Shown here in pieces: positions 1-64,000 of a DNA stretch of 64,000 nt. The notes below the pieces were generated by a model. The model searched no databases, was not told the DNA's origin, and saw only the letters and a program-made list of their open reading frames with translations. The first letter of the stretch is position 1. Every line of letters starts with the position of its first letter. The position numbers and the translations under genes were made by a program. The stretch is from assembly GCA_951406725.2 (NCBI GenBank), contig OX597818.1, positions 125,178,001 through 125,242,000 on the forward strand. The letters run 5' to 3'. The DNA comes from Octopus vulgaris. Taxonomy: Eukaryota.

Positions 1-174
1 TCCGATGGCCGGATAACTGAAGAGATGGCGGCGTGGATTTCCACCCCGACATCCGGAACACGGAGTTTTATCATGGCTACCGAATAATTTTCACATATTA
101 CATGTACAGATAAATTCCTCTATTTACATAATATCGAGGTCTCTTTCATTCTTTTGTTGTCTTCCCATTTTTAT

Positions 175-213
<39 letters not shown>

Positions 214-242
214 TTGGAAGGTTTGGAGATGATGTACAGATG

Positions 243-286
<44 letters not shown>

Positions 287-436
287 TATATATATATATA
301 GAGAGAGAGATTAGAAATGGGAACTGAGATAATAAATTGAACAATTAAAACTTGAATCATTAAATGATAACTTCCATTAAATTATTTTATCATTTTATAC
401 AAATGACACATCTCGTAAATTACAGCTGTATATATA

Positions 437-480
<44 letters not shown>

Positions 481-635
481 TAGATAGATAGGTAGATGTG
501 TGTGTATGGATAAGTATATATAAGTATATATGTAATTGAATGTATGTATGTGTGTATATATATATATACATATATATATATATAATTATTTTTTAAATTT
601 TGCTTATACATAGCTGGATTGTAACGTTACATGTT

Positions 636-680
<45 letters not shown>

Positions 681-714
681 ATTATACGCATATAAATTTG
701 TATATGCATGTATT

Positions 715-759
<45 letters not shown>

Positions 760-984
760 GTATGTGTACGTATGTATGCATTTATGTATGTATATGCATT
801 ATATGCACACAAATGCACACATAATATACGAAAGTCCTCATCTCTATTAAATTCACTCACAAGGCATTGGTTGATCCAGAGCTATAGCAGAAAACACTTG
901 TCTTAGAAGAACTGAAGCGCAATCCACATTTTTGGAAGGCGATCTTCTTAACTTACACAATCATGCTTACGCCTCTGCATCGTT

Positions 985-1312
985 AATAAAACTAATTGCT
1001 TTCTATAAAAATCTCACTAATCTTAACTTTAATACATAATTCGTTTCCGAAGAACCTAAGAGACCTGCATGGGGTGGATGCAGATGTCTTTAAAATAAAA
1101 CTGGATCTCTTCTTGTCAGGTGTCCCAGATGAACCAACTTCATGGCAGGAGGTGCAAATGAGGGCAGCTGCATCGAACTCTCTCATGCACCAAATAGCAT
1201 TTGCTAAAAAGCATTCGTTAAGTAAAATCATGTAGCAACACCAAATGGCGGTGCCCCAGCATGGCCACAGCTTGTGAGCTGATACTAGATAAAAATAAAA
1301 TAAAATTTAAAA
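985..1312 (+). mobile_element. 3' end of a CR1-group LINE (ORF2 C-terminus + 3' UTR + A-rich tail)
   Basis: ORF 996-1235 reads NSFPKNLRDLHGVDADVFKIKLDLFLSGVPDEP...RAAASNSLMHQ, typical of CR1-group ORF2 ends. It is followed by GGCGGTGCCCCAGCATGGCC, hairpin CAGCTTGTGAGCTG and a (TAAAA)n tail. Confidence 0.7.
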
Positions 1313-1390
1313 GAAAAAAATAATTCGAATTTATTTTTGTCCTGCATCTCCAGTGTGAGTCGAAGTCTAAGCGATAGAAAGAGAGTGAGA

Positions 1391-1430
<40 letters not shown>

Positions 1431-1457
1431 GAGAGAGAGAGAGACGATTCTTTAGAC

Positions 1458-1693
1458 CAGTGTTTCTCAACAACCATTTTTTTACCTATGGAACCATTGT
1501 ATTCCTATTATGCTCGGATGTATCCTCCTAGTCATTCGATGTTTAAAAAATCCTAGGTTTAGAACAAAATGTTTTTTGTTTTTAAATTTTGTGTATTGTA
1601 GAAGTATAACTAATTTATTGGGGATAAATTTTAACAGCAATATCTTGTATGGGGCCCCGCAAAAGTCATATGGACGCCGGGTAAGTACTACTG
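1458..1693. mobile_element. hAT (Charlie-like) MITE, degenerate
   Basis: Starts CAGTGTTTCTCAAC, ends ...TACTACTG; imperfect 8-bp flanks ctttagac/tgctagac; internal similarity to the 59308-59806 copy. Confidence 0.6.
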
Positions 1694-1854
1694 TGCTAGA
1701 CCATCAACGATTACGGTTTTACACTTGTAAAGAGAGATAAATATGTTTCAGAGTTATTTCCCTTCGTTCGTTAGCAGTTTATATTTAAACTGGTTACACG
1801 CAATAGGTGAGAGAAGTTCATTGCCATGTATATAGGTACATACTCACGGGCGCG

Positions 1855-1901
<47 letters not shown>

Positions 1902-2000
1902 GCACACATACACACACGCTCGCAAGTATACATACATACATACAACCATATATGCATTCTCTCTCTCTCTCTCTCTCACTAACACACACACACATATATA

Positions 2001-2371
2001 TACTCTTTTACTTGTTTCAGTCATTTGACTGTGGCCATGCTGGAGTACCGCCTCTAGTCGAGCAAATCAACCCCAGAACTTATTCTTTGTAAGCCTAGTA
2101 CTTATTCTATCGGTGTTTTATGCCGAACCGCTAAGTTATGGGGACGTAAACACACCACCATCGGTTGTCAAGTGATGTTGAGGGGGACAAACACAGACAC
2201 ACAAACATATACACACATATACATATATATATATATATATATATACATATATATTTCAGTTTCCGTCTACCAAATCGGGTCGATACTAGCCCACGGTGTC
2301 ACGCAGTGGGACCGAACCCGGAATCATGTTATTCACAAGCAAGCTACTTACCACACAGCCACTCTTACGCC
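2001..2371 (-). mobile_element. tRNA-derived SINE family A (internal microsatellite)
   Basis: Reverse complement of the family A head, body and tail seen in many copies; head partly rearranged. Confidence 0.85.
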
Positions 2372-2504
2372 TATCTTTGCCTTTCATCCTTTCGGGGTCG
2401 ATGAATAAAGTACCAGTTTTGCACTGGCGTCGATATGATCGACTTAATCCGTTTATCTGTCCTTGTTTGTCCTCTCTGTGTTTAGTCCCTTGTGGGTAGT
2501 AAAG

Positions 2505-2549
<45 letters not shown>

Positions 2550-3107
2550 TACATATATATAAAAGCTGGAGGTGGAAATAGCACAGAAGTAAGTCTAAGA
2601 CATAAGAGGGAATTTAATAAAAAAAAAAATGATTTAAAAAACATATAAAAAAAAAATATTACCGGTTACGATGAATCTCATCAAATATCAGTAAATATTT
2701 ATAAAAATTTGAAGTAAAAACAGTTTATCTTCTGTCCGAGGTTTAAGAACATGTCTGGAGATTTTCGACGGCTCCATTTAAACGAACCATGCAAGCATTA
2801 GATTAATTTGAAATACACCGCCTTCTTCGGACGCATATGGCCTTAAAGGTTTTCAACATACAGGATACTCCTTTATAATTTTTAGCAATTATTTCTGTGA
2901 TAACGATCCCTATTGATCAATTTTTGTCCTTCCCCTCCCTCCATTTTATAAAAAAAATTTATTCCCCGCTTTTTTTGACCTCTTTCTTTCCCTTTACGAT
3001 CCCATTTGATCGAAAACCAAACCCCCTTTTTTTTTTACCCCCAAAAGAAAAGCTCTACCTTGTAATTTGTCCTGTCTGTGTGCAGCCCTGTGTGGCTAAT
3101 AAAGAAA

Positions 3108-3205
<98 letters not shown>

Positions 3206-3331
3206 CGTAACCTAAGATTTACGGACACACACATTTATATATTAATTTAAACATACATTAAAATATCATCGTATTTATATCGTACAATATATATTTATAC
3301 ACAGTTCTACCTCTATTTATGTAAATGTATA

Positions 3332-3729
3332 CGTGGCTGTGTGGTAAGTAGCTTGCTTATTAACCACATGGTTCCGGGTTCATTCCCACTGCGCGGCACC
3401 TTGGGCAAATGTCTTCTACTATAGCCTCGGGCCGACCAAAGCTTTCTGAGTGGATTTTATAGACGAAAACTGAAAGAAGCCCGTCGTATATATATGTATA
3501 TATATGTATGTGTGTGTATATGTTTGTGTGTCTGAATTTGTCCTCCAACATCGCTTGACAACCGATGGTGGTGTGTTTACGTCCCCGTAACTTAGCGGTT
3601 CGGCAAAAGAGACCGATAGAATAAGTACTGGGCTTACAAAAAATAAGTCCTGGGGTCGATTTGCTCGAGCATGGCCGCAGTCAAATGACTGAAACAAGTA
3701 AAAGAGTAAACGAGTAAAGAGTAAAGAGT
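3332..3729 (+). mobile_element. SINE family A
   Basis: GTGGCTGTGTGGTAAG (A-box-like), GGTTCATTCCC (B-box-like), CCTTGGGCAA (CORE-like), tail CAGTCAAATGACTG-(AAAGAGT)n. Confidence 0.9.
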
Positions 3730-3904
3730 ATATATATGTACGTGTATTCATATATGCATATCGATATATATGTAGACGCTATATATTCATACTCCATATA
3801 TATATTTCTGCGTGTGGGTATATCTGTGTGTGTTTGTTTGTGTACGCATATGTGCCTGTGAGTGTGTGCGCATTTATTTCTTCTGCGTGTCATGGCTGCG
3901 TGTA

Positions 3905-3949
<45 letters not shown>

Positions 3950-5150
3950 ATGTATGTATGTATGCAACTATGTATGTATGTATGTATGTATGTATGTATG
4001 TATGTATGTATGTATGTATGTATGTATTATCTCTCTTTCTCTCACTCTATCTCTATCTATCTATCTGATTGTACAAATTTGATTTTATATATACGCGAAC
4101 AGACTCGCATAAAGAAGTATACACACCCCGTGTGTTTGAGATCATGCATGCATACATACATGTTTACACATATACATACATACATACACACATACATACA
4201 TAAATACATACATTCACACATTCATATATACATACATGCATACATACATGCACATACATACATATATATATATACATGCATACATTCATACATACATACG
4301 TACATACATACATACATACATACATACATACATACATGCATACACACATACATACATACATACATACTACATACATACATACACACATACATACATACAT
4401 ACATACATACATACATACATACATACATACATACATACATACATACATACAAAATTGCTGTGCGCCCTGTTTGAAAATTATTTATAAACCAAACCGGGTT
4501 GAAACACTTAACATTTCGCTGTTTGATGATTGCCTTTCAAAACAGACCCTACAAAACGAGGTTAAAAAGTTATATTTGGAGATATTCGACGACGCTGGCT
4601 TCTTTATTTTTATTTTTGTTTTTGTTTTTTATACTCCGTCCATCATTCTGTTCGTTTATTCATGTTTATATACCAGTGTAAAGGAATACGCAAGGAAGGA
4701 ACACGCAGCTGTTGGGAATCCGTATGGGGCACAGCTGTTGGGAATGCAGAGTTATGGTTCTTAGGTGGTACTGTGTTGAATGCCATCCATAACGGCGCTT
4801 GCCGTGTCTTGGGTTTGAGAAACGATGTAGGGGGCGGGACACAGGTGTTTTGAGAAAACGTGTGAGGTTATGTGTGTTGCATATGTCTGTCTGCCTGTCT
4901 GTCTGTCTGTCTGCCTGTCTGTCGGTATGTATGTATGTATGTATGTATGTATGTATGTATGTATGTACACGCATGCCCACACACACACGCACACACACAC
5001 ACACACTTATATATGGATATCCTGGCTTGTGATTGTATGAGCCAGCATGAATCGGACTGAAAAGAAAAACAGAAGACTGTGTATGTACACTGGTGGACCG
5101 TGAGATGAATCAGAGTCCAACATTTTGGGTGGAGTCTGAGAGTCGGAATG

Positions 5151-5194
<44 letters not shown>

Positions 5195-5617
5195 CAATTA
5201 GTCAATATAGGGTAGCAAAAAATTCAATAGAAATTTATCGCCACCAGCGGTCTAGTGAGAAAGAGAAAATAGTCATAGACTATATATATAAATTCAACAT
5301 CAATTGAGGAATGGCCTTAATAGGCCATTCGACCCACTAGAAAGAGCAGCCAGGACTCAAACCGCCAAGTAGTAGTAATTCAGAAATTAAAGGAAAATTT
5401 AAAAACATTTACCCTAATTCATCTTTAGACAATGCATTGTTTCGGTGTTTTTAATGGCAAACCAGCTTAATTAAATTAAATTAAGTCAATTGTTGTTGAA
5501 TTTATATATATATGTATATATAGTCAATGATAATAAGGGTAAAATTAATTAATTAGTAATTAATAATTTTACCAACCAGTGTTGAGTATGTAAAAAGACC
5601 ATTTACGGTATATTTAA

Positions 5618-5945
5618 AACATTACTTTATATAATTAGGGTTCAACAAAAAAATTTTACTTTACCACACACCGAACTTTTAGAAATAGCAGCCAAAGAAT
5701 TTAGCTATTTCCTCTAATATAAGAAGAGTCTCCCAGACAGCGTATACTCAACAACAATTCACGTAGGCATATGCCTAAATTATTTGGCTGCTATATGCCT
5801 ACGTGAATTGTTTTTGAGTATACATTGTCTGGGAGACTCTTCTTATATTAGAGGAAATAGCTAAATTCTTTGGCTGCTATTTCTAAAAGTTCAGTGTGTG
5901 GTAAAGGAAAATTTTTTTGCTGAACCCTTATTATATAAAGTAATG

Positions 5946-5947
<2 letters not shown>
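5618..5947. repeat. Long inverted repeat (155-bp arms, 20-bp spacer) abutting (TA)n
   Basis: 5618-5772 is the reverse complement of 5793-5947 with a few mismatches. Confidence 0.95.
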
Positions 5948-6011
<64 letters not shown>

Positions 6012-6147
6012 GAAAGAAGGTTTGAAAATGCAATTTAAAAGATGTTTATTCACTCTACCGGTTTCACTCTTTGGAAAAAGATTGTCAAAAGTAACATGTA
6101 GAAGTTTGGTTGCATTGATTATTGGTTGTTGCAAATTGCTACATTAC

Positions 6148-6248
<101 letters not shown>

Positions 6249-6272
6249 GTGTGTGTGTGTGTGTATATATGT

Positions 6273-6460
6273 ATATGAGAGTGTGCTGAAAAGTTCCTGG
6301 CTTTGGGTAAAAGAAAAGAAAATGACGAGGATGAGTTAATGATTTTATTCAACATATTCCCCTCTCAAATTCACATACTTATTGCAGCAGTCCTTCAGTT
6401 TTTCTAAACCCGGGTAGAAGAACTCGGAATGTTGGGCATCCAACCAAACCATTCGCAACA
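6273..6460. mobile_element. mariner terminal fragment
   Basis: TA-TGAGAGTGTGCTGAAAAGTTCCTGG terminus, also seen at ~8531; resembles the TIRs at 22470/23646. Confidence 0.55.
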
Positions 6461-6464
6461 ACCA

Positions 6465-6625
6465 CAGGAGTGGCTGTGTGGTAAGTAGCTTGCTTACCAA
6501 CCACATGGTTCCGGGTTCAGTCCCACTGTGTGGCATCTTGGGCAAGTGTCTTCTGTTATAGCCTCGGGCCTACCAATGCCTTGTGAGTGGATTTGGTAGA
6601 CGGAAACTGAAAGAAGCCTGTCGTG

Positions 6626-6693
<68 letters not shown>

Positions 6694-6893
6694 TGTGTCT
6701 GTGTTTGTCCTCCTAGCAATGCTTGACAACCGATGCTGGTGTGTTTACGTCCCTGTAACTTAGCGGTTCAGCAAAAAAGACCGATAGAATAAGTACTGGG
6801 CTTAGAAAGAATAAGTCCCGGGGTCGATTTGCTCGACTAAAGGCGGTGCTCCAGCATGGCCGCAGTCAAATGACTGAAACCAGTAAAAGAGTA
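6465..6893 (+). mobile_element. SINE family A
   Basis: Near full-length head, (TA)n(TG)n body and tail. Confidence 0.9.
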
Positions 6894-6938
6894 ACCTTAA
6901 AGTCTTGAACTTTTGAGCACCCACATTGTACAAATACA

Positions 6939-6976
<38 letters not shown>

Positions 6977-7145
6977 ATAAGCATTGAAATAGACGAGTAG
7001 CGAGTAAGGAAATGAAGTTTACAGTTCATTTTTCCGAGGGTATGGATTAGCACATTTCCTTATTTCCTTACTCTGTACTCTTCTATTTCATTGCTTGTTA
7101 TCTGCGTATTTTCCATGTCTAGATCTCTCATATGTTTTTCTACAT

Positions 7146-7221
7146 GTCTCTGATGACGGAATACCCGATATCCTGGCATACTCGCCTATCACTTGGGATA
7201 TCCCAGAAACAGCTGTAAGAC
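7146..7221 (+). ncRNA. Type I hammerhead ribozyme motif (Penelope-like)
   Basis: GTCT-CTGATGA-[helix II, imperfect]-GAAAC-AGCT-GTA-AGAC; helix I GTCT/AGAC; palindromic helix III ACAGCTGT. Confidence 0.65.
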
Positions 7222-7326
7222 CTCAACTAATTTAAGAATAACAATGTATATGTCTTGAGATGCTTTTTATGCCTTGGCGTTTGTTGTCCACTTTCACACA
7301 CACACACGCGCCTGTCGTATATACAT

Positions 7327-7373
<47 letters not shown>

Positions 7374-7377
7374 AATA

Positions 7378-8167
7378 CAGGGTGCGATGGGTATTTTTGT
7401 TTTTTATTTTGTCGGATACACAGTATAGTAGGGTCATTTGGGCACCGTCTGTGCGAAAAACAACACCATGACAATTCATTCCGCCAAAAATTTGGAAACG
7501 ATATGCTGAATTGCTTGACATTCGCACCGGAAGCTCTAATACGAACATTTCAGAGTGTTTGGGTGTCAATCTGAGGACATGTGCCGAGAGTGATAAAAAT
7601 CAAACATCCAGTCAGTACATGGTGTTTGGAGTGATCACTAATGATGGCGACGTTATGCCTCTATCTATCTTCTTACACGGCCTCAGATTCAACACGGAGG
7701 CCTACATCAGGTGCCTGAACGAGGTAGTGCTGTCCTGGGTCAAGAGGGTGGCTACTGGAAGACCCTGTGTCTGGCAACAGGACTCTGTACCATGCCACAC
7801 AAGCAGATCAACCCAGTCATGGCTGTCAGACAATTTTTGCGACCACATCATCTGGCCATCTAACTCCCTAGACTTCAACCCCCTTAATTATTATGCATGG
7901 AGCGCAGTTGATCGAGAGACCTACAAAACTCCTTGTAACACGAAAGATGAACAGAAGGTAAGAATTATGGCAGCGTTCACCAACTTAAACAAGTAGAGCG
8001 TCCAGTAGAGTTGCAGGGGATTCCGAAAATGTCTGGAGGCCGTGGTTAAAGCCAATGGCAATTTTATTGAATAAATTTACTCTTTCGTATTTCAAGATAT
8101 TTTAATGTAATTTTGGTAAATATATCTATTAAAATGAGATGTCAGTGTTATTTTCTTTTTGCATCCT
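7378..8167 (+). mobile_element. Tc1/mariner (DD37D/maT-like) internally deleted transposon remnant
   Basis: ORF 7511-7996 contains MVFGVIT...WQQDSVPCHTS...WPSNSLDFNPLNYYAW; ends TA-CAGGGTGC and GCATCCTA-TA. Confidence 0.75.
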
Positions 8168-8183
8168 ATATATATATATATAT

Positions 8184-8385
8184 AGTTAATCCAAACATGA
8201 AAACATAAAGATAAAACACAATAACGCGAGGACGTGGAACAAGTATAGTGTTATTGGACGCTCAGGAAAGGAAAGAAAGAAGGAGGACGTAACGTTTCGA
8301 GCGGAGCTCTTCGTCAGAAACATAGGAAAAGGTTAGGAAGGGAAGACGGATGAAAAAATCGCCAAAGATACACACACGGTCACAT
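8184..8385 (-). mobile_element. Penelope-like terminal module P1 with hammerhead motif (8289-8321)
   Basis: Reverse complement reads GTTT-CTGACGA-AGAGCTCCGCTC-GAAAC-GTT and ends GGATTAAC(TA)n, as at 38370-38583. Confidence 0.7.
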
Positions 8386-8448
8386 ACATATAAATATATA
8401 TATATATATAATATATAATTAATTAATAAGGGTGAGAGAATTAGATAC

Positions 8449-8520
<72 letters not shown>

Positions 8521-8979
8521 GTATATAAACCCGAGGGGGTGCTGAAAAATTCCTGGCTTTGGGCTAAAGAAAATACAGGAGGATCAGTTAAGGAAGACCA
8601 AAGGTAGAGACTGGAACAAGTTCAATAAGCAATTGTTTTGTCTTGTGCAGGAAGTAGGTTTTATAGGTGTTATTTAGGATTTACTCCACGGTGATAATGG
8701 GACTTACCTCTAAAGACTTTAAAGTGTTCACAGAAACTTCGAGTGTTTAATTCAAGTAACAAGAAATAGAACACGCAGTCGATTTTAACATCAGAGACAT
8801 CCTACCTAACAATTTTAATGAAGTAACTTGTACATTGGCGCGACTTTCAGAAAACTATTCAAGTTAAACGATCTATTACGGTAGACCTAAATTTCTATTG
8901 GGAAAAACTAGGGGCTTGTAAAAAGAAACCAGAGCTGCCAAACACTCATACATAATTTTATTTTTTAGTTAGTACTATT

Positions 8980-9206
8980 CTTTCTTTTCTTTCTTTTCTT
9001 TTACTTATTTCAGTCATTTGACTGCGGCCATGCTGGAGCACCGCCTTTAGTCGAGCAAATCGACCCCGGGACTTATTCTTTGTAAGCTCAGTACTTATTC
9101 TATCGGTCTCTTTTTGCCGAACCTCTAAGTGACGGGGACGTAAACACATCAGCATCGGCTGTCAAGCAATGCTAGGGGGGACAAACACAGACACGCAAAC
9201 ACATAT

Positions 9207-9237
<31 letters not shown>

Positions 9238-9380
9238 CATATATACGACAGGCTTCTTTCAGTGTCCGTCTACCAAATCCACTCACAAGGCATTGGTCGG
9301 CCCGGGGCTATAGCAGAAGACTGAACCCGGAACCATGTGGTTGGTTAGCAAGCTACTTACCACACAGCCACTCCTGCGCC
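8980..9380 (-). mobile_element. SINE family A
   Basis: Ends CACTCCTGCGCC (head, reverse complement); small internal deletion in the CORE-like part. Confidence 0.9.
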
Positions 9381-9397
9381 TATACATACATCCATAC

Positions 9398-9480
<83 letters not shown>

Positions 9481-9484
<4 letters not shown>

Positions 9485-10745
9485 CACCATACAGCACAAC
9501 GGTTCAACATCAGCCGCCTTCCAAGTAAAAAACGGGGTAAAGCAAGGCTGTGTCCTCGCTCCTACATTGTTTGGCATCTTCTTCTCACTCTTGCTGTCAC
9601 ATGCCTTTCAGACATCAGATGATGGAGTGTTTCTGCACAGTAGAAGTGACGGGAAACTGTTCAATCTCTCGCGCCTGCGTGCCAAGACCAAAATCAGAAA
9701 CGTCCTGATCAAGGAGATGTTATTTGCTGATGATGCCGCTCTGGTAACACACACAGAAGAAGCCCTCCAAAGGCTCATTAACTGTTTTGAGCAAGCATGT
9801 AACGGCTTTGGCTTAGCTATCAGCCTTAAGAAGACCAACATCATGGGCCAGGCTACATCGGACATCCCAAACATACATATTGGAGACCACAGATTACAAG
9901 AGGTGGAGCAGTTTACCTATCTGGGCTCTACCGTCACCTACAGCCTATCCCTTGACGCTGAGCTCAATATACGCATTGGCAAGGCAGCTGCTGCGATGGC
10001 CCAACTCTCCAAACGGGCTTGGGACAACAATAAGCTGACCAAGGCCACAAAAATGAAGATCTACCAGGCATGTGTACTCAGCACTCTACTGTATGGAAGC
10101 GAGACCTGGACGCTATACACACGCCAAGAGCGTCGCCTAAACATCTTTCACCTGCGCTGCCTCCGAAAAATCCTCCACATCAAATGGCAGAATCATATCC
10201 CCAACAAAGATGTCCTCAGGCAAGCAGGAATACCAAGCATGTTTGCACTCCTCACACAAAGACGTATGAGATGGCTTGGGCATGTTAGCCGTATGAAAGA
10301 TGGCAGAATCCCCAAGGACATACTCTACGGAGAGCTTGCTAGGGGTACTAGGTCTGTGGGTAGACCGATCTTACGTTACAAGGATGTTTGCAAAAGGGAT
10401 ATGAAGGCCTGCAACATCAACATTAGCGGTTGGGAGGCAGTCGCCGGCAACCGTGGAGAATGGCGACGTACAGTAAAAGAGGGTATACAGAGGAGTGACA
10501 GAAAGAGAGAGGAGAAATGGAAAGAAAGGAAGAGACATAAACAAGAGACAAAAGCACTACAACCAGCCAGGAACAGTCTTCGCTACATTTGCAGTACCTG
10601 CCAGAGGGAGTGTTTGTCCAGGATAGGACTACACAGCCACAGCAAGAAATGTAACAGGAAATAAAATATAACAGCCGGACTAGACCTAGAAAAAAAAAAA
10701 AAAAAATGCGCAACTCCATTGTCTCCCGAGACAGAAAGGATGCCA

Positions 10746-10750
<5 letters not shown>
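9481..10750 (+). mobile_element. 5'-truncated RTE-clade LINE inserted in (TA)n
   Basis: Sharp GC-richer block between two long (TA)n tracts; RT ORF followed by a short 3' UTR ending GACAGAAAGGATGCCAAACAA. Confidence 0.93.
9483..10664 (+). CDS. RTE LINE reverse transcriptase C-terminal half (5'-truncated, open frame)
   Basis: GVKQGCVLAPTLF, LFADDAAL, FTYLGS, LLYGSETW, RMRWLGHV and C-terminal CxxC..H..C motifs; no stop from 9483 to 10664. Confidence 0.9.
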
Positions 10751-10820
<70 letters not shown>

Positions 10821-11477
10821 ATAATTTCTTAGTTTTACTTGTTGCATTAAATTAAATGAAAAGAATATTTTACTGAATTATATGTGATGTTGATCAAAGG
10901 ATATTTTTTCCTGCATATTTCTTTCGATAATTAAATTAATTTATCTGCATAAAAAACCTATTTTTACCTTCCTCTGAAAAAACTAAGTAAATAAAAGTGA
11001 AATATCAATCGTATTGTTGGTGTGTGTATGTGTGTATATATGTGCGTATATATGAATGAATGTATGTTTATGTATGTATGTATCTAATTATAAATATATG
11101 CATGTGTGTGTACGTACGTATTTATGTGGAAATATATATATATATATACATATACATGATTGCATACATACAAAAATACATGCATACATACATACATACA
11201 TACATACATACATACATACATACATACATACATACATACATACATACATACATAAATACATACATACAGACGGACAGACAGACAGATGGACAGGCAGACA
11301 TGTATGAAATTATGAATAATATGAGTGTACACGAGAGTGTTAAACTATTTGTAGCGTAAACTTGACACAGAATGACATGATGTTTCAAACTAACCGGCTA
11401 GTTTGTTATCAATCTATCTTCTGATATATTTTGCCGACAGCACCATATTTCTCTCTTCATTACACGCACACTCGCAC

Positions 11478-11558
<81 letters not shown>

Positions 11559-11589
11559 GCGCGCGTATGTGTATATATATATTATATAC

Positions 11590-11621
<32 letters not shown>

Positions 11622-12591
11622 GACATATATATATATTACATATATAATATATATATAATATATATATATTATATATACATATACATAGATATATATGTGT
11701 ATACACACACACACAAACATATACGTGTATATATATTATAAATATATATTTATATATATACGTGTGTGTATGTGCGCGCGTATATTTACACACACACACA
11801 AACACACATACACACATATATCTATGTGTGTGTATTTGTAAAAGATTCTGACACCATATTTACATGGGCGACACTTGTCTCTTTAAACTGTAGACAACAT
11901 TAATTTGACATTGTCGACACTGCCATATTTAAACTTCCGACATCTTGCTTCCTTGTTAGTGCCAAAACCACGTAATTTAGCTCTGAGCAAACGGTTTAAC
12001 GCTTTACCAAAAAGACCAGAGAAGACAGAAAAATAAAATTATAGGTCCCTGAAACTGACCCATTTTTTTTTCCATAGATAAATACACTGTTGCCGGCTTA
12101 TGATCATAGGGTGTCAGCACGCCAATAATGGCTGTTTGGAATGTTTGCTAAATACACTGTTACTTAACTATTGGTGACTTTTTGCTCTTGTTTACGCTAC
12201 ACTCGAGTTAGAGTGAGTAGACCTACAATAAAAAAAAAATACAACCCAAAAGCAAAATACGAAAAAAACCCATTCAATAGGCTCAGGCGTGACTGTGTTG
12301 TAAGAAAATTCCTTCCTAACCACATGTTCAAATTCCGCCGAGGTCGACTTTGCCTTTCATCCTTTTGGGGTCGATAAATTAAGTACCAGTTACGCACTGG
12401 GGTAGATGTAATCGACTTAAACCCTTTGTCTGTCCTTGTTTGTCCTCTCTATGTTTAGCCCTTGTGGGCAATAAAGAAATAAGAAAAAATATCTACGTAT
12501 TCTTACTGCCTTGAATACTTAGATGAGCTACAACAGCATTGCACACTTATCGATATATATCCTTACATTATTCATAACCCACGTTGAGGGT

Positions 12592-12908
12592 GAAGGCGCG
12601 TAGCTTAGTGGCTTGGGAAGTGGGTACTCGGCTCACGATTGTAAGATCATGAGTTCGATTCCTGGCGGCACGTTGCGTCATTGAGCAAGACACTTTATTT
12701 AATGTTGTTCCAGTTACACTCAGATGGCAAAAATGAGTTATACCTGTAATCCAAAGGGCCAGACTTATCACTCTGAATCTCCCTTAGAACTACGTTAAGG
12801 GTACACGCGTCTGTGGAGTGCTATCCACCTACACGTTAATTTGACGAGCAGGCTGTTCCATTGATCTGTTCAACTGGAATCCTCATCGTCGTAACCGACG
12901 GAGTACCA
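12592..12908 (+). mobile_element. tRNA-derived SINE (older family C relative)
   Basis: tRNA-like head (GAGTTCGATTCC), TTGAGCAAGACACTTT core, same 3' tail as family C; approximate TSD taacccacgttgag/taacccacactgag. Confidence 0.75.
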
Positions 12909-13611
12909 GTTAACCCACACTGAGTAGATATCTTAGTTACTGATATCCAGCTTTTTAGGGAAGAATTCTGTTGATAGCTAAGAGGCGTTTTCGAGAAAGT
13001 GATGTTAGATCCTTCTCAATTGAAGGTTAACCAATAATTCTACCTGCTGTCTCACAATAAACAATATCCCTTGTGATACTATCAATATCACATACACTAA
13101 CCACGCCTTAGTCATGTAGTTATGCAATAGGGCCTTTTTAAAAGATGAATGATTGTTGAACACGCTTCCATGTGGCGATGTACTTTCCTCTTATCTGCGT
13201 CTAGAATGGTGGTCGCTGTCAGCGTTTATCAATGGATATATTGGATAGGATAAACCAAAAAACCACACACAGACACACACACAAATTACACAAAAACACA
13301 CATACAACACAAACTGACATACGCTCACAGACACTTAATACATATCTGCACGTATGTATGTATGTATGTATGTATGTATGTATGTATGTATGTATGTATG
13401 TATGTATGTATGTATGTATGTATGTGTATGTGTGCGTATTTATGTAGAAGTGTGTGTGCGCGTGTATGTATGTAGAAGTGTGTGTGCGCGTGTATGTATA
13501 CACGCGAAAATATTATACATATACATACTTATAAATATATATTTGTTTGTACATAAAATATGTATATACACACACATGTAAATACCAATATGTATATGCG
13601 TATATATGTAA

Positions 13612-13642
<31 letters not shown>

Positions 13643-13903
13643 TATACATACATGTATGTGATATATAGTATATATATGTTTGTGTGTATGTACGTGTGTG
13701 TGTGCATACACACACAGGCACACACACATACACACACATATTGAAAGAAAGGGTGAAAGAGAGAAATGTGTGTGTGTGTGTGTGTCTGTATTGATAATTT
13801 ACAAGGGAAATGTCGCTTAACACTTGAGGTTTTTGACGTAATATCATGCCAAGCTCCTTCCTACTTTCTCAAGCGCAACCACCTACTACTACTTCCTTTC
13901 TTC

Positions 13904-13944
<41 letters not shown>

Positions 13945-14089
13945 AAGCACACACACACAGAAGCACACACACACAGAAGCACACATACCCGCATAGATAA
14001 ACACATACATACATGTGTATTTTCCTTTCTTTCACACACACACACACACACACACAATCACAAATACATATTTTCAGAATTACTAGGGC

Positions 14090-14132
<43 letters not shown>

Positions 14133-14140
14133 TACATACA

Positions 14141-14174
<34 letters not shown>

Positions 14175-14765
14175 CGTATGTGTGTGTGTGTGTGTGAGTG
14201 CGTGAAAATAAATACTCAATTATATATAATTTTAATTAAGCACTTTGGAATACGTAATCTTGAGATAATTTGATTGTGAAAAAAATCTGTTTTTTCAATA
14301 CATATTGTATTTTACTGGAATGTACTTTTGAAATAAATGCAACGTAAACGGAATAACGCAGTCTCTACTATTTATTGCTACTACTATACATCTCTCCGCT
14401 TTTGTGAAATACACAAACACACACATTTATGTACCAATATGTATATACATATATACATACATGTGTGTGTGTATATATATATTTATTTATGTATCAATAT
14501 GTATGTACACACACATACACACACACACACAGAGTCCTGTACTTGTCGTTAAATTTTTGTTTTTCCCGTTTCTACGTCTTGTTGTGGCGTCCTGTACTTA
14601 CGTATATTTATTTATATATGCATGTATATATACATGTAGATGTAGGTACGTACATATATGTTTGTATGTATGCATATATTTTTAATTATCACATTATTGT
14701 CTGACAGCGCCCCGCGCCAGGTTCGTTTCGATTTGTCGGTTCGTTCCACTTCTTGTCTCCATTCA

Positions 14766-14796
<31 letters not shown>

Positions 14797-14797
14797 A

Positions 14798-15093
14798 GCA
14801 CACCGTCGGTTACGATGGCAAGGGTTCCAGTTGAACCGGTCAACAGAACAGTCTGCTTGTGAAATTAACTTGCAAGTGGTTGAGCACTCTACAGACAGGC
14901 GTGCCCTTAACGTAGTTCTCAGCGTGACACAGAGTGTGATACAGCCGGCCCTCTGAAATCCATGCACTAATCATTTTTGCCAGTTGAGTGGAATTAGGTG
15001 TCTTGCTCAAGGGCACAACCCGTCGCCGAGAATTGAGCTCATGACCTCATGACCGTGAGCCGATTACCCTAACCACTAAGCCACGCGCCTTCA
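14798..15093 (-). mobile_element. tRNA-derived SINE (older family C relative)
   Basis: Reverse complement homologous to 12592-12908. Confidence 0.7.
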
Positions 15094-15142
15094 CGTATAT
15101 GTGCGTATACAAATATATATCTATATCTATATCTATCTATCC

Positions 15143-15220
<78 letters not shown>

Positions 15221-15452
15221 ATATATATATCTACTTATGTATGTATGTATGTATGTATGTATGTATGTATGTATGTATGTATCTATCTATCTATCTATAT
15301 ATATATATATACATGTACTATACAAATATATATATATATATATCTATATATATATATATATATATACATGTACTATACAAATATATATATATATATATAT
15401 ATATATCTGCATACATATACACAGACATATACACGTGTATGTATGTATGTAA

Positions 15453-15504
<52 letters not shown>

Positions 15505-15984
15505 GCATACATAATAATAATAAGAAGAAAATGGGTTCAGAATTTTATCATGGTAAAAAGTAAGACAGTATTTACATTTCTAGCCAAGCAGCTACTAGTT
15601 TCGATCGTTTTGAGATGATGATCTAGTCAAACTGAAATAAAAGGGAAACTAAAATGAAATAAATTAAATCTGATTAATTTTCTTAATATCAGTTCCGGAA
15701 GTTCAGACGTTCTTCTTATAAAGAATTATGTGGTGCTGTATTACGTTTCCTCCGATTGTTGCCGGGTGGAAGTTGACAGCAGAAGTCTCTGCCTTACCCT
15801 CACATTTACTCATGCAAGCACACACACACACACACACATTGTGGAAGCCGCTTATTATAATCACGTATAATGTTATTCAAATTTTGTACTTCCCTCTGCT
15901 AAATGCTATCAAGCAAATAGCTTTCATCATACATAGTAGCACTCCGTCGGTGACGACGAGTGTTCCAGTCGACCCGATCAATTC

Positions 15985-16270
15985 AGACTATGAATTCATA
16001 TTGATACCAATAATAATTGCAGCACTAGGTTTTGTTAGTAAATGCTTAAAGGAGAATCTGGATAAACTGGGATTTTCAGACAGAGAAATCGACCGGCTAA
16101 TTCGTACATTACAAGTGCGATGGAACAAGTGAGTGGAACAGTAAAAATATGCAAGACTTTTCTCAAGATCCAAATGTGAATTAGTCCGTGTTAACTACAT
16201 TCCAAAGATGGAGTCTTGCAGCTTTGTTGGAAACCGGCTCCTTCCTCGGTGGAAGATTTCTAATAATTAA
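15985..16270 (+). mobile_element. 3' end of an RLE-type (R4-like) non-LTR retrotransposon
   Basis: IPIIIAALGFVSKCLKENLDKLGF...LQ, then (frameshifted) SGTVKICKTFLK, typical of RLE C-termini. Confidence 0.6.
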
Positions 16271-16449
16271 AAAATAGAAGAGACATTCATACATACATAC
16301 ATACATACATACATACATACATACATACATACATACATACATACATACATACATACATACATACATTCATATATACATACATACGCATACGCACACAAAT
16401 ACACATAAATACACACATATTTAAATATCAAGCTACATCAATGAAAGAG

Positions 16450-17265
16450 AAAGAGCAATCTTGGTGAATTGTTGCTTTAAACAGAATTCTTTTCCCTGCT
16501 GCTCTAATGTATGAAATTTCTATCTTATGACTCGCTTGCAGCATAATTTTTCTTGAACACTGGCATTAGGTTTCTTGCAGCCTTTCTTGCTACGCAGAAC
16601 TCGTCGATGTTTGCGGTCCTCCAGGACGATTATTGTGACTATACTTATTTCTTTATTGCCCACAAGGGGCTAAACACAGAGGGGACAAACAAGGACAGAT
16701 AAACGGATTAAGTCGATTTCATCGACCCCAGTGCATAACTGGTACTTGATTTATCGACCCCGAAAGAATGAAAGGCAAAGTCGACCTCGGCGGAATTTGA
16801 ACTCAGAACGTAACGGCAGACGAAATACCTATTTCTTTACTACCCACAAGGGGCTAAACACAGAGGGGACAAACAAGGACAGACAAACGGATTAAGTCGA
16901 TTATATTGACCCCAGTGCGTAACAAGTACTTATTTAATCGACCACGAAAGGATGAAAGGCAAAGTCGACCTCGGCAGAATTTGAACTCAGAGCGTAGCGG
17001 CAGACGAAATACCGCTAAGCATTTCGCCCGGCGTGCTTAACGTTTCTGCCAGCTCGCCGCCTTATGGCTATTCTTGTGGTTATTCTGTTTCATCGGCTTC
17101 AAGCTTATGTCTCATTCGAGTAATGGTAAGTCCCGTTGGCGGATCTGTTTGAAACTCACCCCTAGACTGTCTTTACATTTCGACTGCATTTTCAAGCTTC
17201 CAGTAATATTTTAGGAAAAATTTCCTTTGTTCAAAACTTGGTCTGGCTCCTTTCATTATTTCTAC
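16450..17265 (-). mobile_element. Degenerate Tc1/mariner transposase N-terminus (DUF4817-like HTH), split by a SINE
   Basis: Minus strand near 17090-17256 reads MKGARPSFEQRKFFLKYYWKLENAVEM*RQSRGEFQTDPPTGLTITRMRHKLEAD. Confidence 0.6.
16644..17061 (-). mobile_element. SINE family B, dimeric
   Basis: Head GGCGGCGAGCTGGCAGAAAC plus two ~184-bp units containing GCCTTTCATCCTTTCGGGGTCGATAAA (recalled as Meta-domain-like). Confidence 0.88.
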
Positions 17266-17472
17266 TGGGTTGAATCAAAAAGGAAATGAAAATTGAGTTA
17301 CCAGCTGTTACGTGGTGTATACATTTTCTCGGATACTACGTGTGTACGCATGCATGTGTGTGTGTGTTGTGTGTATTTGTATGTGTGTATATATACATGC
17401 ATGTATGTATGTATACATAAATACATACACACATATATATATATATATGTATATATATATGTATGTACAACA

Positions 17473-17546
<74 letters not shown>

Positions 17547-17879
17547 ATATATATATATATATATCCATCCATCTATCTATCTGTCTGTATGTCTGTCTAC
17601 CTCTCTGTCAATGCATACACACACACACACACATATATACACACAAGAGTTACGGAATGGAGTAGGAAAAATCAGGTCTACATGTTTCATAGCGAGTAGA
17701 ACCTCAGAAGTTGTAAAACCCAAGTGAGGTGTATACCGCCGGCTGCTCTTCAGACTAAGGCTGCCTTGATTTGATTAAAAGTTACATTGTCGCAAGGAGG
17801 AATATGTTGACGCAAAGAAGAATCAGTTAGATTGCTCGAAGCTAACCTTCTTCCTACGACTCGATCCCTAGATCTTACA

Positions 17880-18067
17880 TTTGTATGTGAATCGTTGGCG
17901 ATTTTCTTCTTCAGTCTTCATTTCTATTAGACTTTCCTCTGTTTCCGAAGAAGAGCGTCTGCTCGAAACGTTAAACCATCTTTCTTTGCTTCACTGAGCG
18001 TCTGCTAATACTTTACATGTACTACGTCCTCGCGTTGTTGTTTTTTGTGCTTGTTCTTTTTGGAATT

Positions 18068-18070
<3 letters not shown>
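17880..18070 (+). mobile_element. Penelope-like terminal module P1, hammerhead-like motif 17941-17976
   Basis: GTTT-CCGAAGA-AGAGCGTCTGCTC-GAAAC-GTT-AAAC; ends in (TA)n. Confidence 0.6.
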
Positions 18071-18114
<44 letters not shown>

Positions 18115-18115
<1 letters not shown>

Positions 18116-18517
18116 TCTTTTATTCTTTTATTCTTTTACTTGTTTCAGTCATTTGACTGCGGCCATGCTGGAGCACCGCCTTTTAGTCGAGCAAATCGAC
18201 CCCGGTACTTATTCTTTGTAAGCCCAGTACTTATTCTATCGGTCTCTTTTTGCCGAACCGCTAAGTGACGGGGACGTAAACACACCAGCATCGGTTGTCA
18301 AGCAAAGCTAGGGGGACAAACACAGACACACAAACACACACATATATATATATATACATATATACGACAAGCTTCTTTCAGTTTCTGTCTACCAAATCCA
18401 CTCACAAGGCATTGGTCGGCCCGGGGCTATAGCAGAAGACACTTACCCAAGATGCCACGCAGTGGGACTGAACCCGGAACCATGTGGTTGGTAAGGAAGC
18501 TACTTACCACACAGCCA
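18115..18517 (-). mobile_element. SINE family A
   Basis: Well conserved copy; extreme 5' end missing next to the Helitron-like element. Confidence 0.9.
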
Positions 18518-18521
18518 TATA

Positions 18522-18907
18522 TCTCTCTCTCTATATAAACGGCAGTTTGTCTGTGCATTTTCTGTGTGTCTGTTTTCTCGTACCCTCACTCTGACCACGG
18601 CTTTCAACCGATTCTGATGAAACTTGACACACACATAGCCCAATGTCATAATTCAAAACTAATGCAGCGAAAATTTTGAAAAGTTCCCCCAGTTCTGAAA
18701 AAAATCGATAAATTCGACATGGGGTCGAGAATCAGAAACCCAAACCACAGACCGTCTAGGGGACGCAACTCCACCTTTTTTAACTCTCAAAAAAAATTTA
18801 CCATCATTTTTTTCCCATTTTTTTGCTATTTTTTGGCTATAACTCTCTAAAAATGCTTTATAGTTATTTCCCTTACAAACCTGAGCAACGCCGGGCGATA
18901 CTGCTAG
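18522..18907 (+). mobile_element. Non-autonomous Helitron-like element
   Basis: 5' TC, 3' GC-rich hairpin CCTGAGCAACGCCGGG then CTAG; sits between A and T with no TSD; GTCTG-type repeats near the 5' end. Confidence 0.75.
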
Positions 18908-19131
18908 TATATATATATATGTATTCAACACAGTTAGGGAGAGGAAAAGCGGTATGGGGGGAAGTAGAGAATGAGAGACAAAGAGAGAGGGGGAGCAAAG
19001 AGAAAGAATATGCGTTTATATTTTATGACTTATATTCACGTATTTCTGTGTGCGCGAAAGTCACCGTGTACATGCATGCACGTGTGTGAATGTGCGTGCG
19101 TGCGCGTGAAAGTAATCATCTCCGTGTGTGA

Positions 19132-19190
<59 letters not shown>

Positions 19191-19211
19191 CATATATATA
19201 TACATATATAC

Positions 19212-19267
<56 letters not shown>

Positions 19268-19820
19268 TCATACGTACATATGTATGTGCATATATAAGTA
19301 TGTTTGTGAAACATGTGTTTTTGCGTACGTACATAAGAATATGAATATGCATATATAATATGTGCATGAAAGTAAAAACTTTCTACGTCAATGTGGATGG
19401 CTTGAATCTCAATTACCCGGATGTTGTAGTTGAGATATTTTCTACTGCAATACAGCAATAACCCTATGTCAGCAATTAGCACTCTCCTCTTTCATTGTAT
19501 TTCATTCAAAATAGTTTTGACCTCATTAAATACTTCTTGTTACTAAATAAATCTTCAAAGATGCTTTAAGACGTGTGAGTACTCACATACATACAGACAT
19601 ACATACATACATTCATATATACACACGCGCACATATATATCTGAGTGTATGAGCATGTATCTCACTGAATATGTTTAGGTGTGTGTATGAGATGTGCGTG
19701 CACACCGGTATATCACTGTGAATTTGAATTTATATAATTGCCTTGTTATGGTAAACGTATTTGTGTTACAATGCATACATACATACATGCATACATACAT
19801 ACATACATACATACATACAT

Positions 19821-19857
<37 letters not shown>

Positions 19858-19953
19858 AATGTATAAATGTGTGTATGTATGTATATATGTATGTATGTGT
19901 GTGCGCATGTCTTTGTATACATTTACATGACTATAAATATATGTGTGTATATA

Positions 19954-20165
19954 CAGTATCTCACAGAAGTATGTACACCCCTAAAAAGTTTCAGTAAAAT
20001 TGCCATTACTGCCACTATATTGAAAGAATTCAAATGAAATTCATACTGAGTAGAATATATTATGCATGCAAACATTATACAAATTTGGAACGCAAAACAA
20101 TTAAGATATGAACGAAATATTTATTTTCAAATGTTACAAAAATATGTACACCCTAAAAGAAATTT
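19954..20165 (+). mobile_element. Tc1 IR/DR-type terminal fragment
   Basis: TA-CAGTATCTCACAGAAGTATGTACACCCC, with TATGTACACCC repeated ~175 bp inside. Confidence 0.5.
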
Positions 20166-21138
20166 GCTAAATTCAATATTTTATCCACTTCTTTTTTTAC
20201 TTAACAGAAGTGTGTATAATTATGAATAAATCGCAATTATAACGGAGAGGGTTGCGAAAACCCTTGCATGTCTAGAAATAGCAGCAAAAACCGCTATAAA
20301 GTCACTATAACCACTCACAAACATTGATATATTCGTAAATAATTAATAAATGATTATGAATTGTTTATGATATGTCCTTCGTAATGTATTTCTACATTCC
20401 TCTTTAATTATATTATGACCCTCCCTGTCTGTATTCTTTCGGTTTCGTTGTATGTCTCCACTGTTATTTTTTTTGTTCCCAACATTGACCCTCCATAAAT
20501 CTTAAATTTTCTTTTAGAATTTATGGGAACTACTGTCTTTCAAGACTCATATTGCCGTTTGAATGCTCGAAATGAGGAGTAGACAGACAGCCGACAACTG
20601 ACGAAGGATCCTTTTTCTGTGTTAACTTGTCCTGTTTTCCAATTTTTTCTCGTTGTTTAGGTATTTCACTCGTTTTTGTCCTGTAGCTACTGTCCATGTC
20701 TCGTATATATCTCTTGTGTGTATGTTATTTGCATGTATCAGGGACGTGCCGCCTGGGCAGGGAAGGTAGGCAGTGCCTGTCCTGAATAAAATAGATCAAT
20801 AGTAACATTTCCCATTTATAGCAAAATTTTCACGTAATTTAATAAGATTATGAAGGTTACTCTGGTTACAAAATATTCTATATTTTTTTTGTAGATTAGG
20901 TAGGCATAATTCGCCCCTGCCTTTCAATCTCAGTATTAAAGCTACGCCTAAGACTGCTGTAGTACACGTGCTGTGTACATTCCTACAACAACGTTTTCTT
21001 TATGCGCTATAAAGGCAGAAGTAAATCTGCCTATAACTCAATCGCGCGCCTGTGTTTCGCTTTTCTTGTGTGTTTTACTACATAAACGTTACCAACTGCG
21101 TACCCTGAGCAATTACTGACGGCATGTGCCTGGCATGT

Positions 21139-21200
<62 letters not shown>

Positions 21201-21287
21201 TCCTGCGTCCATATTTCCTGAGCGCCTATTAATAATAATACTGTAATTGTTCCACTGTTGTTGTTTTTTTGTTTTCCCGTTTGGATT

Positions 21288-21326
<39 letters not shown>

Positions 21327-21556
21327 TATATACATATATAGTTGTGCATACTTACATATACATGTATACACATATGCACATATGGGTATAAAACGTAAAC
21401 AAAATACGAAATACGAAAACATACGATATGAACTTTTTTGCGAACAACGGAAGAAACAAATGGAAAACAAGACAAGTAGCAGTTGTCGGCTGTTTTATCC
21501 ATTCCACATTTCGAGCAATATTATATATTTATTTATGTGTGTGTAGTATACATACA

Positions 21557-21646
<90 letters not shown>

Positions 21647-21782
21647 TATACATATACATATATATAATGTATATATATATTATATATGCATACATATATA
21701 TATATATGTATATGTATGTATGTATAATATATATATGCATTATATATACATATACATATATATAATGCATATATGTACTATC

Positions 21783-21872
<90 letters not shown>

Positions 21873-22030
21873 AATATATAATTGAGTAGTTGAATGAATT
21901 ATCTTATTATGGATAATTCGGTTAACCGATACCTGGGTAGCAAATTCACGTCAGAAAAACACGGTTGAAGCTACATGCCTAGGGCAGAGATCACGTGGAA
22001 ATTTGTGTGTTTTTTTTTAAATACAAATAA

Positions 22031-22396
22031 ATGAAAGAATGGAGTTGAACGACGAATTAACAAAATTCCTTTATTTTATTTTCGACATATGTTTCGAAGG
22101 CTGCATATTCCTAATTTCGAAGGAATAAGGGGTGCATTATGCCACCTTCTCATCAGGAATAGTAAGGAACTTATGTCAGCATCAAGATGCACAAAAATTA
22201 TCGCTATGGGCACCGTGTGGGCAGGCATCTAAACATGTTTGTGCATCTTGATGCTGACATAAGTTCCTTACTTTTCCTGATGAGAAGGCGGCATAATGCA
22301 CCCCTTATTCCTTCGAAATTAGGAATATGCAGCCTTCGAAACATATGTCGAAAATAAAATAAAGGAATTTTGTTAATTCGTCGTTCAACTCCATTC

Positions 22397-22402
<6 letters not shown>
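22031..22402. repeat. Long inverted repeat (165-bp arms, 42-bp spacer, 2 mismatches) abutting (TA)n
   Basis: 22031-22195 is the reverse complement of 22238-22402. Confidence 0.97.
22272..22354 (+). ncRNA. Type I hammerhead ribozyme motif (mirror copy on the - strand at ~22079-22161)
   Basis: TTTTC-CTGATGA-GAAGGC...GCCTTC-GAAAC-ATAT-GTC-GAAAA: full catalytic core, helices I and II paired, GUC cleavage triplet, palindromic helix III. Confidence 0.82.
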
Positions 22403-22450
<48 letters not shown>

Positions 22451-22469
22451 ACACACTTACAACCCCACC

Positions 22470-23646
22470 CAGAGTCGGCTGAAAAGTTTTGAGGCTAGCC
22501 AAGATACTCTCATGGAATGTGACCAATTTTTTAAACATACTATCTCTTGCAGTCCACACACTACTTCCATCGGTGCTGCAGTGCTTGGATCCCATTGGTG
22601 AAGAAGCTTTCATCCTGTTAGTAAAAAAAGTCATCACCAACAGATGTAGCATCATCATCACTGCAGTACTGATTCCCAGTCAAGTATTTTTTCGCGTTGA
22701 GTAACATATGATAGTCAGATGAGGCCAAATCAGGAGAATAATCAGGGTGATCAACCAGTTCAGAGCCACAGTCCGGCATGGTAGTAGTTGAAATCAAAGA
22801 CTTGTATGCTAGAGTATAGTCCCAATGAAACAACACCCCTATCGTCAGTTTTCTTGATCGCTTGGTCTTGATAGCCTTTCGTACCTGCCTGAGCAAGTTG
22901 ACACAGTACTCTCCATTGGCACTTTTGAATATAGTCGTCTCAAAAACTGTAGATGAAATGATCTTGGCCTTCTTTGGAGCAGGTGAAGAAGGGTGTTTCC
23001 ACTGCATGGATTACCTCTTTGTCTCTGGCTCAAAGTGATGAACCCAATACTCATCCTGGGTTAGAAAACGTTCAAAGAAACCAGCTGGATCTGTCTCAAA
23101 CAATGTCAGATTTTCCCATGATGTGATCAGCTTGGTCGCTTTTGATCATGTGTCAGATGTGGAACCCACCGAACAGAAACCTTCGTCATATCAAGTTCAT
23201 TGTGCAGAATATTCTCAACTCTCTCGCAGGATGTGCTAATAGCATTGGCTCTTTGATTTATAGTCAATCGGCTGTCATCCATCACCATATGCTGAACACA
23301 GTTAATGCTTTCCTCAGTGGAGGGCAGCTGCAGGATGTCCAAACCTTGGGTCGTCTTTAAGACCCTTCCTCTTCAAAATCCAGCTGCATACCTTTGCACT
23401 GTTGATAAATCTGGAGCATCATTCCCTAATGTAGCAACCATGTCAGCATGAATGTCCTTGGCGTCTAAACCCGATGCCAAATTTTGTCCATTTTCAAGAA
23501 AAGTTGCTACTAGTTACTTTTGAAGTGTTCTTTGAACAGTAAAATGTCGGTTTACATGAAAAAAAACAATGAAATTGTTAATAAGAAGTGTTGAAATTAA
23601 TACATGCAAGATTTCACAGCTCTATGAACTTTTCAGCCCACCCTCG
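22470..23646 (-). mobile_element. Degenerate near-full-length mariner transposon
   Basis: Minus-strand fragments WVPHLT, MQWKHPSSPAPKKAK, HPDYSPDLASSDY; inverted GGCTGAAAAGTT termini. Confidence 0.88.
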
Positions 23647-23667
23647 AATATACGTATATACATACAT

Positions 23668-23698
<31 letters not shown>

Positions 23699-23942
23699 CA
23701 TACACATAGATGTACAAACACACATATGTGGGTGTATACTTATACATACACATATATATGTGCGACGGTGTGAGTGTATGTATGGATGTATTCTAGACGA
23801 TGTACTTTTATAAATAATAAAAGTCTAAGTATCGTCATCCTCCTCTTCAGAAAAAGGGAATCAAGTTGTCACCCACACATTTAAGACATTGTAATAATTT
23901 CTTTTGAAAGCACACACACACACATACACATACACACACACA

Positions 23943-24011
<69 letters not shown>

Positions 24012-24278
24012 CCACACTCTAATTAACATTTATATTCATGCGTATTAAAGCGGCGAATTCGTATATTCATTAAAATGTCAGGCGGAATGCCTCTCAGTAT
24101 ATAGTTTCCTTTCGACTGGCTTTTTTAAATGTACACACGTCTTCGGAATACTCAGCCACTTGAACACTGACATCAATTTCGCAAGTAGCAATTCAGTTGG
24201 TCAAACAACTGAATTTTCCTCGTTGAAACCGACGGAAAACCCACTCATTTCTCATTTGACAATACCTTCATTTCTATT

Positions 24279-24760
24279 CCTTCCTTCCTTCCTTCCTTCC
24301 TTCCTTCCTTCTTCCTTCCTTCTTTCCTTCTGTCCTTCCTTCTGTCCTTCCTGCCTTCCTTCCTTCTGTCCTTCCTTCCTTCCTTCCTTCCTTCCTTCCT
24401 TCCTTCCTTCCTTCCTTCCTTCCTTCCTTCCTTCCTTCCTTCCTTCCTTCCTTCCTTCCTTCCTTCCTTCCTTCCTTCCTTCCTTCCTTCCTTCCTTCTG
24501 TCCTTCCTTCCCGCCTTCTTTCCTTCCTTCTGTCCTTCCTTCCTTCCTTCTGTCCTTCCTTCCTTCCTTCCTTCCTTCTTTCCTTCCTTCCTTCCTTCCT
24601 TCTGTCCTTCCTTCCTTCCTTCTGTCCTTCCTTCCTTCCTTCTGTCCTTCCTTTCCTCCTTCCTTCCTTCCTTCCTTCCTTCCTTCCTTCCTTCCTTCCT
24701 TCCTTCCTTCCTTCCTTCCTTCCTTTCCTTCCTTCCTTCCTTCCTTCCTTCCTTCCTTCC
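24279..24760. repeat. (CCTT)n polypyrimidine tract
   Basis: ~480 bp of CCTT with CTGT variants. Confidence 0.97.
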
Positions 24761-25392
24761 TCCCTCGATTATAAGACGCTTTCTTTTCCCATGGCTCTTA
24801 CCATTTATTTTCTTTCTGAAACTAAAGCATATTTTGTTTTGATAAACAACATCGCAGCCGTGGCTATGTTGTTAAAAAGCTTGCTTCCCAACAATATGGT
24901 TTAGGGTTCAGTGCCACCATGCGGCACCTTGGAGAAATATCCTCAAACATACATTCAGGCTGACCAAAGCCTTCAGAGTGCATTTGGTCTACAAATGTGT
25001 GCGTGTGTGTGTGTGTGTGTGTATTTATGTGTGCACGCGCATATATGTGTATGTATGTGAGGCGACTTCCCACCCGGACTTTTACTCCGGATGGGATCCT
25101 CTTAGGTGAACCCATGGTCATTCGTGACCGACGAAGTCAAGATATATCTATGAATATACGCGTGTCTTTGTATTTGTCGCCAGCCCACTGCTTGACAACG
25201 GGGGTTGGTTTCTTTATGCCAGCATAAGCTAGCTATTCGGCAAAAGGTACCGATGAAATTAATGCCATGTAAGAACTGAGATCGACTCGGTCGACTAAAA
25301 CCTTCAACGCAATGCATCAGTATGGCCGCAAATTTAATGACAGAAACAAGTATAAGGTAAAAAGTAATAAATGAATAAAAGCTATGTAAATA

Positions 25393-25555
25393 GGCGCAGG
25401 GGTGACTGAGTGGTAAGAAGATTGCTTCCCAACCACATGGTTCCGGGTTCAGTCCCACTGCGTGACACCTTGGGCAAGTGTCTTCTACTATAGCCTTGGG
25501 CCGACCAAAGTCTTCTAACTGGATTTGGTGGACGGAAACTGAAAGAAGCCCGTCG

Positions 25556-25598
<43 letters not shown>

Positions 25599-25616
25599 AT
25601 ATGTGAGTGTGTGTGT

Positions 25617-25653
<37 letters not shown>

Positions 25654-26030
25654 TTTGAGTCTGTGTTTGTCCCACCACCATCGCTTGATAGTCGATGTTG
25701 GTGTGTTTACGTCCCCGTAATATAGTGGTTCGGCAAAAGATACCGATAGAAAAAGTACTAGGCTTACAAAGAACAAGTCCTAGGGTCGTTTTGTTCGACT
25801 AAAGGGTGTGCTTCGAAAGTTTTAAAAATACAACTAAAATATTGCTTACGGCCATATCAGGTTGAAAGCACCAGTTCTCGTCCGATCACCGAAGTTAAGC
25901 AACGTGGAGCCTAGTTAGTACTTAGATGGGTGACCACTTGGGAAACCTAGGTGCTGTAAGCGTCACACATTTTGTAAAGGCAGTGCTCCAGCATGGCCGC
26001 TGTCAAATGACTGAAACAAGTAAAAGTAAA
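25393..26030 (+). mobile_element. SINE family A interrupted by a 5S rDNA insert
   Basis: Family A sequence runs to ...TTCGACTAAAGG, is interrupted for 169 bp, and resumes TAAAGGCAGTGCTCCAGCATGG. Confidence 0.88.
25844..25963 (+). rRNA. 5S rRNA: 5S rRNA gene copy (probably a dispersed pseudogene)
   Basis: GCTTACGGCCATA...TCTCGTCCGATCACCGAAGTTAAGCAACG...TTAGTACTTAGATGGGTGACC...GGTGCTGTAAGC; ends pair (GCTTACGGC/GCTGTAAGC); box A and box C present; T4 at 25970-25973. Confidence 0.92.
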
Positions 26031-26512
26031 ATTTTTACTAGCTAACAATTCCACATCTTATTTACCTATAAGCATACTTGTAAATCAAGCAAATAAAATT
26101 GCTACTTTGGTCGCATGATATGGATACAGTGATATATTGTATTTATAATTACCTTCTTTCTTCTTCCGTTTAGTATCAGGTTTTGGTTCTGAACGTCTCT
26201 CTTCTCTCCGTCAGCTCTTGCTTCTCATTATTCAATCGATTGAAACTAATTGTGAAACAGTAACTGAAATTATATATGCGTGGCGACACTTCATCCATCC
26301 TCATGAAATTAATTAAATCAATTAACCATATTAAATTATAGTATTTAATTGACATGGTTATTCGAACTTACCACCAAGTGCATAATACCCGCGCTCTGAG
26401 AAGGGAGTGATTTATGAGAAGTGCTTAACATAAATTACCCCCTTATTTCTCATTGGTTGGATATGTACATTTTGTAAATGTCACTATAGAATGTATTAGT
26501 TTATTCCAAGCA

Positions 26513-26916
26513 GGCGCAGGAGTGGCTGTGTGGTAAGTAGCTTGCTAACCAACCACATGGTTCCGGTTTCAGTCCGACTGCGTGGCATCTTGGGCAAGTG
26601 TCTTCCGTTATAGCCCCGGGCCGACCAATGCCTTGTGAGTGGATTTGGTAGACGGAAACTGAAAGAAGCCTGTCGTATATATCTATATATATGTGTGTGT
26701 GTGTGTGTTTGTGTGTCTGTGTTTGTCCCCCTAGCATTACTTGACAACCGATGCTGGTGTGTTTACGTCCCCGTCACTTAGCGGTTCGGCAAAGAGACCG
26801 ATAAAATAAGTACTGGGCTTACAAAGAATAAGTCCCGGGGTCGATTTGCTCGACTAAAGGCGGTGCTCCCGCATGGCCGCAGTCAAATGACTGAAACAAG
26901 TAAAAGAGTAAAAGAG
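26513..26916 (+). mobile_element. SINE family A, full length
   Basis: GGCGCAGGAGTGGCTGTGTGG head through the AAAAGAG tail. Confidence 0.92.
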
Positions 26917-27964
26917 AATATTGTTCCTGAAAACATACTTAATTCAATCAATAACAACACAAGCAGCAGCAGCAGCAGTAGCAGCAACGACAACAACAAC
27001 AACAGAAATAAGACACCTGCCGTTAATACCTGGTCTTTAGTGTGTTGTTTCTGCAAGTCAAACATACATTAGTGCGCAATGAGCAGGAGCTAATAGTAGC
27101 GTAGCAGTGTGGTAAGCAGTTGGGTTTCTAGCCACTTAGTTCTGGGTTCAGTCCCACGGTGTGTGACACTGTAGCTTCGGGCAGACTAAAGCCTTGTGAG
27201 TGGATCTGGTAGGCGGAAACTGAAAGAAATCCGTCATATGTGTGTATGTGTGTGTGTGTGTGTATTTGTGTCTCTTTCTCCATATCATGCTTGACAGCCG
27301 GTGTTGGTTTGCTTACGTCCCCATAATTTAGCAGTTTAGCTAAGAGAACGGTAGAATAGTTCCAGTCTTCAAAAAAAAAAAGAAAAAAAAAAGAAAAAGA
27401 ACCGTGGTCAATTTGCTTGATACAAACCGCAACAAGTGCTTCTTTCAGTTTCCGACAACCAACTCAACCCACAAGGATTTTGTCAGCCCGTGGATATACT
27501 AGGAGACACTTGTCAAAGTGCTACGCGGTGGGACTGAACCCAGAACTATGTTCTCGTAGAGCAAACTTCTTACCGCACAACCACGCCTGCATCTGATAGG
27601 TTATATAAACGTGGATGTCGGAAATAAAACGATTGTTCAGTTTTTTTTTTTAATCAAGTTAGAATAAAACTCCTTATATATGCGTTTAAGTGGCCGAGTA
27701 CACCATAAACACTAATGCACTTAATGTAATTTTCAAGCAGAATATCCATGCCATTCTGTTACAAATTACCGGAATAACTCGTCCGATGGGATTCCAAGTA
27801 GTTTCCGTCTACCTAATTCACTCGCAGTATATGAAACAATTCAAAGCTATAGAAAGTGACACTTACCGAAGCTGCTGTGCAGCGGAATCGAAACAAGACC
27901 GCATTATTGCGAAGCACACTTCTTAACCATTCGGCCGTTCTTAAACGCACATACATATATATAC

Positions 27965-28354
27965 TTTTCTACTCTAGGTACAATGTCCGACATTTTGGGG
28001 AAGGGGCCCAGTCGATTAGAAGGACTCCAGTACGCAACTGGTACTTAATTTATCGAACCCGAAAGAATGAAAGGCAAAGTCGACCTCGGCGGAATTTGAA
28101 CTCAGAACGTAAAGACGAAATACCTATTTCTTTACTACCCACAAGGGGCTAAACACAGAGAGGACAAACAAGGACAGACAAACGGATTAAGTCGATTATA
28201 TCGACCTCAGTGCGTAACTGGTACTTATCTAATCGACCCCGAAAGGATGAAAGGCAAAGTCGAGCTCGGAGGAATTTGAACTCAGAACGTAGCGGCAGAC
28301 GAAATGCCGCTAAGCATTTTACCCGGCGCGCTACCGTTTCTGCCAACTTGCCGC
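27965..28354 (-). mobile_element. SINE family B, dimeric or chimeric
   Basis: Two core units, the distal one with a different tail. Confidence 0.8.
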
Positions 28355-28617
28355 TTTGCACATACATATATATACATATTTATCTGTAAGTATTTTTGTA
28401 TGTATGTATATTTTTTACTCTCGAGTCCTAAATGCAAAGTTGTTGACGTCAGCAGGATTTGAACTCATATCGTAAAGAGTCGGAAGAAATGCTGCTAAAC
28501 ATTTTGCCCGATTGGACCAAAAATCCTACCAGCACCCTATATATATGTGTGTGTGTGTGCGTGTGTGTGTGCGTGTGTGTGTGTGTGTGTTTGTGTGTGT
28601 ATACATATGTGTGTACG

Positions 28618-28664
<47 letters not shown>

Positions 28665-29198
28665 GTATATACGTATGTCTATATCTATCTACACGCATAT
28701 ACGTATGCATGCCTACATCTATAGATAAAATCGGGAGACAAGAAGAAAGAAAAACCTGTGAGGTGTTTTGAGTGACAAACCAGATATCTCAAGAACCTAC
28801 CACAAAGTCGTGTTACTTCAGCTGTGGGTTTTTTTCACCACTTCCGTTGATGTATTATACAACTGGAATTTAATGAAGCGCGAAAGATCGCCAGGGTGGT
28901 GTTGTGTGGTGTAGAATGGTGTTGTGGATGTAGGATGAATTAGGATGCAGAGATAGAAGAAAAGAAGGATTCTGGGAATGTCGTGTATGATATGTTTGTG
29001 TTTGAATATGTAGCGTATTGACTAAGCTTTTCAGTTTATGTATGTTAAGGATGTATGAATGTATGAACGTGTGTGTGTGTGTATGTATGTATGTATGTAT
29101 GTATGTATGTATGTATGTATGTATGTATGTATGTATGTATGCATGTATGTATTTGTGTGTTCATTAAATGATGATACAGATGCACGTATATATATATA

Positions 29199-30191
29199 TG
29201 AGGAGAAATCAAAAATTATCCGCACTTTCACCATAACATATCTTTATTATTGTCACACTCCTATCTGCGCATGCGTGCTTATAGTTGGTACTATTGTGGT
29301 CACGTGATCGAAGTTTGAGTCTGATCACACCATTTTTCTTTCTGGTTTTCAAGTGTAAGCAAGGCCACTCCACTATCAATGTGCACTAAGGTAGAACAAA
29401 GAGCAGTGATTTGATTTCTCTTGTCGGAAGGCCGAAAATCATCCACGATGAGCTTGGCTTGCATAAACTCTGTGCAAGATGGATGCCAAGAGAGCATACT
29501 GCAGAGCACAAGCGCAAACGTCTTGAGGCCTGCCACTCGATCGCTACAACAACGAACGCAAGGAATTTTGATGCAGAATAGTCGCAGGTGATGGATCGTG
29601 GGTCCATCATTATCAGGTAGAATCCAAATAAAAGAGTATGGAGTGGAAACATCCTGGCTCGCCGGCGACGAAATTCAAGACTCGGTCTTCTGTGGGAAAG
29701 GTGATGCTAACCTTTTCTTGGGTCTCAAAAAGGCCTATACTGGAAGTCTACCTGGGAAAGCGGTATGCGATCAACAGTGCAAGATACAGTACTTTGCTGG
29801 CCAACAAACTGAAGTCAGCAATTCACACCAAACGCTGAAGCCTATTGTCAAAGAAAGTTTTGTTGTTGCATCAAAATGCACGCTCATACACGGCCGCCCA
29901 GACCGTTGAAACCATTAACCAATTGTGCTAAAAGCTTCCGATGAATTTCAGCACCTCACACACCTTCCAAACGGAGAATCGGATCACTGTTTGTTGTACT
30001 TCTTTGGTGCACATTGTTAGTTGAGCGGTCGTGCTTACACTGTAAAGCCAGAAAGAAACGTAGCGCGATCAGACACAAATTTTGATCGCATGACCACAAA
30101 AGAACCAACTACAAGCACACATGTGCAGAAAGCAGGGCAATAACAAAAATATGTTATGCTGAAAGTGCGGATAATTTTTGATTTCCCCTTG
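29199..30191 (+). mobile_element. Internally deleted mariner with long (~130 bp) TIRs
   Basis: TA-TGAGGAGAAATCAAAAATTATCCGCACTTTC / GAAAGTGCGGATAATTTTTGATTTCCCCTTG-TA; peptides IVAGDGSWVHHY and MEWKHPGSPATKFK...SVGKVMLTFSW. Confidence 0.88.
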
Positions 30192-30299
30192 TATATACAA
30201 ATATCGACTATATATATATGCCTAAACATATACATATATAATATATAGCATATAATACTATTGACTGCATACTTAGGCATAAGGCCAGTAATTTCGTGG

Positions 30300-30861
30300 A
30301 TACTCTAGTAATCAAGTGGTACTTAATTTCTCGACCCCTAAAAGCTGAAAGGCAAAGTCGACGTCGGCGAAATTTGAACTCAGAACGTAGCGACGGGCGA
30401 AATACCTATTTCTTTACTTCCCACAAGGGGCTAAACACAGAGGGGACAAACAAGGACAGACAAACGGATTAAGTCGATTACATCGACCCCAGTGCATAAC
30501 TGGTACTTAATTTATCGATCCCAAAAGGATGAAAGGCAAAGTCGACCTCGGCGGAATTTGAACTCAGAACGTAACGGCAGACGAAATACCGCTAAGCATT
30601 TCATCGAGCACGCTAAAGATTCTGCCAGTTCGCCGCCTTAATAATAATAATAATAATAATAATTTTTTTTGGCACAAGGTTAACAATTTCGGGTGAGGGA
30701 GTAAATCGATTACATCGACTCCAGTGGTACTTATTTTATCGACCCCGAAAATATGAAAGGCAAAGTGAACCTCGGCAGATTTTGAACTCAGAACGTAAAG
30801 ACGTACGAAATGCCGTGAAGCATCTTGTCAGGCGCGGTAACGACTCTGCCAGCTCGCCGCT
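30300..30861 (-). mobile_element. Two adjacent SINE family B copies (dimer plus older monomer)
   Basis: Family B cores at ~30320, ~30510 and ~30735; heads end ~30637 and ~30861. Confidence 0.8.
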
Positions 30862-31087
30862 TTAAGCCATCACGCCAATAATATGTGTATACATATATAA
30901 TGTATAAAATTTCACACACACACACACACATACACACACATATATATAGAGAGAGAGAGAGAAAGAGAGAGAGAGATGTAGTTTATACATACACACTCAT
31001 ACATATGCATATATATATATTTATGTACATCTGTCTGTAAATATATATACATGTTTCTCTCTCTCTCTCTCTCTGTATGTATGTGTA

Positions 31088-31152
<65 letters not shown>

Positions 31153-32832
31153 AGCTTTGTAACATATGATCATACTTCCCATGCACGAAAGTGGAACCAT
31201 CACATCTGTACCTTGACTTCAATGGTATTTAAAGAGTTTTTTTGTCCCTCTTCCTGATAAAAATCTACATAAATTCATCTCTCCACCTAGAATTGCATAA
31301 ATATCATTTCCAGGTGGTGGAACCAATCCTGTGATGACCAGATTTTTTTTTATTCATTTATTTCTTTATTTATCTATTTATTCGTTCATTTATTTATTTC
31401 ATTTTTTTTTTGTCAAAGCATCAGGAAATTTATTTTACATGATAACGATCTTTACTGACCTAAATAAATAAAGAAAGAAAGGAAGAAAGAAATATGAAAC
31501 ATACACACAAATAAATAAAGATGTAAATTATTAAATTATCAACGGCACTGAACATCAATCTTTTTCAATTTTTGAATCATTATAGCATTGGAAAAAAAAA
31601 TTATAACGTTCTTAGTTCAAATTTTACCGGTGTCATCTTCCACTTTCATTCTTTCGGGGTCGATAAAATATAATACTAGTCAAGCAGTTGGGCCTATGAT
31701 AATGAGTAAAACCTTCCTCTCTCAAAAATGGTGACTTTTGTGTCTAGATCAGTAATTATTATTTGCTACACTGATGATAAAAGGAATATACTCGTAGCTT
31801 TTTCAAAGAGTTTTCGTTTTATGTACCTTGTTTATAGATAAATGAATTAAATTTCTATCACTTTGTACGCATACTTATTTTGAATTCTTGAAGTTGTATG
31901 AATTATACGTGTATATATGGTTTATTTTGTACATTTTATCTGAGTATACAGATGTATCTATGTGGTTGGACAGTCCAGTTATGCGGGATTTGACGGATGC
32001 GTATACGGATGCAAGGATTTTAATTGCTTCTGGGCACAATAATTGCACAAACTCGAAATTTTCTGGGGAGCGTTCGTCGATATCATCGACAACAGTACTT
32101 GATCGGTACTTTTATTTTATCGATCCTGAAAGGATGAAAGTTTACCCAAGCGTAATTTGAACTCAGAACGTAAAAGAACTCAAAACTAAATACAGCAATC
32201 TAGAACCCTAAATAGACTTATAATAATGATTTCTAATCTAGAAAAATGACCGGCAAGGGAAGGGGCTCAGACGATTACATCGATCCTAGTGCTTGACTGA
32301 TAGTTTATTTTATTCGCCCCTGAAAGATGAAAGGTAAACTCGACCCCGGTGAAACGTAAGCTCTGACACGATAAACAACGTGCTTTACGGTATTTAGTTA
32401 AGGACATTTATTTTCTGAGTTTAAAGCACATGAAATGGGTGGAGGTGGGGTGTGACTTTATTTTTCATTCTGCGAAGTTTGATAAATTACAGTAGCAGTT
32501 TCAGTATGAGCTGAAATTGTTGTCTCCTAATTTTCGTTCAACAAGAGGGCACGGCTGAGAATCCCGAATAAATCTTCTTAATATTGTTGGAGGATAAAAA
32601 AAAAAAAGAACCTCCAATGTATCGATACCAGTTATTATTAGATTTGAGCAATTCCACACACGCGATGTTCCCTAGCAAACAGTTATTACAAGGGAGATAG
32701 TCATTTCTTCACAATCTTTGGCAGGATCAGAAGTTTGGATTTGAAATTAAGGAATAAGAAAAATAGATGCATAGAATACAAAATTATTTTTACTCTTTTC
32801 TCTGAACGAAGTTCTTAAATTTTCTAGTCAGA

Positions 32833-33156
32833 TGCAGGAGTAGCTGTGTTGCTTCCCAACCACATGGTTCCGGGTTCAGTCCCACTGCGTGGAATCTTGG
32901 GCAAGTGTCTTCTAGTACAGCCTCGGGCCGACCAAAACCTTATGAGTGGATTTCGTAGACGGAAACTAAAAGAAGCCCATTATATATATATATATATGTC
33001 TGTGTGTCTGTGCTTGTCCCTCCTCATCACTTGACAACCGATGTCCCTGTAACTTAATGGTTCGGCAAAAGAGACTGATAGAATAAGTACTAAGCTTACA
33101 AAGAATAAGCTCCAGCATGGCCGCAGTCAAACGACTGAAACAAGAGTAAAAGAGTA
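32833..33156 (+). mobile_element. SINE family A with deletions
   Basis: Head, body and tail homology. Confidence 0.8.
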
Positions 33157-33522
33157 ATAATCACTCGTATAGCACTATTTCATTCTTTTTAGAAATCATC
33201 AGCTTAACATAATCCGAAGAATATTCTTTTCTACTCAAGGCACAAGGCCCGAAATTTTGGGGGAGGGGGCCAGACGATTAGATGAACTCCAGTACGTAAC
33301 TGGTATTTAATTCATCGACCCTGGAAAGGGTGTAAGGCAAAGTCGACTTCAGCGGAATTTGAACTCAGAACGAAAAAAATCCAACGAAATACTGCTAAGC
33401 ATTTCGCCTGGAGCGCTTACGTTCCAGCCAGCTCTCCGTCTTATAACCCGAAGTGTATCAATTAAAGATCTAAGGAATTGATATATTTCTTATAAATAGA
33501 AAATATTTATAATATTTATAAT

Positions 33523-33748
33523 AGGCTGTGTGGTAAGTAGCTTGCTTTCGAACCACATGGTTCCGGGTTCAGTCCCATTGCGTGGCACCTTGGGCAAGTG
33601 TCTTCTACTATAGCCTCGGGCCGACCAAAGCCTTGTGAGTGGATCTGGTAGACGGAAACTGAAAGAAGCCCGTATATATATGTATGTGTGTGTGTATGTT
33701 TGTGTGTCTGTGTTTGTCTCTCCAACATCGCTTGACAAGCGATGCTGG
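33523..33748 (+). mobile_element. SINE family A, 3'-truncated
   Basis: Head and body homology. Confidence 0.8.
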
Positions 33749-33908
33749 ACTAGGATGTGATTGATGCCTTCTAATGGTCAGCGGCTACACAGACATCCTT
33801 GCTCTTCCTGTTGTTTCTAAGCTCTACTTTTATCATTTGAAAAAAATAAAAGGTTTCTCAGGATACCTGTGTCAGGGTTGAGATGACTCAAGTATAGTGT
33901 GCGCAAGA

Positions 33909-34278
33909 GGAGGCGCAATGGCCCAGTGGTTAGGGCAGCGGACTCGCGGTTTCGATTCCCAGACCGGGCGTTGTGAGTGTTTTTTTGAGCGAAAACACCT
34001 AAAGCTCCACGAGGCTCCGGCAGGGGATGGTGGTGATCCCTGCTGTACTCTTTCACCACAACTTTCTCTCACTCTTACTTCCTGTTTCTGTTGTACCTGT
34101 ATTTCAAGGGGCCGGCCTTGTCACTCTCTGTGTCACGCTGAATATCCCCGAGAACTACGTTAAGGGTACACGTGTCTGTGGAGTGCTCAGCCACTTACAC
34201 GTTAATTTCACGAGCAGGCTGTTCCGTTGATCGGATCAACCGGAACCCTCATCGTCGTAATCGACGGAGTGCTTCCAC
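33909..34278 (+). mobile_element. tRNA-derived SINE family C
   Basis: GGAGGCGCAATGGCCCAGTGGTTAGGGC head, GTTTCGATTCC B-box-like; 13-bp TSD AGTGTGCGCAAGA (33896-33908 / 34279-34291). Confidence 0.92.
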
Positions 34279-34827
34279 AGTGTGCGCAAGATCCCTCATA
34301 TGCAATATCTTTATCCTGTTTACTTGATATGATTACATCTCTTATTTTTAAATTCTTTATCCAGAAAATGTATCCACTTTAAATGGCTTCTACTTGTACT
34401 CCAATCTTACGTTACATAACTTCCTTCATTTCCACTCCGTTAATATTTACTGAATTTTCATTTACTGGATTGCAATAGGTTGTTCAATCGTTACGCTGTC
34501 AAGGGTTGCCAGATTAGGCCTTAATTAACGGATTACCATACTTTTTAGAAATTTAATAAAAATTGGGGCTAATTAGCACTTTAAATTTTTTATAGGTAAG
34601 TATCCTATCGAATGTCATGTTTACTTATCAACAAATAAGAACCAGTCGACAGGAAATCTTGAGCGTGTATATATATATATGTATATATGTATGTATGTAT
34701 GTATATATATATGTATGTATGTATGTATTTTATGTATATATATATGTGTATATATATGTATGTATATAATGTATATATATATATGTATATATGTATATAT
34801 ATGTATATATATATATATATGCATATA

Positions 34828-34885
<58 letters not shown>

Positions 34886-34920
34886 CATGCATATATTTCT
34901 GTGTGTATGTGCGTGTCTGC

Positions 34921-34970
<50 letters not shown>

Positions 34971-35352
34971 TCTTTTATTCTTTTACGTGTTTCAGTCATT
35001 TGACTGCAGTCATGATGGAACACGGAATTAGTCGAACATGTCCACGCTAGGACTTATTCTTTGTAAGCCTAATACTTATTCTATCGGGCTCTTTCGCCGA
35101 ACAGCTAAGTTACGGGAACGTAAACACACTAAAATCGGTTATTCAACGATGGTGAGGAGGGGACAATCACCGACACAAATATATACAATTATATACGACA
35201 GGCTTCTTTCAGTTTCCATCAGCCAAATCCATTCACATGGCTTTGGTCAGCCCGAGGCAATAATAGAGGTCACTTGCGTAATGTGCGACGTTGTGGGACT
35301 GAACCCAGAACCATGTGGTCGGGAAGTAAGCTTCTTACCACACAGCCACGCC
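34971..35352 (-). mobile_element. SINE family A, diverged
   Basis: Reverse-complement homology. Confidence 0.75.
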
Positions 35353-35408
35353 TATATATATATACACATACATAAATACATACAAACATACATACACACA
35401 CACATATG

Positions 35409-35491
<83 letters not shown>

Positions 35492-35793
35492 AATAATTAA
35501 GATTCAGTTGAATTAAGTACTTAAGTTGAGGCACCAAGTCAGTCCAGTATTATCCGCACAGCTCGAAGGTGAATAAAAATCAAATAGGTAACAAGGACGT
35601 CAAGTTATTAGTACATTACGGCCGTTTCAGGCGGCTCCATTTAATCGAACAATGCAAGCGTTACATCAAATCGAAATATACTGCCTTCTTCGGATACATA
35701 AGACTATATAGGATACTCCATTATAAGTTTTGCTAAAAATTATAATGCAATATCCTGTATGTTGAAAATCTATGCAGCCTTATAAATAAATAA

Positions 35794-35857
<64 letters not shown>

Positions 35858-36106
35858 TTCCATCGGATGGGTACCAGCTGTAATTCGAAGGTCCAACTTT
35901 ATGACATTTATCACACTCATCCAGCCTGATAAATAATTGAGTGCACATGTTTTTTTATAGATTACTCAGCCACTTTATAGTAATATTATGAATATATTGT
36001 CTGTTTGAAGGACTGTCTGTGTGTGTGTGTGCGTTGAATGGTAATGGCGGGAAGAAAACGAAAAAGTCAGACATGTTTATCAGAGTAATAATTAAAAAGA
36101 CAAGAA

Positions 36107-36522
36107 GGCGGCGAGTTGGCAGAAACGTTAGCACGCCGGGCGAAATGCTTAGCGGTATTTCGTCTGCCGTTACGTTCTGAGTTCAAACTCCGCCGAGGTC
36201 GACTTTGCCTTTCATCCTTTCGGGGTCGATAAATTAAGTACGAGTTACGCACTGGGGTCGATGTAATCAACTTAATCCGTTTGTTTGTCCTTGTTCGTCC
36301 CCTCTGTGTTTAGCCCCTTGTGGGTAGTAAAGAAATAGGTATTTCGTCTGCCGCTACGTTCTGAGTTCAAATTCCGCCGAGGTTGACTTTGCCTTTCATC
36401 CTTTCGGGGTCGATTAAATAAGTACCAGTTACGCACTGGGGTCGATATTATCAACTTATTCCGTTTGTCTGTCCTTGTTTGTCCTCTCTGTGTTTAGCTC
36501 CTTGTGGGCAATAAAGAAATAA
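36107..36522 (+). mobile_element. SINE family B, dimeric
   Basis: Head plus units starting at 36154 and 36338 (184-bp period). Confidence 0.92.
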
Positions 36523-38131
36523 GAAAGGCTGGATTTGTAGTGGGCTATCTTATAATAACTTGTGAGAGAGACAGAGAAATTTAATTTAGAAACCCTGTTA
36601 AAATGTAATAGGGTTCAGAACGATGCAGTTGGTGAAATTGCTTAAGCATATACAGAAATGTGGAATAGATCTTTAGGGTCAACGTGGCGAAACGTATCAG
36701 TCATCTTTTCACCGTTATTATCTTTGTCACCATAGTCATAATCATCATCTTCATCATCTTCAACCTCTCGTCCGCTTTCTTCATGCTCCCTCATCCTCCT
36801 CCTACTTTTCCTTCATCTTCCCCTCTCTCTTCACTACATCATCGTCATCATCAACTCACCACTATCTATCGACTACAACTTGAAGCTGCGTGAGACACAA
36901 TAATGATGATCGAAGCATCACATTTCCCAGCCTATAAACATTGCCCTAATTTAATTATCCGTCACAGCGCTACTGTTCTCAATCAGAGTTTTCACAATGC
37001 TTCTGGCAAACACATCCTTCCCGTGAACAAAACTATCATCTGGGATGATAGTTTCGTTGACGGGCAACTCTACGTATGTCGGATTGTGTCCGACAAATTG
37101 CAGTCCTGCTATTTCGTTAGCCAACCGGAAAAGATCACTTCCGCCCTCCAGTTAATGCTGAAAGTCACCTCTTGCACCCATGTAAAGCAACCACTGAAAG
37201 ATTTGACCATGACCTACGCGTAGTGAGTTGTACACAAAAAAGAGAAAAAGTGATGAGAAAAGGAGTGACAAATAGGATGGGAGTGGTGGGTGGAGATAGC
37301 ACGAGGCAACAGAGTTCCGAGGAACAGGGAGAATTATGGTACAGTAGAAAAAGCACTTCGAAGAGACAGCACACTCGTGGTCACAGGATAGAATATATCC
37401 ATCAATATATATCAATATCCACCAATGAGTTAATGCTAGTCGATAAGGTAGCCCTTTCCTAGATATCTGTGTATGCAGCAGCGGTTACAACCCCATCTGT
37501 GAGAGTAATACACCATGGTAGTCCTCTTCTGAGTTTTTTTTTTTTTTTTTTTACAATATCAATAATTACTGGAGGTTGATATATTTCCGGGACCTGTAGA
37601 AAAGGATCAGTCGTTGGGACGTTGCCCTAGTTATATTAAGAATGTACTTTCGTCAATGAAAGCTCAAATTTCATATCCGTAAAATCCGTGATTTCCTGCT
37701 TCTTTTTTTTTTTATATATATATTGTTCTAGTTGTCGCATATTGAAAAATTGTTTCTTGAAATCTTTCTTGATAAACTTTGTTTTTTAATTTCTCAAACA
37801 TTTATTTAATTTAAATTTATTTAACACCTTTTTTAAGGTTCTGTACCTTTTTTATACTTTATTGTTATTTTCTGTTTGTATATTATTAGAAAGAAGAGAG
37901 TGTTTCCTAAATCTCCTTCCTGGCCTAAAGTAGTGGAAACAGCGACATCTAAAGGAAGGAAACGCATTGAAGGAAACGCATCTCTAATTTCTCTTAGATT
38001 GAGATGAAAGAGGAAGAAGAGAAAAAAGTAAAGAAAGTAAAGAATTTTGTGAATGATTTATGTAGACGAATGCAAATGACGCCATTAAGTACTAATTCAT
38101 TGTTTTCTATGACACATGCATACATATGAAC

Positions 38132-38169
<38 letters not shown>

Positions 38170-38369
38170 CAATACTAAGCCCAACCACACACATAGATTA
38201 ACAACTACAACCACACACACACGTGCTATCATTGCACACATATACACATACACACACACGCATACGCAGACCTGCGCCCACGCACATATCCACACTTACA
38301 CACGCTTACCTCCTCTTGCACTCTCCTGTCTTTGAAAGAACTTTTTCTTAGCCATTCTCATCCGGTCAT

Positions 38370-38578
38370 TCAAAATGTGACCGCGCGTGTACCGTTGGCG
38401 ATTTTTTTCCTCCGTCTTCCCTTCTTTGGATCTTTCCTTTTCCTAGGTTTCTGACGAAGAGCTCCGCTCGAAACGTTAAACCATCCTTCTTTCCTTCTTT
38501 CCTGAGCGTCCAATAATACTATACTTGTTCCACGTCCTCGCGTTGGTGTGTTTTCTCTTTGTGTTTTCATGTTTGGAT

Positions 38579-38583
<5 letters not shown>
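38370..38583 (+). mobile_element. Penelope-like terminal module P1
   Basis: Homologous to 8184-8385, 17880-18070 and 40615-40795; ends GGATTAAC(TA)n. Confidence 0.72.
38446..38482 (+). ncRNA. Minimal type I hammerhead ribozyme motif
   Basis: GGTTT-CTGACGA-A-GAGC-TCC-GCTC-GAAAC-GTT-AAACC; helix I GGTTT/AAACC; loop-less palindromic helix III (ACGT). Confidence 0.75.
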
Positions 38584-38640
<57 letters not shown>

Positions 38641-38645
<5 letters not shown>

Positions 38646-38976
38646 ATAGTTATCGCCATACTAATATGGCATTCTTATAAAAATAAGAAAAAGCTGTCCG
38701 CTTATTAGCTCCATGAGGCCATCGCCTTAAGTTAGCTATTTGATACACAAACTGTATCCATATAACCTTCGAACAAGGGAGGTCAGTCGCTCCACACTAC
38801 TTGACCGGCAGCTAAGTAGTGTGGAGCGACTGACCTCCCTTGTTCGAAGGTTATATGGATACAGTTTGTGTATCAAATAGCTAACTTAAGGCGATGGCCT
38901 CATGGAGCTAATAAGCGGACAGTTTTTTTCTTATTTTTATAAGAATGCCATATTAGTATGGCGATAACTATTATTT
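38641..38976. repeat. Long inverted repeat (~162-bp arms, 11-bp spacer) abutting (TA)n
   Basis: 38641-38802 is the reverse complement of 38814-38976, differing only in an A/T run. Confidence 0.97.
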
Positions 38977-39075
38977 TCCGGGAACGCTGCCGCTCTTCTC
39001 TTTTAGAGAGACTTAGTAATTTTAATATTTCTATTATATATATATACATATATATATATACATATATGTATATAT

Positions 39076-39187
<112 letters not shown>

Positions 39188-39929
39188 CTAATGACGGGTA
39201 CTAGAGAAAGCACCAGTATGCTAAAATAGCAGAGACGACTTAAAATCACGCATTTTCTCTAATACACAAAGGTAAAATCGGGAGAATGGGCAAAATAACC
39301 CTAAGGCCCCATACAAATGACGAAAGAAAATCGAAAAATTGAAAAGCCAGACACACCCGTATTGCAGCAATTTCAAACTTTGTGAAAACATCACTTGGTC
39401 ATCCCCAGCGAGTCTTACATAGAGCTTTCCTGTCTCAACCACTGTGTGTGATGACCGTTTTTAATACCACAGCAAATTTAAAAAGGTGATCGAAGTGAAT
39501 AAAAATCATAAAAAAATATATCAGGACATTGTTTACAACAATATCAGTGGCTTAGCATGCGTAAAAAACCATAGAGGTAAATAATTATTAATTAATAATG
39601 AAAGTTGCTAGAGATAGCACCAGCATGCTAAAATAACTGTCAGAAACGACTTAAAACCACAAATGTTCACTAATACACAAAGCTGAAGACGGGGGAATGG
39701 GCAATAACTCTAAGACCCCAATGGGCAAAACACTAGAAAATCTATGCAGAAATCCATCACACATACAATAAATGATAAAATTTAGCAGGACTTAATGGTT
39801 GCACGTTTTTTAAAACTGGACACAAATTTTATCAGTTATAACAGTATTTCCATGATGCTCTGTTACTCACTGTAAAGCATGCGATTAACACGCCAATATT
39901 ACCATACTTTTATTTTAATATTGTGACCG

Positions 39930-40029
39930 NNNNNNNNNNNNNNNNNNNNNNNNNNNNNNNNNNNNNNNNNNNNNNNNNNNNNNNNNNNNNNNNNNNNNNN
40001 NNNNNNNNNNNNNNNNNNNNNNNNNNNNN
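39930..40029. other. Assembly gap (100 N)
   Basis: Run of N. Confidence 1.
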
Positions 40030-40220
40030 GATTTAAATTTAAGCGTTCACTTCCGAACTAACTAACTCACTCTGTGAGAGCCTCAGTTCAAATCGCACGT
40101 GCCTTGAATGGGCTGGAGTATTTCTATTTTGGATGTATTTGGGGTACTTAGTTGTGCCCATGACTTAGTATTTGCTTCTTCCATGGGTATGAGTATCTCA
40201 TTTATTTCTTTTGCCACATG

Positions 40221-40279
40221 TATCACTGACGAAGAGAGGGCTCTTAGTAGCTAACTCTGAAATCGGTCCGATATGGTAA
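40221..40279 (+). ncRNA. Type I hammerhead ribozyme motif
   Basis: TATCA-CTGACGA-AGAG...CTCT-GAAA-TCGGTCCG-ATA-TGGTA. Confidence 0.6.
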
Positions 40280-40421
40280 TAATGGAATTTTTTAGAAATT
40301 TCTGTCGGCCTTTTTTTGAGTAGCGTGCGTATTGCGAAAAAATTATATGGTTAATGGACAATATGTCCAATTTTTCGGCATATTTGGCATTAGAAATTTT
40401 TTCCTTTGCCCTCATTTATGA

Positions 40422-40457
<36 letters not shown>

Positions 40458-40614
40458 TTATATGTATCTTATGATCAACGGAACAGCCTGCTCCTGAAAT
40501 GAACGCGCAAGTAGCTGAGCAACCCACAGACACGAATACCCTCATTTTTGCCAGCTGAGTGGGCTGGAGCAACATATATATATATATATATAGCTGAAAT
40601 TTATAGAAAAACAA

Positions 40615-40795
40615 ATTTTTTTTTCTCTGTCTTCCCTTCTCTGGATCTTTCCTTTTCCTATGTTTCCGACGAAGAGCTCCGCTCGAAACGTTAAACTCTC
40701 CTTCTTTCCTTCTTTCCTGAGCGTCCAATAATACTATATTTGTTCCACGTCCTCGCGTTGTTGTGTTTTTTTGTGCTTTCTTGTTTGGATTAACT
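40615..40795 (+). mobile_element. Penelope-like terminal module P1, hammerhead-like motif 40662-40696
   Basis: GTTT-CCGACGA-AGAGCTCCGCTC-GAAAC-GTT-AAAC; ends GGATTAAC(TA)n. Confidence 0.7.
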
Positions 40796-40874
40796 ATATA
40801 TATATATATGGGTGGCTGTGTGGTAAGGAGATTGCTTACATGATTCAGTGTTCAGTCCTACTATAGCTTCGTTA

Positions 40875-41092
40875 CTTTCAAGTCAATAAACACAATGCTT
40901 TTTGCAGCCCCCCAAAAAGCGAGACACCGCCTTCCTTGCATAGATTGACTCCTTGTCTCTGGTTCAAAGTGATGAAGCCAATACTCATCGTGGGTTAGGA
41001 AATTTCCAAAGAAACCAGTTGGATCTGTCTGAAACAATGTCAGATTTTTCCGAGATATGATCAGCGTGCTGCGCTTTTGATCAAGTGTCAAA
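40875..41092 (-). mobile_element. mariner transposase fragment
   Basis: LTHDEYWLHHFEPETRSQSMQ; homologous to 23000-23150. Confidence 0.75.
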
Positions 41093-41100
41093 TCAAGTGT

Positions 41101-41161
<61 letters not shown>

Positions 41162-41229
41162 TGTGTGTGTGTGTGTGTTTGACTGTATTTTAGCCGTATA
41201 TATATGCAAGTGATGGTAGTTGGACTAAG

Positions 41230-41790
41230 CTACCTAAACAGAAACTTGGAGGAGAAACACTCATCGTAGTAAAAAGTTAAGAATAGGTACATATCCTGTA
41301 AATTAAATAGTGCCGCTAACTTTGTCAAGGGCATCACCTCCTGGACCTGTGATAAATATATCATATTCCTCCCAGGAGGATATGCTTCACTAGTCAGAGA
41401 TAGAAGAAAGCTACGAAATACCAGGGCAACGAAAGTAATAATGCTGCCTCTAGAATTCCACACTGTGATAGAAAATATCAATTGTGGCACTTCAGTATGG
41501 AAAATATGGCTTATAACGTAATCAACAGCTCTCCATAAATGTCCTGAAAGTGTTATCTTTCCTTGAGGCACGTAATTGTTCTTAACACTCTCCACAGTAG
41601 GATCCACAGGAAGGATCACCTTGAAGGTCATACCAGAGGCAAACCAACGTCAGAATGTATCAACACCTTTAAAAATAAGGATTTCTGGAAGAATATTCCA
41701 ATAATAACAACTCTCTGTGAACACAATAGACCTGATGTTGTTCTATGGACCGAAGAACAAAATTCATATACTGTTGTAGAGGCAGGAAAC
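41230..41790 (+). mobile_element. Degenerate RLE-type (R4-like) retrotransposon fragment
   Basis: LRHVIVLNTLHSRI...FWKNIPIITTLCEHNRPDVVLWTEEQNSYTVVE: RPD-x-E restriction-like endonuclease motif. Confidence 0.65.
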
Positions 41791-41956
41791 GAACATATAC
41801 AACTGTGATTCTCAATCGGGGTCCATATGGCCCCTGAGAGTCAATATAAGATTTTTGGGAGTACACGCAACAAAATAGTAAAATGGAGATTCATGATAGT
41901 ATTTTAAGGGCACCTGAAAAAAATGTTTCTTTAGATGTATGTATTGGTATGTATTG

Positions 41957-42354
41957 TGGAGGCGCAATTGGCCCAGTGGTTAGGGCAGCGGACTCGCGGT
42001 CGTAGGATCGCGGTTTCGATTCCCAGACCGGGCGTTGTGAGTGTTTATTGAGCGAAAACACCTAAAAGCTCCACGAGGCTCCGGCAGGGATGGTGGTGAT
42101 CCCTGCTGTACTCTTTCACCACAACTTTCTCTCACTCTTACTTCCTGTTTCTGTTGTACCTGTGTTTCTGTTGTACCTGTGTGGCCTTGTCACTCTCTGT
42201 GTCACGCTGAATATCCCCGAGAACTACGTTAAGGGTGCACGTGTCTGTGGAGTGCTCAGCCATTTACACGTTAATTTCACGAGCAGGCTGTTCCGTTGAT
42301 TCGGATCAACCGGAACCCTCGTCGTCGTAACCGACGGAGTGCTTACAATCCAAA
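41957..42354 (+). mobile_element. SINE family C
   Basis: Full head; 12-bp TSD TGGTATGTATTG (41945-41956 / 42355-42366). Confidence 0.92.
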
Positions 42355-42760
42355 TGGTATGTATTGCAAGAATCAGCTTAGTTTCTTTCCCTAACATTTT
42401 ACATAGTTCAACCTATGGAAGTTAATGTGCGAAAAGTATCTATAAAACTAGTTTTAAAACATCGGCTGGCGAGGGGTGAGGCCACCAGAATAAAATAGTA
42501 TTCAAAGAGGTTCATAGATAAAAAATACAATATATAGTAAACTAATGAGAAAATTACGCTTCTTATATTAAAGCAACAAAATTTCATTCGTACTTGTATC
42601 ATGGGTTTACTTGGCTATGCAACAACATATTTGCACTAGATACTTCCTATAAAGGGATTTTCCAAACCTCAATGACTCACTTCTTTGTAATTCGGGGAAG
42701 ATTTGCATAACGTTCACAAGATTCTCCATTTGAATTTCCTGGATTGAACACGTATGCATA

Positions 42761-42865
<105 letters not shown>

Positions 42866-43172
42866 TACATTCATACATACTCATGTGCATACATGCACAG
42901 ATACATACAGACAGGCATACATACATGCATATATACATACATATAGGCACATACATACACACACACACAAATATACATACACACGCTTATACATACATAC
43001 ATACATACACACACAGACACCCAAACACATAACACATCACATACAGAAAGATTAATGAAACAAACATACAAAAAATAGCTAGATATTTACTAGGCGGTAC
43101 CGTCTGCTGTAGCTCCTGAAAGACCAATGTCCTGTGAGTAAATAAGGTAGACGAAAACTGTGTGGAAGCCTG

Positions 43173-43251
<79 letters not shown>

Positions 43252-43364
43252 TTTATGTTTATGCTTGTCCACCCTCCTCCACCTGTCAACCGGTGTTGGG
43301 TTTTTTTTGTACCCGTAACTTAGTGGTTCGTTAAAGTGATAGTATAGAAATTAAAGTAGAAAAA

Positions 43365-43575
43365 TGACCCCACAACTTTCAAACGGTACCTGGACAAATT
43401 CCTCCAGGAAATTCCGGATAAACCACCTACACCTGGATACGTCTCAACCAACAACAACAACTCTCTGCTCGAGTGGTCCATGGTGTCCCGGAATAATTAA
43501 CTAAAAGACTTTTCCAGGTGGTGCTATTGAGTTAGTCATAGCTTGGGCCGATAATAACCGAAGCTAATCTAAATT
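43365..43575 (+). mobile_element. 3' end of a second CR1-group LINE, inside a degenerate family A SINE
   Basis: DPTTFKRYLDKFLQEIPDKPPTPGYVSTNNNNSLLEW. Confidence 0.65.
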
Positions 43576-43750
43576 ATGTAAGTACTGACCTTAAAAATTC
43601 AATACTGTGAGTGATTTGTTCGACTTCTAGGCGTTGCACCAGCATGGCCGTGGGGCGCTAATTGAAACAAGTTTTAAAATAAAAGACAAATATATCATAT
43701 CATTATATGAGTGCAACTATATTCATACATATATTTATATATATGTATAT

Positions 43751-44137
43751 GATGGAAGCACTCCGTCGGTTACGACGATGAGGGTTCCGGTTGATCCGAA
43801 TCAACGGAACAGCCTGCTCGTGAAATTAACGTGTAAGTGGCTGAGCACTCCACAGACACGTGTACCCTTAACGTAGTTCTCGGGGATATTCAGCGTGACA
43901 CAGAGAGTGACAAGGCCACACAGGTACAACAGAAACACAGGTACAACAGAAACAGGAAGTAAGAGAAAGTTGTGGTGAAAGAGTACAGCAGGGATCACCA
44001 CCATCCCCTGCAGGAGCCTTGTGGAGCTTTTAGGTGTTTTCGCTCAATAAACACTCACAACGCCCGGTCTGGGAATCGAAACCGCGATCCTACGACCGCG
44101 AGTCCGCTGCCCTAACCACTGGGCCATTGCGCCTCCA
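43751..44137 (-). mobile_element. SINE family C
   Basis: Reverse complement of the 41957 copy; flanked by ATATATGTATAT on both sides. Confidence 0.92.
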
Positions 44138-44254
44138 CATATATGTATATATGTAGTATTGACTGCAACCCCGCCCCTCAAAAATAAACAAAACCAAAAT
44201 CCTTGTTACTTTGTTAATCACCGGTTTGAAATCTGCAGAGAATTTAATTTAGTC

Positions 44255-44322
<68 letters not shown>

Positions 44323-45469
44323 TATATGCGTACATGCATACATACACAGTTAATGTCAGAATTCCAGTGAAACAGTTCTGTTCGTAGGTGGGAATCGGGT
44401 TTCTTTTTTTATCGGTGAGAAATTTTAAAAATAAAACTAGAACATAAGATTCACACACATACAGGCAGATACACACGCACGCACGCACACACACACATAT
44501 ACACACACACTCACATACACACACACACACAGCCAGAGTATACGCACATATTAGTGTGTTTACACTTCGATATTTGTGTGTGTGTGTAGGAGAGAAAAAG
44601 AAGGAGGAATTATTATTTTCGCTGACATTTAACCGAAATGAATGATTGTCTTATAATAAATCTTTCTTCACCATCGCTGTTAGGACTACGAAGGCTAACC
44701 ATTATCCCCACCACTACCATTAGCATCGACGACACCCCAATCAGTGGTTCCATCGCTATCACAACCAACGCCAACAGCACCATCATCAGCAGCAGCACCA
44801 CCATCACAAGCAGCAACACCTTCATTAGCACTTCCAATATTGTTAGCATCACAACGACTCCATAACTAACATTTCATTCACCACCAATTTTACCACAAGA
44901 TGTCGGTGCGTGGTAGGTTTGTTTGATTTGATACAACACCCAAATCTCTCACACATTTTACGCTACCGTTCAGAAAGAATAAAAGCCATATCGTTGTGGA
45001 ATGTATTCTTAGGTAAACAAAAATACTGGCAGGTCATGGTTGGAACCAGAGCCTATAAGTCTGAGAAACAGCCAGCACATTTGCACCAGTGTGCTGAGAA
45101 CCAAGGAAGGGCACGTGACTTAAAATCTCGCAAGTGTGACTTTGCTCGCCAAATAGACTTTACTTGGTGGTCAATGAAAATTAAAACCGGTCATTTTTAC
45201 CAATATTTCGTTGAATTTTCATTAAAGATTTGTATAAAAATGACAATATTACCGCAAGCTTATATATCAGAATCGTTAGCACGCCAGACAAAATGATTAG
45301 CTGCATGTCGTCCGTCTGCACGCTCTGAATTCAAATTCCACCGAGGTCGACTTTGCCTTTCATCCTTTCGAGATCGATAAAATAAGTGCCAGCTGAGTAT
45401 TGGGCTCGATCTAATCGACTATCCTCCTCTGTCAAATTTCAGGCCTTATGCCTGAAATGGATTATTACA

Positions 45470-45977
<508 letters not shown>

Positions 45978-46734
45978 ACAGTTTACTAAGAATATGCCTT
46001 TCTATTAGAGCAATAATACTAAAGTGTGTCCCTAAGAAAGGTGATTCATCAGACCTTTCCAGCAAACACCTTAATGCACTCGCTTCCAACATCTCAAAAA
46101 TGATGGCGATTGTCGTAAACAATTTTCTTCATAACCTTCAATCTCTTTTCCTCCTTAATAACTACTAATATGGCTTCTGTAGTGGAGGCGTATACCGTAG
46201 TGGTTACGGTATTGGGCACATGATCGTAAGATTGTGGTTTCGATTCCTGGACCGGGCGATGCGTTGTGTTCTTGAGCAAAACACTTCATTTCACAATCCT
46301 TCAGTCTATTGTACTGGAAAAAAATGAGTAATCCTACGATGGACTGGCGTCTCGTCCAAGGAAGAATATATACACCAGAGAAATCGGGAAACCGGCTTTA
46401 TGCTCCTTGCAGAGTAATGTGGACTAACCAATATGGCTTTCTTAAAGTCACATCCACCAGAGAAGTTCTCTCTTATGTTATTCACCATTGGGCCTCAGTT
46501 AAAAATGTGATGAAAAACAGTATTGGGGTTCCCCTCATTAGCAATGCTTTCGGCCATGTGTACCATGTAAATCTCCTGTGAAAACGACCTAACTGTGAAC
46601 TTCATTCATTTCTTGTTTCTTAGCACTATGATTTGTCAGATACACTCTCTCGACGTGTGCTAATAGAACGTTCTCTCCCCCTCTCTCTCTCTCTGGTTCA
46701 CACACACTCTCTCTCTCTGGTTCACACACTCTCT

Positions 46735-47090
46735 CATCAACTGTGGACTGCTCCAGGGTTTGCTTTTAACTACATACACTTCCTCTTATACTCTAATGAC
46801 CTGTCACTTTCAGCTCTATCCACTCCTATGCAAATGATATCGCTCTTCACTACTCCGTAACTTTCCTAACACCATCGATATGCAACATAGACATCTAATC
46901 CTAAACCTACACGGAATCCATGAATAGTGGCTTTGAAAACAATCCCCAGCTACGGCATGCCAGTCTTGTCTCATTCAACCCCACAAAAGTTCATTCACTA
47001 TACATACAATCTAAACCTTATACTTCACTAAACATGAACAGAACGCAACTAAAAAGCTCAAAATCATTACAAATGCTAAACACCTCTACC
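46735..47090 (+). pseudogene. Highly degenerate LINE reverse transcriptase remnant
   Basis: CGLLQG...FLLYSNDL...HSYANDIAL...LVSFNPTK resembles GVPQGS/LYINDL/YADD/FNxxK, with frameshifts. Confidence 0.5.
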
Positions 47091-47119
47091 ACATTTTAAC
47101 CTCTAACCCACAGACATGC

Positions 47120-47455
47120 AGTATCATGGCTCAATAGTTAGGGCCTCGGGCTTACAATCATGAGGTAGTGAGTTCGATTCATGGACCAGGCTCTGTTGTG
47201 TTCTTCAGCAAGACACTTTATTTCACGTTGTTCCAGTTCACTCAGCCGTAGAAATGAGTTGTGACATCACTGGTGCCAAGCTGTATCGGCCTTTACCTTT
47301 CCCTTGGATATCGTTGATGACATGGAGAGAGGAGGTTGGTATGCATGGGTTACAGCTGGTCTTCCATAAAAAAAACATGCCCGGATTTGTTCCTCGGAGG
47401 ATATCTTTCTAGGTTTAATCCCAAGGTTATTCATGACCGAGGAGGGTCTTTGCCC
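47120..47455 (+). mobile_element. tRNA-derived SINE (family C-like head/core, different tail)
   Basis: TGGCTCAATAGTTAGG, GAGTTCGATTC and GCAAGACACTTTATTTCACGTTG. Confidence 0.65.
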
Positions 47456-47824
47456 TACTGCTACTAGAGTGGTCTCTTCTCCCCAGTGCTTGTTGGTTTC
47501 GAACCATCTTCCTCAAACTCTTACGGGTCGTCTGTCCGCCTCTCGCCCTTCACATTATGTCCAACAACCCCATTGCTCATAACAGCCATTACTCTCATTT
47601 CTTCATATCTTGAATGTTGTCCCTTTGGAATTCCTTCTATATACATGCTCTTTTTTTTTTTTTTTTTTTTACTTATTTTCTGCAACCGTCGATTTGCGAC
47701 AAAGAGAAACATGAACCCTACCGATCTCATTAATTTAGGGGGCGGGGACTGCGAAGACCATGGTCACAGCTTCTCCTAGTGAAACAAAAGAAGAAGAAAA
47801 TACCCCGTCTCCTCGGCAGCACTA

Positions 47825-48227
47825 TCTTTTATCGTTTACCTGTTTCAGTCATTAGACTGCGATCATGCTGGGGCACCGCCTTGAATTTTTGGTCGAATAA
47901 ATCGACCTCAGTACTTAGTTTTTAAGCCTGGTACTTATTCTATTGGTCTCTTAGGGCGAACCGCTATGTTACAGGGGTGTAAACACACCAACACCGGTTG
48001 TCAAGTGGTGATAGGGGGGACAAACACACACTCAAGCACACACACATACATATATATATATAACGGGCTTCTTTCAGTTTCCGTCTACCAAATCCATTCA
48101 CTAAACTTTGGTCGACCCGAGGCTATAGTAGAAGACACTTGCCCACGATGCCAGGTAGTGGGACTGAACCTGGAAGGATGTGGTTGGAAAGTAAGCTTCT
48201 TCCCACTTAACCAACCATTCCTGCGCC
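47825..48227 (-). mobile_element. SINE family A, older
   Basis: Reverse-complement homology. Confidence 0.8.
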
Positions 48228-49232
48228 TATGCCCTTGCTGAAATATTTATGCTAGTTATTTGTACAATTTCATTAATAAGGTGGTGTCAAGTTATTCTAC
48301 TTCGTTATCACAATGCTTCAAGAAAGCTCCAACGCTCTTCCTACATCCATACCTATGTAAATACATGTGTGTGTGTGTGTATGTGTGTGTGTGTCTGTGT
48401 ATGAGCCCACACGCGTGCATGTATGCGTATGTGTGCATGTTTATACTGTTTATACGTGTGTATGAAGGTGTGTCTATATATGTATATTGTTCATCAACTT
48501 TGGAATTATCGGAATGTCATACACCTGTATAACAATTGTTTAGAAACGATTTCGTCAGTTGTAGGTGCGTTAAGTGTGAATGTATTTTGTCTATATGTGT
48601 GTGTGTGTGTGTGCGTGTGTAAGAGAAGGAGAGAGAAAGAGATAGAAAAAGAAAGAGAGAAAGAGAGAGATTAATGACACATTTTCATGAATGATAACGA
48701 AAGACTAATAAAATGAATGACTAATATAAATTTATGAAGAAAGGAAACCACCGTGAAATGTTTCTATCGTTACTTCGTTTATAAGGTAAGCAATTACAAG
48801 CACAATCAACACACAAACCAACAATGATGCCTTTGCATGGTCTTTCGATTTGCTAGAAATAACAACCGAATATGTGTCAAAAATGGTGTTATTGTCTGCT
48901 TGTAACCTTATCTGTGAGATAGAAGGGCAAGTTCACGTTCATGTGTGGTCTTTGACACATGAATGTCCGATTTTCAAAATTTCAAGCTTAACAGCAGAAA
49001 GAACAACAACCTATTGTCATCACCACGACCATAACGACAACAAGAATAGCATCACCATGTTCTTTCTACATATTTATATCAGTTCCTACAACAAGTCATA
49101 TTTCGTCATAAAGCAACGAAGCAACATACTGAAAAATAACAACACAATTTCCCTGAAATCAGAACCACACCTCTTAAAATGGAAGGGCCACTTTTCAGAA
49201 GGTAGTCCTACATTTACGAAAAGATACTGAAT

Positions 49233-49394
49233 GGCGCAGGAGTGGCTGTGTGGTAAGTAGCTTGTTTACCAACCACATGGTTCCGGGTTCAGTCCCACTG
49301 CGTGGCACCTTGGGCAAGTGTCTTCTACTATAGCCTCGGGCCGACCAAAGCCTTGTGGGTGGATTTGGTAGACGGAAACTGAAAGAAGCCCGTC

Positions 49395-49451
<57 letters not shown>

Positions 49452-49671
49452 TGTGTGTGTTTGTGTGTGTGTGTTTGTCCCCCTAGCATTGCTTGACAAC
49501 CGATGCTGGTGTGTTTACGTCCCTGTTACTTAGCGGTTCGGCAAAAGAGACCGATAGAATAAGTACTAGGCTTACAAAAGAATAAGTCCCGGGGTCGAGT
49601 TGCTCGATTAAAGGCGGTGCTCCAGCATGGCCGCAGTTAAATGACTGAAACAAGTAAAAGAGAGTAAAAGA
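49233..49671 (+). mobile_element. SINE family A, full length
   Basis: Complete head to tail. Confidence 0.92.
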
Positions 49672-50267
49672 GGTCCATAGCTGCAATGCCTTTGAGCATA
49701 AGTCTGCTCGATAAGGATTGATAACACACCAATGTCACACTCTAGCAAGTTATCTGAAAAATTAGTGTGAATGATGAGTATTATTTGAATGAGCGAATGA
49801 ACTTATTCGCGATATGGGAATATAGGTCATGAAGTGAATGAATGCTTTTGATGTTCGGAACAACCCGAGATTCATATGAAGTTCATTGATTGTCTCCTCG
49901 TCTTTGGTAATGGGAGTTAACTGAAATATATCTGTGGTTTCCTTAATGTCTCTTACGTGTCTGATAATTTCTATTAGAACAATTATATTGTAAATAATTT
50001 CATTGTGTGTGTGTTTGATGGGTTTTTTTTCAAAGGAATCTAATGCTCTTAGCTTAGTTTTTCCTTGGGGCGGGCCAGATTGGAGCAATCTCAAGATTAA
50101 TCAGCCGAAATTGCGAGGATGATCCGGTTCTTGACTGAAGATAAAAGGCTTCGAATGACCCGTCCGTGTTTTTTTGTGTATCGTCTATCTGGATGTTTTG
50201 TTGTCCCTTTTTGTATCACGTAGTTGTCCAGATGTTTTGCATTCTTGTCCCATTTTGTATTTTATTA

Positions 50268-50330
<63 letters not shown>

Positions 50331-50331
50331 A

Positions 50332-50398
<67 letters not shown>

Positions 50399-50400
<2 letters not shown>

Positions 50401-50710
50401 GGCAAGTGTATTCTACTATAGCCTCGGGCCGACCAAATCCTTGTGAGTGGATTTGGTAAACGGAAACTGAAAGAAGCCCGTCGTATATGTGTGTATATAT
50501 ATATATATGAGTGTGTATATGTTTGTATGTCTGTGTTTGTCAGCATCGCTTGACAACCGATGCTGGTGTGTTTACGCCCCTGTAACTTAGTCGTTCGGCA
50601 AAAAGACCGATAGAATAAGTAGTAGGCTTAGAAAAAGTACCGGGGTCGATTTGCTCGTCTAAAGGCAGTGCTCCAGCATGGCCGCAGTCAATTGACTGAA
50701 ACAAGTAAAA

Positions 50711-50787
<77 letters not shown>

Positions 50788-51192
50788 TAGTACAAATTTT
50801 TATTGTTATATTTGTTTCAGTCATTCGACTGCGGCCATGTTGGGACACCACCTGAAAGGATTTTAGTTGAATGAATCAACCCCAGTACTTATTGCTTTTT
50901 AAAGCCCGGTACTTATTTTCTCGGTCCTTTTTGCCTAATTGCTAAGTTACGGGGATGTAAACACACCAGCACCGGTTGTGAAGCACCAGTTGACAAACAC
51001 AAACACACGACATATATGCATGTATATACGGCAAGTTTCTTCCAGTCTCCGTCTACCGAATCCACTCACAAGTTTTTGCTTGGCCCGAGGCTGTACTAGA
51101 AGACACTTGCTCAAGGTGTCGCGCAATGGGACTGAACCCGGAACCATGTGGTTGAGATGCCAACTTCTTACCACAAAGCCACACCTGCGCCC
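50399..51192. mobile_element. Two family A SINEs tail-to-tail (50399-50712 +, 50810-51192 -)
   Basis: Opposite-strand homology across a (TA)n tract. Confidence 0.8.
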
Positions 51193-51231
51193 ATATTATA
51201 AGCATACTTTTTAAAAAACAAAACCTTATAT

Positions 51232-51508
<277 letters not shown>

Positions 51509-52383
51509 GGGTGTTGTACTGACATTTCTTTCCGCTGCTAACGTCTTGAGTTCAAATTCAGACTCGATGAACTTTCTCTTTCGTCTCTCAGGGGGGTCGA
51601 TAAAATAAAGTACCAGCCAAGTACAAGTTTTATGGTATCGACTAATTTGCTGGCCATGTTCCTAATTCAGACACATTTATTACAAAGGGCGGTAGATTAG
51701 CAGAACCACTTTTGTTAAATAATCGACCCGATGTCTACATTTAATCTATATTAACTTCTTATACAGACATTTTCTAGAAGAGCAACTCTGATGCAAGTTT
51801 CAATGGTTATACATCAGTTTAGCGGAGAAAAGGAGAGATAAGTGTGGGAACGTGGATGTATAGGTCGGTATTATGTGATTTCTGTATATGTCGCAATAAA
51901 AATGTGTGTACGTTGCAAGTCGAGTTGTAGATGTATATCTGCAAATGTATGTGTACATGTGCGTAAAATTATGTTTTAAACATTGATTCAGCTCTTTTTA
52001 CGCGAGATTTTGAATGCGTATGTACGTGTACATGTGTGTGTATATGCATGCAGTATATACAGTTCTACTTAAAGTATTGATTCATCATTTTTGTTCGTAC
52101 GTGTGTGTGTGTGTGTGTGGTGCGGAAATCCACGCTAATGTACGAATGGATCTGATTGCAACATTCAGAAAAGCCAATTGAGGCACACCAACTCCTACTA
52201 CTGTAATATAAGTCTCTTCGAAGTGGTGGTTATTACTACCCCCCTTCTTCCCCCTCTCTTCCTTCTCCGCCACCTCCGCCTCTCTATTTCTGTTTTACTT
52301 TTTAATTCTTTCTCCGGCCTACACATTTCTCATTCAATAACACTCTAGCTTCTCTGTCTGTCTGCCTGTCTCTGTCTGTCTAG

Positions 52384-52436
<53 letters not shown>

Positions 52437-52730
52437 CCCCTCTCTCTCTCCCATTGACAAAACTTCGTTTTTATATCTCTTCTGACGGTAGCAGGCTTCC
52501 AACCGTGGTAACATGTAAGATTCAATATTTGTGTACCATACAAAAGACTGCAGTATGTTTTATGATGTAAAGTTAAAAGAGGAAGTCAACCGTTCGTATC
52601 CCAGTGTTGCTCTTGCTACCGATCTCTTCTTTTATTTTCATAAATTAAATTATGACGGATTATTTAGATTAACGATGGTGAGAACTTATTTTAATGAAAC
52701 GGAGTAACTGAGTTTACAATCTCTCCTTAC

Positions 52731-52993
52731 AACCTCGGCGGAATTTGAACTAAGAACCATAACGGCAGACGAAATACCTATTTCTTTACTACCCACAGAG
52801 AGGAAAAACAAAGACACAAACGGATTAAGTCGATTACATCGACCCCAGTGCGTAACTGGTACTTAATTTATCGACCCCGAAAGGATGAAAGGCAAAGTCG
52901 ACCTCGGCGGAATTTGAACTCCGAACGTAACGGCAGACGAAATCCGGCTACGCATTTCGCCCGGCGTGCTAACGGTTCTGCCAGCTCGCCGCC
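52731..52993 (-). mobile_element. SINE family B with a partial second unit
   Basis: Head plus core homology. Confidence 0.82.
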
Positions 52994-53043
52994 TTAACAA
53001 TAATAATAATGATAATAATAATAATATTAATAGCAACAACTAC

Positions 53044-53089
<46 letters not shown>

Positions 53090-53415
53090 TGCCTTGCGAC
53101 TTTTGCTTCCGTTGTTTACGGGCTGAGTTCGAATCCTGCCGTGGATGACTTGCTCTTCCCCACTTTCGTGGTCGATATTTCAGGTCTTATGCTTATATTG
53201 GTTTCAAATTTTGGCACAAGGCCAAGAATTTCGGGGATGGAGGTAAGTCGATTACATCCTCTCCAGTACTCAATCGGTACTTATATTATCGGCTTATATA
53301 TATATATATATATATATAACGGGAAGGTTTACGAAAATAAACAAAAGACGAATGCAGGTGGAGTACAAACAAACAAATGTATTAGTATGGCGCTCAGGAA
53401 TAGAAATAGAACAAG

Positions 53416-53453
53416 TCTTTTACGTTTCGAGCCTACGCTCTTCAACAGAAAGA
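53416..53453 (-). ncRNA. Minimal hammerhead-like motif in a P1-related module (~53318-53530)
   Basis: Reverse complement TCTTT-CTGTTGA-AGAGCGTAGGCTC-GAAAC-GTA-AAAGA; one core substitution. Confidence 0.55.
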
Positions 53454-54370
53454 TACTCAGAAAAAAAACAAGGAGAGAAACAAGGAGAGAAAAAAATGCG
53501 TGTAGGAGCTAACGATCTATCATGGCGTTCTGACTTCGGCCGGTTAAAAGTTTCTCTTTGCAAACAGCTTGGTTCCTTAGGAAATGCCTTCGATTATAAC
53601 CTTAATCGACCAATACTTTGGACATAAAATCTCAATATCAGGAAATACATATGTGCATGCACCCGCGCGCGCGTGTGTCATGTCTGCGTGCGTGCATGTG
53701 CGTGTGTGCGTGCGTAACGATGTTACATGCTGTATCGAGCAGTCGTTGTGCATGCTTTCTAGTTTTGCTCCAAAGGGACATAACTCAATACGCAGCCTAT
53801 TCTTTACCCAATCCTTAAATATATTCGGTTTAAGGAGTACGAGAATATGTTGGATTATGGCGGTCAGGACAGGTAAGATGGCAGAGGCATCTGTGGTGTG
53901 GGAGAGCACAAGAGGAAAGATAGCAGAAGGTAGAGTATCCAAGGTAGTGGACAAAATGCTTTATAATCTCTCTTTTACTCTCTTTTATTAGTTTCAGTCA
54001 TTTGACTGCGGCCATGCTGGAGCACCGTTTTATTTTATTGTATTTTTTTACTGGTCTCATTCATTCAAACTAAGCAAGATCGAAGCTCCCTGTCTTCACC
54101 CTACCAAAACACGCACGATCGATAAAACAAGTATCTTCCACGTACTGAAGCCAGTTTTATTGTCTCTGCCATCCTCCAAAATATGTCTATTTAGTTATGG
54201 CACTTTTTTGCATCTCTGAGTCCAAGTCTTGCTGAAGTTATCTTAACTATTAATCCTTCCTTCCGCCCTTGTTAAAATAAAATGCCAGTCAAATACTAGA
54301 GCCGATTTAATCAACAAGTCCCTTTCCTCAAATTTCTTGTAGTTATGTTGGAATTATTATTCCAGCTCGA

Positions 54371-55065
54371 GGCGGCGAGCTGGCAGAAACGTTAGCACGC
54401 CGGGCGAAATGCTTTGCGGTAGTTCGTACCCCGTTACGTTGTGAGTTCAAATTCCGCCAAGGTCGACTTTGCCTTTCATCCTTTCGGGGTCGATAAATCA
54501 AGTACCAGTTACGCACTGGGGTCGATATAATCGACTTAACCCCTTTGTCTGTCCTTGTTTATCCCCTCTGTGTTTAGCCCCTTGTGAGTAATAAAGAAAT
54601 ATGTATTTCGTCTGCCGCTACGTTCTGAGTTCAAATTCCGCCGAGGTCGACTTTGCCTTTCATCCTTTCGGGGTCGATAAATCAAGTACCAGTTACGCAC
54701 TGGGGTCGATGTAATCGACTTTATCCGTTTGTGTCGTTGTTTGTCCTCTCTGTGTTTAGCGACTTGTGGGTAGTAAAGAAATGGGGTCGATTAAATAAGT
54801 ACCAGTTACGCACTGGGGTCGATATAATCGACCTAATTCATTTGTCTGTCCTTGTTTGTCCCTTCTGTGTGTAGCCCCTTGTGGCTAGTAAAGAAATATG
54901 TATTTCGTCTGTCGTTACGTTCTGAGTTCAAATTCCGCCGAGGTCGACTTCGCCTTTCATCTTTTCGGAGTCGATTAAATAAGTACCAGTTACGCACTGG
55001 GGTCGATATAATCGACTTAATCCGTTTGTCTGTCCTTGTTTGTCCTCTCCGTGTGTAGCCCCTTG
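54371..55065 (+). mobile_element. SINE family B tandem multimer (~4 units)
   Basis: One head, then units at ~54418, ~54603, ~54783 (partial) and ~54900. Confidence 0.9.
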
Positions 55066-55261
55066 TTCTTTAGATATGCATTTTTATGAGAATTTTCATT
55101 TCCTTTTCTTGTATTCTTTCTTTCTGTCTCTTTAAGTTTTTCCTTTCATTCATTTATTCTTCTCCTTATCTATTCTTTTACTTTCTTTCTTTCTTTTTTC
55201 CTTCCTCTCCAGCATTCTTTTAACCATTTACTCTTTCAATATTCCTCTTTTTCAGTTTTAG

Positions 55262-55898
55262 TATGTATGTATGTATGTATGTATGTATGTATGTATGTAT
55301 GTATGTATGTATGTATGTATGTATGTATGTATGTGTGTATGTATGTACGTACGTACGTACGTATGTATGTATGTATGTATGTATGTATGTACGTATGTAC
55401 GTATGTATGTATGTACGTACTACGTATGTGTGTATGTATGTATGTACGTATGTATATAAGTATGTATGTATGTATGTATGTATGTATGTATGTATGTATG
55501 TATGTATGTATGTACGTACGTACGTACGTATGTATGTATGTATGTATGTATGTATGTATGTATGTACGTATGTATGTACGTACTACGTATGTAAGTATGT
55601 ATGTACGTATGTATGTATGTATGTATGTATGTATGTACGTACGTACGTACGTACGTATGTATGTATGTATGTATGTACGTATGTATGTATGTACGTATGT
55701 ACGTACGTATGTATGTATGTATGTATGTATGTACGTACTACGTATGTATGTATGTATGTATGTACTATGTATGTATGTACTACGTACGTACGTATGTATA
55801 TATGTATGTACGTATGTATGTATGTACGTATGTACGTATGTATGTATGTATGTATGTATGTATGTATGTATGTATGTATGTATGTATGTATGTATGTA
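55262..55898. repeat. (TATG)n with interspersed TACG/TAC variants
   Basis: ~640 bp tract. Confidence 0.97.
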
Positions 55899-56144
55899 TC
55901 TATCTATCTATCTCTCTCTTTCGCTTTCTCTTTATCTATCTCTCTATCTTTTCCTCTTTTTATCAAATCGCTTTTGTAATAACGCTTTCATTGTTATCGT
56001 TTCAGTGGCGATGGCCTGGTTATGTGTTCGTGCTCTACGAGCAACAACCTCACATTGATCATACTCAGTACCATTACAGCTATCAACAAGAACCACCGCA
56101 ACAGCAACAGTTTCCTCTACAAGCACTACCTACCCCACGCCCAC

Positions 56145-57398
56145 CGTCCTATTGTCACAGCTTACTTCTATTGGCGGCGCCAAATTCGCAAACTGAGCGC
56201 TTCTTGGTCGCCATCTTCTAAATTCACGTCTTTGTCGACGTTAATGGCAGCTTCAAGCCCGAATCTGCATACAACAAGCTCCGCCTTCATTTTAGCCACG
56301 ACAGCAACGCCAAGACGAAACAAGGATACGGAGACGAGCAAACAAAAGAGAAAACCTCAGGAAATAGCGATGACGCTGCAACAGCAGAAACTTCACCGTC
56401 AGCACCAGCGTCCCCGTCATCAGCTTCATCCACATCAGCGTCCTCCTCCGCCCCCGCCACCACCACCACCACCTCCTCCTCATCCCCATCATGATTATTA
56501 TCTCTACGAGCAACAACCTCACATCGATCATACTCAGTATCATTACAGTTATCAACAAGAACCACCGCAACAGCAACAGTTTCCTCTACAAGCACTACCT
56601 ACCCCACGCCCACCGTCCTCAACTCCCCCTCCGCCACCGTCCCCTCTTCCATCTCCACCGCCAAGTCCACCACCGTCATCAACACCTTCGCTTTTATCGT
56701 CACCTCCGCCGCTGCCGCCGTTCGACAAGGGCGACTGTACCAGCAGAACAGCGTCATCAATGGTGACCCATAATTTCAATAGCAACACCAATGTTTCTTC
56801 AGAAAGAACTCCTCAGAACAGTAACGATTGGTATCAGAAACTGACAAACACCAGCTTGACGCTTGGAGAACGAAACGAAGAATCCGTTTCATTTTCAGAT
56901 CCGGATTTTACATTCAAGCGCTCTTCGACCCGCTGCTATTTTCAGCTTTGTTGGTTACTGTACGAAACCTTGTTTGTTTCGGCCATATCGGTGGGTTCAA
57001 TCTATCTCATCGAACTTCTACCGCAGCTTAGACAGCAACCAGAACGCCGCACGGTGTCATTTGCCGATATCGGTGTGAATTGCATCAATTCTTTATTGAT
57101 ATTCTCCGAAGTCTTCATATGTGCTTACCCAGTTCGCCTTTTGCATGTAATTTATCCGATAATTTATGCCATTTCTTATATTGTATTTAGTTTAGCTTAT
57201 TGGTCTTATGATACTGAAGCAAACGTCATCTATCCCAGCATTCTAAATTGGAACAATCCCGGCTTGACCGCAGCTCAAATTGTCTTGCTTGTGTTCGTTG
57301 TTATTCCGCTGTTGAATGTAGTGCATTTCGGTCTTTATCACTTGCGGTTGTTCATTTACAGACAGATATATATGGAAGATTACTTATTTATCTTATAA
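56145..57398 (+). CDS. rost: Rolling stone-like multi-pass membrane protein, terminal exon (probable acceptor at 56005; 5' part disrupted)
   Basis: C-terminus FQLCWLLYET...GVNCINSLLIFSEVFICAYPVRLLHVIYPIIYAISYIVFSLAYW...IYPSILNWNNPG resembles the rolling stone family (recalled); TTTCAG|WRWPGYVFVLY upstream; Pro/Gln/His-rich loop. Confidence 0.72.
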   Translation, partial: RPIVTAYFYWRRQIRKLSASWSPSSKFTSLSTLMAASSPNLHTTSSAFILATTATPRRNKDTETSKQKRKPQEIAMTLQQQKLHRQHQRPRHQLHPHQRPPPPPPPPPPPPPHPHHDYYLYEQQPHIDHTQYHYSYQQEPPQQQQFPLQALPTPRPPSSTPPPPPSPLPSPPPSPPPSSTPSLLSSPPPLPPFDKGDCTSRTASSMVTHNFNSNTNVSSERTPQNSNDWYQKLTNTSLTLGERNEESVSFSDPDFTFKRSSTRCYFQLCWLLYETLFVSAISVGSIYLIELLPQLRQQPERRTVSFADIGVNCINSLLIFSEVFICAYPVRLLHVIYPIIYAISYIVFSLAYWSYDTEANVIYPSILNWNNPGLTAAQIVLLVFVVIPLLNVVHFGLYHLRLFIYRQIYMEDYLFIL

Positions 57399-59307
57399 AT
57401 AACATCATTCATTATTTTTATGTACAAAAATTATAAAAACAAAAATAAAAATATCAAGTCAAGCAACGACGTGAACACAAAGAAACCCCTCTTCAAAATA
57501 ATGAGTTTTGTTTGCAGAGTTATGATTAAACAGTGATCTACCTCTCACCCACAGATGCCTTAATTTCTGCTATAAAAATCAAACCTAAAACGTGTACAGA
57601 ATGTGCAAAGAGAAGACAAGTCCAGTAGTGTATTATTTATAGAAGTGAAATAAAAGGTTTCACGTGGTAATTGAAACCGTGTAAAGTATTAAACTAAATT
57701 TTTTATGATAGTTTTTTTCTCTCTGATTAACAACCTCCGAGAAAAATTTGGTATGGAGGAACAAAATTCTTTTCGATCCCCAGCAGTTGTGGTATGTACT
57801 CTCAAAATTCAAGAAAGCTGGTAATGCTTTTTTAAAGAATTTAGTGAAGGCACCCACTTGGCTCTCCGAATTCCGGACCAATGTACCAACTATTACTCTT
57901 TTATTGGATAAGCTGATTAAGCTATATCTTTCACAGGTCTCACACATGGCTGTGTAGTTAAAAGCTTCCTCCGCAACTACGTGCATTATGGTTGGATCCT
58001 ACTGCAAAACTATTTAGGCAAATAGCTTTATGTTGATTGAAGCATTGGGAGAGAAATCTGGTAGACGGAATCTATGAATGCTTGTTGAGAGAACTCTGTT
58101 CTCAGGTGGTATATTTAAACCATTGTTAATCAATCACTCGGTTAACACCATCAACCAGTGACTCTTAGGTTCTTTTAAGCATTCACACTTGTTACTGATT
58201 TCAGGATAACCTTCTTCCTTTCTTTCAACACTCATGAGACTCTATAAAAGGCATTACACTTTCTCTCTGCAAAGCCATAAAAAAAAAACAATAATTAGCT
58301 CGGGAATTTAATGCACAATTTAAAACGACAAAGGTCTGTATTTCTTACTTTTACTAACAATGTAAGTGAAAGCAGTGTCATGTAACATAATCAACTAGCA
58401 CTTGAAACAGCATCACTTTCCCCCAGTATTTGTGTTTTCTAACTGAAATAACTACTGATGCTTTGTATCGACAAATCCTCATTTTCTATTAAGAAATGTA
58501 TTTAGGATGTTCGTTTGAAAATTATAAAGAATCAGATAGAAATACTAAGTTCTCTCATTGCTAGCAGTTATTCAACTTTCTCGGTTATCAATAGCAAAAC
58601 GAAATCGGAGAAACGCAGCTGTACTCTCGGTGCTTCGCCAACTTTCTTTAAAGTTATTGCACTTAAAATTGTCAAGATAGACTATTTCAATGTTGCAAGG
58701 TTAGCAAAATTCTGCTAACATGTTATTTGTTATTTCTTTTTTCAGTGATTCTCCATAATGGTCTTACCATTATCGAAGGAATATGGAAAACATACAACGA
58801 TTTTAGAGTTACGAAAAAAGGAAAAGTCCGGAGGGAATTAACAGATGTTATTGCTCCAAAATATGGTATAAGTGAATGACATGCTCTTCAAAGAAACAAG
58901 GATAATAAAAGAAGAAAAAAGGAAAGAGAAATCTGTTTTGTGTTCAGAAACAATCTTTCTGTGATAATTCACCGTTGATTCCCAGTTGTATCCATTTGAC
59001 GTAAGAATCCTATGAATTGAGAAAAACCATGGATTTCGAAGCAGCATGTTATTGCGTTAACTTTGGAAGAACCTCTTGGGTAAAACAGAAGCACCACTTA
59101 AAGATATAAAATTCAAAGTAAAGCTGGTTAAACCATCCATCACCTGGCCTACATCCGACGTTGGTGTTTGTACCAACCGTCTTGATTGTAAGAACTGACG
59201 GTGAATTGTTCATATGTCAGGATTCAGAATTAGTAGTCAGAAAAGTGATAAATCTTCGTGGATAGGGCGCTAAACTATCGAATAACGTCAGCTCATATTG
59301 TCTAAAG

Positions 59308-59806
59308 CAGTGGGTCTCAACAACTTTTTATTAATGTACCACCTTTGATTCTTATTTTACTCTACTGGAGCTCCATAATCATTTGCTCTATATAAAAAAA
59401 AATGTCTTATGTATCTTTATAATTAAATATTAGGTATTGTATATAAAGCAGCGAGCTGTCAGAATTGTTAGCACGCCGAGCAAAAGGCTTGACGGCATTT
59501 CGTCCATTTTTTAAAAAATTTTTACGTTCTGAGTTCAAATTCGGTCGAGGTCGACTCTGCGTTTCATCCTTTTGGGGTCGATAAAATAAGTAGCAGCTGA
59601 GCATTGGGGTCAATGTAATCAACTTACCCCTCCCCTGAAATTGCTGGTTTTGTGGTAAAATTTGAAATCAATATTAGGAATTGTATGAAAAATTAAAAAT
59701 ATTCTGTGTATTGTAGAAATATAACAAGTATATTGCACATAAATTTTAGCAACAAAATTTTATATAGACCCCCAATGGTCTGATGAACCCCAGCTGAGAA
59801 CCACCC
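59308..59806. mobile_element. hAT (Charlie-like) MITE containing a family B SINE (59447-59669)
   Basis: TIR CAGTGGGTCTCAAC / GCTGAGAACCACCC; perfect 8-bp TSD GTCTAAAG (59300-59307 / 59807-59814); SINE TSD AATATTAGGWATTGTAT. Confidence 0.85.
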
Positions 59807-60265
59807 GTCTAAAGGGAGATGTTCTATGACAAAAAACAACGACGATCATGTCCGAATCTGCCGGAGCGTACAGAGATTAAATAGATACGTTGTTGTTTGG
59901 ATTCCCGCTGATCTGTATACAGCTTATGAATTATAATCAGTTTAGCAAACATCAGGACTCATCATTAAGTAAGTGGTTTGTTGATTTCTGAGAAAAATGG
60001 CATGTACGGTTGTTGAATTCATTGGTTCGGTGGGGTGGTTTTGATTGAGAAGTCATACAATGAGGTCGAAATAACGTAGTACCTCAGAGCCCACTTAAAA
60101 CAACGGACAGCATGTGCTATTGACACACACCCCCTTAAAAGGAGGAGGTTTTCTTCGATGACGAAAAGCAGCAACGATAAGAAATTCATGTTCGAAACTG
60201 CTAAAACGTATTGAGAATGAATGGTAAACCTGGATTCTCGTTGCCCTGTGTTTATGCCGCCATGG

Positions 60266-60310
<45 letters not shown>

Positions 60311-60325
60311 TATCTTTATATATAT

Positions 60326-60530
60326 ACAGGGGCTAAACACAGATGGGACAGATAAGAACAGGCAAAGGGATTAAGCCGATTGCATTGATCCCAGTGTGTA
60401 ACTGGTACTACTTAACCCCGAAAGGATGAAAGGCAAAGTCGACCTCGGTGGGACTTGAACTCAGAACGCAACGGCAGACGAAATACCGCTAAGCATTCCA
60501 CCCGGCGGTCAAACTATTCTGCCAGCTTGC
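60326..60530 (-). mobile_element. SINE family B, diverged
   Basis: Reverse-complement homology. Confidence 0.75.
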
Positions 60531-60536
60531 AGCTAT

Positions 60537-60575
<39 letters not shown>

Positions 60576-60589
60576 ATATATATACATGC

Positions 60590-61445
60590 ACATAGCGAAG
60601 CTAAAGTATCCAGAGAGGAGCCGCTTGGTACAGATTGACCTTGAACTCTACTCTGCATGTGCAGTAAGTTTTAATGTTCTAGCTCACTTCTACTGTTTAC
60701 AGCAGTGCTTGGAAGGAAGGTGTGTAGCGTGTATTCGACGCATTGACTATGATAGAGAAAGTTGTCATGGTGATCCCTGCTCAGAGACCCTATGCAAAGT
60801 TGCAGAAAGTGTATGGAGAGGAGTGTATGAGCTGCACACAGGTGTACGAGTGGTTCAGACACTTTCAAGATGGCCGAAAAAATATAGATATTGACAAACA
60901 TTCTGGGAGTTCCGCAACCAGCAGAACTGAGTAAAATATCACAGACGTGCATGCACTGTGAGGGGAAATCGTCGAATCACCATCCGTGAGTTATCAGAGG
61001 ATGTGCAGATTAGTTACGGTCCAATTCAGTCCATTATCGTTGAAGATTTGGGTATGAGACGCGTATCTGCCTAGTTTCTATTAAAACTGTTTTCAGCTGA
61101 CCAAAGTGACACTCGGGTTTCAGCTGTACAAGATCGTGATTGTGTTGAGAACGATGAAAACTTTTTGAAAACTTTGCATAGGCCTCTGAGCAAGTATCGC
61201 CAAGCTTTTGGCCAAATTTTATGCAGATTCTCTGCTCAGCTTTCTCTATCATGGTCAATACGACGATCACACGCTGCACACCTTCCTTCCAGTATTGCTG
61301 TAAACGGCAGAAGTGAGCTAGAAGGTTAAAACTTAGTGCGCATGCACTACAGACTTCAAGGCCCATCTGTGTCAAGCGGCTTCACTTGGGGTCCTTTAGC
61401 TTCGTTACTATGGCAAAAGTCTGAATACTTATTGATCAGACCACG
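60590..61445. mobile_element. mariner-derived fold-back element (two inverted 5' ends)
   Basis: + strand AYAKLQKVYGEECMSCTQVYEWFRHFQDGR-like HTH; - strand MIEKAEQRICIKFGQKLGDTCSEAYAKF; ~60590-60810 is inverted to ~61160-61412. Confidence 0.8.
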
Positions 61446-61459
61446 TATATATATAACTG

Positions 61460-61655
<196 letters not shown>

Positions 61656-61706
61656 AATATATATATATATATAACTGCATCTATATACATATATAAACGT
61701 GTGTGC

Positions 61707-61770
<64 letters not shown>

Positions 61771-61991
61771 ATATATGGAATGTTGTCATGCGTATGTGGG
61801 TGTTTGTGTGTGCGTGTGTGCGTGCTTGTGCGTGTGTGTATGTACATGTGTGTGTGTGTGTGTGTGTGTATGTGATGAAAGAGAGATACATATTTAAACA
61901 CACGGACATATAGACTATTATATGCAGTTAAATGGTTATTCTCCAACGACACATGACTTGCTAAAATAACATCAAACACACCCACAAGCAC

Positions 61992-62045
<54 letters not shown>

Positions 62046-62392
62046 ACATACACACAACCAATTCATACACAAACATGCACATATATGTTTGTCCGTATAT
62101 TTCTTTTTTTTTTTTCCTTTTCTTAGAAGAACTATTATTTGAATTTCGAGATAGGTTACCATATATCTCTCTACATACATTATCTACAACAGTGTAACAA
62201 CAGCCTCCTCACCACTAAATAAACACGCGTGTCTGGATCAAAATAATCAATGTCGCCATTGATATTATTATCTGGCTGGAAAAACAGAGGATAAATACCT
62301 ATTTTAACTGGGTTCGGAAACCATAAAAAAGGACTTTTTGGATACTCACGCAAACCACTAATGTTTCATATTTACAAACGCACACAGTCACC

Positions 62393-62456
<64 letters not shown>

Positions 62457-62503
62457 CATACATACTACATACATACTACATACATACTTACATATATATA
62501 TAT

Positions 62504-62556
<53 letters not shown>

Positions 62557-62597
62557 TGCATACTTGGATTTGATGTCATGGACGGCATTTTCCGCTA

Positions 62598-62662
<65 letters not shown>

Positions 62663-62665
<3 letters not shown>

Positions 62666-63050
62666 TATATAAAATCCTTTCTGTCTGTCTGTCTGTGTGT
62701 CTTGTAGGGTCTCGGGTATCCTCCATCCGATTGCGCTCAAATTTAATATGTAGATACCAACTGTATCAGGGCGTGTATAAGTCTTGTAAAAATTACAAAA
62801 ATCGATTCCAGGTGAGAATGCGATCGATAAAGCCGTGGGAACGTGCATTTATACGCGCAAGTACATCAGCTTTTGCGATCGATACTACGCGTACGCGAGA
62901 AAAATGCACGTGCAGTTTGCGCAAAAAAATCCGGCTGTTTTGAAATAATGCCACAAAATGGGACTGTTGGACAAGTTGTTTTGAAAATATTTGGTTTAAA
63001 TGTTTGACAACTCAGCACAATCCATTGGACGGGTTGGGGGCGTTTTGCTC
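62663..63050 (+). mobile_element. Possible Helitron/HINE-like fragment
   Basis: TATATAAAATCC(TGTC)n...CATCCGATTGCGCTCAAATTT resembles the 5' organisation of 18522-18907. Confidence 0.4.
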
Positions 63051-64000
63051 GTATATATATATATATATATATACACATACACACACACATACACTTGCAT
63101 ACTTGGATGTGATGTCATGGACGGCATTTTCTGCTAATACTATGTATTTACGTATATGTATAAGTATGTATGAACGTGTGTATGTAAGTATACATATATG
63201 TATGCATGTAGATATGTACACACACGCACTCACGTGCGCGCACGCACGCACAGAGGCACATACACAGGGCACTTTATGTGTGAATCTCGAAGCGGGTAGC
63301 ATTAGTGTGTTGGCTCCAGGATCATGAGATCGTGCGTTCAATTCCTGGACTGGATAGCGGGTAGTTTCTTCATCGAGGAAGGCATTTCATTTGACGTTTC
63401 TCCAATCCACTTAGCGGAAATGGGTTTCAGTCTAATGCTGGTACAGGCCCTATCCCTGCAGCTGCCGCTACCTCAAAGGTAGATGACCAAAAAGGTGTCC
63501 GTTTCTCATGATCATATTGACACGTAATGCAATTAGCGAAATCATATTCACGTGGTAGTAATGACGCTGGATTTGTTGTATACGAAACGCCGGCGTGGTT
63601 GTGTGGTAAGAAGCTTGGTTCCCACCAACATGGTTCCGAGCTCAGTTTCAGTGTGTGGTACCTTGTGCTACTGTCTTCTGCTATACCCTCTGGCCAAACA
63701 AAGTCTTGTGATGAATGGCTTTAGTAGACCGAAACTAATATTATATATATATATATATATGTAAAAAAAATACAAACTGGGACAAGAACGCAAAACATTT
63801 AGAAGACGATACAAAAAACACGGACGGGACATACGAAGCCTTCGATCTTCAGTCAAGAACGGGATCATCCTCGCAATTTCGGCTGATTAATCTTGAGAGT
63901 GCTCCGATCTGGCCAGCCCCAAAGGAAAATCTAAGTCAAGCGCATTAGATTCCTTGGAAGAAAGCCTCGAATGTATACAAAACAAGGACGGAATATATAT

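Follow-up and report, generated by a model that had tools for sequence, protein, structure and literature searches.

A hammerhead-bearing palindrome in a TA repeat of Octopus vulgaris as the likely by-product of a Penelope-like element insertion

A near-perfect palindrome that carries hammerhead ribozyme motifs and lies inside a TA repeat could be a mobile ribozyme cassette or the remains of something else. This question is raised by a locus within a 64,000-nucleotide stretch of the Octopus vulgaris genome (hereafter the window), for which a first-pass annotation proposed a young, non-autonomous element with one ribozyme in each arm. We hold with considerable confidence that the palindrome consists of two 5'-truncated copies of that end of a Penelope-like element (PLE) which carries the hammerhead; they are set head to head in a TA repeat and were likely produced in one insertion primed from both target ends. 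In other words, it is likely a by-product of PLE insertion and not a mobile ribozyme cassette.

The inverted repeat, the top one in the window, has 165-bp arms at 22031-22195 and 22238-22402, and a complementarity check bore out the two mismatches described earlier (22144/22289 and 22160/22273; divergence 1.2%). Positions in the element are given as q coordinates, in which q1 is window position 22197. Alignment to a natural copy (L158) identified the left side as a long-ended arm (21880..22197, - strand), a 5'-truncated pLTR copy running from q40 to q366, whose 3' end adjoins the left target tract, (CA)n followed by a short (TA)n (21786..21879). The extension of about 150 bp noticed on this side measures 150 bp, ends at 21880 against the TA/CA tract and is a one-sided tail (21880..22030, -) lying between the two 3' end sites of the family; in full-length copies (L131, L133, L134, L285), from which the tail was recognised, this region leads to the start of an ORF about 50 nt beyond. 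The right side is a short-ended arm (22197..22402, +) that extends from an initiator-like +1 (q1) to the internal end site and adjoins (TA)24 at 22401..22448, in agreement with the proposed docking in (TA)n. What had been taken for a spacer with an identity of its own (22198..22237, +) is, by alignment, the 5' leader of the right arm alone; the two arms overlap by 1 nt at 22197, a central junction absent from every other copy read. The youth attributed to the copy is supported by the 1.2% divergence of its arms and by the identity of the right arm to two other copies (99% to L031 over 204 nt; 100% to L034 over 165 nt). No target-site duplication was resolvable within the repeat tracts. As annotated, the window is free of PLE coding sequence, the sole tblastn match being of 20 aa and derived from an inverted arm inside the query frame.

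Perfect inverted repeats beside microsatellites are an error-prone class, and an assembly or long-read fold-back artefact has to be considered. It is hardly credible here: the arms have two differences, the structure is asymmetric and the flanks are unique, and dozens of loci, as well as other families in the window, show the same build around different centres.

Other features of the window were also recorded. Broken transposase frames, which we take to be mariner-like from their motifs, lie at 22480-23510 (-), immediately right of the TA tract, and a full-length 5S rRNA match (107.7 bits, Rfam) is located at 25844-25962 (+). A TA-flanked palindrome of another family at 38640-39035 has the same asymmetric build (arms of about 170 bp, one-sided tail of 57 bp) with no hammerhead core by descriptor, and a third palindrome, of an unrelated family, at 5609-5956 (92% over 351 bp) ends in (TA)n. 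A compact hammerhead motif of another repeat family is present at 38451-38490 (+), that family's 3' end adjoining (TA)n at 38585, and the loose hammerhead descriptor also matches at 40226 (+).

The right arm of the palindrome holds a complete type I hammerhead motif (22272..22354, +) that passes the descriptor, as had been read from the letters, with CTGATGA at 22277, GAAAC at 22338 and GTC ending at 22349. It comprises helix I of 5 bp (22272-76/22350-54), the core (22277-83), helix II of 6 bp (22284-89/22332-37), GAAA (22338-41) and helix III of 2 bp closed by the self-complementary ACATATGT, and the cut is predicted after 22349. The same motif had been claimed for the left arm; it is indeed there (22079..22161, -), with a C-to-T change at 22144, but its helix I is broken by the change at 22160 and it therefore does not pass the descriptor. 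The background of the descriptor was 0.07 loose and 0 strict matches per dinucleotide-shuffled window (30 shuffles). The Rfam hammerhead models gave no match in the window either at the gathering score or at E≤10, and the Rfam miRNA matches in the window were sub-threshold and reflect the hairpin. In 16 distinct copies, most of which were reached by way of the protein or because they lie next to other copies, pairing holds in 92% of the cells of the named structure, compared with 38-58% with slid partners. Three pairs had changes on both sides; since the shuffle control was weak (6-394 of 500), we regard the conservation of the structure as moderate evidence.

The short palindromic helix III places this motif in the dimer type, as proposed in the first-pass annotation; this form is dimer-dependent in the hammerheads of metazoan PLEs, which are poor cleavers in vitro (PMC4209133). 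The fold of the right-arm hammerhead was calculated at -26.7 kcal/mol, which lies 5.3 kcal/mol above the MFE. The value for inter-molecular pairing of helix III was -8.4 kcal/mol, and that for the hairpin of the full palindrome -292 kcal/mol. Owing to the head-to-head geometry, the antisense arm comes first in read-through transcripts of both strands. Because the predicted hairpin far outweighs the hammerhead fold and the antisense arm is made first, self-cleavage inside the palindrome is predicted to be blocked. These values, and the lack of promoter-like motifs at this copy, make the suggested competition between cleavage and hairpin formation doubtful. Between 35 and 54% of the query words were present in 14 sequencing runs guessed to be RNA, a figure that carries no evidential weight.

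The locus belongs to an abundant family. A search with 21880-22402 turned up 2,794 candidates in the 2.8-Gb genome, and the 40 of them that were scored gave at least 82 matches. Exact pattern matches genome-wide numbered 178 for the leader, 1,627 for the hammerhead (older subfamilies included), 1,210 for the motif downstream of the cut and 513 for the tail, and reversed control patterns gave 0 matches. The centres of the palindromes were examined in the 26 best-matching two-armed loci, 24 of which were readable. All 24 differed, each centre being a distinct pair of truncations of one leader, and the longer side lay on the left in some and on the right in others. Therefore, the palindrome is not a fixed mobile unit. 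Its homologues are, in substance, the ends of a Penelope element encoding RT and endonuclease (EN), with unique junctions, and the earlier idea of a non-autonomous palindromic element has to be replaced. For the same reason the locus does not match a MITE, a foldback element or another fixed palindromic unit, which would share an internal junction; in addition, its termini are asymmetric. Neither was the layout of non-LTR retrozymes found, since there is no tandem repeat at the locus and the arms of the sample described below are head to head or single. We also considered a SINE-like unit having a fixed 5' end and rejected it, since longer copies run into an ORF. One single-armed copy (L031:4735-5180) has a 14-bp stretch repeated on either side of it, outside TA runs, which may be a target-site duplication.

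The two arms of a copy carry common subfamily letters, and their private changes occurred in one arm 62 times and were shared 11 times (34 two-armed copies; 2 of 36 loci were left out for short arms). On these grounds the arms began alike and decay separately; concerted evolution, looked for in the same 34 copies, was not found. A palindromic element could also have moved as a unit, each copy later losing a different part of its centre, and deletion at a palindrome centre is a route to such loss. The fixed outer ends, the ease with which 36 near-full two-armed copies were found and the subfamily letters common to the arms would agree with this; nevertheless, we consider it very improbable, given that no junction recurs, that arms range from about 20 nt to 3.5 kb, the longest entering the ORF of the autonomous element, and that the arms are not homogenised. 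Moreover, both hammerheads are whole in only 13 of 52 two-armed insertions.

The nature of the parent element was established from the longer copies, which upstream of the leader have a 3' UTR of about 500 nt and then an endonuclease and RT frame. In them the frame is open over 833, 741, 804, 713 and 693 aa, and seven of the eight long copies fetched have 537-833 aa. The frames of 693-833 aa show the RT motifs QFDI..FYPS, YRDD and FLDV and the endonuclease motifs IY..YIG..R..NH upstream of the same pLTR. The arms of the window copy, 90-99% identical to the terminal regions of ORF-bearing L131 and L132, are the pLTR of this RT and EN element, and their proposed kinship with PLEs is upheld. In L133, L134 and L285 the order is inverted arm, direct pLTR, ORF and 3' pLTR; these three copies and L131 display a partial tandem and/or a 5' inversion of the pLTR, with the tail at one end. 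Neither Pfam, for the element ORF and for three homologues, nor a PDB profile search with the ORF gave a significant match, so the names given to the RT and the GIY-YIG-type domains rest on motif alignment.

The element protein has DKT, lacks CCHH and contains CxxC and CxH around the conserved E and N of the endonuclease; the RWK position reads RWL in L133. The CxCX5C linker that precedes the endonuclease in 10 of 10 homologues is absent from 4 of 4 aligned copies, which have an Asn-rich insert of about 110 aa in its place. In spite of the missing cysteine linker, the family has (TA)n targets (ORFs of L131-L135). From its sequence, the parent element is filed as an EN+ PLE of Hydra-like type, strict membership of the Hydra clade being withheld for want of the CxCX5C linker. 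Among the six copies that cross the tail-ORF junction, none had both an intact full-length ORF and a promoter upstream of it. Two copies (L284:1521-2450 and L154:3968-4497) are internally deleted, the first 200 nt or so of the ORF joining just upstream of q1, and present a partial pLTR tandem without coding body; their junctions differ slightly, and such derivatives are possibly a first step towards a retrozyme-like unit. At L002:1200-1500 (-) the element lies in a short TA run inside the endonuclease frame of a different element, which we presume from a motif to be of Penelope type.

In order to describe how the arms end, we sampled by position the first 100 of the 1,210 matches of the downstream motif (all of C1, and C2 to 36.5 Mb). 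Of 114 arms mapped, 15 from loci outside those matches were removed, leaving 99. The outer ends of these arms cluster at two fixed positions separated by 150 nt, a short class at q192-230 (67 arms) and a long class at q344-366 (32 arms). Among the two-armed insertions (n=52, after removing one double count and taking the duplicated pair L246/L247 once), 50 paired a long with a short arm, two were short with short and none was long with long (P=3e-13 against independent choice). The window copy obeys this rule, with a short-ended right arm from q1 and a long-ended left arm from q40. No partner was detected within 40 nt for 33 of the 99 arms; four of these exceed the reference, one is at a gap, one is the mate of a counted arm, one is separated from its mate by an insert, and the majority of the others join (TA)n directly. 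Arms overlapped by 0-6 nt at 34 of the 52 junctions and were separated by 1-34 nt of filler at 18, local-alignment ends being uncertain by a few bases at AT-rich joins.

These pairs bear on a second explanation, in which a single cDNA (or an antisense template) snaps back or primes itself and is copied into the second arm, as proposed for rotifer PLEs (PMC3846280). Near-perfect palindromes with their centre at q1 or q139 occur at some junctions, the overlap is of at least 6 nt in 7 of 52, and L252, a short and short pair symmetric around a TA tract, looks like a fold-back. However, copying by fold-back can only reproduce sequence already in the first strand, and 13 of the 50 long and short pairs have no sequence common to both arms. 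In addition, the short-ended arm reaches further 5' in 30 of these 50 pairs, the window copy included (the long arm in 14; level in 6). The existence of non-overlapping pairs excludes self-priming as a general route, and we judge it improbable as the origin of the inverted arms; a few symmetric cases, L252 among them, may have arisen in this way. Two-ended priming is favoured by the junctions of the octopus family over the self-priming suggested in PMC3846280.

Snap-back cannot yield partners from different families either, and such joins were observed. Arms in L143 and L268 are head to head, with no TA between, with the 3' end of the hammerhead family also present at 38400-38585, and an arm in L131 is joined in the same way to the long end of the family that forms the palindrome at 38640-39035; of these three arms, only L268 lies in the 99-arm sample. 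The joins suggest two RNA templates, although they could also be separate adjacent insertions that left no TA between them.

The 5' ends of the arms were informative as well. Of the 42 arms reaching q4, 18 stop within q-1..4 against 0.9 expected, a pile-up of about 19-fold at the initiator-like site (9.0 stops per 100 nt at risk). The corresponding rate was 0.58, 0.36 and 0.34 across q160-13 (0.47 over q13-160) and 2.4 at q5-12; further upstream it was 1.5 at -30..-2, 0.34 at -120..-31 and 0.10 beyond -120. The pile-up position is the A of a CTCATTAT motif, with TTATAA at -29 and TGACGTCA near -40, which we take to be an initiator, a TATA box and a CRE, respectively. Both CTCATTAT and the upstream TGACGTCA are kept in nearly all copies compared, including subfamilies down to about 73% identity, whereas the oldest subfamily does not retain the TATA-like word, whose spacing is 13 nt shorter in L134 and L138. 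The window copy lacks all three upstream promoter-like motifs and, having no ORF either, is probably inert. There was no excess of 5' ends at the ribozyme cut (q153; 5 seen, 4.1 expected), which fits uncleaved RNA templates.

It must be considered that the pile-up at q1 might reflect microhomology of ATTAT to the TA target, or a pause of the RT, and not the 5' end of an RNA. Weaker clusters of ends occur at AT-rich spots near q97, q110 and q128, and many unpaired arms join (TA)n directly; as ends also gather weakly at these spots and at -30..-2, microhomology explains part of the 5' end pattern. As the cause of the pile-up itself we find it rather unlikely, since 43% of the arms reaching q4 stop within 6 nt compared with 5-9% at other AT-rich words, the stop rate is lowest in the AT-richer upstream region and several q1 ends join a partner arm instead of TA. 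With respect to a pause, no strong hairpin was predicted at q1 (-20.4 kcal/mol over 150 nt).

From genomic end-mapping, the sole basis of the mechanism, we infer the following steps for two-ended priming. The endonuclease of the element would cut both strands of (TA)n. One 3' end would then prime at the distal site of an uncleaved RNA and the other at the proximal site, and each cDNA would extend until the RT drops off or meets the RNA 5' end at the likely transcription start, in a strong-stop-like manner. Finally, the cDNA ends would be joined with an overlap of 0-6 nt or a short filler. Should both cDNAs extend past the hammerhead, a double-hammerhead palindrome such as that of the window would result. 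On balance we lean towards the broader proposition that ordered priming from two ends makes the inverted ends of PLEs, that the cDNAs may come from different RNAs or families, that many ends are strong-stop-like at the transcription start, and that the family can be used as a readout of integration, with (TA)n targeting in the absence of the linker.

Much of this agrees with published PLEs, as far as the consulted portions of the papers cited here describe them. An inverted arm followed by direct pLTR, ORF and pLTR is a known layout (PMC8557442, Fig. 2; PMC3846280), and inverted 5'-truncated pLTRs with a one-sided tail are a PLE signature (PMC8557442). The octopus family resembles Hydra-clade PLEs (PMC8557442) in its single ORF with RT and C-terminal endonuclease, in DKT, the lack of CCHH and the CxxC and CxH motifs, in a hammerhead near the end and in (TA)n targets, its RT motifs matching the alignment by eye. 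It differs in RWL instead of RWK, in the lack of the CxCX5C linker, in the Asn-rich insert and in a unit of about 3.55 kb, compared with less than 3 kb. Hydra-1_Obim of Octopus bimaculoides has a protein and a hammerhead unlike those of our family (PMC8557442), and three short family-specific terms were not found in the supplement of PMC8557442. With EN+ PLEs such as Pen2/Pen3 of Adineta vaga (PMC3846280) it shares the head-to-head inverted pLTR with the tail at one end, TATA- and Inr-like pLTR motifs and Asn-rich ORF inserts. By contrast, its tail is of 150 nt and not of the 30-40 nt found in published PLEs, and many of its insertions consist of two pLTR arms alone.

Regarding the priming step, an anole PLE in vitro cuts and extends both strands with two internal RNA starts and uncleaved RNA (PMC11167929). 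This element, Poseidon of Anolis (PAc), is similar to the octopus family in the two RT starts that bound the tail, in AT-rich targets and in not needing hammerhead cleavage (PMC11167929). It belongs to another clade, and no difference in start site between its strands was seen in the portions consulted (PMC11167929), unlike the genomic pairs of the octopus family, which have one site per side in 50 of 52. Non-LTR retrozymes likewise have a type I hammerhead with short palindromic helix III, derive from PLE pLTRs and lack an ORF (bioRxiv 10.64898/2026.07.22.740005; PMC4209133); they are direct tandem units, each with a hammerhead (bioRxiv 10.64898/2026.07.22.740005), in contrast to the head-to-head pair with variable centre found here.

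In L1 twin priming, two target ends prime on the RNA, giving a 5' inversion with a short overlap at the junction. In the octopus family, by contrast, priming would be at fixed sites for both arms, the same sequence is often present in the two arms, and the partner may belong to a different family. The consulted sections of an octopus repeat annotation report 31 recently active Penelope-like families and leave ribozymes unmentioned (PMC13282606). A description of this family or of the one-site-per-side rule was not found in the literature searched, which does not extend to Repbase or Dfam, and the family, which falls in a known class, has probably not been described before.

Taken by itself, the locus is what a known transposon class ordinarily produces, one among many copies, and inverted pLTRs, tails, PLE hammerheads and PLE-derived retrozymes are already in print. 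Nevertheless, the formation of tandem and inverted PLE ends is named as an open task in PMC8557442, and self-priming on an antisense template is the proposal made in PMC3846280. In this regard, specific predictions for the in vitro PLE system follow from the long and short rule, from the pairs without overlap, from the 5' pile-up and from the joins between families, and a family that lacks the cysteine linker but retains (TA)n targeting is a test of the idea that the linker directs targeting. If ordered two-ended priming is true, this abundant Hydra-like family would provide a genome-scale readout of the mechanism of PLE integration.

Follow-up and report, generated by a model that had tools for sequence, protein, structure and literature searches.

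Results

Organization of the locus

The window, as we call the whole 64,000-nucleotide stretch of Octopus vulgaris DNA that was analysed, is A+T-rich and holds many microsatellites and SINEs. Nested in the tail of one of these, a tRNA-derived SINE of family A, is a complete 5S rRNA copy (Table 1). The insert measures 169 bp (25806-25974), lies between two copies of TAAAGG and consists of a leader, the 5S sequence and a trailer. A first-pass annotation of the same DNA had read this layout and its coordinates correctly, and likewise the 3' end, which stops 1 nt beyond a T4 run (25970-25973).

Table 1. The 5S insert, its host SINE and the target site (positions in the window)
Feature	Position	Strand	Remarks
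tRNA-derived SINE, family A, host of the insert	25393-26031	+	interrupted by the insert
A-box-like promoter element of the host SINE	25403-25413
B-box-like promoter element of the host SINE	25446-25456
Internal (TA)/(TG) microsatellite of the host SINE	25556-25652
T4 run at P-11 to P-8 before the duplication	25789-25792	+	RTE-type target signature; T3 in siblings
Left target duplication copy, TAAAGG	25800-25805	+	perfect 6 bp; imperfect 13 bp reaching 25812
Leader, 38 bp	25806-25843	+	T4 at 25820-25823; TATA-like motif at -22 only
Full-length eukaryote-type 5S rRNA sequence	25844-25962	+	A box, intermediate element, C box
Trailer, 12 bp	25963-25974	+	T4 at +127 to +130 (25970-25973), then one G
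Right target duplication copy, TAAAGG	25975-25980	+	imperfect 13 bp reaching 25987
SINE tail beyond the insert, with the first bases of the flank	25981-26036	+	ends in T5 (26032-26036)

None of the 13 sibling segments of the host SINE aligned within the 64-kb window carries the insert, which answers a question raised in the first-pass annotation about other family A SINEs. Eight of the 13 present an empty site, with the hexamer occurring once and with at most one change; two are deleted across the site, and three are older variants. In the alignment with the siblings, the extra sequence of the host amounts to the insert and one hexamer, no more; a given hexamer would turn up at a fixed position with a probability of 3e-4. 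Searching the 64-kb window with blastn returned no second copy, the next match being 26 A+T-rich bases at E 0.008. The fold of the whole insert was equalled in stability by 65 of 200 shuffles, indicating no special structure. Exact searches for the leader/5S junction gave 0 matches in 185,579 prokaryote genomes, where none were expected, and the insert matched nothing among plasmids and phages, collections not expected to hold a eukaryotic 5S.

The host SINE departs from the sibling majority at 33 of 339 sites (9.7%; siblings, 3.2-18.2%), and its A box lacks a G that the siblings keep. T4 runs at 25789, 25820 and 25970 separate SINE head, 5S and tail from one another; together with the altered A box, they make a joint transcript of both promoters unlikely. 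The earlier remark that two Pol III promoter types occupy one unit is thus accurate for the DNA, where both lie in a single stretch, but improbable for a transcript. Family A sequence, counted without its microsatellites, takes up at least 9% of the window (5,846 of 64,000 bases), so the landing of a 5S in such a SINE needs no targeting. An older, more diverged family A copy (24853-25390) lies directly upstream of the host in the same orientation. The ends of family A elements, for example 26513-26907 and 49233-49661, consist of short GTAAAAGA-type repeats. Unlike the 5S insert, family A elements had no convincing target duplications in 14 pairs, and they may use a different LINE than the insert did. 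Another SINE family forms head-to-tail dimers at 16641-17013, 36154-36521 and 54486-55066, with periods of 184, 184 and 297.

Several other features of the window were recorded. The frame at 55983-57398 (+) ends in a rolling stone (Rost, PF21534) domain, contains a 118-bp internal duplication (56033-56150 and 56502-56619) and includes a proline-rich stretch missing from a 99% identical database protein (P0001). Two frames, 7472-7996 (+) and 22618-23010 (-), look by eye like Tc1/mariner transposase fragments, with no Pfam match at E 0.001.

Structure and decay of the 5S copy

The 5S sequence aligned with positions 1-120 of the Rfam model at 107.7 bits (E 1e-22), and 5S rRNA was the sole Rfam family above threshold in the 64-kb window. 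For comparison, an exact 30-nt pattern from gene positions 33-62 retrieved 14 loci in six MAG contigs; these references are identical over 33-62 by construction, and they come from unrelated taxa. They are eukaryote-type 5S genes, mostly in tandem repeats, in GTDB bins and evidently represent eukaryotic contamination of those bins (L001-L014). The nine of the 14 loci that were scanned gave 10 full-length matches, with scores of 113.6-120.3 bits, and one that was cut off.

Aligning the window copy with eight reference genes, on a structure drawn up after the eukaryotic 5S fold, we found that 98.2% of the alignment cells pair and that seven pairs vary in both members (0 of 500 shuffles). Three of 37 pairs are broken in the window copy: 17:61 and 30:47 are intact in all eight references, and 72:103 is unpaired in two of the eight as well. 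The change at position 30, G30A, is of the CpG type. Compensated changes at 2:117, 3:116, 69:106 and 81:95 occur in the window copy alone, and those at 70:105 and 14:65 are common to it and some references; the former four were likely inherited from a functional source, judging from the alignment. The A81-U95 pair is also present in Drosophila 5S. Judged against these references, decay of the copy is probably mild. The first-pass annotation had argued for decay from helix breaks, among them the one at 17:61; that break is real, but the decay seems only mild, the differences outside the three broken pairs being compensated. The copy has probably lost its function. Three broken pairs fit roughly 2-12% divergence, a range that gives no dating of the insert relative to its host.

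The T4 run starts at +127 in the window copy instead of at +118/+119 as in all 10 reference rows, so that a 3'-extended precursor must be assumed for the source species. The trailer is likely the 3' end of such a precursor transcript, which hints at 5S precursors with a 3' trailer in a cephalopod; offset 5S terminators are described elsewhere (PMC8789306). The extra G past T4, the last base of the insert, is left without explanation. Derivation of the T4 terminator from the TTTTG of the host's left flank was rejected (2456-4980 of 20,000, not significant), and a match of the trailer to 26467-26478 is a chance one, 26 of 200 shuffles being as good.

Origin of the leader

The leader is 76% A+T. 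A TATA-like motif lies at -31 to -27 in six of nine distinct reference 5S upstream regions, and its position in mollusc 5S genes is given as about -28 (PMC6204057); the window leader has one at -22 only, and three of the nine references also lack it at the usual position. Scored against the leader, the nine reference upstream regions reached 6.75-15 and the host's own downstream flank 29.25. The comparison with the flank was prompted by a MAFFT alignment that placed the leader on the SINE tail, and all leader-flank tests are hence post hoc. Using start-anchored alignment with cheap long gaps in eight settings, we found the leader to be colinear with the flank (25981-26035), with 27 of 38 bases identical and gaps of 15 and 2. 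Out of 4000 trials each, this match was equalled in 1-29 with shuffled bases, in 11-85 with shuffled dinucleotides and in 10-67 with random flanks, giving a post hoc p of about 0.0003-0.02 over the eight settings. The identity of 71% is low for direct templating. Among 16 family tails the host's own flank was the best, sibling tails scoring up to 25.5. The last 18 leader bases match the host flank at 14 of 18, a level reached at 10 of 127,964 positions, these two included. In an exact-word mosaic analysis of 32 settings, 5-mers taken from the same strand of the flanks were enriched and accounted for 20-35 of the 38 leader bases. Of 10,000 shuffles each, 8-383 attained this coverage when bases were shuffled and 67-917 when dinucleotides were, as did 59-478 of 5000 random sites.

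Other treatments gave ordinary results. Exact 6- and 7-mers from the flanks showed no enrichment in the same mosaic analysis, and stiffer gaps, transition-tolerant scoring and a 50-nt tail left the leader match not significant (398-550 of 5000 shuffles). Within ±300 bp the best local match to the leader was unexceptional (270 of 1000). The idea that the leader is a decayed whole SINE tail was rejected beyond base 9 with stiff gaps (from base 10, 3261 of 5000). The best leader match elsewhere in the window, 22 of 26 bases at 44420-44445, is A+T-rich and outside the repeat families, with 4 of 200 shuffles as good; as for a known small RNA such as the U6 5' end, 25380-26100 yielded no convincing Rfam match.

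Two separate signals, one at either end of the leader, indicate the same nearby template in the right order; as the tests are post hoc, this amounts to moderate evidence for a local origin. The leader is thus likely filler at the 5' junction, copied in part from the downstream flank, and not a 5S upstream region. Published precedents exist: extra 5' nucleotides are reported for 12.4% of full-length Alu insertions (PMC2912911) and for about half of zebrafish ZfL2-2 insertions, where they are largely copied from the flank (PMC4245944). The leader had been taken at first for upstream flank requiring DNA-level movement or a longer transcript. Given its resemblance to the host flank and the commonness of LINE 5' extras, this interpretation is not upheld, and if the leader is filler, sequence in front of the 5S is no longer a reason to exclude a retrocopy.

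Target duplication and putative nick site

The segments 25800-25812 and 25975-25987 are identical at 11 of 13 positions (12 of 15 when extended to 15 bp). After the perfect 6 bp come two adjacent mismatches, and then the match resumes; blastn and repeat finding recovered the 13-bp form independently. Anchored extension, with GTGCT after both hexamers, was equalled in 72-569 of 20,000 nulls. The target duplication may therefore be an imperfect 13 bp instead of 6 bp, so that neither the 6-bp duplication nor the 38-bp length of the leader, as first annotated, is certain, although the hexamer itself is perfect. Most 5-6 bp duplications at full-length Alu copies are reported to extend if a substitution is allowed, and 14 of 69 perfect 6-bp duplications around human full-length Alu remain 6 bp with one substitution permitted (Kojima 2010, PMC2912911). 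That rule, as given there, concerns one mismatch; here two adjacent ones are involved.

At the target, the duplication begins with T and a T4 run occupies P-11 to P-8. A duplication that starts with T and lies some ten bases past a T stretch is the pattern described for RTE-mobilised, T-ending elements, with a duplication length quoted as 7-15 bp (PMC6007223), a range that the perfect 6 bp narrowly misses. The background of this signature is 1413 of 127,748 window positions (1.1%), or 4800 (3.8%) if T3 is accepted. T4 was present in none of the seven sibling empty sites inspected, which makes the fourth T private to the host; it could have arisen after insertion. The window yielded no second clean nested insertion for calibrating the signature, and 14 pairs of family A SINEs, examined for the same use, showed no convincing duplications.

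Discussion

Colinearity with the 5S gene from +1 and a duplication with a known empty site indicate that the window 5S is probably a retropseudogene with an RTE-type target. We rate as a better-than-even proposition that it is a one-off LINE-made copy of a Pol III precursor, with filler at the 5' junction, and now mildly decayed. The resident SINE would have been nicked in its 3' part, ten bases downstream of the T run, by a LINE protein that is probably of the RTE clade. Reverse transcription would then have begun where a pre-5S RNA intermediate ends in oligo-U and proceeded to +1, so that the copied RNA would span +1 to about +131, as for a Pol III product. The 3' end, 1 nt beyond T4, fits a Pol III transcript; a copy made from DNA or a long RNA would stop there only by coincidence. 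Finally, the 5' joint would have been repaired by piecemeal synthesis on the target, leaving about 30-38 filler bases partly drawn from neighboring DNA, in what may be the sole such copy in the genome. The ordinary pseudogene with filler DNA, against which the first-pass annotation had set its own proposal, is the more likely case.

An RTE-like reverse transcriptase frame (9483-10664; Pfam RVT_1) is present within the window, and its best match is an Octopus bimaculoides protein at 75% identity. We take it to belong to the RTE clade from a match named after F52C9.6 and from the look of its 3' end. The element (9483-10750, +) is 5'-truncated, has a 393-codon stop-free frame and is inserted in a (TA)n tract. 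No RTE-derived 3' tail was recognized, this element having no match in the insert or in the host tail.

The closest published parallels are the 5S retropseudogenes, tailless ones included (Noll et al. 2015, PMC5322556), which resemble the window copy in being small-RNA copies with a target duplication and no poly(A), made by a LINE acting in trans. As described there, however, tailless retropseudogenes are 3'-truncated at loops, made by L1 and found in therians, whereas the window copy runs full length to the terminator and has a 5' addition. RTE-mobilised SINEs (Nishiyama and Ohshima 2018, PMC6007223) share the T-starting duplication about ten bases below a T stretch and a T-rich template end; those covered in that account are from plants, a lizard and mammals, not molluscs, and the window insert differs by lacking an RTE tail and by a perfect duplication of 6 bp. 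LINE insertions with 5' extras (Yamaguchi et al. 2014, PMC4245944; Kojima 2010, PMC2912911) likewise carry flank-derived bases at the joint, but the window leader, at 30-38 bases, has only 71% colinear identity to its flank. No description of this 5S-in-SINE arrangement in cephalopods was found in the literature searched, which excluded most subscription journals and repeat libraries.

An unlikely alternative, still one to be taken seriously, is a one-off copy of a real 5S locus together with its true upstream spacer, joined at its 5' end through short microhomology. Its template would be an RNA made by Pol III or Pol II reading through a 5S repeat, or else DNA, possibly circular rDNA, that served in break repair; circular 5S rDNA is described in other animals (PMC3225859). 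Both ends of the insert exceed the mature RNA, the 3' end lying one base beyond T4, the leader is A+T-rich, and the GTGCT after both hexamers (72-569 of 20,000) fits a microhomology joint. Nevertheless, the usual TATA-like position is empty in the leader, both leader ends resemble the local flank, and a DNA template predicts neither the terminator end nor the nick signature. An octopus or other cephalopod 5S spacer sequence was not found in the literature searched.

The first-pass annotation had also suggested a 5S-derived mobile family, which the single copy in the window and the absence of transposon-type ends speak against. We regard as very unlikely a dispersed 5S-bearing family whose ends are fixed, whether of the SINE3, Cassandra/Ajax or DNA-transposon type. 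The compact 169-bp unit, the clean duplication and the intact-looking internal promoter would suit such a family, and an Octopus vulgaris annotation lists one recently active "SINE 5S" family with seven insertions and 42,242 bp (PMC13282606, Table 1). At about 6 kb per insertion, however, that entry looks array-like rather than like a short element. Terminal inverted repeats are absent from the insert (3 of 15 matches; none among 20 inverted pairs), TG..CA sub-elements with a 4-6 bp duplication numbered 0 of 6, and Helitron ends (TC..CTRR) are missing while a duplication is present. With no second copy of the insert in 64 kb, there is no pair of LTRs around a primer-binding site and polypurine tract, and only 12 bp follow the 5S within the duplication, with no LINE-like tail inside the insert. 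SINEBase reserves the term SINE for at least 100 interspersed copies and sets RNA pseudogenes apart by copy number and extra modules (PMC3531059).

Known 5S-bearing repeats agree with the locus in part. SINE3 and other 5S-headed SINEs, Cassandra and Ajax have a 5S internal promoter in an interspersed repeat (Kojima 2024, PMC10886601), and the window stretch from the 5S to the SINE end shares the head-plus-tail order of SINE3. Unlike the Cassandra and Ajax TRIMs as described in that work, the locus lacks paired LTRs, a primer-binding site and a duplication of 5 bp, and it retains a whole 5S with compensated pairs, while Ajax keeps the promoter part alone. It further departs from SINE3 and the TRIMs in its complete 5S, the T4 between 5S and tail and the lack of copies in 64 kb. 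Turtle NOR-5S genes (PMC8789306) are similarly relocated, with an offset terminator and an upstream WTAAA motif that is absent or unclear, but they are reported as conserved and expressed, and the window copy is nested in a SINE with helix-breaking changes.

The chance is remote that the insert is a chimeric retrocopy, in which a reverse transcriptase jumped from the 5S 5' end to the 3' end of another RNA, for example a diverged family A SINE transcript, that then annealed to the homologous target. This would account for a leader colinear with a SINE tail at merely 71% identity and for the fairly high scores of sibling tails (up to 25.5 vs 29.25), and 5S/LINE chimeras are described in mammals (10.1101/2025.02.02.635956); nevertheless, the host flank outscores 15 of 15 other tails, and a core tail motif conserved in the siblings is missing from the leader. 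An assembly chimera has next to no probability: despite the repeat-rich genome and a 100-N scaffold gap at 39930-40029, that gap is 14 kb distant, removal of the insert and one hexamer restores the exact sibling structure, and a mis-join predicts neither a duplicated target nor a nick signature.

Beyond the one-off retropseudogene that we favor, it is quite unlikely that we see here a newborn SINE3 or a member of an unreported dispersed octopus 5S family. A 5S with an intact-looking promoter stands 12 bp upstream of the 3' tail of a SINE and shares its orientation; were one T4 read through, a 193-nt 5S-plus-tail RNA (25844-26036) would result, which the partner LINE of the SINE could copy. The SINE tail, which may be LINE-derived, has no match to the RTE-like element of the window. 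If daughter 5S-plus-tail copies exist, they would show that a 5S-headed SINE can arise anew at the DNA level; the route usually proposed is a template switch (PMC4824008). As an ordinary pseudogene, the insert would have little significance of its own, and its value would lie in being nested cleanly at a site whose empty form is known, a hint that the target signature of RTE elements also applies in a cephalopod.

Follow-up and report, generated by a model that had tools for sequence, protein, structure and literature searches.

A ~208-nt repeat inside TA microsatellites of Octopus vulgaris carries a minimal hammerhead motif and is probably the terminal segment of a Penelope-like retrotransposon

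The repeat at positions 38375..38582 (+) of a 64-kb stretch of Octopus vulgaris DNA (hereafter, the window) raises the question of what kind of mobile element brings a minimal hammerhead motif into TA microsatellites, and of what the ribozyme contributes to it. The window is microsatellite-rich animal DNA, and the repeat is a ~208-nt unit that lies inside such microsatellites and carries the motif. The unit is T-rich, lacks a tRNA-like head and runs from a dominant 5′ edge to a fixed 3′ end. Its target tract, (TA)29 at 38583..38640, is common to the unit and to a palindrome that stands behind it.

Five motif-bearing copies occur at the places where a sequence-only reading of this DNA had put them. 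An exact pattern consisting of helix II plus GAAACGT gives five matches in the window, against 0.00 expected from 100 shuffles. Apart from the copy at 38370, these are a 5′-shortened close copy of 93% identity at 40617..40794 (+), which has a CCGA core and (TA)n on both sides; a close copy of the short form at 8185..8385 (−), also with (TA)n on both sides, in which helix I is broken; a copy of a diverged subfamily (77%) at 17878..18070 (+), with a CCGA core and the loop GTCT; and a distant relative at 53319..53520 (−), in which the hammerhead is 74% identical and the flanks 56-57%, helix I reads TCTTT/AAAGA, and core position 6 is a U (A6U). The earlier tally overlooked a sixth copy at 21199-21292 (+), which was recovered in the window by both blastn (E 2e-6) and nhmmer (E 1.8e-7). 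This copy consists of the last ~95 nt only, without the ribozyme, and has a (TA)n tract on either side. Two of the six copies (40617, 21199) are shortened, and none of the six is paired in tandem or inverted with another family copy in the window. The 40617 and 53318 copies are flanked by fragments of other repeats, and the 5′ extensions of three copies bear no significant likeness to each other (p 0.11-0.78). At the 3′ end, (TA)n is found in all six copies, where 0.9% of random strand positions lie within 4 nt before a (TA)n tract. The proposed junction directly into (TA)n is therefore borne out for the whole set; the endings that had been given for it, GGATTAAC or GGAATTTAC, do not hold for the 53318 relative, which ends CTTCCCGT.

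The motif at 38446..38482 (+) is a minimal hammerhead of type I, made up of helix I, CUGACGA, an extra A, GAGC/GCUC, GAAA and a palindromic ACGU. Its general order is helix I, CYGANGA, extra A, GAGC-loop-GCUC, GAAA, CG, UH and helix I again, and the predicted cut falls after U38477, which leaves ~103 nt to the dominant 5′ edge and ~105 nt to the 3′ end. The distance from the core to (TA)n is 126-133 nt, i.e., the hammerhead sits near the 3′ end. In all five copies, the core elements CUGANGA, GAAA and UH follow one another in type I order (with U4C in two copies and A6U in one), an extra nucleotide lies between positions 9 and 10.1, and a G10.1-C11.1 pair is present. Several features read from the letters alone were confirmed: helix II is an invariant GAGC/GCTC in the five copies, with loops TCC, GTCT and GTAG; helix III is loop-less, with a palindromic ACGT in 5/5 copies; and CCGA replaces CTGA in two copies, 17880 and 40615. 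The full type I descriptor is passed by four of the five copies, versus 0.025 matches per shuffled window, and the fifth, the 8184 copy, fails owing to its broken helix I.

Helix I is 4-5 bp long in 4/5 copies. Across the four sequencing runs described below, position 38446 is a T in 99% of the depth; as G38446 is private to the 38370 copy, the family helix I is 4 bp and reaches 5 bp in the 38370 copy only. The pairing GGTTT/AAACC, which had been set against TCTTT/AAAGA as a covarying helix I, is accordingly found in the 38370 copy only, and helix I is broken in the 8184 copy. The covariation claimed for this helix fails among the five window copies (79/500 shuffles), where it depends on two cells, both from the 53318 copy, but it does hold across families (0/500 shuffles). 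The latter comparison used 12 representatives, namely three window copies and one from each of nine other loop-II families, and in it one pair takes four forms. Between subfamilies, the motif is conserved above its flanks (74% versus 56-57%; 87% versus 62-73%). Within the family, variable sites are no scarcer in the motif than in the flanks (among 40 of 53 variant rows), which gives no hint of added constraint in a family this young.

The family as a whole was viewed through contigs from 4 of 24 listed runs, aligned on 38169-38598 (25,903, 22,714, 6,562 and 8,583 aligned contigs per run). The summed depth of the unit exceeds the median for the longest pieces by a factor of 30,000-68,000, a value that is not a copy number because overlapping short contigs inflate it; it therefore permits only a rough reading, of roughly ten thousand or more copies. 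In these assembled contigs of four runs, which rather than the genome are the source of the 5′ edge, the depth on the 5′ side drops within ~30 nt by 16- to 43-fold when measured against the 38319 bin and by 100- to 191-fold against the 38349 bin, the latter underestimating the long form because the 38370 copy is diverged there. Alignments mostly begin near 38375 (the depth in run X1 is 69,000 at 38368 versus 2.4 million just inside), and the loose ends before 38368/38375 are (TA)n in all four runs. The ‘variable 5′ ends’ of the sequence-only reading are thus a property of some copies; family-wide, one edge near 38375 dominates. Run X4, which we guess to be RNA, has a profile that parallels those of the DNA runs and was therefore set aside as evidence on expression. 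No second 3′ end, such as the optional 30-40 bp tail of EN+ PLEs (Penelope-like elements) might produce, is seen among 24 of 951 loose-end rows.

Upstream of the edge, a minority ‘long form’ continues into a 5′ extension at 38274..38374 (+), which accounts for ~0.4-6% of the depth. Three of the listed contigs bridge this extension to the unit, and the long form reaches at least 38274; the 38370 copy is itself a long form, and the CA-rich stretch at 38169-38273 lies upstream of the extension. An internal (TA)n tract of a longer element was considered as the cause of the 5′ edge and rejected, since the upstream extension accounts for no more than 2-6% of the depth. The idea of an intron acceptor preceding helix I was also dropped, because its AG depends on G38446, which is private to the 38370 copy. 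An initiator-like hexamer at 38366-38371, noticed post hoc by comparison with the initiator consensus, is a hint only.

Near the 5′ edge, the depth reaches 36-51% of its value around 38514; together with the two shortened window copies, this indicates that truncated copies are common too. Such a gradient fits the share of truncated copies that would be left by plain dead tails, that is, by random 5′-truncated insertions of a full-length PLE (Penelope-like element) with variable 5′ ends. The shortened copies at 40617 and 21199 speak for the same explanation, as do the coral-type relatives discussed below, among whose listed matches 7/50 copies reach the ORF. However, random truncation is unfit as the cause of a depth step as sharp as the 16- to 43-fold or 100- to 191-fold drop, with (TA)n loose ends in 4/4 runs, and we regard dead tails as an unlikely account of the family.

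The CCGA (U4C) form is far from marginal, since it makes up 31, 33, 45 and 49% of the depth in the four runs and 29 of the 70 core-bearing loci elsewhere, among the matches listed. The change is reported to lower hammerhead activity, yet a viroid that carried it stayed infectious, as set out in the portion of PMC3088659 used here. An ‘inactive’ CCGA subfamily, as had been suggested, is therefore not established and finds no support in these shares; the CCGA copies form a large subfamily that is not necessarily dead.

How active the ribozyme might be was approached by folding. Minimum-energy folds of the monomer do not form the core and their z-scores are weak, and folding of the whole unit yields no stable structure (z −0.64 to 1.68). 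In Rfam, the 38370 copy has no hammerhead match, and a scan of the whole window shows no hammerhead among the best 150 of 339 rows. In the four copies whose helix I is intact, a double-hammerhead fold has computed energies of −8 to −15 kcal/mol, and the best cofold of the same copies is more stable by 9-14 kcal/mol. To call the motif active only as a dimer, as was proposed from its loop-less helix III, is thus too strong: the dimer fold is disfavoured by 9-14 kcal/mol, and a PLE hammerhead has been shown to cleave only together with its protein (PMC11167929, in the sections drawn on here). The disfavoured dimer fold fits both this protein-assisted cleavage in Anolis and the low activity that PLE minimal hammerheads show in vitro according to PMC4209133. 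No depth step is present at the predicted cut site 38477/38478 in the contigs of the four runs. The ribozyme would be a weak cutter, assisted by a dimer or a protein, and would not be needed by most insertions.

These results bear on a retrozyme-like cycle, in which a double hammerhead would cleave unit-(TA)n-unit transcripts of head-to-tail order and ligation would close the product into a circle primed at (UA)n, giving fixed ends flanked by (TA)n. Head-to-tail joints, with a short TA spacer between the units, do exist (7 of 12 rows listed, 22 in all), both ends of the unit are fixed, and animal retrozymes have been proposed to be PLE derivatives (bioRxiv 10.64898/2026.07.22.740005, as far as its consulted text goes). 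However, the joints have a depth of 33-48, which is the level of a single locus, versus millions for the unit, and tandem copies number 0/6 in the window. The cycle is also hard to reconcile with a hammerhead that is minimal rather than canonical, with a disfavoured dimer fold, and with a weakened U4C core on a third to half of the depth. We consider it decidedly improbable.

The same motif recurs outside the octopus. A broad pattern that fixed only helix II and the GAAACGT half matched at least 120 metagenome loci and 49 prokaryote-genome loci and had no matches in viral contigs, and a family-specific pattern had none in metagenome contigs. The first core half, which was not part of the search, is present in 67 of the 120 metagenome loci listed and in 3 of the 49 prokaryote-genome loci; the other 46 prokaryote-genome matches, in which it is missing, were taken as chance. 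Among the 70 loci listed that have it, this half reads CTGA in 37, CCGA in 29, TTGA in 2 and TCGA in 2. A helix I of at least 3 bp is found at 45/70 of these core-bearing loci versus 7/99 of the others, among the matches listed. The commonest family (within L001-L120) and the 38370 element have ribozymes that are identical over 27 nt except for loop II.

At several of these loci, which we call coral-type, the motif accompanies a PLE gene: in L009/L089, L025/L105 and L144, the stop codon of a PLE endonuclease frame on the sense strand precedes the motif by 105-107 nt. The L144 frame has a GIY-YIG Pfam match, a cysteine linker that by eye is of the Neptune/Nematis type, and 132 homologues, many with RVT_1, with coral names on four named rows of the 120 listed. 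The L144 contig, filed under a bacterial MAG, contains head-to-head coral-type PLE frames with the same hammerhead and is probably contamination from an animal host. Among the matches listed, 33 of the 50 distinct copies in the coral-type family end no more than 20 nt upstream of the motif, and 7 extend into the ORF; clustered 5′ ends are therefore not unique to the element in the octopus window. Two points speak against the link to the octopus element: the coral-type copies are not in (TA)n (1 of the 70 core-bearing loci is, again among the matches listed), and the coral-type family and the ~208-nt unit have only the ribozyme in common, their flanks being unrelated.

The link to Penelope minimal hammerheads that the sequence-only reading had drawn is upheld by the anatomy of the motif and by the near-identical motifs behind coral-type PLE endonuclease genes, and we hold a PLE origin of the unit with high confidence. 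Targeting of (TA)n is supported by 6/6 copies and by 5′ loose ends in 4/4 runs. It is not exclusive to PLEs: an RTE LINE also lies in (TA)n here, so the target is not diagnostic. A preference for (TA)n and inverted 5′-truncated pairs are traits that PMC8557442, in the parts consulted, describes for PLEs, and the window also holds other hammerhead-bearing ends and one head-to-head hammerhead pair at (TA)n. Taking the evidence as a whole, the best explanation, and in our judgment a probable one, is that the unit is the end segment, or pseudo-LTR, of a Penelope-like retrotransposon of the Neptune/Nematis type.

The coding part of such an element was sought around the copies. Neither a reverse transcriptase nor a GIY-YIG domain was found beside any window copy by Pfam on 21 flank translations, and a 120-protein PLE profile over six frames plus tblastn, run on the whole window, brought up no PLE sequence that belongs to this family. 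When the 127-aa frame upstream of 53318 was searched for homologues, no PLE sequence emerged either. There are three sense frames upstream of 17880; a phmmer search with one of them gave 9 matches, none of them a PLE; the five that were scanned are cadherin-repeat proteins, and the matches were rejected because all 9 show the same cadherin repeat. The absence of any PLE coding sequence beside the copies counts against the PLE reading, as does the lack of tandem or inverted pairs of the family within the window.

Given that the RTE LINE fragment of the window is likewise enclosed by two (TA)n tracts, the unit could instead be pictured as a SINE-like sequence that travels as a passenger with a (TA)n-inserting LINE, of the RTE or Dong/R4 type, and happens to contain a hammerhead. 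However, the unit lacks similarity to any LINE piece in the window, the window contains no tRNA gene, the unit has no Rfam match, and elsewhere the motif goes together with PLE genes; Pol III would also terminate at the T runs close to the 5′ end. We attach very little probability to such a passenger. Finally, a fortuitous resemblance to a hammerhead within a T-rich repeat, as might be suggested by the lack of an Rfam match, the minimum-energy folds without a core and the weak z-scores, is already refuted for the motif by the 0.025 descriptor matches per shuffled window, the cross-family covariation and the conservation of the motif above its flanks, which leaves it with a negligible probability.

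If the unit is the terminal segment of a PLE, it would likely be copied into (TA)n tracts by a PLE reverse transcriptase and GIY-YIG endonuclease. The endonuclease would nick (TA)n, and reverse transcription would begin inside the RNA, ~105 nt behind the ribozyme cut site, cross the uncut ribozyme and mostly halt at a single 5′ point, with shorter copies arising from early stops. The template may be the 5′ end of the full-length element RNA or the short copies’ own transcripts. Most plausibly, the single 5′ point would be the transcription start of the pseudo-LTR promoter, a reading suggested by the fact that PLE starts lie in the pLTR and that internal RT starts in Anolis are on unprocessed RNA; we give the equation of the 5′ edge with a transcription start slightly less than an even chance. 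More tentative still, and in our view rather to be doubted than believed, is that the ~208-nt unit is a self-propagating non-autonomous ‘PLE-SINE’, transcribed alone into an RNA that begins and ends with (UA)n and inserted in trans at tens of thousands of (TA)n sites, with the U4C lineage amplified as well as the intact one.

The window contains further features that end at or lie among TA tracts. A second hammerhead family at 40221-40278 (+) has a real helix III (4 bp, 3-nt loop) and a 5-bp helix I; its core lies 200 nt before (TA)14 at 40426, and it has no Rfam match (40150-40420). At 22001-22432, a head-to-head palindrome has 198-nt arms of 92% identity with one hammerhead per arm, the + arm matching Rfam Hammerhead_1 (E 1.8e-4) with its core 125 nt before (TA)24. 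This palindrome looks like an inverted 5′-truncated PLE pair, an arrangement that has been described for PLEs (PMC8557442, in part). The palindrome directly behind (TA)29, at 38640-38976 (337 nt, 97%), is extended by 58 nt on one of its arms. The window’s best match to the C-terminus of a PLE endonuclease, a non-significant one, comes from these arms (tblastn E 0.009, the best of 120 queries; profile E 0.2-0.4), and a search with 40 aa of this palindrome found nothing. A third large palindrome, at 5609-5956, ends at (TA)32 and includes a stretch that by eye resembles a degenerate hammerhead. Degenerate hammerhead-like motifs were also seen by eye at 7146-7250 (+) and 12-75 (+), 188 and 161 nt before (TA)n, and both fail the hammerhead descriptor.

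Other neighbours are of different kinds. A two-copy family at 49800-50270 (+) and 63761-64000 (−) has a microsatellite end and GAAA and CTGAAGA in permuted order; its upstream frame by eye resembles what we take to be a LINE C-terminal zinc-binding stretch. The T-rich element at 39186-39929 (−) ends at (TA)n, is interrupted by an N gap and has an internal direct repeat of ~130-145 nt (78-79%). The LINE fragment at 9483-10749 (+), presumably RTE-like, has a 393-aa open frame (RVT_1 E 1.8e-12) and is the one that lies between two long (TA)n tracts. A full-length 5S rRNA match of 107.7 bits at 25844-25962 (+) is present as a single copy in repeat-rich DNA, and 56760-57398 (+) is a likely host exon (Pfam Rost, rolling stone, E 1.5e-12).

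The kind of element is already known, as minimal hammerheads at PLE ends have been described across animals. Cervera and De la Pena (2014; PMC4209133) located minimal hammerheads (min-HHR) in the pseudo-LTRs of metazoan PLEs. In the account given in the consulted part of that paper, these agree with the octopus motif in being of type I, with a loop-less palindromic helix III, an extra nucleotide between 9 and 10.1 and a G10.1-C11.1 pair, and in having a helix I of 4-5 bp, mostly single dispersed motifs and several families per genome. On the same account, the octopus unit differs in its helix II of 4 bp, versus 7-8 bp in the Schistosoma families, and in its large U4C subfamily, its dominant fixed 5′ edge and (TA)n on both sides.

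The coral-type loci L008, L009, L025, L118 and L144 correspond here to Neptune/Nematis-type EN+ PLEs as covered in the excerpted text of Craig et al. (2021; PMC8557442). They resemble the octopus unit in a ribozyme near the 3′ end, in the occurrence of both CTGA and CCGA forms and in clustered 5′ ends; in contrast, they are often in inverted pairs, linked to an ORF and outside (TA)n, whereas the octopus unit has no linked ORF. In the Anolis Poseidon element PAc (Frangieh et al. 2024; PMC11167929), the ORF begins at stem II, and reverse transcription is initiated at +111-118 of an unprocessed RNA. Going by the portion of that study used here, PAc shares with the octopus unit an element end ~110-130 nt behind the ribozyme, an AT-rich target and insertion from uncut RNA; however, PAc is autonomous, with its ORF at stem II, where the octopus unit has no ATG.

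Non-LTR retrozymes, as presented in the consulted parts of PMC7229834 and bioRxiv 10.64898/2026.07.22.740005, are likewise short, non-coding, PLE-related, similar in size and equipped with a type I hammerhead. They form tandem arrays and have canonical hammerheads and circular RNAs, whereas the octopus unit is dispersed and minimal. Non-autonomous PLEs of Chlamys such as MRC1 are also short, non-coding and PLE-related, but most of the Chlamys elements are without a canonical hammerhead. In the Octopus vulgaris genome, PLEs are put at 6.83% in 190 families (PMC13282606, part of the supplement), and the word ‘ribozyme’ is absent from PMC13282606 and PMC8967140. We found no published description of the ~208-nt family, which may be listed in Repbase, in Dfam or in the supplements of PMC8557442, PMC4209133 or the bioRxiv study.

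Automated annotation could easily misfile the unit as an unclassified SINE. The only part that merits a second look is the fixed short form with its co-amplified U4C lineage. With its two co-amplified core variants, U4 and C4, this large fixed-end family would permit a test, on genome sequence alone, of whether ribozyme activity helps PLE mobilisation, hinders it or makes no difference. Were the ‘PLE-SINE’ reading true, the U4C lineage would be a natural experiment on the need for cutting by the PLE hammerhead.
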